This document shows, piece by piece, positions 1 to 32,000 of a stretch of DNA of 32,000 nucleotides (within the stretch, counting starts at the first letter, position 1; every line of letters starts with the position of its first letter). A program made the translations under genes and the position numbers. The notes under the pieces are model-generated. The model was not told the origin of the DNA, made no database searches, and worked only from the letters and a program-made list of their open reading frames with translations. The DNA is taken from positions 1 to 32,000 of the forward strand of contig PRDJ01000057.1 in NCBI GenBank assembly GCA_003345555.1, in the 5' to 3' direction. This DNA is from Candidatus Thorarchaeota archaeon. GTDB taxonomy: Archaea; Asgardarchaeota; Thorarchaeia; Thorarchaeales; Thorarchaeaceae.

Positions 1-1572
1 ACAATGGCTCCCTGCAGCGGTCGTCACGTTGTATGTGCACGATCTCCACTAACAGGGTTCTGGGGCGAATCAAACTCAGGTGGCCACTTTGGGGCGAACC
101 TTAGATTTTCAGGTTACGACGGGATACTCATCAAGGGGCGAGCCAAAAAACCCACTATCCTCTTCATCGATGACGGATCTCCAACTCTGGTTCCCGGGGA
201 GCACCTTTGGGGTATGACTACTGACACTGCTCAAGAGAGAATCAAGAAAGACCTTGGAAGAGTGCAGGTGGCCTGCATTGGTCCTGCAGGAGAGAACAAG
301 GTCAGGTTTGCAAGCATTATGAACGACGAGAGGTCGGCAGCAAGATGCGGCCTCGGAGCAGTCATGGGTTCAAAGCTACTCAAGGCGATTGCAGTTCGAG
401 GCAGAAATGAGGTTCCGCTGGCAGACCCTAGTGGTTTCAAGGCTTTAGCTCAGAAATCCTCTCAGACTCTGGGTGAACTCATGGCGCCACTCAGAGACTC
501 AGGCACCGCAGTCTACGTGGACATAGGCATGGAATTCAATGATATGCCCATCAAGTACTTTCAAGAAACCTCCTTCGACATCTCATCTCTCAATGCCAAG
601 GCCATGGCATCAATCTTGACGGGCAGGATTGCTTGTCACTCGTGTCCCATTGGTTGCGGTCGCAAGGTTTCGATTCCCGAGATGGGTCTCGAAGACATCG
701 CCGGGCCCGAGTATCAGACAATTGCGGCTTTCGGAACCAATGTCATGAATACCGACATCAGACAAGTAGCCAGAATGAATAGGCTCTGCAATCAGCTTGG
801 CATGGATACAATATCTTGCGGCAGTACCTTAGCACTGTCAATGTACCTGCGTGAGACCGGTGTTTTGGACATAGACTTGGATTGGGGCGACAGTGACAAG
901 ATGGCTGACATGATCTACGCCATCGCCCTACGCCAGGGACAAGGGAATCTGCTGGCAGAAGGGTCCAAGCGTCTTGGCGATTCTCTAGGTGCCAGCGACC
1001 AAGTCCTTCATGTAAAGGGGCTGGAGGTTCCGAATCATGACCCTCGCGCATTCTCCGGGATGGCGACAATCTATGCTGTAGCAGCTCGTGGCGCCACGCA
1101 CCTAGAGGGCGATATGTACAGCGTGGACATGGGCGCTGATGTGAGAGAGCTGGGAATAAACAGCGGAGACAGGCTCGACAATGAGGGCAAGGGTGCGATA
1201 GCCGCAAGGGCTCAAGACTACAGAGCATTCTTCGATTCACTAGTGATCTGCCACTTTGCGATACTTCCACTCCAAACGATTGTCGACCTGGTTCGCATGG
1301 CCACAGGGAGCACTCTGACCATCAATGACATGTTGACCCTTGGTGCTCGCAGTGTGGCTATCAAGCGGTTGTTCAATCTGAAGTGCGGTTTGAAGCCCGC
1401 GGATGATATACTGCCGGCAAGGCTACTGAAACCTCTCCCTGACAGTGCAACTGACGACTTTGTACCAGATATTCAGATGCAGCTAAAAGACTACTATGCC
1501 TATCGAAGGTGGGACAGAAAGACGGGCAGACCAAGCAGTGAAGCCTTCAAGGAGCTTGGGCTGGTACCCTAA
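1..1572 (+). CDS. aor: Aldehyde:ferredoxin oxidoreductase (tungsten AOR family), 5'-truncated by the window edge
   Basis: Frame is open from base 1. Motifs: SPLTG..GESNSGG, IGPAGEN.V.FA, GLGAVMGSKLLKAI, [4Fe-4S] ligands CHSCPIGC plus a distal C (LVICHF), GPEYQT and LGMDTIS pterin/metal motifs. Confidence 0.95.
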   Translation, partial: TMAPCSGRHVVCARSPLTGFWGESNSGGHFGANLRFSGYDGILIKGRAKKPTILFIDDGSPTLVPGEHLWGMTTDTAQERIKKDLGRVQVACIGPAGENKVRFASIMNDERSAARCGLGAVMGSKLLKAIAVRGRNEVPLADPSGFKALAQKSSQTLGELMAPLRDSGTAVYVDIGMEFNDMPIKYFQETSFDISSLNAKAMASILTGRIACHSCPIGCGRKVSIPEMGLEDIAGPEYQTIAAFGTNVMNTDIRQVARMNRLCNQLGMDTISCGSTLALSMYLRETGVLDIDLDWGDSDKMADMIYAIALRQGQGNLLAEGSKRLGDSLGASDQVLHVKGLEVPNHDPRAFSGMATIYAVAARGATHLEGDMYSVDMGADVRELGINSGDRLDNEGKGAIAARAQDYRAFFDSLVICHFAILPLQTIVDLVRMATGSTLTINDMLTLGARSVAIKRLFNLKCGLKPADDILPARLLKPLPDSATDDFVPDIQMQLKDYYAYRRWDRKTGRPSSEAFKELGLVP

Positions 1573-1916
1573 GCTTTCATCAGACGCTGAAGCTTCATGA
1601 GATCTCTCACTGGGCCCTTTGTCTTGATTCGGCCTCCCATAGCCGCACGTGTGGCCGACACCGTGCCATTCAGGATTCCAAGTATGGTCTCACTGTCCGT
1701 GGTAACTATCAAGTCGGGGTTCTCTGTGGACCCTTCCATCACCGATGCCTGTCCGTTCTGGAAAACCATCGACACATTGAGTCCTATGTCCTCGAAGCTC
1801 ATTAGAAGGGTTTTATCAAAGCCTTCGAAGTGCTTGCGTGTCTTTGGATCTTCAGTCTTACTGGCCATCTTGTGCATTGCCTGCAGAACCTCTTCCTTCG
1901 TCGCCACCTCGATCAC
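1569..1916 (-). CDS. Stand-alone SCP2 (sterol-carrier-protein-2 / lipid-binding) domain protein
   Basis: About 112-115 aa with the SCP2 pattern PDLIVTTDSETILGILNG..SATRAAMGGRIKTKG..RDLMKL. The start may be the GTG at 1907, because GGATGTGAT upstream looks like an RBS. Confidence 0.85.
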   Translation of the reverse strand: MIEVATKEEVLQAMHKMASKTEDPKTRKHFEGFDKTLLMSFEDIGLNVSMVFQNGQASVMEGSTENPDLIVTTDSETILGILNGTVSATRAAMGGRIKTKGPVRDLMKLQRLMKA

Positions 1917-2098
1917 ATCCCTAATTCGCGAATCTTCGATTTTTGAGTTCGCTCGATTCTATTCAGAATGAGGCCTATACAAAAGGTTGCCGAGGGCCAT
2001 ATCGTTCTTATGAGATGGCAACCAAGGCTGCGCAACAGCATGTCCGTATCCGACACCTTATTTCATGACTCTGGCCGCCTTCGGACCGGCGTGACACC

Positions 2099-3025
2099 GT
2101 GCAAATCATCCAAGACCTTTTGTTCAGGTTTGGCTTGTTCTATTTCCTAATCTTGGCAGGATACCTGCTGAGCAGGGTGTCACAGAAAGTCTTCACATTC
2201 GGCAAGCTTCTCAACTCTCTTCTCATCAATCTCCTTCTGCCCCTCCTAGTACTCTACACACTCCTGAATGTCTCTGGTCAGATTCTTGCTGAATTCTTTG
2301 CGATAATTGGGTTAGCAGTACTTGCTCACTTGCTTGGCGCAGGGATAATGCTCCTAAGACTCAGGAAGTCGAAACTCGAACGCAGGGCACAAGGTGCTCT
2401 GCTGCTTTCTGCTGCATATATTAACAGCATTTTCTTGCCCATTCCTCTGGTTCTGATTCTCATTGGACCCGAGGGTATTCCGATTGTGGCGCTGTTCTCT
2501 GTCGTCCAGGTTACACTGCTGGCCCTTATCGGTCCCGTAATAGGTTCTGCATACGGCGGCAAGAAGTCCAGCTGGAGATCCGCCGCCCGCTCGGTTCTCT
2601 TGTTTCCACCCCTGTTGGCTGTGTTTCTTGCAGTTGTACTCATGACCTTCGGCATAGTGCTACCCACCGTACTGGCATCAGGTCTCTCTCTGAGTGGCAC
2701 ACTGACCACTTATCTGGCACTGCTTGAAGTGGGTATCAGTGTCGGCCATCGTTTCTCCTTGGTGGATGCACGCACTGCATTGGATGCGATACTTGTTCGC
2801 CAGCTTATCGTACCTGCAATCATTGTCGCGGTCTTGTTATTCATTGGTTTGTCGGAGATCACGACGAAGGTTCTCATCCTAGAGGCCATGATGCCTTCGG
2901 CGGTAACGACAGTCGTCTACGCGGCAGGTCTGAACCTAGATTCCGAGCTGACGGCGACAGTTGTTACTGTTGGCACGCTCTTGCTTCTCCCGGTGATTCC
3001 GTTCTTGTGGTTGATAATCGGCTAG
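2099..3025 (+). CDS. AEC family (auxin efflux carrier / PIN-like, malonate permease-like) transporter
   Basis: 308 aa with about 10 hydrophobic segments in two repeats; crossover motifs N..FLPIP and EAMMPSA; C-terminal ATVVTVGTLL. Confidence 0.85.
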   Translation: MQIIQDLLFRFGLFYFLILAGYLLSRVSQKVFTFGKLLNSLLINLLLPLLVLYTLLNVSGQILAEFFAIIGLAVLAHLLGAGIMLLRLRKSKLERRAQGALLLSAAYINSIFLPIPLVLILIGPEGIPIVALFSVVQVTLLALIGPVIGSAYGGKKSSWRSAARSVLLFPPLLAVFLAVVLMTFGIVLPTVLASGLSLSGTLTTYLALLEVGISVGHRFSLVDARTALDAILVRQLIVPAIIVAVLLFIGLSEITTKVLILEAMMPSAVTTVVYAAGLNLDSELTATVVTVGTLLLLPVIPFLWLIIG

Positions 3026-3121
3026 CTGCATTCAGAGACCGCACTTGCCATCGAGGACAGACAACTCCATCCGAATGCATATATCATCCGATTCTCAAGC
3101 CAGTCATTGGCAGTGAGTTGT

Positions 3122-3445
3122 ATGAGCCGACACGTTTCTGAAAAGGAGCGAGACCCCGGCAAGATCAAGAAATCGCTCGACGATGCAGTGCACAAGTTGG
3201 ACCAAGAGTCCAGTTCAAGCGAAAGCTGGGGCGAGAAGCTGTCTGAGAATCGGGAAGAGTGGGAGGACCTCAAGAAGAAGATCAAGGAACGACAGAGGGC
3301 GCTAAAGGCTCTGGTGCGCGAAAAGAGGGCTGGCACGATTGGGGCAGAGGAATTCGAAAGGAAATACAAAGTGCTACAAGACGAACTCACAGAACTTGAG
3401 TTCGAAGTATACAACATGCGGCTAGGAACAGATCTGCATGTATGA
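3122..3445 (+). CDS. Hypothetical charged coiled-coil protein with a SHOCT-like GTIGAEEF segment
   Basis: 107 aa from ATG 3122 (in frame with the track ORF at 3107); E/K-rich helical composition; TATA-like CATATATC upstream. Confidence 0.7.
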   Translation: MSRHVSEKERDPGKIKKSLDDAVHKLDQESSSSESWGEKLSENREEWEDLKKKIKERQRALKALVREKRAGTIGAEEFERKYKVLQDELTELEFEVYNMRLGTDLHV

Positions 3446-3476
3446 TGGATGAATCCCCTTTTCTCATGGCTGTCAA

Positions 3477-4547
3477 CTACTCATGCTTCGCGCGCTGAAT
3501 AAGAACGGCGGTCTCAATTATCGCAACGACGGACAGTAGACCGGACATCATGATTAGAACGAGATTTGTTACACCGCTTGAGTTGGAGGCTGCTCCATGC
3601 TCAAGGGCGGACACCAATACGCCGAGGTTGTAAGACATCATTGCCACATAGTCTGCGAACCCCGAGAATGACACGGTATTCCACCAAATCAGTGTCCCTC
3701 CGTAGTCTTGGACCAACTGGTAAGCGAACTCCCCACCAGTCTCGAGTCGGGAGACGTCAGAACCCAGAATCAATTGGATAGTGCCGTTTCTGAGTGCGTC
3801 TTGGACCGTTAGAAGTTCACCGGGGGAGATGAATACGTTCTCAACCTGTAGGACCGCATCACAAATGATTCCGAATGTCTCCGCCACATAGGCCTCCTCT
3901 GCAGCGACCACTATTGCCCGCATGCTTGAGAAATGATATTGTGAGTTTCGAACGGCCACTAGGTCTTCGAATCCCTGTACGTCACCAACGAATCCTCTGA
4001 AGTTAGCGTTCCAGATACTGGACATCGTGAAATTGAGCATGCCAAGGGCTGCGCGTGTGGCATTCGCTATAGCAATAGCATTACGCGGTAACAACCAATA
4101 TCCGTGAGGGTTCGCATTCTGTTCCTCTTGGGACGTCTGGTTGCCTTCTCCCGTTCCCGGCATGGCCGACAATGTTGCTCCATAGTCTTCGTATCGTGCA
4201 ATCGCACTGCTGTCCTCTAGGCTTACGAATGGTTTGCCGGTTTGATTAATCAAGTCCGTTTCCCATGGGAAGTGGCCTGTAAGAACGAGCAGGTCCGCCG
4301 CATTTGCAGCATTGACAACATCCTGCGGCAACTGAGATGCATGGGGATCCAATCCTTCAGGGAACAAGGTGGATGCATTCACGTAATCTCCCCCAACCTG
4401 CTGCGCAATCCCTGCAAGGGGGGCAATGGATCCAGCAACTCTCAGAACGTTAGAGCTGCGATTTGAGGGTGAAGCAGGTGCTGCCAGTGGATAGAGTGTC
4501 AGAAGTATCGCTGACACAACAGCAATCACAGCTCTCTTTCTGGCCAC
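3477..4547 (-). CDS. Metal ABC transporter substrate-binding protein (ZnuA/TroA, cluster A-I) with C-terminal membrane anchor
   Basis: Signal peptide; GLDPH and NPH.YWL metal motifs; many N-x-S/T sequons; C-terminal TM helix; RBS AGGAGGAG upstream of the GTG. Confidence 0.85.
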   Translation of the reverse strand: MARKRAVIAVVSAILLTLYPLAAPASPSNRSSNVLRVAGSIAPLAGIAQQVGGDYVNASTLFPEGLDPHASQLPQDVVNAANAADLLVLTGHFPWETDLINQTGKPFVSLEDSSAIARYEDYGATLSAMPGTGEGNQTSQEEQNANPHGYWLLPRNAIAIANATRAALGMLNFTMSSIWNANFRGFVGDVQGFEDLVAVRNSQYHFSSMRAIVVAAEEAYVAETFGIICDAVLQVENVFISPGELLTVQDALRNGTIQLILGSDVSRLETGGEFAYQLVQDYGGTLIWWNTVSFSGFADYVAMMSYNLGVLVSALEHGAASNSSGVTNLVLIMMSGLLSVVAIIETAVLIQRAKHE

Positions 4548-4569
4548 TGGTCTCTACTCCTCCTGTGTG

Positions 4570-4597
4570 ATATTAACATTTCATGGAATGCTAATAT
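4570..4597. promoter_or_regulatory. Putative NikR operator: 28-bp palindrome ATATTA-N16-TAATAT
   Basis: ATATTAACATTTCA|TGGAATGCTAATAT has 12 of 14 arm positions complementary. It lies between the divergent SBP and nikR genes and has the same 6-16-6 geometry as the E. coli NikR site. Confidence 0.7.
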
Positions 4598-4679
4598 TCT
4601 TAAGGGTTCCGACAGAAGGCAAGATGCATCCTCGTGTTGCATCGAGGCAGACTCGTCAACCGTAGTGCGGGCGACCAAG

Positions 4680-5075
4680 ATGGCAATAGTAGCAGTCTCA
4701 ATGCCTGATTCTGATTTGAACGAACTTGAGAAGATGCAGACCGATGGAGGTTTTTCCAGCAGGTCCGAAGTGGTCCGACACGCACTGCAGTCACTTATCG
4801 CCGAACAGAGGACGCTGGAATTGGCTTCAGGTGACATCACGGCAGTCTTCACGGTCATATACTCGGAAAGAGGAAAGAACGACCAGTGTGACCAAGTGCA
4901 GCACGACTACAGCCGAATGGTAGCTGCGGTCATGCATGCTCATGCGACCGATGGCGGTTGTGTTGAAGTGATGCTGGTCAAGGGAGCGGCGAGCGGCGTG
5001 AGGGAATTCCTGAATAGGCTCAGGACCCAAAGGCAGGTGATTCGCGTTCAGGTCAGTCTTGTGGGAGCACAATGA
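4680..5075 (+). CDS. nikR: NikR-family ribbon-helix-helix metal-responsive regulator
   Basis: N-terminal RHH (IVAVSMP..SSRSEVVRHAL) and ACT-like domain with H-x10-H-x-H-x5-C (QHDYSRMVAAVMHAHATDGGCVE), the exact spacing of E. coli NikR H76/H87/H89/C95. ATG at 4680. Confidence 0.9.
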   Translation: MAIVAVSMPDSDLNELEKMQTDGGFSSRSEVVRHALQSLIAEQRTLELASGDITAVFTVIYSERGKNDQCDQVQHDYSRMVAAVMHAHATDGGCVEVMLVKGAASGVREFLNRLRTQRQVIRVQVSLVGAQ

Positions 5076-5076
5076 T

Positions 5077-5880
5077 ATGGAACCCCGGTATCTATTCGAT
5101 GCTGCAGACCTGATGGTCAGGTATCCGAACGGCGAGGTAGCATTGCATGATGTCACGTTCAAAGTGAAAGCTCCATCATTTACTGCTATCATTGGGCCGA
5201 ATGGATCGGGGAAGAGCACCCTCCTCAAGACAGCACTGGGCATGATGAAGCCCATGAAGGGTTACATAAGAGTTCTCGGCTATGACTCTCAACGTGATAA
5301 GGCCAAGATACGAAGACTCGTACGATATGTGCCCCAGCGAGATCGGATTGGTCTCACTGTGCCTATGAAAGTGAAGGATATCGTGCTCATGGGCCGACTG
5401 TTGAAGAAGCTACCTCCAAGGCTTGCCTCCAGTCATGACGTCGAGGTCGCGAAGACTGCACTTGAACAGGTTGACATGCTTGACATGTGGAACCATCCTT
5501 TTCCTGAATTGTCTGGTGGTCAACGCCAAAGGGTTCTGGTTGCGAGAGCATTGGCTGGAGAGGGAGAGATACTCATGCTTGATGAACCTCTTACAGGCAC
5601 CGATATAGAGAGTCAGGATCTAATTGTGAAAGCTCTGAGCGAGTATCATGAGAATAATGAAGTCAGCATTGTAATCGTCACGCACGACCTGAATCCGGTC
5701 CATACGATGGTCGAGAATGTTCTTCTTCTCAAGGGAACCGTCGAAGGAATCGGCGAGCCATGTAGTATCATGGACCCAGAGATTGTTGCTCGCGTCTACG
5801 GACCAACGGCGAGGATAGTAGAGTATGGTGGGCACAAGTACTGTGTTATGAAGGATCTGGGATTTGATCGTCATGATTGA
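5077..5880 (+). CDS. Metal ABC transporter ATP-binding protein (ZnuC/MntA family)
   Basis: Walker A GPNGSGKST, YVPQ Q-loop, LSGGQRQR signature, LMLDEP, VTHD. ATG 5077 directly follows the nikR stop. Confidence 0.93.
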   Translation: MEPRYLFDAADLMVRYPNGEVALHDVTFKVKAPSFTAIIGPNGSGKSTLLKTALGMMKPMKGYIRVLGYDSQRDKAKIRRLVRYVPQRDRIGLTVPMKVKDIVLMGRLLKKLPPRLASSHDVEVAKTALEQVDMLDMWNHPFPELSGGQRQRVLVARALAGEGEILMLDEPLTGTDIESQDLIVKALSEYHENNEVSIVIVTHDLNPVHTMVENVLLLKGTVEGIGEPCSIMDPEIVARVYGPTARIVEYGGHKYCVMKDLGFDRHD

Positions 5881-6811
5881 TATCATTCAACTCATCTTAA
5901 CGACGCCGTTTCTGCAGCGCGCGCTCGTTGGTGCAATACTAATCGCCATCGTGTCCTCGACTAGCGGCACATTTCTTGTGTTCCGAGGGCTCTCGTTCAT
6001 GACCTCAGGTGTTGCTCATGCAGCTCTAGGCGGTGCAGCTCTGGGTTTGTTCCTGCAGTACACAGGAATAGCCCCTTGGTTCGACCCGATACTTGGAGCG
6101 CTTGTCTTTAGCGTCTTTGTGGCCTTGGTAACGGGCTACGCTGGCGAATCTGGAATAACGGAGAAAATGGAGGTTGCAGTCGGCGTATCCTTCGCATTAT
6201 CAATGAGCATTGCCGTGTTCCTGATGTACTATATTCCGCCAACTCAGGTTCCGCAAATTTGGGGCTATCTCATAGGCGATATCTTACTGCTGAACACCTT
6301 CGACATTATCATGTTAGCAGGAACCGCCTTGCTTCTTCTGCTGATCACGATGATGTTCAACAAGGAGTTCGTCTATGTCAGCGTTGACATGGAGGGCTCT
6401 CTTGCACATGGACTGAATGCACGCTTGTATCACTACTTGATGCTCATAACTTCAGCCCTCGCCATTGCTCTTGCTACCAAAGCTGTTGGGGCCATTCTTG
6501 TATATGCCATAATGGTTGCACCTGCCGCGGCGTCAAACGAGGTTGTCCATTCTGTGAGGGGTGTTGTGGTGGGAGTATTCTGCATAGCTGTGCTGTCAGA
6601 AGTGGTTGGACTCGTTGTGTCATTCGCAGTCAGGGCATCGCCGAGCGCGATTGCGGGAATCATCGCGGCATTGTCATATGTCATAGCGATGCAGATCAAG
6701 AGGATTCGAGAGCGGGTGAAGCAAGTTGGAGTCCCATCCAGGTCTCAGGACTTGAAGAAGACGATATCCCCGCCGACTCCAGACGGGCCTGATGCCAATC
6801 ATGCGCATTGA
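5873..6811 (+). CDS. Metal ABC transporter permease (ZnuB/MntB, ABC-3 family)
   Basis: FLQRAL, G.FLVFRGLSF...GVAHAALGG, YLIGDIL, KAVGAILV..IMVAPAAA. Overlaps the ATPase stop (ATGATTGA). Confidence 0.93.
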   Translation: MIDIIQLILTTPFLQRALVGAILIAIVSSTSGTFLVFRGLSFMTSGVAHAALGGAALGLFLQYTGIAPWFDPILGALVFSVFVALVTGYAGESGITEKMEVAVGVSFALSMSIAVFLMYYIPPTQVPQIWGYLIGDILLLNTFDIIMLAGTALLLLLITMMFNKEFVYVSVDMEGSLAHGLNARLYHYLMLITSALAIALATKAVGAILVYAIMVAPAAASNEVVHSVRGVVVGVFCIAVLSEVVGLVVSFAVRASPSAIAGIIAALSYVIAMQIKRIRERVKQVGVPSRSQDLKKTISPPTPDGPDANHAH

Positions 6812-6906
6812 ACGAACTCGTGTCCGAACGCCAGACTTGCTCTGTCTAGGCACATTCTTGGCGGTATGTTTAAGTAAGATACGAGGGCTCTCCGGCGCCA
6901 AGGTCG

Positions 6907-7311
6907 GTGAGAACGGCTGTGAGCGATGAGGTTCCAGAGCGCCGCGAGGTTGTACGATCCACAGTGGTATCGGTGATTCTTGCTGTAGTCTTCCTTATTC
7001 TCGCTATCGCACTCTGGGCGTGGTCAGCTCCTGGACTGGTAAGCCCGGTTTCTTACCTGAATTCCATCAATCCATACATATCCGTGGTCCTTGAGATTCT
7101 TGCGATGTTTGGGTTCTTTGTCTTCATCACAGTAACCGTAGTGAATCTCAGGCTTGGTCTTACTGAGATAAGAGCAGGATGGACCGAGGTTGTCACGACG
7201 ATTGTCTTGGTCACGATAGTGTCGTGGGCCATGTTTGGTGCTAGCATAAGCGGAGCTAGCTTGATTCTTTCCTTGGCCTTCGTTGTCTACCTGTACTTGC
7301 TGCAAGACTGA
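6907..7311 (+). CDS. Hypothetical membrane protein (about 4 TM)
   Basis: 134 aa with four long hydrophobic segments; TATA-like TTTAAGTA about 35 nt upstream. Confidence 0.75.
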   Translation: MRTAVSDEVPERREVVRSTVVSVILAVVFLILAIALWAWSAPGLVSPVSYLNSINPYISVVLEILAMFGFFVFITVTVVNLRLGLTEIRAGWTEVVTTIVLVTIVSWAMFGASISGASLILSLAFVVYLYLLQD

Positions 7312-7330
7312 TCAGGATGTCACGTCCTGA
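7312..7330 (+). terminator. Possible terminator hairpin after the membrane-protein gene
   Basis: TCAGGA(TG)/(CG)TCCTGA stem starting right after the TGA stop; no long U tract. Confidence 0.3.
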
Positions 7331-7455
7331 AGGACAGGTTGTTTCTCTGTCATCTAGAAGACAAGCTCTTAATGGCAAACTTTATGTGCCGTAATAGAGA
7401 GGCCTCCTTAGTCCAGTGACAGAACTCGAGAACGCTGGCCGCATTGAACGCGTCT

Positions 7456-7515
7456 GAACTGGCCGGCCTCATCGGCTGGTTCTGAGCTCGTGACTTCGCG
7501 GAATTCGTTGCGAGC
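7456..7515 (+). promoter_or_regulatory. Candidate structured 5' leader of the psmA/exosome operon (two tandem hairpins)
   Basis: Stem 7456-7465/7473-7482 (10 bp) and stem 7486-7494/7507-7515 (9 bp), each with tandem U.G/G.U pairs; ends 7 nt before the GGAGG RBS. Confidence 0.4.
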
Positions 7516-7535
7516 ATTACTTGGAGGATATTGTC

Positions 7536-8270
7536 ATGTTTGGTATCAGCGGCGCAGGCTACGATATGAGCACAAGCATATTCAGCCCGGACGGCCGTAT
7601 ATTCGCCGCAGAATATGCAAAGAAAGCTGTCGAGCAAGGCGCGACATCCATCGGCATTCTTGTCAACGAGGGCGTGGTCCTTCTTGCAGAGAAGAAGATG
7701 ATGCCACTGCAGGAGTCTGAGAGTGTAGAGAAGATATCCAAAGTGGACGACCACATTGGAGTGGCAACGTCCGGCTTCATGGCTGATGCACGGCGGCTGC
7801 TTGAGGAAGCAAGAATCAAGGCGCAGTCGTATTGGATTACTTACGACGAACCTATCCCCGCCGAGGCATTGGCCGAACACATATGCGATATCAAGTCACA
7901 GTTCACTCTGGATGCGAGGGGTCGTCCCTTTGGCGTGGCAATGATTATTGCATCAGTTGATGCCGATAGCCAACCTCATCTCTTCGTCACAGACCCGGTA
8001 GGAACCTACTTTGGTTTTCTCGCCGCAGTAATCGGACGCGGAAGCACTCGGGCAGGAGAGTATCTTGAGAAACAGTACAAGCGCAAGTTGAAGCTGCCCC
8101 AGGCAACTACTCTGGCTATTGATGCTCTTCGACAGGCCAGCGATACAGAGCTGACCTCAGAGAACGTCGAGATAGCAAGAATAGCGGTCAGTGACGGCAG
8201 ATTTCGCAGGCTTTCGCGGTCAGAGATCGATAGTCTCTTGATGCCCGCGAAACCAGAGAAGAAACCGTAA
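7536..8270 (+). CDS. psmA: Proteasome subunit alpha (divergent)
   Basis: GYD...FSPDGR.F..EYA, VEKI..VDDHIG, RPFG. ATG 7536 follows GGAGG at 7523-7527. Canonical position before SBDS. Confidence 0.95.
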   Translation: MFGISGAGYDMSTSIFSPDGRIFAAEYAKKAVEQGATSIGILVNEGVVLLAEKKMMPLQESESVEKISKVDDHIGVATSGFMADARRLLEEARIKAQSYWITYDEPIPAEALAEHICDIKSQFTLDARGRPFGVAMIIASVDADSQPHLFVTDPVGTYFGFLAAVIGRGSTRAGEYLEKQYKRKLKLPQATTLAIDALRQASDTELTSENVEIARIAVSDGRFRRLSRSEIDSLLMPAKPEKKP

Positions 8271-8288
8271 GGAGCTGGCAGCAAGTTG

Positions 8289-9011
8289 ATGGGTTCGGGC
8301 ACTAAGGCGGGCGAGAAGTGGGTAAAGCTTGATTCCGTAATCATAGGCTGGCAGAAGGGCCATCTTCGGTTTGAGATACTCGTGGATCCGGAATTGGCTT
8401 TCAGGTACAGACGTGGTGAGGACGTGCCCCTTGAGGACATCCTGAAGTCCTATGATGTCTATGAGGATGCCAAGCGAGGTGGTCACGCTTCAATGGATCT
8501 CGTGAAAGACACCTTCGGGACGACCGAGATATTCGAAATCGCTCCCAACATAATCAAGCATGGACAATTCAAACTCACGGCGGAGCAACGAACGCAGCTC
8601 GTGAATGAGAAAACCGAAACGATCATTGCTAGCATCGCGAAACGCGCTATCAACCCACAGACAGGGCACCCGCATCCTCCAGACAGGATTCGCCAAGCAA
8701 TGCAGGAAGCCAAGGTCAGGGTTGACCCGTTCATTAAGGTTGATGAGCAAATCCCCAGCGTTGTCAAGGCACTACTTGTAATCATTCCGATTTCCTTTGA
8801 GAGTGTCAAAATCAGGATTACGATACCTGCGGCCTATACTGGAAAGGGGTACAGCATGGTGGCGAATGTTGGCGTGATCAAATCGGATGCCTGGGAGCGT
8901 GATGGCTCGTGGTCTGGACTTGTCGAGATACCCGCGTCGCAGAGACAGACGCTCTACGATGAACTGAACAAGCTGTCAAAGGGACAGATTCGGATTGAGG
9001 TGGAGAGGTAA
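8289..9011 (+). CDS. sdo1: Ribosome maturation factor SBDS/Sdo1
   Basis: RFEILVDP, VYEDAKRG, QFKLTAEQR, INPQTGHPHPPDRI; canonical position in the operon. Confidence 0.95.
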   Translation: MGSGTKAGEKWVKLDSVIIGWQKGHLRFEILVDPELAFRYRRGEDVPLEDILKSYDVYEDAKRGGHASMDLVKDTFGTTEIFEIAPNIIKHGQFKLTAEQRTQLVNEKTETIIASIAKRAINPQTGHPHPPDRIRQAMQEAKVRVDPFIKVDEQIPSVVKALLVIIPISFESVKIRITIPAAYTGKGYSMVANVGVIKSDAWERDGSWSGLVEIPASQRQTLYDELNKLSKGQIRIEVER

Positions 9012-9078
9012 ACCTCGGTCCTAACCATGCAATCAAGATCATCTACACACAAGTAAAGAATGAGGGAATGAGAACACA

Positions 9079-9831
9079 TTGGCAGGCATATTCTTTCAGA
9101 AAAGGGAGATAGTGGTCCCAGGACAGCTGTTGGCCGAAGGAAGATATCGTGCCACGACAGGGACTTACTCCGAAGCCGATGGTAAGATATACTCGGCATT
9201 GGTTGGTCTCGCAGAACTACGAGGAAATACGGTGAAAGTGGTTCCACTCGAGGGCGTCTACATTCCGAGAGAGGGTGACTTCGTCATCGGAACAATAACG
9301 CAAGTAGCCGGCAATAATTGGAAGGTTGACATTGGTGGTCCATATGAGGCGTCTCTCCATGCTAATAACGCGCTCCGGCGTCCGTATGATGAGGACATCT
9401 CGCACTACATGGACATAGGCGATGTCATATCTGCAGAGGTCATAACATTCGACAGGAACAGCGGACCGTTTCTCTCCATGAAGGGCAGGGGGTTCAGGAA
9501 GCTCACCGAAGGGATGATACTTGAAGTCAGTCCTGCAAAGATACCTCGGATTATCGGAAGAAGAGGTTCGATGATAAACATGATCAAGGACTTGCTGCAC
9601 ATCCAGACCGCAGTTGGACAGAACGGTCGGATCTGGATTCGGGCCCCAGACATTCCGACCCAACGTCTCGCCGTAAAGGCGTTCAAGATGATAGAAGAAC
9701 AGGCCCACACGTCAAAACTGACTGATAGAATCAACGTCATGCTCCAAGAAGAGACGGTCAAGCTGAAAGGGTCTCAAGGTGCGCGAGTCGCAAACGAGAC
9801 GATTGATAGTGAAAAGGAGGATTCGAACTAA
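9079..9831 (+). CDS. rrp4: Exosome cap subunit Rrp4 (S1 + KH)
   Basis: VVPGQLL, YIPREGDFVIG, IIGRRGSMI KH loop, VGQNGRIWI. Confidence 0.95.
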   Translation: MAGIFFQKREIVVPGQLLAEGRYRATTGTYSEADGKIYSALVGLAELRGNTVKVVPLEGVYIPREGDFVIGTITQVAGNNWKVDIGGPYEASLHANNALRRPYDEDISHYMDIGDVISAEVITFDRNSGPFLSMKGRGFRKLTEGMILEVSPAKIPRIIGRRGSMINMIKDLLHIQTAVGQNGRIWIRAPDIPTQRLAVKAFKMIEEQAHTSKLTDRINVMLQEETVKLKGSQGARVANETIDSEKEDSN

Positions 9832-9833
9832 GA

Positions 9834-10670
9834 ATGAGTCCAGAAACAAGACCAGACTTTCTTATCACACCTGAAGGTCTGAGGTTAGATGGTCGTAGAT
9901 TCGATGAACTGAGGCCGATTGAGCTTCAGTGTGGTGTGTTGAAAACCGCAGATGGGTCAGCTTCGATAAGACAAGGCAAGACCTACATCTTAGCGGCTGT
10001 CTACGGTCCGCGAGAGCTCCATCCTCGACATCTCACCCTGGGCGACAGGGCATTCCTAAGATGTGTGTACAGGATGGCGACGTTTTCGGTTCCCGATAGA
10101 AAGAAGGCTGCTCCCTCGCGTCGAGAGCGTGAGATCTCAATGGTTGTGGCAAATGCGTTGGAACCCGCCTTGTTCTTGGAAGAATTTCCTAAGACAGTCA
10201 TAGATGTCTTCATACAGGTAATCCAAGCAGACGGAGGCACTCGCTGTGCTTCAATCACTGCAGCTTCTCTCGCATTGGCAGACGCAGGCATCCCTATGCG
10301 TAGTTTGGTTCCGGCGGTAGCAGTTGGCAAAGCTGATGGCAAGCTGATTGTGGACCTAGGCGACGAAGAGGACAAGTACGGTCAGGGTGACGTGCCGATT
10401 GCGATTCTCCCACGTACGGAAGAGTTGACCCTTCTACAACAAGACGGCTACTTCACGCGCGAGGAGTTCTTGGAAGCGATGCAAATGGGCATAAACGCCT
10501 GCAAGTACATCCACGAGCTCCAGAAAGACGCCCTCAAGCGGGCATATGCGAAAAGGGCACCTGAGGGTTCCGATGAAGAAGAGGAAGAAGATGAGGGTGG
10601 ATCAGAATACGAGGACAACCTTGAGGCCGATATCGGCGAGTCTGACTATGATGAGGAGGATGAACGATAA
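9834..10670 (+). CDS. rrp41: Exosome catalytic subunit Rrp41 (RNase PH fold) with acidic C-terminal tail
   Basis: RLDGRRFDELRPI, ADGSA, VYGPRE, QADGGTRCASITAA phosphate-binding motif, GDVP. Confidence 0.96.
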   Translation: MSPETRPDFLITPEGLRLDGRRFDELRPIELQCGVLKTADGSASIRQGKTYILAAVYGPRELHPRHLTLGDRAFLRCVYRMATFSVPDRKKAAPSRREREISMVVANALEPALFLEEFPKTVIDVFIQVIQADGGTRCASITAASLALADAGIPMRSLVPAVAVGKADGKLIVDLGDEEDKYGQGDVPIAILPRTEELTLLQQDGYFTREEFLEAMQMGINACKYIHELQKDALKRAYAKRAPEGSDEEEEEDEGGSEYEDNLEADIGESDYDEEDER

Positions 10671-11504
10671 ATGGGAGACTTCAGTGCCGAGGTAATCAGC
10701 CATATTGACCGCAACTACATCATGGAGCTTCTCAAGAAGGGAGAGAGGATCGACGGAAGAGCCTTTGACCAGTACAGGCCCATTGATATCCAAGTTGATG
10801 TGGTTCCAGCAAAGGCTGATGGTTCAGCTATCGTAAAGCTTGGTGATACAAGCGTCATTGCTGGCGTTAAGGTATTGGTCGGCGAGCCATTCCCGGACAC
10901 TCCAGATGAGGGTGTCACAATGATTTCTGCAGAGATGGCGCCCATCGCATCACCTCTTTTCGAGGTCGGGCCTCCGAAGGAGGACGCAATAGAGCTGGCC
11001 AGAGTGGTCGACAGGGGTGTCCGAGAGTCTGAGACAGTGGATGCCAAGGCTTTGTGCATCGAGTCCGGCAAGAAGGTCTACATGGTCTTTGTAGACATCT
11101 ATCCACTTGAGCATGATGGCAACCTAATCGATGCTTCATCTATCGCCTCTAATGTAGCAGTGATGACTACGCGATTCCCTGAGATGAAGGTCGAAGACAA
11201 GGAAGTTGTACCGACAGGGAAGCTGATTCCGATTCCAATCAAGAATCTGGCCGTGGAATGCACTATCGTCAAAATCGGCCAGAATCTTATAGTCGACCCG
11301 GTGCTCAAGGAAGAGTTCGTTCAGGACTGCAGACTCACAATATCCGTCGACCAGAATGATAACCTAACAGCCATGCAGAAGGGCGGAGGCTCTGGTCCAA
11401 TCTCTGTGAAGGAAATCGAGGCGGCTATTGACATTGCGCTCGAACGATCGAAGGACATCAGGAAGATTACAGAGGACGCAGTGAAGTCAAAGAAGCCACG
11501 TTAG
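10671..11504 (+). CDS. rrp42: Exosome subunit Rrp42
   Basis: GERIDGRAFDQYR, KADGSA.VKLGDT, PFPDTPDEG, IELARVVDRGVRES, DGNLIDA, MQKGG. Confidence 0.96.
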   Translation: MGDFSAEVISHIDRNYIMELLKKGERIDGRAFDQYRPIDIQVDVVPAKADGSAIVKLGDTSVIAGVKVLVGEPFPDTPDEGVTMISAEMAPIASPLFEVGPPKEDAIELARVVDRGVRESETVDAKALCIESGKKVYMVFVDIYPLEHDGNLIDASSIASNVAVMTTRFPEMKVEDKEVVPTGKLIPIPIKNLAVECTIVKIGQNLIVDPVLKEEFVQDCRLTISVDQNDNLTAMQKGGGSGPISVKEIEAAIDIALERSKDIRKITEDAVKSKKPR

Positions 11505-11508
11505 ATGC

Positions 11509-11543
11509 TGTACGGGTGCTGCGATGGATGCAGCACTCGTGTA
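11509..11543 (+). terminator. Strong hairpin after the rrp42 stop (terminator or 3' stability element)
   Basis: ACGGGTGCTGC (11512-11522) pairs with GCAGCACTCGT (11530-11540) with one G.U; 7-nt loop; extendable by 3 pairs; followed by AATGCTTT. Confidence 0.5.
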
Positions 11544-11584
11544 ATGCTTTGATAGATAGATATGCTAATAAGAGGAACCAACCC

Positions 11585-11637
11585 GCGAGACCCAAACCCG
11601 GCTACCCCTTTGGGGAATCGATTCTGGGTATGCTCGC
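11585..11637 (+). promoter_or_regulatory. Candidate structured 5' leader of rpl37ae
   Basis: Nested stems GCGAG/CTCGC, ACCCA/TGGGT and CCCC-TTT-GGGG, ending just before the RBS AGGAG. Confidence 0.35.
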
Positions 11638-11659
11638 ATGTATCTAGGAGAGCAGTAAG

Positions 11660-11962
11660 TTGCCACGTACCAAGAAAGTGCACAGCACAGGCAGATTCGG
11701 AGCTAGATACGGTGCCAAACTTCGTCGCAGAGTTCTCGACATCGATAACAAGCGACATGAGCCGCATCGTTGTCCGTCATGCGCGACAAGAGCCCTGAAA
11801 CGAGAGGCAGCTGGCCTGTGGCGATGCAGCAAGTGCGGTCTCCTTTTTGCCGGTGGCGCCTATGTCCCATATACTGAGGCAGGTAAGGCGGCTCTCCGTG
11901 CAGTGTCCCAGAGAGTTTCCGGAGACTTCCTCGCTCTCCAAAGCGAGGAGAAGACTGAGTAA
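11660..11962 (+). CDS. rpl37ae: 50S ribosomal protein L37Ae (eL43)
   Basis: RTKKV.STGRFGARYG..LRRR, zinc ribbon CPSC...LWRCSKC, FAGGAY. Confidence 0.97.
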   Translation: MPRTKKVHSTGRFGARYGAKLRRRVLDIDNKRHEPHRCPSCATRALKREAAGLWRCSKCGLLFAGGAYVPYTEAGKAALRAVSQRVSGDFLALQSEEKTE

Positions 11963-12000
11963 TCGTTCCATGAAGCCCGGCTAGTCCAGGGGGACCTCGT

Positions 12001-12573
12001 GTGCCCTCAGTACTCATTACCACCTCACGAAGGACTTCAAATCGTGTGCGTTCATTCACGCACGATCTCATGTCTGTCCTTCCGAACAGTGAGAGGTTCA
12101 ATCGCGGCGGAATGAGCTCTGGGGAGCTCGTCGCGAGGATCAACCAGTCCGGAGCCAAAGCTGTTCTCATGGTCACGATTTTGAAAGGAAATCCTCACGA
12201 ACTGAGAATAATCTCGGGAGAAGGGACCATCCAACTGTCAGCTTTGCTGGAAAGTGTACAGCTGCGACGCGAGATACAGCCATCACAAGGTCCTCGCATT
12301 AATGGACTTCTTGAAATCGTCATCGGAAGTTCACCCAGTGTCCAAACCAAGCAGGTGGCAGAGATGATGTCGTCCCTGTTGGAGGTGCCATTGAAGGTGT
12401 CCGAAAACGTGGTTCCAGTGGGAGAGCAGGGCGTCAACCGGGCCATCATGAGATTTGTAGACCTTCCTCAGGGCAGACTTATTTGGACTCATCATCATGC
12501 ATACGATGGAGTGGAAATCGGACCTAGAATCCGAGTCCTTTCTGTCAGGAGGCTCGTCTCCAATGAGTCTTAG
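12001..12573 (+). CDS. Brix/Imp4-domain ribosome biogenesis protein
   Basis: LITTSRRTSNRVRSFTHDL, FNRGGMS, KGNP, EIGPRIRV; canonical operon position. Confidence 0.88.
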   Translation: MPSVLITTSRRTSNRVRSFTHDLMSVLPNSERFNRGGMSSGELVARINQSGAKAVLMVTILKGNPHELRIISGEGTIQLSALLESVQLRREIQPSQGPRINGLLEIVIGSSPSVQTKQVAEMMSSLLEVPLKVSENVVPVGEQGVNRAIMRFVDLPQGRLIWTHHHAYDGVEIGPRIRVLSVRRLVSNES

Positions 12574-12832
12574 GATGCTCGGTGGTCACGCAGTTCTCGA
12601 AATTGATTTGGAATCGGCTCAGATGGCGGAGACCATTAGATGTGCTCTAGAGCCTGAGACTGACTCAGTCCCTTCCGAGCGTTCGACAACGCAAGTGAGT
12701 GCTGAAGGTACGAAACTAATCATCAAGATCACTGCAGAGGACCTGACTGCTCTGCGGGCCGCAATGAACTCATACTTGGCTTGGGTCTCCGGTTCCAAGA
12801 GAGCTCTTGAATCCGTTGAGCAGGAGTCATGA
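12563..12832 (+). CDS. pcc1: KEOPS complex subunit Pcc1
   Basis: ALEPE, ITAEDLTALRAAMNSYLAWV. ATG 12563 overlaps the Brix stop. Confidence 0.92.
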   Translation: MSLRMLGGHAVLEIDLESAQMAETIRCALEPETDSVPSERSTTQVSAEGTKLIIKITAEDLTALRAAMNSYLAWVSGSKRALESVEQES

Positions 12833-12938
12833 TGGTCTTCACTGAGTGTGGCGTGTAGCTCACAGGGGAAAACGCTTAAGTTCCGAGCCCAGCCTCGCAT
12901 CCGAGATAGACTAGTGTCTTTTCTGGAGTGGTGATACT

Positions 12939-13301
12939 ATGGCACAGAGGCTGCCCCCGGCTCTTGAACAGAAATATGAGCGATATCGGAAGATGGTAGA
13001 AGAACACGAGAACTGGCTGGCAACTGCAAGGTTGTGGGAGGCTCAGATAGGCGAACTGAAGAGGACCCTAGAGGAGTTGAGCAAGCAACCGGAAGATGTC
13101 ATTACATACAAGGCTGTAGGACAGGTAATGTTCAAGGTTGAGAAACCTAAGATTGTCGAAGAAATGGAGAATGAGAAGCAGGATAAGGAAAGAAGTCTCA
13201 CCGTCTTGTCGAAGAAACTCGAAACCCAAGCTACGAAGATTAAGGAACTCCATGATGAGCTACAAGTGGAATTGGGCAAACAGAATCTAAGGCTTCAGTG
13301 A
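12939..13301 (+). CDS. pfdB: Prefoldin subunit beta
   Basis: Coiled coil, beta hairpin (ELKRTLEEL....D..TYKAVGQVMFK), coiled coil; 120 aa; position after pcc1. Confidence 0.92.
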   Translation: MAQRLPPALEQKYERYRKMVEEHENWLATARLWEAQIGELKRTLEELSKQPEDVITYKAVGQVMFKVEKPKIVEEMENEKQDKERSLTVLSKKLETQATKIKELHDELQVELGKQNLRLQ

Positions 13302-13615
13302 GAGAGATGAATCCGACTGTCTCCATCGGACTGCCGAGTCTTACAGACTCGGATGTCGAGAAACTAGCAGAGGAATGCGAGTCCGAGATCAGCAGATTCC
13401 TGCTCGGAAAAGTACCGAGGAAGAGCATCTCCGATATGTCTGTCGTCTGCACGATGGAGCTATCTTCAGATGGAAGCCAGCTTGACATGGACATTCAAAT
13501 AGACATCTCGCAGAGTTACGACACTGGGCACTCGCTCGATCGTCTTGTCGATGAGGCGACCAAACAGGCTTCTGCCTGGCTCGAAAAGCGTCTGATGGAG
13601 ATGAAGGGAGCTTGA
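13298..13615 (+). CDS. DUF3194-like archaeal protein
   Basis: About 102-105 aa acidic protein in the usual slot between pfdB and the DHH gene; GTGA overlap with pfdB. Confidence 0.7.
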   Translation: MREMNPTVSIGLPSLTDSDVEKLAEECESEISRFLLGKVPRKSISDMSVVCTMELSSDGSQLDMDIQIDISQSYDTGHSLDRLVDEATKQASAWLEKRLMEMKGA

Positions 13616-14619
13616 GCATAAGAGCCCTTCTTGAGAAATCGTCGAGCATGCTAGTTCTTGGTCATCAAAATGCAGACCCTGATGCGGTCTGTTCCATGGC
13701 CGCAGTCGCGGAGCTATACAGGCTGGTCAACGAAAGGGGGAGCATCAGTCTAGTATGTGATGATGTCAGTCGTCTCGCTGCACAGGTTCTGGAAACCTTC
13801 TTGCCCGGAACAATGATCTCGAGAACCATAGATGGCAATCATGAACTCGTCGTCATTGTTGATACAAACAATAGATTCCAGCTTGGCGAAGCCCTGCAGT
13901 CATTCAGGAGCGACCCGTCTAGGACCATCCTCATCGACCATCATGAACCTAGCCCCGAGGCCAATGAGATAGCAGGGCATCTCATAGTCAAGAGCAACAA
14001 ATCATCAACCTGTGAGATAGTAATCGATGTGTTCGATGATTTTGGGCTGTCCTTCAGTAAGACCACGGCAAGTCTTTTGCTTGCAGGAATTCTGTTCGAC
14101 ACGAGACGGTTCTTCTACACCACGACCGATACTCTGTCCACTGCAATCAGACTTGTTAAAGCCGGAGCAGACTACCAAGCATGCGTCGACGCTCTTGTTA
14201 CGAAACCCGACCGTTCTGAGAGGATTGCGAGACTGAAAGCTGCTGCAAGGTCGGAGATGTACCTACTAGACGGCTGGCTTGTCGTCACTTCGCGGGTTAG
14301 CGCCTTCGAAGCAAGTGCCTGTCGTGCTCTCATTGATTTGGGAGCAGACGTGGCAATCGTGGGCGGAACTCCTTCGAAGGATGTGGTCAGAATAAGTTCT
14401 CGCAGCACGAATGAATTCTACCAGCGGACGCACGTCAACCTAGGGACCGACGTGATGGAGCGTTTGGGCGAGCTGATTGGCGGCGTGGGCGGCGGGCATC
14501 CGAATGCAGCAGGGGCAAATGGCAAGAAGAGCTGCGATAGAGCCCTCACAAGGTCAGTAGAGCTCGTTAGGGAGGCAATAGGCAAAGGCAAGGCTCCCGT
14601 CAAGGAACTGGAGCCCTGA
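13612..14619 (+). CDS. DHH/DHHA1 phosphoesterase (NrnA-like)
   Basis: GHQNADPDA, IVDT, IDHH, GILFDT, SSRS, GGGHPNAAG motifs all intact. Confidence 0.92.
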   Translation: MSIRALLEKSSSMLVLGHQNADPDAVCSMAAVAELYRLVNERGSISLVCDDVSRLAAQVLETFLPGTMISRTIDGNHELVVIVDTNNRFQLGEALQSFRSDPSRTILIDHHEPSPEANEIAGHLIVKSNKSSTCEIVIDVFDDFGLSFSKTTASLLLAGILFDTRRFFYTTTDTLSTAIRLVKAGADYQACVDALVTKPDRSERIARLKAAARSEMYLLDGWLVVTSRVSAFEASACRALIDLGADVAIVGGTPSKDVVRISSRSTNEFYQRTHVNLGTDVMERLGELIGGVGGGHPNAAGANGKKSCDRALTRSVELVREAIGKGKAPVKELEP

Positions 14620-14628
14620 GGAGTCCGG

Positions 14629-15471
14629 ATGTCAATGGCTCTAGTAGAGTTTGTCGACTTCAGCTTCAAGTACCTCGGGGCAGACTCTTTGGCTCTGAAG
14701 CGCATCAGCCTAAGGATTAACCCGGGCGAATATGTAGTTGTCACTGGTCCGTCAGGCTGCGGAAAGACAACGCTTTGCAGAGCGATAAATGGATTAGTTC
14801 CGCACTTCCATCGTGGTTACATCGGAGGGCACGTATTTGTCGATTCGAAAGACACAAGGGAGAATGAGGTCTCACAGCTTGCAAATGTGGTAGGCCTGGT
14901 CTTTCAAGATCCGGTCAATCAGCTTGTCACCTTGAACGTAGAGAGAGAACTCGCTTTTGGGCCCGAAAACCTGGGAGTCGAAGCAGACGAAATCAGGCAG
15001 AGGGTCGAAGAACTGATTGCCCGTCTAGACCTTGAGGGTCTTCGTCGTAAGCACCCTCATGAAATGTCTGGGGGCGAGCAGCAGAGGGTGGCGTTGGCGG
15101 CAGTTCTAGCGCTGAATCCCAAAGTCCTCGTTGCTGATGAGCCTACGTCGAATCTGGACCCCAAGAGCGCCGAACTCATTTTGGGCTTGGTCGCTGAACT
15201 GAATAGACAGGGAATGACCATCGTCCTTGTTGAGCATCGGTTGGATCTTGTGTCAAAGGATGCGACAAGAATGATTCTGATGGATAAGGGATCGATTGTC
15301 GCTGATGGTCCTCCTCGGGATATTCTAATCATGAATCTCTGTCAGGAGATCGGTGTCGGCATTCCCAAGGCTACTCAGGTGTACAAGCGGCTAGCGTCTC
15401 GGGGCGTGCAACTGCCTTGGGTTCCTCTTACAGGTGAAGAGCTTGCAGCTGCAGTGGCGGAGGCTCGATAG
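14629..15471 (+). CDS. ecfA1: ECF transporter ATPase (EcfA/CbiO)
   Basis: GPSGCGKTT, VFQDP..Q, FGPENLG, MSGGEQQR, DEPTSNLD, EH. Confidence 0.93.
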   Translation: MSMALVEFVDFSFKYLGADSLALKRISLRINPGEYVVVTGPSGCGKTTLCRAINGLVPHFHRGYIGGHVFVDSKDTRENEVSQLANVVGLVFQDPVNQLVTLNVERELAFGPENLGVEADEIRQRVEELIARLDLEGLRRKHPHEMSGGEQQRVALAAVLALNPKVLVADEPTSNLDPKSAELILGLVAELNRQGMTIVLVEHRLDLVSKDATRMILMDKGSIVADGPPRDILIMNLCQEIGVGIPKATQVYKRLASRGVQLPWVPLTGEELAAAVAEAR

Positions 15472-15473
15472 CC

Positions 15474-16304
15474 ATGATAATGCTTGACGACGTTCACTTC
15501 AGCTACGAAGGAATCTATACTGCACTCAGAGGGGTCTCCTTACAGATTGATGATGGGGAAAGGGTCGCAATCATGGGCGCAAATGGCGCGGGAAAGACCA
15601 CATTGATGAAGCATCTAAACGGCTTGCTTCGACCGCAGAAGGGCAAAGTGTTTCTAGATGGCCGAGACACGAGCAGGCTTTCTGTGGCACAGATGGCGAG
15701 AGTCGTAGGGCTTGTCTTTCAGTCGCCTGACTATCAGCTCTTTCTGGATTCCGTTCACACAGAGATAGCATTCGGTCTTAGAAACCTCGGGTTCACCGAC
15801 GAAGAGGTTGAAGAGCGTTGTTCAAAGACCATGGAAGGTCTTGGGCTCAGTGGTCTCTCCGAACGCTCTCCGTTTGATCTGTCTGGTGGTGAAAGGAAAC
15901 GCGTGGCGTTGGCGTCAGTGCTGGCAGTCGAGCCACGTGTCTTGGCTCTCGATGAACCAACTATAGGACAAGATGCAGGACAGAAGGAACGACTGGCTGA
16001 GCTTCTCATGGATCTCAACAAGGCAGGGCGCACTGTGATTGTAGTCACGCATGACATAGAGTTTATTGTCGAGAACTTCCCACGGACCATTGCGATGGCA
16101 GACGGCAAGATAATTGCCGATGGCCCGACGAGTTCGGTGCTTAGCAATGAAAGAGCAATCGATCTATGCTCTCTCACTTATCCACAGATGACACAGGCCG
16201 CAAGAGCATTGAAACGTGCTTTTCCTGACATATCCGAACGTCTTACTTCATTGTCAGAGGTTGAGGACACAATCGTAAGTATACTAGGAGGTAGGCGAAA
16301 GTGA
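15474..16304 (+). CDS. ecfA2: ECF transporter ATPase (EcfA')
   Basis: GANGAGKTT, VFQSPDYQLF, LSGGERKR, DEPTIGQD, VTHD. Confidence 0.93.
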   Translation: MIMLDDVHFSYEGIYTALRGVSLQIDDGERVAIMGANGAGKTTLMKHLNGLLRPQKGKVFLDGRDTSRLSVAQMARVVGLVFQSPDYQLFLDSVHTEIAFGLRNLGFTDEEVEERCSKTMEGLGLSGLSERSPFDLSGGERKRVALASVLAVEPRVLALDEPTIGQDAGQKERLAELLMDLNKAGRTVIVVTHDIEFIVENFPRTIAMADGKIIADGPTSSVLSNERAIDLCSLTYPQMTQAARALKRAFPDISERLTSLSEVEDTIVSILGGRRK

Positions 16305-17080
16305 GTCTCCTTGGGTTTTTAGAGGTCTTTCAGTACACCCGCAGAGACTCACCAATACACAGTCTTGATCCGAGGTCCAAGCTGTTTCTCTCAATCGTTT
16401 GCGCTGTAATATCCGTACTCTTTACTGATATCTTGCCCCTCTTGATAGTCTTCTTCTGCGTGCTTCCTTTGATTGCATTGGCCAGGTCAATGAAGCGGTG
16501 GGCCAGAAGCATGAAAGGGCTCTCAATCCTGCTCGTATTCGTGATTGTCTTCAATACTCTGCTATCTCCAGTGACTAACCCATTCTCTCGCTCAATTGCG
16601 CTGACAATTCGCTTGATTGCCCTGATGACATCAATCTCGGTCTTCTTCTTAACGGTGCATCCCGATCAACTTTCACAGGCACTCATCCAGATGCATGTGA
16701 AATTCGAGTTTGCATTCGCGATGAGCATGGCCATGAGATATGTGCCGACCCTAGCTCAGGAGGCTTATGCAATAATGGACTCTCAGAAAGCTCGCGGAGT
16801 GGAGCTTGATAGGGGCAACCCTGTCAGACGAATAAGAAACATCGTGCCTATTATCGTTCCATTGATCATAGTCTCTATGAGGAGAGCTCTATCCATAGCG
16901 GAGAGTATGGAGTCCAGAGGATTCGGTGCATCCAAGAAGCGCACGTACATGGACAGGCTCAGATTCAGAAAGCGGGACTGGGGCGTTGTGCTGGCGTCTG
17001 TCTTAGCGCTTGTCCTGTTGACGTATGTTAGGCTGTACGTTCCGCTGCCTGAATGGATGCTATGGTCTCTTCCATTCTAA
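16301..17080 (+). CDS. ecfT: ECF transporter T component (EcfT/CbiQ)
   Basis: HSLDPRSKL, MAMRYVP, SQKARG and AESMESRGF coupling-helix Arg motifs. Confidence 0.93.
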   Translation: MSLLGFLEVFQYTRRDSPIHSLDPRSKLFLSIVCAVISVLFTDILPLLIVFFCVLPLIALARSMKRWARSMKGLSILLVFVIVFNTLLSPVTNPFSRSIALTIRLIALMTSISVFFLTVHPDQLSQALIQMHVKFEFAFAMSMAMRYVPTLAQEAYAIMDSQKARGVELDRGNPVRRIRNIVPIIVPLIIVSMRRALSIAESMESRGFGASKKRTYMDRLRFRKRDWGVVLASVLALVLLTYVRLYVPLPEWMLWSLPF

Positions 17081-17160
17081 TCATCATACTACCTCCGGTC
17101 TTGGGCGAATAGTCCATGCTCAGAGAATTTATCTTGTGGTTGAACAAATAGTGTTAGCCA

Positions 17161-17745
17161 ATGACAGGGACCAATAAGCTGAAACTGCCTACGAGGGAGA
17201 GCTATTCAGTAGGGAGTTTGATAGAGGATCTCAAGGTAGTTGAGCCCACTCCTTCGAGTCTGTACAAGATTGGTTCTGAGGTTGTATACTTCGAATGGAC
17301 CTGCTGCAAGGACAACCTTGGTGAAGGGAGTTCAGTCACTAGTGGGTTGTCGCAGCTTCTCGAGTTCATGCAAGGCGGATATGAACAGCGACTGGTTAAG
17401 GGAGAATTGTGGAGAGCAACTGACACTCCGAAGACTGCCATCGGCCAATTCGCGAAGACGTTGCCGGGCGAGCTAATGGACTACGTGCTTGGCAGGCCTG
17501 TTGACTATATCCAGAATGTCCTGCAATCCGCATATGAGCAGCAGCTGCACGATATGAAGGACTACGAGCGACTAGAAGAAGGCGTTCGGAGGGAAATAGA
17601 TGCCTCCCCGAACGATTCCGATCTCTACAACAAGCTGAGGTTGCTACTCTGGATCCTAGGTCGCTATAAGGAATCCAGCCAAGCATTCAGGGTAGCCAAG
17701 AAGCTTGGGTGGAATCCAGAGACCAGCAAACTGGTTGCGCTCTGA
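17161..17745 (+). CDS. Hypothetical protein with a C-terminal TPR-like repeat
   Basis: 194 aa; C-terminal IDASPNDSDLYNKLRLLLWILGRYKESSQAFRVA fits a single TPR; N-terminal region unrecognised. Confidence 0.7.
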   Translation: MTGTNKLKLPTRESYSVGSLIEDLKVVEPTPSSLYKIGSEVVYFEWTCCKDNLGEGSSVTSGLSQLLEFMQGGYEQRLVKGELWRATDTPKTAIGQFAKTLPGELMDYVLGRPVDYIQNVLQSAYEQQLHDMKDYERLEEGVRREIDASPNDSDLYNKLRLLLWILGRYKESSQAFRVAKKLGWNPETSKLVAL

Positions 17746-17830
17746 GCAATGCAAGCCTGACATGGTTTGCTATCCTGAAAGGTTCCTGCTGTCCACTTTC
17801 CCAGTGTTCCGACATCGGAGCTTTCCGTCT

Positions 17831-18226
17831 TCACCTATAGGGCGTCGTGGCGGGACAACCCCTGCATTGAAACTGGACCCTCAGGCCGCAGTCTTCGCAG
17901 TCGGCCCCACATGGTGCCTTTCTGGATATTCTGGCATCTTTCTGTCTGAACCTGACTGCGGACACAAGATTGTCAATCGTGGCAATATCCACGCTGATTG
18001 CGCCAATGATATCCGGTTTGTCTCGAGGATACTCGAGCCACCACATCTTTGTTCTAGGCACAACAAGAATATTGTAAAACTGGTCTCCTGATGTGCCAAC
18101 AGCAATAGAGTATGGGCAAGTACTCATGGCCTGTGCCAATCTTTCGGCTTCTTCTGGGGACGGCATCTTTGCAGTCAGAACACCGCAGACATACTCCTCA
18201 TCACTTGCACCCGGCTTCTTCGGCGT
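17831..18226 (-). CDS. Lrp/AsnC ligand-binding (RAM)-like domain plus five-Cys cluster, no HTH; start uncertain (ACG 18226, ATG 18166 or ATG 18355)
   Basis: Ferredoxin-like pattern CGVLTAK / SPEEAERLAQAMSTCPY / FYNILVVP and C-terminal C-x3-C-x2-C-x7-C-x2-C (APCGADCEDCGLRVQFQCRGCPAT). Confidence 0.6.
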   Translation of the reverse strand, partial: TPKKPGASDEEYVCGVLTAKMPSPEEAERLAQAMSTCPYSIAVGTSGDQFYNILVVPRTKMWWLEYPRDKPDIIGAISVDIATIDNLVSAVRFRQKDARISRKAPCGADCEDCGLRVQFQCRGCPATTPYR

Positions 18227-18288
18227 ATCTAAGCACCCCGTTGCTTGATCATGGCCAAGTTTGCATGTCCGCCGCAGGTTTTGACGGC

Positions 18289-18783
18289 CTAGTGCTTTAC
18301 GCCATAGTACGTCATCATGTCTACCTGCTTGCCCGCCAACTTCAAGTACATCCACAGCTGCATCTTGTGCATGGCCATATGTGTGGTCAGCTCCTGCAGG
18401 TAATCAACCCATCTCTTTGGGGGGCCCTGCTCATAGAATGGTTTCACCTTGGGGTCAAGGATTTCCTTGTCTGTTAGTTTCTTGACATACTTGCTGACTG
18501 AATCTACGCCTTGGTCGAAGACCTTCAGGATATCTGGAAGAGAATCACGATTCAGTTTCTTCTCCATGGCTTGAGCTTGTTCGGGCTTGGCAATCTCACC
18601 GAGGAGAACGGCCAAGTCCATTTGCGGACTCTGTGCAAGGTGGTTTGATAGCTGCACGAGTGTTCGCATTCCTTGCTTTGCTTGGAACTTCGGGTCGACG
18701 CCCTGTGTGGCCTCAATGACAACTCTCACTTGCTTGGCTTCATGTGTAAAGCCATCAAGCAGCACGCTAGCGATAGTAACCAT
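18289..18783 (-). CDS. DinB/YfiT superfamily protein
   Basis: MRTL.QL.NHL and THMAMHKMQLWMYLK His triad. ATG 18783 follows RBS-like GAGGATGTGA. Confidence 0.9.
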   Translation of the reverse strand: MVTIASVLLDGFTHEAKQVRVVIEATQGVDPKFQAKQGMRTLVQLSNHLAQSPQMDLAVLLGEIAKPEQAQAMEKKLNRDSLPDILKVFDQGVDSVSKYVKKLTDKEILDPKVKPFYEQGPPKRWVDYLQELTTHMAMHKMQLWMYLKLAGKQVDMMTYYGVKH

Positions 18784-18968
18784 ATTCACATCCTCAGTTG
18801 TAGGAATCAGGTTTTCCTTCGAGATAGACGTTTCGGCTAGCGTAGAATTCGAATCTCATATTCATAGGGATGCGGCTATGGCTTCTGATATATTGTGAAA
18901 GATCAGCGCTTGGCTGTCACCATACTTCTTTATGTTGCACTTGTGCATAACGCACTCAGTGTGAGGAC

Positions 18969-20999
18969 GTGGTTCTCTTGCAGACTGATGTCTCGAAGGC
19001 AATGACGATCAAGCTATCGTCTGAACTCCCTCCAGACCCTGTCTTTGACCCGAAGTACAGGAGAGCTCCGAACAGGGGTTTCAATCTGGGCAATCAGGAG
19101 ACAGTGTTAGCTGTCAAGAACGCGCTGAGGTACGTGCCTCAGAATCTGCATGCCAAGCTGACACCCGAATTCTTGAGCGAGCTAACGACTCGTGGGCGGA
19201 TCTACGGGTATCGCTACCGTCCGGCAGGCGCCATCAAGGCCAAACCGGTCGACGAATACAAGGGCGTTCTTGAGGCTAGGGCACTACAACTGATGATGGA
19301 CAACAACGTCAGTTTCGACGTTGCCTTGTATCCGTATGAGCTCGTGACTTACGGTGAGAGCGGCCAGGTTTGTCAGAATTGGATGCAATTCCAACTGATC
19401 AAGAAGTACTTGGAGGCAATGACCGAAGACCAGACGTTAGTTGTCAGTTCTGGACATCCTGTTGGCCTGTTCCCATCTCACAGGAATGCTCCTCGGGCCA
19501 TCTTGACGAATGGTCTGATGGTTGGTATGTTCGACACTCCTGAAGGGTTTCATCGTGCTGCAGCGCTGGGTGTAGCAAACTATGCACAAATGACAGCTGG
19601 CGGTTGGATGTATATTGGTCCACAGGGAATCGTCCATGGAACATACATCACGTTGTTGAATGCCGGCCGGCTCTATCTTGGTATCTCTCAGAACCAAGAC
19701 ATTCGCGGCAGGGTCTATCTCTCTTCGGGCTTGGGTGGCATGAGTGGCGCTCAAGCAAAGGCAGTCGAGATTGCAGGCGGAATTGGTGTCATTGCTGAAG
19801 TTGACAAGAGCCGCATAGACACGAGAAAGGAGCAGGGTTGGCTAAGCAAATGGTCAGCTGACCTAAAGGAGGTCTTCAGCTGGGTTGACCAGTATCGGAA
19901 GAAGAAGGAGCAAGTATCCATTGGTTACTATGGCAATGTCGTGGATCTCTGGCAGTACGTAGTAGACCACAAAATCCCGATCGACTTGGCTTCCGATCAG
20001 ACATCTTGCCACGACGCTTACGGTGGAGGATACACTCCACAAGGTGTTACGTTCGAACTAGGCAGAGAGCTACTCAAGAGCGACCGTGAGCGATTCAGAC
20101 AGCTGGTTGACTCTTCGCTCCGCAAGCAATTCGAGCTCATTCTTACGATGACGAAGCGCGGCACTCACTTCTGGGACTATGGCAACAGCTTCATGAAAGC
20201 AGTCTTTGATGCCGGTGTTATGTCGATTGCCAAGAACGGAAAGGACACCATGGAGGGCTTCATCTTCCCGTCGTATGTGGAAGACATTATGGGCCCAATC
20301 TGTTTTGACTATGGCTATGGTCCGTTCCGTTGGGTCTGCTTGAGCGGAAAACACGATGATTTGATAGCGACCGACAAAGCAGCGATGAGATGCATTGACC
20401 CGAATCGACGCGGACAAGACAGGGACAATCATACATGGATTCGCGATGCTGAGAAGCATAACTTGGTCGTAGGCTCTCAGGCTAGGATTCTCTATTCAGA
20501 TGCGGGCGGCAGGGTTAAGATTGCGCTGGAATTCAACAGGATGGTGCGAGAAGGCAAGGTTGGTCCAGTGATGCTTGGCCGCGATCACCATGATACAGGA
20601 GGAACAGATTCGCCGTTCAGAGAGACGTCGAACATACGTGACGGCAGCAACGTAATGAGCGACATGGCACATCAGTGCTGGGCGGGAAATGCTGCACGTG
20701 GGATGACACTCTGTGTTCTGTCCAATGGTGGAGGTGTCGGAACTGGAAAGGCTATCAACGGTGGCTTTGGACTGGTTCTCGATGGCACGCAGAGAGTTGA
20801 TGAAATCATCAAGTCTGCGGTGGAATGGGACGTAATGGGCGGTGTGGCGCGCAGGGCTTGGGCGCAGAATGGCCATGCCGTCGAGACTGCGGTTGTATGG
20901 AATGACGCGATGAAAGGCAGGGGCCACATCACACTGCCATTCATACCGGAAGATGGTCTGGTAGAGCGGCTCATACAGGAATTCATGGACACAAGATAG
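18969..20999 (+). CDS. hutU: Urocanate hydratase, long form
   Basis: ELVTYG, QMTAGGWMYIGPQGIVHGT, SGLGGMSGAQ, SDQTSCH, YGPFRW, GRDHHD.GGTDSPFRET; about 676 aa with an N-terminal extension. Confidence 0.97.
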   Translation: MVLLQTDVSKAMTIKLSSELPPDPVFDPKYRRAPNRGFNLGNQETVLAVKNALRYVPQNLHAKLTPEFLSELTTRGRIYGYRYRPAGAIKAKPVDEYKGVLEARALQLMMDNNVSFDVALYPYELVTYGESGQVCQNWMQFQLIKKYLEAMTEDQTLVVSSGHPVGLFPSHRNAPRAILTNGLMVGMFDTPEGFHRAAALGVANYAQMTAGGWMYIGPQGIVHGTYITLLNAGRLYLGISQNQDIRGRVYLSSGLGGMSGAQAKAVEIAGGIGVIAEVDKSRIDTRKEQGWLSKWSADLKEVFSWVDQYRKKKEQVSIGYYGNVVDLWQYVVDHKIPIDLASDQTSCHDAYGGGYTPQGVTFELGRELLKSDRERFRQLVDSSLRKQFELILTMTKRGTHFWDYGNSFMKAVFDAGVMSIAKNGKDTMEGFIFPSYVEDIMGPICFDYGYGPFRWVCLSGKHDDLIATDKAAMRCIDPNRRGQDRDNHTWIRDAEKHNLVVGSQARILYSDAGGRVKIALEFNRMVREGKVGPVMLGRDHHDTGGTDSPFRETSNIRDGSNVMSDMAHQCWAGNAARGMTLCVLSNGGGVGTGKAINGGFGLVLDGTQRVDEIIKSAVEWDVMGGVARRAWAQNGHAVETAVVWNDAMKGRGHITLPFIPEDGLVERLIQEFMDTR

Positions 21000-21014
21000 T
21001 AACTTGGTTTCTGG

Positions 21015-21662
21015 CTATCTGACGCTAGGGCCTTCTGCCACCAGCCGGAACGACCTACGACAGTTCTGGCATATCGCCTTTCCTTCAACTATGTGATCAG
21101 GTAGGTAGTTGTAGACTGCCTTGCAGTTTGGGCAGGTGCCAAGAATCGCAATCGATTCTGCCTGTTTTTCAGTGCTGATGCCAAATCGGAAGCGAGACAA
21201 GGCCAATCCAGCCAGACCATTGAACACGGAAGCACCAGCAATCCAGAGTGCGATTAGAAGAGATAATTGTAGTGCGCTTAGAACGAAAACTGGACCTGCC
21301 AACCCTGCGATAAGCGTCAGTAGATAGAATATCAGTGCCGATAGAGAAAACAACACTGGTCCACGAACCAAGAAATCCATCCGAGCAGACTTCTTGGGCG
21401 TTGACCAGAGAATCTTTGAGACTTCTCTGTTGACTAGCCCCTCTAGAATACCGAATGACAAGAAAGTGACCACTAGGGCATTGAAACCTACAAAGTCGAT
21501 CTGCCAAGGCAGACCAGACGAAAAGAAGACAATCAGATAAGCTATGAATATTCCTGTGACTACCAAGCCGTGCAGGAGAAGCTTGCCAACTCTGATTGGT
21601 AGCGAACGGACATGCCCAGTGCTGTCTAGAGTAGAAGCTCGCCGTCCCTCAATTTCAACCAT
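21015..21662 (-). CDS. Hypothetical membrane protein (about 4 TM) with a C-terminal Zn ribbon
   Basis: Hydrophobic helices followed by CPNC-x17-CQNC; ATG preceded by GAGGGA. Confidence 0.75.
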   Translation of the reverse strand: MVEIEGRRASTLDSTGHVRSLPIRVGKLLLHGLVVTGIFIAYLIVFFSSGLPWQIDFVGFNALVVTFLSFGILEGLVNREVSKILWSTPKKSARMDFLVRGPVLFSLSALIFYLLTLIAGLAGPVFVLSALQLSLLIALWIAGASVFNGLAGLALSRFRFGISTEKQAESIAILGTCPNCKAVYNYLPDHIVEGKAICQNCRRSFRLVAEGPSVR

Positions 21663-21811
21663 TTCTTATTCCCTCGATCCAAGGTCTAGTTCCTGAATCC
21701 AGCCTACGAAGATAAAATTTGCGTCTGCTCGCGGAGTTCCCAGGTTGAACAATGCGAATGGACTCTATTCACAGCGAGCAAGGACACATGATGATCGGCC
21801 TTTCTATTCAA

Positions 21812-22957
21812 TCATGCTGCGAAGCCTGTCATCTGTTTACGTGCTCTTCCGGCAATGGCTTTGGCTCCTGTCCAGACGAAGAGGCTGGGTCCCAAGACCA
21901 GTATCATCAGATAAAGCACGCTTCCCACAATCGAGTCAATTATGGGCACCGCGCACATGATGATTATCAACAGCGTGAGTGCACCAAAGCAGTATTCAAC
22001 GTCCCTGAGCGTGATCATTCTGAAGGGCGAGGGCGGTGTAGTGCTGATTTCATCTTTCGCAGGGTCTATCAGAACCAGCATTGCAACAAGCGCATACAGA
22101 CACAATGTCCACAGGATTGTTGCTGGACTAGGAATGGCTTCGGGCCGAAGAAGTGGAAATGTCACAATGTAGAGCAGCAGCACGTACAAAGTCACTACAG
22201 AGAATCCTGGTCTGCCAAGTTTGAGTGAGTTGATTGACATCTGCCCTCCATATCTGCGCTTGGTTAGTTTCGTCACCAATACTATCGCTAACAGACTGAC
22301 GACCGCGGTCAGACCTGCAGCCAGCACATTCAGAAATGAGTTGGCCGAGAGGAAGGCTGCCCCACCTACGAATACGATCCCGAAGAGAATCGAAGTGCGT
22401 TTGCTTCTCCTTAGGTATCTAATGTGACTTGGCAACACAACCTGTGTGACATCTCGTCCGCCATTGGTTGATACTGCAATAATCTGGAAGATGAGTATTG
22501 GTACAATGAATGACATGACGGGGTGCCAAAAGAAGACAATGACGGGTACCTCTGCCACTGCAAACCCGAGTACCGTGCCCCATCCTGGTAACTGCCCGAA
22601 ATAACCCGCCCAAACCACTTTCGTGACCCACGATTCGTACAGGCCGAAAAGCACACCCAAGAGGTACAGGTCAGAAATGGAGGTACGTCTGAGTCTGAAC
22701 GCAATATTGAGGAAAAGCAGCGTGTGTGACCAGTACAGAGGCAGTGTAACAAGCCAAGACCAGACACTAAGGAACCACAGCACGGAGGAACCAGAGAGTG
22801 CTTCCGCAAAGACCATGGAAAGGATGCCTACGAGTAACAATGCAAGGGGCTGGGAACCCGAGCTGAGCTCTGTACGAGTCATATAGGGTGTCGATGCAAT
22901 GACCTTCCGATATTCCTTCCTCTGCCAGAATGCGGCATTCTTCGTTGATCCACTCAT
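21812..22957 (-). CDS. Hypothetical multipass membrane protein
   Basis: 381 aa with about 10 TM; polar motifs inside helices (AE..SG, GLYESWVTKV, FFWHP.MSF) suggest a conserved family of unknown function. Confidence 0.8.
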   Translation of the reverse strand: MSGSTKNAAFWQRKEYRKVIASTPYMTRTELSSGSQPLALLLVGILSMVFAEALSGSSVLWFLSVWSWLVTLPLYWSHTLLFLNIAFRLRRTSISDLYLLGVLFGLYESWVTKVVWAGYFGQLPGWGTVLGFAVAEVPVIVFFWHPVMSFIVPILIFQIIAVSTNGGRDVTQVVLPSHIRYLRRSKRTSILFGIVFVGGAAFLSANSFLNVLAAGLTAVVSLLAIVLVTKLTKRRYGGQMSINSLKLGRPGFSVVTLYVLLLYIVTFPLLRPEAIPSPATILWTLCLYALVAMLVLIDPAKDEISTTPPSPFRMITLRDVEYCFGALTLLIIIMCAVPIIDSIVGSVLYLMILVLGPSLFVWTGAKAIAGRARKQMTGFAA

Positions 22958-23111
22958 GATAAGACTCCAGCATTGTGCGTCTTGGGTTGGGACACATCTC
23001 TAGCCGGGAACGGAATCGATCATGGTTCCGGTGACCGCCTATAAGTACGTAAAAGCTTAAGTCAGAATAAACGAAGTATGTCTGTGAAAGTCGGTACAGG
23101 CGGGGAATAGT

Positions 23112-23567
23112 GTGAAGGAAATAGAACTGGACGTATTCGAAATTGATAGTTTGTTGCGCTTTCTTCAGCAGAACTATTCAAAGGTGCTCCAAAGGATTTG
23201 GCAAGAAGGCTCAAAGACCCTTGCAGTGTTCATTCATGAGGAATTCGTGTGGCGAACGAGCAGCAATCAGACGATAACGGTCATTCTTGAGTATGATGCA
23301 CAGGAAGGTCGCTGTAAGCTCGCGGTTGTTGCCAGTGGTGGTAGATCCGGCGTGTTACAGTTCGACTGGGGGTCCCAGGGCTCCGCAGAATCTACTTTCA
23401 TCAAGGCCGTGGAGCAATTCAGGAATAACATGCATAGTGTGAAGATAAGGTGCTCCGCTTGTGGTGTAACCTATTCCTACCCACCTGTCACACAAAGGAC
23501 GGGGAAATTGAGATGCCAGAACTGCGGCCACGTCATAATAGTTGATGGCGCTGAGGCTTTGTGGTGA
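23112..23567 (+). CDS. DUF6054-like domain fused to a C-terminal Zn ribbon
   Basis: ASGGRSG.LQFDWG resembles the DUF6054 pattern (from recall, not searched); C-terminal CSAC-x17-CQNC. Confidence 0.65.
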   Translation: MKEIELDVFEIDSLLRFLQQNYSKVLQRIWQEGSKTLAVFIHEEFVWRTSSNQTITVILEYDAQEGRCKLAVVASGGRSGVLQFDWGSQGSAESTFIKAVEQFRNNMHSVKIRCSACGVTYSYPPVTQRTGKLRCQNCGHVIIVDGAEALW

Positions 23568-23650
23568 AATAGCACGGCCTACGAGGTTGAAAAGCAAACT
23601 ACGCACGCCGATTTGAGATCTAGTTTGATTGCATCGAAACGGCACGGGTG

Positions 23651-23660
23651 TTTTTTCTTT
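23651..23660 (+). terminator. Oligo-T tract, possible archaeal terminator upstream of the hutH promoter
   Basis: TTTTTTCTTT about 84 nt after the stop at 23567 and just before the TATA-like TTAAGTTAAGT. Confidence 0.4.
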
Positions 23661-23686
23661 CACTGATTAAGTTAAGTACCGGGAAT

Positions 23687-23800
23687 TGACAATCACTTGT
23701 GCTCTCAGATATCACAAGGTAATCGCATCTATGGTGTCGGTCTGATCCAGACCCGAGAGCATCAAGATTATCACTACACAGAACCGAGGCGAAACCTGTG
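23687..23800 (+). promoter_or_regulatory. Candidate structured, possibly switchable hutH leader RNA
   Basis: P1 CTTG-TGCTCTC / GAGAGCA-T-CAAG (11 bp with one bulge); inner helices AGAT/ATCT and GGTCTG/CAGACC; competing CTTGTG/CACAAG; CACAG/CTGTG hairpin over the RBS and start codon. Confidence 0.4.
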
Positions 23801-25330
23801 ACTGTGACTGTCGACGGCGCGAGTCTCACAATCGAGGACGTTGTCCGTGTGGCAAGACATACAGAGCGTGTAGAGCTTGCCAATTCTGCGCGTGAGGGCA
23901 TTCTAAGCAGCCGAGGTGTTGTTGATGCTGCCGTGAAGGCTGGTCGCACCGTCTACGGTGTCAACACCGGTTTCGGAGATCTTGCTCAAGTGACCATAGC
24001 AAAAGGAGATCTCTCCCGTCTGCAACTGAACCTCATCAGAAGTCACAGTGTTGGCGTGGGCCCGCCATTCTCTAGCGACATTGTGCGTGCAATGATGCTT
24101 CTCAGAGCCAATGCTCTAGCAAAGGGCTATTCCGGCGTTCGTCCCCAAGTCATAGAGACCCTGCTTGATATGATTAACAGAGGAGTAATCCCCGTCGTTC
24201 CTCAACAAGGATCTGTGGGGTCAAGTGGTGATCTTGCGCCACTTGCGCACATGGTCTTGGTCCTAATAGGCGAGGGAGAGGCCTACTACGATGATGCGAA
24301 GCTCGACGGAGCTTCTGCAATGAAAAGAGCAAAGATCAAACCCGTGGTTCTGGAAGAGAAGGAGGGCGTCTCTCTCATCAATGGCACTCAACCTATGACG
24401 GCGGTGGGAGCTCTGACAGTTCACGATGCGATGGCTCTTGTGAAAGACGCTTCAATAGCTGCTGCATTGAGCTTGGAAGCTCTTAGAGGAACAAGGAAGG
24501 CCTTTGACGAACGGATACATTCGGTGCGGCCTCACAAGGGCCAGCTTGCAGTCGCGAAAGCCATGAGAACCCTCCTTGTTGACAGCGAAATCAACAGGTC
24601 TCATGCGAACTGTGGGAAGGTTCAGGATGCGTACTCGCTGCGGTGTATTCCTCAGGTTCTCGGTGCGTCACTGGATGCGGTCCGATACGCAAGGACCGTT
24701 ATCCAAGTAGAGATAAACTCTGCAACGGACAACCCACTAGTCTTCTCTGATACGGAAGAAGTCATCTCAGGCGGCAATTTCCACGGAGAGCCCATTGCAT
24801 TGGCCATGGACTTCTTGGGCATAGCTCTTTCCGAAATCGCCAACATATCCGAGAGACGCGTAAACAGACTTGTAGATCCGAAGCTCAGCGGTCTCCCTGC
24901 ATTCCTCACGCGAGAGAGTGGGATTCAATCAGGCATGATGATTGCTCAATACACGGCAGCTGCTCTGGTCTCTGAAAACAAGGTGCTGGCACATCCTGCA
25001 AGTGTGGACTCGATACCGACGAGTGCTGACCAAGAAGATCATGTGAGCATGGGCACGATAGCTGCCAGAAAGGCCTCCCAAATATTGGAAAACGCTCAGA
25101 ATGTCATTGCGATAGAATACATGTGCGCTGCTCAAGGTTTGGACTTACTGTCGCCGCTGAAGCCGTCAGAGCCTCTTCAGAAGGCAATGTCTGTGATCAG
25201 GAGTTCTGTGAGGACACTTCAGGATGATAGGCCGCTGCAATCTGACATAGCACAGATAAGGGCGTTGATGAAATCCGGAGCTATCATGAATGAGGTGGAG
25301 AGGATTACGGGTTCTCTCTATGAGGACTAA
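23798..25330 (+). CDS. hutH: Histidine ammonia-lyase (MIO tripeptide Ser-Ser-Gly)
   Basis: VYGVNTGFG, LIRSH (His-specific SH), GSVGSSGDLAPL, KEG.SLINGT, QDAYSLRC.PQV, NSATDNP, GGNFHG, QEDHVSMG. Confidence 0.97.
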   Translation: MTVTVDGASLTIEDVVRVARHTERVELANSAREGILSSRGVVDAAVKAGRTVYGVNTGFGDLAQVTIAKGDLSRLQLNLIRSHSVGVGPPFSSDIVRAMMLLRANALAKGYSGVRPQVIETLLDMINRGVIPVVPQQGSVGSSGDLAPLAHMVLVLIGEGEAYYDDAKLDGASAMKRAKIKPVVLEEKEGVSLINGTQPMTAVGALTVHDAMALVKDASIAAALSLEALRGTRKAFDERIHSVRPHKGQLAVAKAMRTLLVDSEINRSHANCGKVQDAYSLRCIPQVLGASLDAVRYARTVIQVEINSATDNPLVFSDTEEVISGGNFHGEPIALAMDFLGIALSEIANISERRVNRLVDPKLSGLPAFLTRESGIQSGMMIAQYTAAALVSENKVLAHPASVDSIPTSADQEDHVSMGTIAARKASQILENAQNVIAIEYMCAAQGLDLLSPLKPSEPLQKAMSVIRSSVRTLQDDRPLQSDIAQIRALMKSGAIMNEVERITGSLYED

Positions 25331-25388
25331 CCGGCCTCTTGGACAAGACTGAGTGGTATCGCACGCGAACTGATCAAGTGGAAGCGCC

Positions 25389-26654
25389 TTAGGGTCCCAA
25401 TCTTGTACGAATTACTTGCCCGTTTGCTACAATCGTGTGGACAAGATTCACTCCGAATCTATATGCTAGGTACTCGGGGGTCGGACAATCAAGGATGATA
25501 ATGTCTGCCTTCTTGCCCGGTTCAAGGCTTCCGATGCTATCTCCATGGCCAATCGCATGAGCCGCATTGATCGTCACCGCTGTAATCGCTTCACGGGGAT
25601 GCATCCTCATCTTATGACAGGCTAGGGCAATCGTAAAGAAGAGCGATTCGTTCGCACAGTTTGGATTGAAATCCGTCGCCAGGGCGACCGGGAGACCCAT
25701 CTCAATCATTTTCCGTGCGTTCGCATAGTCGCTGTTCATACTGAAGGAGGTCGCCGGTAGGAGCGTCGCGATAGTTCCAGCTTTCCGCATTGCCTCAAGG
25801 CCATCTTCGGACGCCATCAGCAGGTGGTCAGCTGATGTTGCACCTACCTCTGCTGCTAGGTCGGCTCCACCCAGATGCACTATCTCATCTGCATGCACCT
25901 TGAGCCTCAATCCTGCTTTTCTAGCTGCCAGCAGAATGCGCCGAGACTGCTCAACATCGAAGACTCCTTTCTCGCAGAACACGTCGCAGAATTCAGCCAA
26001 CTTGCGCTTGGTCACTGCCGGAATCATCTTATTGATGACCAAGTCGACGTAGTCGTTGGTCTTTCCATCATATTCAGGAGGAACGGCATGTGCGCCGAGG
26101 AATGTGCTGACGAAGCCCATCGGCAGACGCCGCGGCAATCCTTCGATGGCCTCTAGTATCTTGATTTCGTCGTTCACACTAAGCCCATACCCGCTTTTCG
26201 CTTCCACGGTCGTGGTTCCTTCAGCGAGCATATTTGAAGCAAAAGAGTAAGCCAAGTTCGATAGTTGGTCACGACTGGCTGCACGAGTGGCTCGAACAGT
26301 ATTCAGGATGCCACCTCCGGCCTTGAGTATGTCCATGTATGTCTTTCCTGCGAGCTTCATTGTAAAGTCGTTCTCGCGAGAACCGCCAAACACGAGGTGC
26401 GTGTGGCTGTCCACGAAACCGGGTAAACCTAGCATGCCCGGAAACTCAAGGCTGGGAAGGGCTGGGTCCTCTGTCACTTGATTCAGAACTTCCTTCGTGG
26501 TGCCGATTGCTGCGATTGTTCCCCCTTTGATGGCAACTGCAGCATCTTCCACTATGGAAAGCTCTTTCATGCTCTCTCCTGTCCTGGCGACATAGCTATT
26601 GCCCCGGAGAGTCGCAAGCTGGGCAATATGTGTGAGCAAAACATCGGGTTTCAA
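25389..26654 (-). CDS. hutI: Imidazolonepropionase
   Basis: PGFVDSHTHLVFGGSRE, EAKSGYGL, TFLGAH, DVFCEKG, KVHADE, SADHL, ALATDFNP, GSLEPGKKAD. Confidence 0.96.
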   Translation of the reverse strand: MKPDVLLTHIAQLATLRGNSYVARTGESMKELSIVEDAAVAIKGGTIAAIGTTKEVLNQVTEDPALPSLEFPGMLGLPGFVDSHTHLVFGGSRENDFTMKLAGKTYMDILKAGGGILNTVRATRAASRDQLSNLAYSFASNMLAEGTTTVEAKSGYGLSVNDEIKILEAIEGLPRRLPMGFVSTFLGAHAVPPEYDGKTNDYVDLVINKMIPAVTKRKLAEFCDVFCEKGVFDVEQSRRILLAARKAGLRLKVHADEIVHLGGADLAAEVGATSADHLLMASEDGLEAMRKAGTIATLLPATSFSMNSDYANARKMIEMGLPVALATDFNPNCANESLFFTIALACHKMRMHPREAITAVTINAAHAIGHGDSIGSLEPGKKADIIILDCPTPEYLAYRFGVNLVHTIVANGQVIRTRLGP

Positions 26655-26778
26655 TGCATTTCGCGCTAAGGTTCTCTATTAATCACCTGATTTGTATTTC
26701 GTTGACCATTGTCGCAGCCGCATTAATTAGGCGGCCTTGTCTGCCAAAGTCAAGGCATTCTTGGTGGTTCCAAGAACA

Positions 26779-27360
26779 GTGAAGTACATTATCTTGAGTT
26801 GGCAGGATGTCTACAACCTGACCCTACAGCTTTCGGAGCGTATTGTAGAGAGTGGTTTCAAGCCCCAAGTCATTGTTGGCATAGCACGAGGTGGGTGGAT
26901 CCCTGCAAGGATTCTTTCGGATGTACTCTACACGAATGCGATGTTCAATGTGCGGATAGAGTACTATAGCGAGCTTGGAATTAAGGGCCCAGAGCCGAAG
27001 GTGACACAGCCACTTTCAGTTCCCATTGAAGGCAAGAGAGTGCTGCTCGTGGATGAAATAGCAGACACGGGTGATAGCTTGATTCACGGAATTGACTACA
27101 TAAAGAAGCTCGGTGCCAGTGAAGTCCGCTCTGCAGTCTTGCAGCTCAAGCCATCGTGTAGGATTCTTCCTGACTACTTCATCCAGAAAGTTGACGCTTG
27201 GACTGTCTATCCTTGGGAACACCGAGAGTCGATAATAGCCATGGTGAAAGCGTTTAAGACGGAGAATCCATCTCTCGATATGAAGCACATTCGGGACAAG
27301 CTTGTGTTCGAGGTCGGCTTTGATCCGGCTGTTGCTGATTATTTCATCAAACGTCTGTAG
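26779..27360 (+). CDS. Type I phosphoribosyltransferase (archaeal hypoxanthine/xanthine-guanine PRT-like)
   Basis: GIARGGWIPARILSD, PRPP loop VLLVDEIADTGDSL, W.VYPWE. Likely start is GTG 26779 (track gives TTG 26737). Confidence 0.88.
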   Translation: MKYIILSWQDVYNLTLQLSERIVESGFKPQVIVGIARGGWIPARILSDVLYTNAMFNVRIEYYSELGIKGPEPKVTQPLSVPIEGKRVLLVDEIADTGDSLIHGIDYIKKLGASEVRSAVLQLKPSCRILPDYFIQKVDAWTVYPWEHRESIIAMVKAFKTENPSLDMKHIRDKLVFEVGFDPAVADYFIKRL

Positions 27361-27387
27361 TCCCGTCGCGTTGCAGAGGTTCAGAAC

Positions 27388-27969
27388 TTGCTCTTGGAGA
27401 AGATAAGGCATCACGAATCCTCTCTAGGGGTTGCCGTTGGCCATCTGAAGAATGAGAAGCACTTGAAGAAAGACGAGCTGGTTCGCTTGTCCACCAAGAC
27501 GCGCAACAAGATTCTTGCAATTCAGTTCTTGAACCCCGCCCTTATTGCAGGCGACCTTCATATTCTTTCAGCTGCTCAAAACGCGGTGAATGCTTGGTCG
27601 GAAGGATATGCGATCTCGCGGGGTCTGGATGTCGAGATTGCAGTATACGCTTCCGGACAGCGACAGATAGGGCCCGCACTTGAATCGATGGGATTGCGGG
27701 ACAACATGATTTCGCTTGCTCTCGTGATAATCGGTGACGATGACTCAGCTGTGAAGGATGCATTTGAGGAACTCGTACACGCGGTCGGCAGAGAGATTCA
27801 TCCCAGCTTCCCTGTGAGTGCAGACAAGAAGCGAAAGATCATGGAGCATTTTGGGATTAACGACACTGAAATCAAGGCGATAAGTGATTCGGACAATCCG
27901 GACGAAGTTCTTGAAGCGTTGAGTAGATGCGTCGCCAGCAGAGTTTCCATGGTATCCATCGAGACGTGA
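27388..27969 (+). CDS. cgi121: KEOPS complex subunit Cgi121
   Basis: IQFLNP.LIAG..HI.SA, SR.LDVEI.VYASGQRQI..AL..MGL, final A.V pattern. Confidence 0.88.
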   Translation: MLLEKIRHHESSLGVAVGHLKNEKHLKKDELVRLSTKTRNKILAIQFLNPALIAGDLHILSAAQNAVNAWSEGYAISRGLDVEIAVYASGQRQIGPALESMGLRDNMISLALVIIGDDDSAVKDAFEELVHAVGREIHPSFPVSADKKRKIMEHFGINDTEIKAISDSDNPDEVLEALSRCVASRVSMVSIET

Positions 27970-28005
27970 TTCTGTGAAAACACGAATCTGTTGAGCCGGA
28001 AATGC

Positions 28006-28563
28006 CTAGGGAACTCCGTTCTCTATTGTTCTCACAGACAGAATATCATCATCTCTGACAAGGACCGAGATTCCACTAATCTCGCCGATGATCTCGACCC
28101 ACACAGTCTTGTCGGGCCTCTTCAAGTCAACTCTCCGATGTATGACCTCGGCAACCTTGTGAACAACGTCCATGCTAGTGAGCTTGGACTGTCTTCTTCT
28201 AACGGTGACCCTAAACGATTCGTTGTCTTGTATCTTATCTCTGAGATCAACGACTGCGCTGACGATTTCATCCAGGCTTGAGGGTACACATCTCTCAATC
28301 GGGGTAAATCTTAGCGCAAAACGGAACTGGTAGGGATTCTCGATTGCGAACTTCCTAAGTTCGTGCGTGGTCTGGAAAGGGTCGAGTGTGGTCCAACATG
28401 TTAGAAGGCCAGAGCCTGAAATGGCCATGATGAGAAGGTCCGGGTCGTCTAGCAAATCCCCAATGAAGTACTGAACTTCCGACTTTGCAGCATGCTCTCG
28501 CTCACGGGGACACCCAACCAAGAGATTGAATCTCCGCAGAACCAATCCCTCATCGGTCTGCAT
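28006..28563 (-). CDS. Stand-alone THUMP-domain protein (Tan1-like)
   Basis: FNLLV, LRFTPIE, ESFRVTVRRR, VDLKRPDKTVWVEIIG..GISV. Confidence 0.88.
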   Translation of the reverse strand: MQTDEGLVLRRFNLLVGCPREREHAAKSEVQYFIGDLLDDPDLLIMAISGSGLLTCWTTLDPFQTTHELRKFAIENPYQFRFALRFTPIERCVPSSLDEIVSAVVDLRDKIQDNESFRVTVRRRQSKLTSMDVVHKVAEVIHRRVDLKRPDKTVWVEIIGEISGISVLVRDDDILSVRTIENGVP

Positions 28564-29245
28564 AGACTATTCTTTTGCTCCAAAGACCCAGAGCCTTCGC
28601 ATCAACCTTTAGGACTTCGCTCAGACGTTCAACTGTCAGCTCCCCTTCACGGTACACTCTGATATTACTTGGAGCGCCGGGTTCAACTCCTATTATTGTG
28701 GAGTTGGCTGTTGACTTTGACGGCCCATCGTCGACGTAGAGGTCTACAGAATCTCCAAGCTGTTCAATTGCCGTGTTGACGTCAAAGGGACTCTGCCCGC
28801 CACTAATGTTCGCACTTGTGCCTACAATAGGTCCTCCGAGTTCCCTTGTGATAGTTCTCGGCACTGGGTGATTGGGAACCCTTACAGCAATGGAGTCCCG
28901 CTTTCCTGAGACTTTCGCAAGAACTGGATGTCTTGCCGTAACAACAAGGGTGAGTGCACCGGGCCAAAACAGCTTGACAAGGACTCTCTCAAGTTCTCCG
29001 AAGTCATGATACGTCTCGCATTGGGCCAAGTCCGCGAATAGGAGCGGCACTCCCATACTCGGGTCCCGCTTCTTTGCAGCCACCAGTTTGTCCATTGCTT
29101 TGTCTTGTGTAGGATCGCAGCCCAGCCCATAGCTTGTATCCGTGGGATACACAACGAGCCCACCAGATCTAATCACCGACACAGCTCTGTTGACAGCTTT
29201 TCCTAGATTCTTCGTCGATTCGATTGCTGGTTTCTTTTTTCCCAT
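28550..29245 (-). CDS. tsaC: Threonylcarbamoyl-AMP synthase, single-domain TsaC/YrdC form
   Basis: VYPTDTSYGLGCD, KKR, FWPGALT, AVRVP, TSANISG; 231 aa from ATG 29245; no Sua5 C-terminal domain. Confidence 0.92.
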   Translation of the reverse strand: MGKKKPAIESTKNLGKAVNRAVSVIRSGGLVVYPTDTSYGLGCDPTQDKAMDKLVAAKKRDPSMGVPLLFADLAQCETYHDFGELERVLVKLFWPGALTLVVTARHPVLAKVSGKRDSIAVRVPNHPVPRTITRELGGPIVGTSANISGGQSPFDVNTAIEQLGDSVDLYVDDGPSKSTANSTIIGVEPGAPSNIRVYREGELTVERLSEVLKVDAKALGLWSKRIVYADR

Positions 29246-29299
29246 CTGGTCTCTGAACCTTATCGGTACAAACACACATATGGCCGTTATGCTTCGCTG

Positions 29300-30355
29300 T
29301 TGCCAAAGGAGGAACCCCTCATCCGCGCGGTGATACTAGCGGCTGGCAGAGGAGAGAGAATGCAGCCGCTAAGCGATTTCGTGCCAAAGCCGCTCTTGTT
29401 CTGTGCAGGTTTGACGCTAATAGAGCGACTCATTCGCTCATTGATTGAAGCTGGTGTCGGGAAATTCACAGTAGGCGTCGGCTGGAAAGGTGACCTCGTC
29501 AGGGAACACCTGACAGCAATTCCAGAGGGCAGACTCATCGAGGTTGTGGATGTGCCTGATTACAGACGGGGTCCGCTGCGAACATTAGTATCAGCTCTCT
29601 CGAATGTAGGTGACCGATCATTTCTGCTCTGCCCTGCTGACTATGTCGTTGAGCCAGAAACAGTATCCGGACTGATATCAGAGCACACCCACGGATCCGG
29701 CCGCCGAGTCATTACCATGCTTGTTGATTCGAATAGACAAGAAGGTACTCCGGTGTTTGGACATGGCAATGGGCTCGTAGCAGGCATAGGGGATTCTGCA
29801 ATATCCTTCAATCACATTGGTTCCAGTGCTATGTTATTGCTAGCAATGCGAAGCTTCAAAGCTGATTGTGAGGCGGCGCTCGAAGAAGGCAGTACTCAGG
29901 TTGTGTCAGCCATCAACAGGATGATCACTGAAGGCAAACCTATACGATATGCGTTAGTTAGGCAGCCATGGTTTGACGTCGATAGTCTTTCGGCTCTACT
30001 GGATGCAAACCATCATTTGCTGGAGCGCAGAACATCAGGAACAACTGGCACACTGTATGTACCTTCCGGGCAAGAAGTGGATTGGCGAAGCAACATACCA
30101 TCATCTATCCACTTAGACGCCGGGGTCAAGGTGACTGGTCCTACCCTTGTATGCGAATCATGTCGCATAGAATCGGAATCCAGAATCGGCCCATTCGCAA
30201 CAATCGGCCCGAACTGTCATGTCGGTGCGAGGACCATTATCGCAGAATCAATCCTATTCGAGCAATCTGAAGTACCGGGCGATGTCACTCTCGAGAATGC
30301 GGCCGTTTATGGGCAGACACCGTACAGGAGCAAAACCAGATATGTCCCCCAGTAG
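29300..30355 (+). CDS. NDP-sugar/polyol nucleotidyltransferase with C-terminal left-handed beta-helix
   Basis: AVILAAGRGERMQPL..FVPKPL, ADY, WFDVD, then hexapeptide repeats (IGPFATIGPNCHVG). Confidence 0.85.
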   Translation: MPKEEPLIRAVILAAGRGERMQPLSDFVPKPLLFCAGLTLIERLIRSLIEAGVGKFTVGVGWKGDLVREHLTAIPEGRLIEVVDVPDYRRGPLRTLVSALSNVGDRSFLLCPADYVVEPETVSGLISEHTHGSGRRVITMLVDSNRQEGTPVFGHGNGLVAGIGDSAISFNHIGSSAMLLLAMRSFKADCEAALEEGSTQVVSAINRMITEGKPIRYALVRQPWFDVDSLSALLDANHHLLERRTSGTTGTLYVPSGQEVDWRSNIPSSIHLDAGVKVTGPTLVCESCRIESESRIGPFATIGPNCHVGARTIIAESILFEQSEVPGDVTLENAAVYGQTPYRSKTRYVPQ

Positions 30356-30956
30356 GTTTCGGCTCAGACGCGTCTTCAGAAGACCCATTTCACTCGTGGC
30401 TCGTCCGCTCGTGAAGGCGGGAGTTCGCCCTGATACAGTCAGCTATCTTTCGCTTCTTGCCGCGGTCATTGCGTGGCTCACACTTCTGATTTTGCACCTT
30501 CCCGTCGAGTACGGAATACTTGTCTTCATCGTAGGCATTCTCGACGGATTGGATGGGGCTGTTGCAAGGGGAAGCGGTCGCGTTTCAAGAAGTGGTGCAC
30601 TGACGGACTCGGTCGTTGATAAGGTCGCTGAAGTTGTGCTGCTCGTAGCAATAGGAACCGCATACCCCGATGATGTTGTCCTAGGCCTCCCTGTCAGCAT
30701 TTGGGTCATTCTTTGCGTGTCGGGTTGGTTACTGACCAGTTACACTAGGTCAAGAGCCGAAGCGCTGGGTGTGACTGACTTGGATGTTGGTCTGGGTGGG
30801 CGTTCTGAGCGTCTCTTAATCTTGGCAGTCTTCTCCATGCTCGGGTGTCTACTTTGGGGTCTGGTGGTGTCAACATTCTTGGGGTTACTTACTGCTGGCT
30901 ATCGATTCAGTCACTACAAAGGCGAACTCGGAATTGCGGATCGAACCGTTTCTTAG
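30342..30956 (+). CDS. CDP-alcohol phosphatidyltransferase (archaetidylinositol-phosphate synthase-like)
   Basis: D-x2-DG-x2-AR-x8-G-x3-D-x3-D (DGLDGAVARGSGRVSRSGALTDSVVD), SYTRSRAE, GGRSERL. ATG 30342 overlaps the upstream stop. Confidence 0.88.
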   Translation: MSPSRFRLRRVFRRPISLVARPLVKAGVRPDTVSYLSLLAAVIAWLTLLILHLPVEYGILVFIVGILDGLDGAVARGSGRVSRSGALTDSVVDKVAEVVLLVAIGTAYPDDVVLGLPVSIWVILCVSGWLLTSYTRSRAEALGVTDLDVGLGGRSERLLILAVFSMLGCLLWGLVVSTFLGLLTAGYRFSHYKGELGIADRTVS

Positions 30957-31054
30957 AGAGTGCCTCAATTCATCTCAGCATTTGTGACCACCATGCTTAA
31001 GAGTCGCCTCAGGCCGCGCGCCTCTTGAAATCATCAAGTGGGAGTCTCGCGACT

Positions 31055-31471
31055 ATGGCCAAGTTCAGAGCGGATCATTACTTGACGGCGGAGTTCGAGA
31101 AGGCTGATGCCAGCACAGATACAAAGAGGGTCTTAGAAGCGCTCCAAGGTATAAAGGAACTCAAGGATCTCGCCGTAGTTTCAAGGAAATTAGAGGGTAA
31201 ACAGTGGTCTGAGATTCTAGGGCGGGTAGACATTCCAGCTGGTTCGAGGGAGTTCTTCGCAATGATCAAGAAAGACACAACACCACGCGAGCCCTACAAC
31301 CTCTTCATAAGAATCGACATCAATCAAGAGGCCCCAGATATCGGCGCGGCCCGCGCGGCGGCGAAGGGCTGGATTGAAAGTGAGTTCGTGCCCAGAATCA
31401 GGGCGAAGATAATTGTAAGGTCAATAAGGGTTCTGCAGCCAGAAGAGCTATACCGACCCAGAATCAGCTAG
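31055..31471 (+). CDS. Hypothetical protein
   Basis: 138 aa from ATG 31055 with RBS-like GGGAG upstream; globular alpha/beta-like composition; no family recognised. Confidence 0.7.
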   Translation: MAKFRADHYLTAEFEKADASTDTKRVLEALQGIKELKDLAVVSRKLEGKQWSEILGRVDIPAGSREFFAMIKKDTTPREPYNLFIRIDINQEAPDIGAARAAAKGWIESEFVPRIRAKIIVRSIRVLQPEELYRPRIS

Positions 31472-31478
31472 CACCGAA

Positions 31479-32000
31479 TCACGGTACGGCTGTGATGAGG
31501 TTCAAGTTGTTACCTATCGCCTGTACAATTTCCGTGTTACCGTCTCCATCGAAATCACCAAGTGCCAAGAGAGACTCCACGGGCTTTGGGGCGGTTTTCA
31601 GCGACGCATCTTGAATTAGCTCCTCGCCGTTGTAGGAGAGGAGCAGGATTGTTGAGTCTCTCAGGCTAAGTACAATATGCTGCAGGTGCGAGTCCTTCTG
31701 GAGGTGTCCCACTTGAAGGGAGCTCACTTCAGATGGCAATTTCAGGCCCGTCTTCATTTCTAGCTTGCTCTGCCCCATGGCAAGCAAACCAAGAGCGCGG
31801 CCGTCCGATACAATGACCACATCGTCATTCTTGTCCCCCGTTATGTTGCCTGTGGCTAGAAGATGCCCCTCGCCCCCCACAGTCAGTCTCGAAAGCTCCT
31901 GCAGCCTATCATCTGCATAATGGTACACATAAAGCGACCCAGAATCATCGCCGAATACAAGTCCGCTATATGGCATTCCTCTATTTCTCAAGGGCTGCAA
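31479..32000 (-). CDS. FG-GAP/VCBS-like repeat beta-propeller protein, C-terminal part (start lies beyond the window)
   Basis: Repeats GNITGDKNDDVVI, GHLQKDSHLQHIV and GDFDGDGNTEIV at roughly 45-aa spacing; frame open to base 32000. Confidence 0.75.
   Translation of the reverse strand: MQPLRNRGMPYSGLVFGDDSGSLYVYHYADDRLQELSRLTVGGEGHLLATGNITGDKNDDVVIVSDGRALGLLAMGQSKLEMKTGLKLPSEVSSLQVGHLQKDSHLQHIVLSLRDSTILLLSYNGEELIQDASLKTAPKPVESLLALGDFDGDGNTEIVQAIGNNLNLITAVP

Follow-up and report, generated by a model that had tools for sequence, protein, structure and literature searches.

The NikR homolog encoded in a 32,000-nucleotide stretch of Candidatus Thorarchaeota DNA (the window) belongs to a clade that is separate from the canonical NikR proteins, and the members of this clade are linked to ZnuABC-type metal importers instead of known nickel systems. 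We call the canonical proteins class 1 and the clade of the window class 2. Our results suggest a self-contained and autoregulated uptake module, in which the class-2 NikR would repress the adjacent importer through a palindrome between the divergent genes, with zinc as the most likely cognate metal. We give this proposal, taken as a whole, an even chance of being correct; DNA binding, repression and the identity of the metal are predictions from sequence.

Layout of the locus and its proteins

The features of the locus are collected in Table 1. The earlier note described nikR as the head of a tightly coupled unit with the ATPase and permease genes, transcribed divergently from the binding-protein gene. 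Using ATG starts we reproduced both of its figures, a 1-nt gap from the end of nikR (stop at 5075) to the ATPase start (5077) and an 8-nt overlap of the ATPase and permease genes (5873-5880), and the binding protein is indeed on the opposite strand. The regulator gene has an alternative GTG start at 4665. The presence at one locus of a ZnuA-fold protein, an ABC-3 permease and an ABC ATPase (PF01297, PF00950, PF00005, and the fold matches given below) identifies a cluster A-I importer. The best NCBIfam neighbours of the ATPase are MntA and AztA, every score being under its cut-off, and the closest database proteins of the window genes bear Thorarchaeota names.

Table 1. Features of the nikR locus, in coordinates of the window
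Feature	Position	Strand	Remarks
Cluster A-I (ZnuA/PsaA-fold) substrate-binding protein	3477..4547	-	356 aa; PF01297 ZnuA 77 bits
Candidate operator	4570..4597	.	28-bp palindrome ATATTAA-N14-CTAATAT, 12/14 pairs
Class-2 NikR paralog (RHH + NikR_C)	4680..5075	+	131 aa from ATG; RHH_1 21.8 bits, NikR_C 54.8 bits
ABC ATPase (ZnuC/MntA/AztA-like)	5077..5880	+	ATG start; PF00005 100 bits
ABC-3 permease (ZnuB/AztB-like)	5873..6811	+	ATG start; PF00950 166 bits

The regulator has the architecture of E. coli NikR (PDB 1q5v, 2hzv), with an RHH domain (PF01402, 21.8 bits for a cut-off of 20.5) that aligns from residue 4 to the NikR of E. coli, P. horikoshii and H. pylori, and an ACT-like metal-binding domain NikR_C (PF08753, 54.8 bits for a cut-off of 22). 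All four equivalents of the high-affinity nickel ligands are present, as previously claimed: His75, His86, His88 and Cys94 align on His76, His87, His89 and Cys95 of E. coli NikR (1q5v), and the spacing H-x10-H-x-H-x5-C is identical in the two proteins. The regulator gene also adjoins the importer that its product would repress, as in E. coli NikR/nikABCDE. Nevertheless, the window protein is only about 25-30% identical to E. coli NikR and scores below all NCBIfam NikR cut-offs, both those of the equivalog models (TIGR02793, 53.0 vs 175.45; NF002815, 66.6 vs 83; NF003381, 57.4 vs 105) and that of the best subfamily model (83.1 vs 111). It has Ile instead of Arg3 and His instead of Asp34, and keeps Glu30 (E. 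coli numbering, from the alignment). We take Arg3 to be a residue of the DNA-reading strand of E. coli NikR, and Glu30 and Asp34 to form the second (K+) site. At positions 3 and 34, the canonical paralog encoded elsewhere in this genome carries Arg and Asp. The partners differ as well, since the window NikR is associated with a cluster A-I (ZnuABC-type) importer, and not with the peptide/nickel-type NikABCDE: its neighbours are ZnuA, the ABC ATPase and ABC-3, and no known nickel system (NikABCDE, Nik/CbiMNQO, NiCoT) or nickel enzyme was found linked to it. Its cognate metal, too, is probably not nickel.

The binding protein begins with a signal-like segment and ends with a predicted membrane helix, which would anchor it in place of the lipid anchor of other cluster A-I proteins. 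The top Foldseek matches of its AlphaFold model (pLDDT 87.5) are PsaA, YfeA, MntC, the nickel form of FpvC, and AztC, and it shares the fold of PsaA, MntC, YfeA, ZnuA, AztC and FpvC (TM of 0.75-0.81 relative to the targets). Of the ligands in these proteins, the first two, both His (DPH, NPH), are kept, but the third and fourth are shifted: Glu218 lies two residues before Tyr220, not five, and Asp264 comes directly after the strand. Residue conservation and profile alignments indicate that His69, His148, Glu218 and Asp264 are the likely metal residues; in the profile alignments the last two, invariant or nearly so, fall 2-3 residues away from Glu205 and Asp280 of PsaA. Five residues ahead of Tyr220, where the third ligand canonically stands, the window protein has Ala215, and it accordingly lacks the three-His zinc feature (the third His being that of H-x-x-[FWY]-x-Y). 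Its loop before the second His ligand contains no His, whereas most orthologs have a His/Asp/Glu-rich loop there. An alignment of 36 sequences revealed an extra invariant His92 and no conserved Cys, and the protein differs from the other cluster A-I proteins by an additional invariant motif, TGHFPWE. Among the flanking ORFs, Pfam searches gave no match to FmdE.

A clade of NikR proteins linked to Znu-type modules

We surveyed the Asgard phylum and metagenome contigs for related loci. All 15 class-2 NikR sequences are znu-linked, and in the tree a branch with 97/91 support separates them from the canonical Arg3 NikRs, which are often beside CbiM. In the Asgard genomes sampled, every class-2 member is in or adjoins a Znu-type module. 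The order ZnuA(-)|NikR-ABC-ABC3(+) was found again in relatives with NikR proteins 87%, 55%, 40% and 35% identical to that of the window, and also in the Asgard families f1 and f14. The genes flanking this four-gene module are the same in some relatives and different in others. The module thus recurs even where NikR identity has dropped to 35%, so that chance does not explain the arrangement. Two families show variants of it: in f29 the class-2 nikR is divergent from znuA-atp-perm, and in f33 a NikR gene whose N-terminus is of the class-2 type (a cut gene, of which 65 residues are seen) lies downstream of the znu module. In both, the partner is a canonical His3 ZnuA (HHPSFKY / FHPAFNY, then PQ).

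Most class-2 members keep the nickel ligands. Yet, His88 is replaced by Gln or Lys in f29, and one syntenic ortholog has lost three of the four; to judge from these replacements, the ligands are dispensable in the clade. Among more distant relatives with Ile3, one (36% identity) is encoded opposite a ZIP transporter. Another Ile3 NikR, with a perfect operator site, faces a P1B-2 ATPase of the Zn/Cd type (CPCx4SxP, Nx7K, DxG); it keeps Asp34 and is placed by the tree on a long branch outside class 2. Some canonical Arg3 NikRs of other Asgard families (L030, L039, L077) are also beside ABC-3 systems.

The pairing of NikR with ZnuABC is not new as an observation. Kaster et al. reported in 2011 a NikR homolog, MTH603 / MTBMA_c09830, beside ZnuABC in Methanothermobacter (MTH603-606) and suggested that it may respond to zinc (PMC3087415). 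The likeness to the window is one of neighbourhood, a NikR homolog adjoining a ZnuABC-type cluster in an archaeon with other NikR copies, and the 2011 report is a genome-annotation remark without operator, clade or experiment (PMC3087415). The earlier note had considered that the gene order might already be widespread or characterised: our sample of Asgard genomes shows it to be widespread, it had been noted in Methanothermobacter, and we found in the literature no experimental characterisation of a NikR-ZnuABC-type arrangement. The value of the window is limited in this respect, the pairing having been noted in 2011 and being common in Asgard.

The candidate operator

The palindrome at 4570-4597 is the sole inverted repeat detected in the intergenic region. 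Its counterpart in the 87%-identical relative has 13 of 14 matching pairs, and the N14 spacing is enriched among 10 orthologous intergenic regions (21 matches, vs 0-10 at other spacings). By sequence comparison, it is the local form of a clade-wide candidate site, TTAWTAA-N14/15-TTAWTAA. Mismatch-free copies of this site occur in the znu promoter regions of L045, L050, L051, L052, L064, L067, L068 and L098, all of which carry a class-2 nikR (in L064, the cut f33 gene), and no perfect site was found in the promoter regions of znu modules that lack one. The candidate operator thus co-occurs with the class-2 regulator gene. In genus g11 the same site is also found upstream of redox genes (a disulfide oxidoreductase and OsmC peroxiredoxins). 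In the genome of the window (2.28 Mb), TATTAA-N14-TTAATA with at most one mismatch has only 3 occurrences. The two outside the locus, each with one mismatch, are near a flavodoxin-like gene with a 143-aa ORF and inside a ThiS-like ORF, and the genome-wide scan revealed no other target that is convincing.

The E. coli NikR operator, which we take to be GTATGA-N16-TCATAC, has the same 28-bp span. The likeness consists of two half-sites across 28 bp, but the half-site of the window is AT-rich (TTAWTAA) and not GTATGA. The left arm of the candidate operator precedes the start of the binding-protein gene by ~26 nt, which probably places it over the TATA region of a transcript without leader; an overlap of the candidate operator with TATA boxes is likely. 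We rejected two facing TATA boxes as the sole explanation of the palindrome, because its inner bases are palindromic too, the distance between its arms is constant (14-15), and the site goes together with the regulator gene.

These elements suggest how the module may work. When loaded with metal, the class-2 NikR, by homology a tetrameric RHH repressor, would bind the 28-bp candidate operator, which lies between the two divergent promoters and would overlap their AT-rich TATA regions. Binding would shut off both the binding-protein gene and the nikR-ATPase-permease operon, and the regulator is probably autoregulated because nikR is the first gene of that operon. Upon metal shortage, the repressor would fall off and the importer would be made. 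If the metal is zinc, as seems most likely, class-2 NikR would fill the role of Zur, which was not found in this genome. The logic would be that of Zur (FUR family) and of the DtxR-like ZntR, the sole candidate that Haas et al. predicted in 2009 for the znuABC of Methanosarcina (PMC2770081), i.e., a metal-loaded repressor of a ZnuABC-type importer. Yet, the folds of these regulators are unrelated to that of NikR, and here we found no FUR-family gene and a single DtxR-type gene, which is fused to FeoA. The same 2009 survey recognised no Fur/Zur homolog in the archaeal genomes available at the time (PMC2770081).

Cognate metal and significance

The earlier note offered two options, the import of nickel or cobalt, which it put forward in its title, and the sensing of another metal such as zinc. 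The former turned out to be the weaker, and the evidence favours the latter because of the canonical NikR-CbiMQO pair in the genome, the distinct clade and operator, the links of this clade to His3 ZnuA and of other Ile3 NikRs to a ZIP transporter and a P1B-2 ATPase, the ligand losses, and the sole ABC-3 system in a genome where neither ZIP nor Zur was found. The content of the genome leads to zinc by elimination: a canonical NikR is beside a CbiM-CbiQ-CbiO Ni/Co transporter (contig C77) with GTAACAC repeats upstream, the DtxR-FeoA fusion sits with FeoB, there is one NRAMP transporter, neither the FUR family (Zur/Fur) nor a ZIP transporter was found, and the only ABC-3 permease detected genome-wide (a single match) is that of the window. 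This argument rests on a genome of 93% completeness and covers known transporter families only. The His3 ZnuA partners in f29 and f33, the ZIP transporter and P-type ATPase beside Ile3 NikRs, and the H/D/E-rich loops of most orthologs also suggest zinc. Other observations point away from it. The window NikR keeps all four square-planar nickel ligands, as a nickel sensor would; the window binding protein is not of the canonical zinc type, its candidate His, His, Glu and Asp resembling the Mn/Fe-type PsaA/MntC/YfeA; FpvC, a cluster A-I protein, was crystallised with Ni2+, by analogy with which the fold may bind nickel; the Ile3 NikR opposite the P-type ATPase retains Asp34 and is not a class-2 member; and sites before redox genes in g11 are not predicted by a plain zinc regulon. 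On balance, we infer zinc as the sensed metal with confidence near the midpoint. The broader proposal, that class-2 NikR is a zinc sensor and zinc-uptake repressor acting through TTAWTAA-N14/15-TTAWTAA in archaeal lineages where Zur was not found, we hold more tentatively, as a possibility just short of an even chance.

Could the paralog be a genuine sensor of Ni(II), with the ZnuABC-type system serving beside CbiMQO as a second importer of Ni/Co with high affinity? The intact, exactly spaced ligands fit this reading, as do the real nickel demand implied by at least three NiFe-hydrogenase large subunits in the genome, the remodelled and non-canonical site of the binding protein, whose best PDB sequence match is the FpvC solved with Ni2+, and the canonical Arg3 NikRs that adjoin ABC-3 systems in L030, L039 and L077. 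We nevertheless consider it unlikely: the genome already has its NikR-CbiMQO pair, class 2 has another DNA-reading strand and another operator, members that lost nickel ligands remain in the module, the partners elsewhere are of zinc type (His3 ZnuA; for related Ile3 NikRs, a ZIP transporter or an ATPase of the Zn/Cd type), and the cell would be left without a recognisable zinc importer. A manganese or iron regulon, in which a NikR paralog sensing Mn or Fe controls a PsaA/MntC/YfeA-like Mn(II)/Fe(II) importer, would account for the candidate ligands His69, His148, Glu218 and Asp264 and for the top fold matches (PsaA, YfeA, MntC). Manganese uptake and oxidative stress are linked in bacteria, and the g11 operators before the disulfide oxidoreductase and OsmC peroxiredoxins recall this link. 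However, NRAMP and the DtxR-controlled FeoB already serve these metals, the offset of Glu218 and Asp264 by 2-3 residues from the canonical positions makes the ligand set uncertain, the class-2 regulators of f29 and f33 are paired with zinc-type proteins that have the three His, and His3Cys is a poor Mn(II) site, all of which makes this regulon quite unlikely.

It is also conceivable that the paralog responds to a signal that is not transported, such as thiol oxidation at Cys94 or pH, or that it no longer regulates the module. The additional conserved sites before redox genes in g11 and the syntenic ortholog with three of four ligands lost would then find an explanation, and the NikR of H. pylori does respond to pH (PMC11672702). 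But in f1 and f14 the regulator gene is closely built into the operon of a metal importer, with a gap of 1 nt, the candidate operator accompanies the regulator, and most members keep the ligands. We regard such a signal, or a loss of regulation, as very unlikely.

Little is known of zinc sensing in archaea, hence the interest of the locus. According to a 2024 review, NikR proteins sense nickel only (PMC11672702), in agreement with the earlier note, in which the characterised ones mainly control nickel systems. If class-2 NikR is a zinc sensor, it would provide the first case within the NikR fold of a cognate metal other than nickel. As the His3Cys site is intact in the lineage of the window, zinc selectivity would come from allostery and not from ligand identity, i.e., selectivity would have been re-set on an unchanged site with the full set of nickel ligands. 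If the metal is nickel after all, cluster A-I transporters would gain a new substrate class. The question is directly testable with a regulator of 131 residues, a defined 28-bp candidate operator and a single target module. The genome also provides a built-in control, its canonical NikR having its own GTAACAC sites and CbiMQO as target.

A NikR-family gene in a ZnuABC-type module

The earlier note described a NikR gene built into a ZnuABC-type transporter module, and our gene calls, spacing and ligand alignment bear this out. The nikR, ATPase and permease genes are tightly coupled, with a gap of 1 nt and then an overlap of 8 nt, as had been read from the sequence, and alignment to E. coli NikR shows that the four high-affinity nickel ligands are conserved with identical spacing. 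The genome measures 2.28 Mb and is 93% complete, and the closest named database relatives of the window's proteins are Candidatus Thorarchaeota. The pairing of NikR with Znu-type genes was noticed in 2011 in Methanothermobacter, where a response to zinc was suggested as a possibility (Kaster et al., PMC3087415); we found no experimental follow-up in the literature, and as far as our search showed it is uncharacterised. A 2024 review considers that NikR proteins sense nickel only (PMC11672702).

Positions of the genes, sites and loci discussed (L, fetched locus; G, genome; C, contig; g, genus; entries with neither an L nor a C handle lie in the window)
Feature	Position	Strand	Remark
Small ORF	3107-3445	+	112 aa, charged, coiled-coil-like; without Pfam match
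ZnuA-family binding protein	3477-4547	-
Candidate operator	4570-4597		28-bp palindrome
RHH + NikR_C protein	4680-5075	+	131 aa
ABC ATPase	5077-5880	+
ABC-3 permease	5873-6811	+
Permease C-terminal tail	6770-6811		ends DANHAH
Small ORF	6907-7311	+	134 aa, hydrophobic; without Pfam match
Second NikR with CbiM-CbiQ-CbiO	C77, L006 7266-10029
DtxR-FeoA fusion and FeoB	C61, L084 1389-4090		same strand
ATPase gene of the 87%-identical relative	L004 6413-7215 = L044 3697-4532		called as 128 + 134 aa
Syntenic ortholog of the window's NikR	L007/L008 4501-4905		GCA_008080745.1
Ile3 NikR and P-type ATPase	L100 (G325:C63) 1403-3951
Perfect operator sites in g11 (examples)	L086:3507-3534, L090:3503-3530, L092:3486-3513

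The same arrangement, with the binding protein divergent from NikR, ATPase and permease, occurs in relatives whose NikR is 87%, 55% and 40% identical, and the flanks are likewise shared. One flank holds aldehyde ferredoxin oxidoreductase, an AEC-type transporter and a small ORF, and the opposite flank holds a small ORF and the genes for proteasome alpha, SBDS and the exosome. The module is also found in a metagenomic relative with a 35% identical NikR, where the flanking genes differ. Syntenic Thorarchaeota loci retain both small ORFs in these positions, but the more distant locus L009 does not, so they probably do not belong to the module. Gene calling split the ATPase gene of the 87%-identical relative into two pieces, and it is whole in L005, a second assembly of the same sequence; the split call is a frameshift, either in the assembly or in the gene.

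We surveyed 40 ABC-3 loci spread across the Asgard phylum. In three genera of f1, the family of the window, and in family f14 the NikR gene lies within the module; loci fetched after the survey add genus g11 of f1. It is divergent from znuA-ATPase-permease in f29, downstream of the znu operon in f33 and convergent with it in f13. It is not in the module in three other genera of f1, nor at the module in the loci sampled from eleven further families. Since gene positions differ among families and NikR is missing from many, the pairing is recurrent and arose or was rearranged several times. The earlier note asked whether this gene order is already widespread; in the Asgard loci sampled it recurs, but it is not universal.

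Two classes of NikR and a candidate operator

The window's genome carries a second NikR_C gene, on contig C77, which outscores the window's copy against the Pfam model and is divergent from CbiM-CbiQ-CbiO, the ECF-type Ni/Co importer. Its product is canonical (Arg3, RSEAVRD and His3Cys intact; E. coli numbering), and three GTAACAC repeats in the same orientation, 13-15 nt apart, precede cbiM. Comparison of 50 Asgard NikR sequences separates two classes. Class 1 resembles E. coli NikR in that position 3 in the DNA-reading strand is Arg and most members show an RSEAIRD motif; it frequently adjoins CbiM (9 of the 30 best Pfam matches). The window's protein falls in class 2, which starts with MPIVSxSL, has Ile at position 3 and replaces Asp34 by His, Gln, Arg, Ala or Asn. 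A maximum-likelihood tree built from 48 of the sequences places the 15 class-2 proteins of f1, f14 and f29 together on one side of a branch (support 97/91), and all 15 are encoded in or beside Znu-type modules; the Ile3 protein of locus L100 lies apart from them on a long branch.

The window's regulator shares domain content and ligands with the NikR family. It differs from nickel-responsive NikR in lacking Arg3 and Asp34, in its operator, in falling below the curated NikR equivalog cut-offs and in having no link to a known nickel system. Judged by sequence, it is a member of the NikR family that we do not assign as a nickel-responsive NikR. It would still act in a NikR-like manner, as a tetrameric RHH repressor beside its importer.

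The candidate operator is the sole inverted repeat in the 132-bp intergenic region, and it is kept, even better matched, in the 87%-identical relative. Ten orthologous intergenic regions have in common the element TTAWTAA-N14-TTAWTAA, which as a rule is present twice, some 50 bp apart; with the N14 spacing there are 21 matches at ≤2 mismatches, against 0 to 10 for each other spacing from 6 to 23. Zero-mismatch N14 or N15 sites occupy the znu promoters of L045, L050, L051, L052 and L098 (f1, f14), L064 (f33) and L067/L068 (f29); this covers every case in which a class-2 nikR adjoins, independently of gene order (the f33 gene is known from its first 65 residues only). Among the loci surveyed, the promoter regions of modules without a class-2 nikR are free of such sites. 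The form TATTAA-N14-TTAATA, with one mismatch, occurs three times in the 2.28-Mb genome of the window.

With a 28-bp span and half-site centres 21 bp apart, the candidate matches the E. coli NikR operator in geometry. The left arm of the palindrome is some 26 nt upstream of where the binding-protein gene starts, and in several relatives the outermost half-site is 24-27 nt upstream of the nikR start. Given these distances, the sites probably overlap the TATA boxes of leaderless transcripts; such overlap is the usual mode of action of archaeal repressors.

The metal of the module

The earlier note left two options, import of nickel or cobalt and response to another metal such as zinc. The genome inventory and the contexts of relatives favour zinc, to which we give about an even chance. 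In the window's genome Ni/Co is covered by the canonical NikR-CbiMQO pair, iron by a DtxR-FeoA fusion directly upstream of FeoB, with overlapping reading frames, and manganese by an NRAMP. Neither a FUR-family gene nor a ZIP was found in this genome, and the ABC-3 permease of the module is its only one. By elimination, among known families and in a genome 93% complete, the module may be the cell's zinc importer. Nickel or cobalt is unlikely: the ligand set of the window's NikR is intact and the genome encodes several NiFe hydrogenases, but the canonical pair is already present and class-2 members can lose nickel ligands yet stay in the module. Those of f29 keep their module position with His88 replaced by Gln or Lys, and in the fully syntenic ortholog of GCA_008080745.1 only one of the four metal ligands remains (the others are replaced, His75->Asp, His88->Lys, Cys94->Ser) and the right half of the operator is degenerate.

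Relatives also suggest zinc. In f29 and f33 the binding proteins that accompany class-2 NikR bear the three-His signature of canonical ZnuA, and a more distant Ile3 relative, 36% identical to the window's NikR, is transcribed divergently from a ZIP transporter gene. In genus g9, whose znu module lacks nikR (seen in genome G328), the Ile3 NikR of L100 is divergent from a P-type ATPase. This NikR has intact ligands, keeps Asp34 and is preceded by a perfect operator close to its start; the ATPase (673 aa) has a His/Cys-rich N-terminus and CPCx4SxP, Nx7K and DxG motifs, the Zn/Cd/Pb-type signature of Argüello's classification. The znu module in this genus (L046) has a 2-mismatch site. Against zinc stands the window's binding protein, which departs from the standard zinc type: Ala215 occupies the place of the usual third ligand, and a loop lacks the histidines present in most orthologs. 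The invariant residues, His69, His148, Glu218, Asp264 (90%) and His92 in a TGHFPWE motif, resemble Mn/Fe ligands with shifted positions. Manganese or iron, covered elsewhere in the genome, is about as unlikely as nickel or cobalt, and other signals are less likely still.

Operator sites elsewhere and the binding-protein family

A search of the 86 genomes of the window's family returned 51 perfect sites, compared with 24 matches to the control pattern, which was the reversed site, and many of the 51 coincide with the znu module. In genus g11 (L085-L102), perfect N14 sites are conserved across species ahead of three further gene sets: a pyridine-nucleotide disulfide oxidoreductase, from which a NosD-like beta-helix protein is divergent, a tandem pair of OsmC-like genes, and a protein of about 780 aa without assigned function beside F420 ligase. 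Either the class-2 NikR regulon would include redox defence in this genus, or the site may be shared with another factor.

The transporter belongs to cluster A-I and has a remodelled binding site. The predicted structure of the binding protein (pLDDT 87.5) matches PsaA, YfeA, MntC, FpvC with Ni2+ and AztC, so that its modelled fold is clearly that of cluster A-I. Its last segment is a predicted membrane helix (model residues 324-355), and the protein seems to be anchored at its C-terminus. The TGHFPWE motif, invariant in the family, follows strand 3, and P. aeruginosa FpvC likewise has Gly-His at this place. The nearest binding-protein relatives without nikR (L053-L059, from f2, f3, f6 and f26) lack Glu218, His92 and Asp264 and instead conserve a Cys that precedes the Asp264 position by two residues (ICPE, ACAE, VCES), which points to another putative metal-site variant in this branch of cluster A-I.

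Follow-up and report, generated by a model that had tools for sequence, protein, structure and literature searches.

A candidate operator of a divergent NikR-family regulator in the spacer of a ZnuABC-type metal-uptake locus of a thorarchaeon

Genes and spacer at the locus

The window considered here is the whole stretch of DNA that was analysed, 32,000 nucleotides in length, and it encodes the components of an ABC-type metal importer in divergent orientation. On the minus strand lies the gene of a ZnuA/TroA-family (cluster A-I) substrate-binding protein of 356 aa (3477–4547; PF01297, 77.3 bits), which begins with a GTG codon. On the plus strand lies nikR-2 (4680–5075; ATG start at 4680), which encodes a protein of 131 aa with RHH and NikR_C domains, as identified by Pfam and alignment. 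It is followed by the gene of a Mnt/Azt/Znu-like ABC ATPase (5077–5880, plus strand), which begins 1 nt past the nikR-2 stop codon, and then by an ABC-3 family permease gene (5873–6811, plus strand), which overlaps the ATPase gene by 8 nt. The spacer between the divergent binding-protein gene and nikR-2 is 132 bp long.

The binding protein (3477–4547) has a signal-like N-terminal segment and a hydrophobic C-terminal segment. It is only distantly similar to solved Mn/Zn/Fe binders (best E 2e-6) and scores under every NCBIfam cut-off. The protein is also rich in N-x-S/T sequons. On the other side of the spacer, positions 4625–4666 in the predicted nikR-2 leader hold an ATG-started mini-ORF of 13 codons and a CCTCG...CGAGG hairpin; in an alignment with the closest relative, neither is kept. 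Among sequencing runs, the DNA of the locus is present only in wetland DNA metagenomes and in no RNA run, and the close relatives of NikR-2 carry the label of Candidatus Thorarchaeota MAGs.

A palindrome upstream of the binding-protein gene

A preliminary description of this DNA reported a 28-bp palindrome in the spacer, with 12 of 14 positions paired and with the outer hexamers ATATTA-N16-TAATAT. Both the sequence and a repeat search confirm this: positions 4570–4597 consist of two abutting 14-nt arms, ATATTAACATTTCA and TGGAATGCTAATAT, which are 86% complementary (12/14 pairs). The palindrome lies just upstream of the binding-protein gene, as had also been described, with 22 nt between it and the GTG start codon at 4547.

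Palindromes of this kind are rare. The whole genome of 2,277,301 bp holds no more than 11 even 28-bp palindromes with 12/14 pairs or better, and the chance expectation for one in a 132-bp spacer is roughly 6e-4. The whole-genome scan for RTATKA-N16-TMATAY, which had been proposed as a check, returned a single occurrence, at 4570–4597; when one mismatch is allowed, there is still one occurrence in the window. With only 11 comparable palindromes in the genome and a single occurrence of the motif, the palindrome at 4570–4597 is not a chance feature.

The conserved core of the element is offset by one base from the ATATTA/TAATAT hexamers. It is the heptamer TTAWTAA, present here as ATATTAA and CTAATAT, with heptamer centres 21 bp apart. 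The candidate operator is therefore described in this form, as the 28-bp dyad ATATTAA-N14-CTAATAT (4570–4597, without strand), which is the genus form of TTAWTAA-N14/15-TTAWTAA. When the spacer is aligned within the genus, GATATTAACA and TtAGGnTTCCG are its only blocks without variation. The left half-site, ATATTAA (4570–4576), falls within GATATTAACA, the sole invariant block of 10 nt. The right half-site, CTAATAT (4591–4597), has two mismatches to the consensus and is not conserved in the genus owing to a 7-bp indel; in two sister genomes, a 7-bp deletion yields ATATTAA-N14-TTATTAG, in which the right half-site coincides with the TATA box. TTAWTAA is a 7-bp palindrome by itself, as would suit an RHH dimer with two-fold symmetry; this also accounts for the occurrence of heptamer pairs in direct as well as inverted orientation.

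Another inverted repeat, CCAGTGGATAGA / TCTGGCCACTGG, was observed at 4484–4495 and 4539–4550 (10/12 pairs, 43 nt apart); it spans the point where the binding-protein gene starts, including the start codon and codons of the signal peptide.

Promoter context

A promoter motif was derived by EM over 1244 upstream regions of the same genome and then scored on the spacer. The motif, GAAAGGCTTATATG, is composed of a BRE-like gAA followed by C-TTAWAW, and promoter words in this genome peak 30–70 nt before start codons. The ribosome site, GGAGGTGA, is found at -8 to -15, with GGAGG peaking at -12 to -15. These motifs may help to annotate other regions of the genome (G000).

In the spacer, the best match to the BRE/TATA motif is GGAACCCTTAAGAA at 4597–4610 on the minus strand (8.3 bits, ~92nd percentile), which is the predicted promoter of the binding-protein gene. 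A Shine-Dalgarno-like GGAGGAG is located at 4557–4563 on the same strand, 9 nt before the GTG start codon. As the usual archaeal distance from TATA box to transcription start is ~26 nt, the binding-protein mRNA is predicted to start near 4574, inside the left heptamer, and to have a leader of ~27 nt that contains GGAGGAG. The dyad abuts the best BRE/TATA match, immediately downstream of GGAACCCTTAAGAA, and covers this predicted start, extending roughly from -23 to +5 relative to it. The CTTAAG core next to the dyad is palindromic and may also serve nikR-2 on the plus strand, with the right heptamer in BRE position. The dyad halves themselves, taken with their inner flanks, score 5.1 and 5.5 bits on the promoter motif, that is, about the promoter median, which suggests that operator and core promoter are intertwined. 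The earlier proposals that the palindrome overlaps the TATA region and may control both directions are consistent with this promoter model of the spacer, from which we infer them.

Since the halves score like ordinary promoters, the dyad might be read merely as the back-to-back BRE/TATA core promoters of the divergent genes, with no dedicated regulator, its symmetry arising from TATA boxes that face outward. The half-sites do fit an outward general TATA (C-TTAWAW), their inner flanks GAAAT are BRE-like, and TTAATA is enriched ~9-fold in the upstream regions of this genome. However, the spacer has a better BRE/TATA match immediately beyond the dyad, the Shine-Dalgarno site speaks against a leaderless start from the left half, and no other divergent spacer of the genome holds such a dyad. 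The comparison of genomes, presented below, bears on this reading from both sides.

NikR-2, a divergent member of the NikR family

The genome encodes two NikR-family proteins, NikR-1 and NikR-2. The RHH domain of NikR-2 is recognized by Pfam (RHH_1, 21.7 bits vs a cut-off of 20.5), and the protein is alignable to 1q5v and 2bj1 from residue 4. Its C-terminal NikR_C (ACT-like) metal-binding domain scores 54.7 bits (PF08753, cut-off 22). All four Ni ligands are present, namely the equivalents of E. coli H76, H87, H89, and C95 in a HMMER alignment with 1q5v, and they are kept in 20 of the 21 NikR-2 orthologs. NikR-2 nevertheless falls under the NCBI curated NikR cut-offs (best 83.1 bits vs 111; 66.6 vs 83), whereas NikR-1 exceeds its cut-off (128.1 vs 105), and this difference marks NikR-2 as a divergent subfamily. 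These sequence features support the classification of NikR-2 as a NikR-family protein of a divergent kind and a probable nickel sensor.

In E. coli NikR, the base-contacting residues are Arg3, Thr5, and Thr7 (2hzv); they determine specificity, not family membership. The recognition strand of NikR-2 reads M-A-I-V-A-V-S-M, in which I3, A5, and S7 stand at the positions of E. coli R3, T5, and T7 (R3-V-T5-I-T7). The strand (P/A)-I-V-A-(V/I)-S-M is found in nearly all 21 NikR-2 orthologs, one row of the alignment looking mis-started. A word-based homolog search with NikR-2 returned only close Thorarchaeia relatives, which are named generically as CopG or nickel-responsive regulator, and our literature search found no paper linking NikR with Asgard archaea.

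The dyad across orthologous loci

The divergent layout of binding-protein gene and nikR-2 recurs in 20 further genomes, of which 19 belong to the same family and one to another family. Orthologous loci, in which the binding-protein gene is divergent from a nikR-ATPase-permease operon, were compared through 31 distinct spacers. The phylogenetic footprinting that had been recommended for the regions upstream of orthologous binding-protein genes was carried out: the dyad TTAWTAA-N14/15-TTAWTAA occurs with at most 2 mismatches in 28 of the 31 distinct spacers. Dinucleotide shuffles of the spacers are on average 4–6 mismatches away from it. When strands are collapsed, the commonest 7-mer in the 31 spacers is TTAATAA/TTATTAA, present in 27.

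The spacing of the heptamers is sharply defined. For heptamers that differ from TTAWTAA by no more than one mismatch, the distances in the 31 loci have their main peaks at 21 bp (28 pairs, of which 12 are exact) and 22 bp (9 pairs). Secondary maxima at 30 and 50–51 bp correspond to two dyads per spacer in several genera; two dyads ~50 bp apart, as found in many genera, amount to four boxes for two promoters. Paired core promoters would fit these observations poorly: independent promoters would not need the constant spacing of 21/22 bp that is seen across genera, and many loci have more boxes than promoters. In addition, the heptamer carries 1.6–1.8 bits per position, compared with at most 0.8 for the general TATA.

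It is important to note how the motif has to be searched for. The window site has three mismatches to the family consensus, and 50 other positions of the genome are equally close by this count; mismatch count was rejected as a definition of the regulon for this reason, the matrix described next being able to separate the window site. Likewise, TTATTAA-N14-TTAATAA with at most one mismatch gives 68 sites in 61 genomes, vs 83 for the reversed control. In AT-rich spacers, a count of mismatches is by itself uninformative, and the analysis therefore turned to exact sites, to the statistics of spacing, and to a matrix. The matrix was symmetrised, trained on 29 sites from other genera only, and scanned over the whole genome. 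The window site ranks first genome-wide with 17.3 bits, followed by a position at 10.0 bits, and only four positions exceed 8 bits. The expectation that the motif could be used to define a regulon has thereby been put into practice with genome-wide scans, and in its own genome the regulon is this single divergent locus.

Association of the dyad with the type of regulator

Comparison of the two NikR paralogs and their relatives shows that the type of box follows the type of regulator. NikR-2 orthologs, with the strand (P/A)-I-V-A-(V/I)-S-M, have TTAWTAA dyads; only two GTGTTAC heptamers occur in total in the NikR-2 spacers, and none of the GTGTTAC type was found near nikR-2 in its own genome. 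NikR-1, encoded on contig C77 by a gene divergent from cbiM/nikM, has the strand K-R-F-G-V-S-V-P. Its spacer (G000 contig C77:7670–7800; L063/L031) holds GTGTTAC heptamers in three copies, phased at 20 and 22 bp, which are direct and not inverted repeats and stand directly after a CTTAAG TATA-like box. The GTGTTAC boxes are kept in most (about 12–13) of the 15 loci of the family and are unique in the genome. Compared with the TTAWTAA dyad, NikR-1 spacers mostly have 4–6 mismatches, with two loci at 2–3.

More distant proteins follow the same pattern. Four distant Asgard NikRs (~27–30% identity), whose N-terminus is M-P-I-(V/I)-S-(I/L)-S-L, all have an exact TTAWTAA-N15-TTAATAA just upstream (4/4); the first half is TTATTAA in three of these loci and TTAATAA in L024. 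Among four homologs with R-I-S/T-type strands, the dyad is found in 0/4. Two of the four distant PIV-type nikR genes are divergent from genes of a ZnuA-type binding protein and an ABC ATPase, and the other two (L024 and L028), each with its own dyad, have the gene of a P-type (E1-E2) ATPase as their divergent neighbour. The latter two loci suggest that P-type metal pumps, too, are under the control of the PIV-type subfamily.

Thirteen genomes have a transporter locus with no nikR-2 beside it; here, the genes of the binding protein and of the ATPase diverge directly from each other. The dyad is absent from 9 of these 13 loci (-7.9 to 2.3 bits), including within-genus contrasts in two genera, though a deletion removing nikR-2 could have taken part of the spacer too, and related genomes are non-independent samples. 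The remaining 4/13 (L096, L098, L100, and L103; genus g8) keep the element TTATTAG-N14-TTAATTA, 16–43 nt before the start, with 12.9–16.7 bits. Among these four genomes, a PIV-type NikR was found in only one (G010), elsewhere in the genome and with its own dyad. Taken together, the reciprocal boxes, the distant PIV-type loci, and the loci without nikR-2 indicate that the dyad is tied to the PIV-type regulator and not to the promoter of the binding-protein gene.

In other genera, TTAWTAA dyads of 22–35 bits are also present upstream of a dihydrolipoyl-dehydrogenase-like flavoprotein gene and of a gene for a membrane protein of 214 aa (P0005), which has 5–6 predicted membrane helices and no family match. 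The loci are L042, L047, L049, L050, and L056 (genera g6 and g3), as well as L046, L048, and L051. These genes are possible extra regulon members in those genera; no counterpart of their dyads was found in the window's genome.

These data also allow the competing explanations to be weighed. In favor of simple back-to-back promoters, the extra dyads of other genera lie mostly between divergent genes, and genus g8 keeps the element mostly without nikR-2. Against this, the dyad accompanies one regulator type into unrelated gene contexts, and with the evidence from spacing and information content we regard the promoter-only reading as improbable. Another explanation is that the dyad is the operator of a different transcription factor, encoded elsewhere in the genome. 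The high-scoring dyads beside the dihydrolipoyl-dehydrogenase-like and small membrane-protein genes of other genera, which have no evident link to nickel, could be taken in this sense, as could the retention of the element in genus g8 where no NikR-2 was found. But no further regulator is encoded at the locus, the dyad accompanies genes of PIV-type NikRs in four lineages and in three different gene contexts, it is lost together with nikR-2 in the 9 loci mentioned above, and its geometry is that of a NikR tetramer (PMC5385501); a separate factor thus seems quite unlikely to us. As for a role of the palindrome as a hairpin in the 5' leader RNA of the binding-protein gene, the minus-strand RNA does form an 11-bp stem (-11.6 kcal/mol, z = -1.9), but we give this reading hardly any credence, because the fold is a trivial consequence of the palindrome and 10/200 shuffles fold equally well, ortholog spacers are not self-complementary, the heptamers are conserved as sequence without compensatory change, and the predicted transcription start falls within the element.

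Proposed function and significance

On the strength of sequence comparison, we consider it highly probable that the palindrome serves as operator for NikR-2, which is encoded next to it, and is thus a predicted switch that turns off the flanking metal-uptake genes. The preliminary description had called it a NikR operator. Comparative genomics supports the assignment to the family; what has to be amended is the identity of the regulator, which would be the divergent paralog NikR-2; the canonical NikR has GTGTTAC boxes of its own elsewhere.

In the proposed mechanism, a NikR-2 tetramer would set its two RHH dimers on the two heptamers, two helical turns (21 bp) apart. With nickel bound as co-repressor, NikR-2 would then obstruct TBP/TFB or RNA polymerase. 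Promoter occlusion, and with it nickel-dependent repression, is the likely mechanism because the dyad abuts the BRE/TATA match and covers the predicted start, and it is from this arrangement that we infer repression rather than activation. On the other strand, the dyad would fill the BRE side of CTTAAG, which probably drives the nikR-2-ATPase-permease operon. Repression would in this way switch off both arms of the ZnuABC-type importer and nikR-2 itself.

A broader proposal, which we offer tentatively as a possibility somewhat short of probable, is that there is an Asgard-wide NikR-2 subfamily characterized by an Arg-to-Ile recognition strand and by a TATA-mimicking operator that would compete with TBP, and insulated from the NikR-1/GTGTTAC/NikMNQO system.

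Judged from its sequence and conservation, the site is well supported, though of a rather ordinary regulatory kind. What is new is the heptamer sequence, the divergent regulator subfamily, the ZnuABC-type target, the Asgard host, and the apparent insulation of two paralogs. To our knowledge, hardly anything is known of how Asgard archaea regulate their genes, and the locus offers a concrete, testable pair consisting of a single candidate regulator and a single site of 28 bp, found once in the genome. It is also a natural case of two NikR paralogs in one cell with apparently non-overlapping DNA specificities, TTAWTAA vs GTGTTAC. With the operator matrix, the regulon can be annotated across Thorarchaeia and related lineages. 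Finally, importers of the ZnuABC/TroABC type become candidates for archaeal nickel uptake, which would alter the annotation of such transporters.

Comparison with known operators and repressors

The E. coli NikR operator at PnikABCDE is GTATGA-N16-TCATAC (Chivers and Sauer, cited in PMC7055735). The window site resembles it in being a 28-bp dyad of the form 6-N16-6, with half-site centres 21 bp apart, and in lying over the promoter, here a predicted one, of a metal-uptake operon beside the regulator gene. The regulators are also alike, both having RHH and NikR_C domains and the same four Ni ligands. They differ in the DNA-reading strand, R-V-T-I-T in E. coli and I-V-A-V-S in NikR-2, which is under the NCBIfam NikR cut-offs. 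Unlike GTATGA, the window half-site is all A/T and matches it at 4/6 positions; the promoter is of the archaeal BRE/TATA type instead of sigma-70; and the target is a ZnuABC/TroABC-type importer instead of NikABCDE.

In H. pylori, NikR operators have the form TRTTA-N15-TAWTA, and one tetramer spans two helical turns (PMC5385501). The window's TATTA...TAATA fits both of these AT-rich pentamers exactly, with a spacer of N16 vs N15. Unlike NikR-2, the H. pylori protein is bacterial and pleiotropic, activates as well as represses, and keeps the Arg of the recognition strand. As it reads AT-rich sites with this Arg in place, the Arg-to-Ile change in NikR-2 is only suggestive with regard to specificity.

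The NikR signal of delta-proteobacteria, GTGTTAC-N13/14-GTAACAC (27–28 bp), precedes nickel transporters (Rodionov et al. 2004, PMC545781). It shares with the window site the architecture of two heptamers within 27–28 bp, whereas the heptamers themselves differ, matching at 4/7 positions. The delta-proteobacterial heptamer GTGTTAC is the one used by NikR-1 of the same genome before cbiM/nikM, but as direct repeats. Because the TTAWTAA and GTGTTAC heptamers differ, NikR-2 and NikR-1 appear to be insulated from each other.

In archaea, repressors such as MDR1, Phr, and LrpA bind either over the TATA box or shortly downstream of it. The candidate operator in the window is placed similarly, between TATA box and start, where binding should block the recruitment of TBP/TFB or of polymerase. 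MDR1, Phr, and LrpA belong to other protein families, and, unlike theirs, the half-sites of the window operator are themselves TATA-like.

With regard to the transporters, a 2009 survey of archaeal Ni/Co systems listed only Nik/CbiMNQO, NikABCDE, and NiCoT (PMC2667541). If the broader proposal of an Asgard-wide NikR-2 subfamily holds, ZnuABC-type importers and, in some lineages, P-type ATPases would be Ni (or Co) transporters, and these classes would add to those counted so far in archaea.
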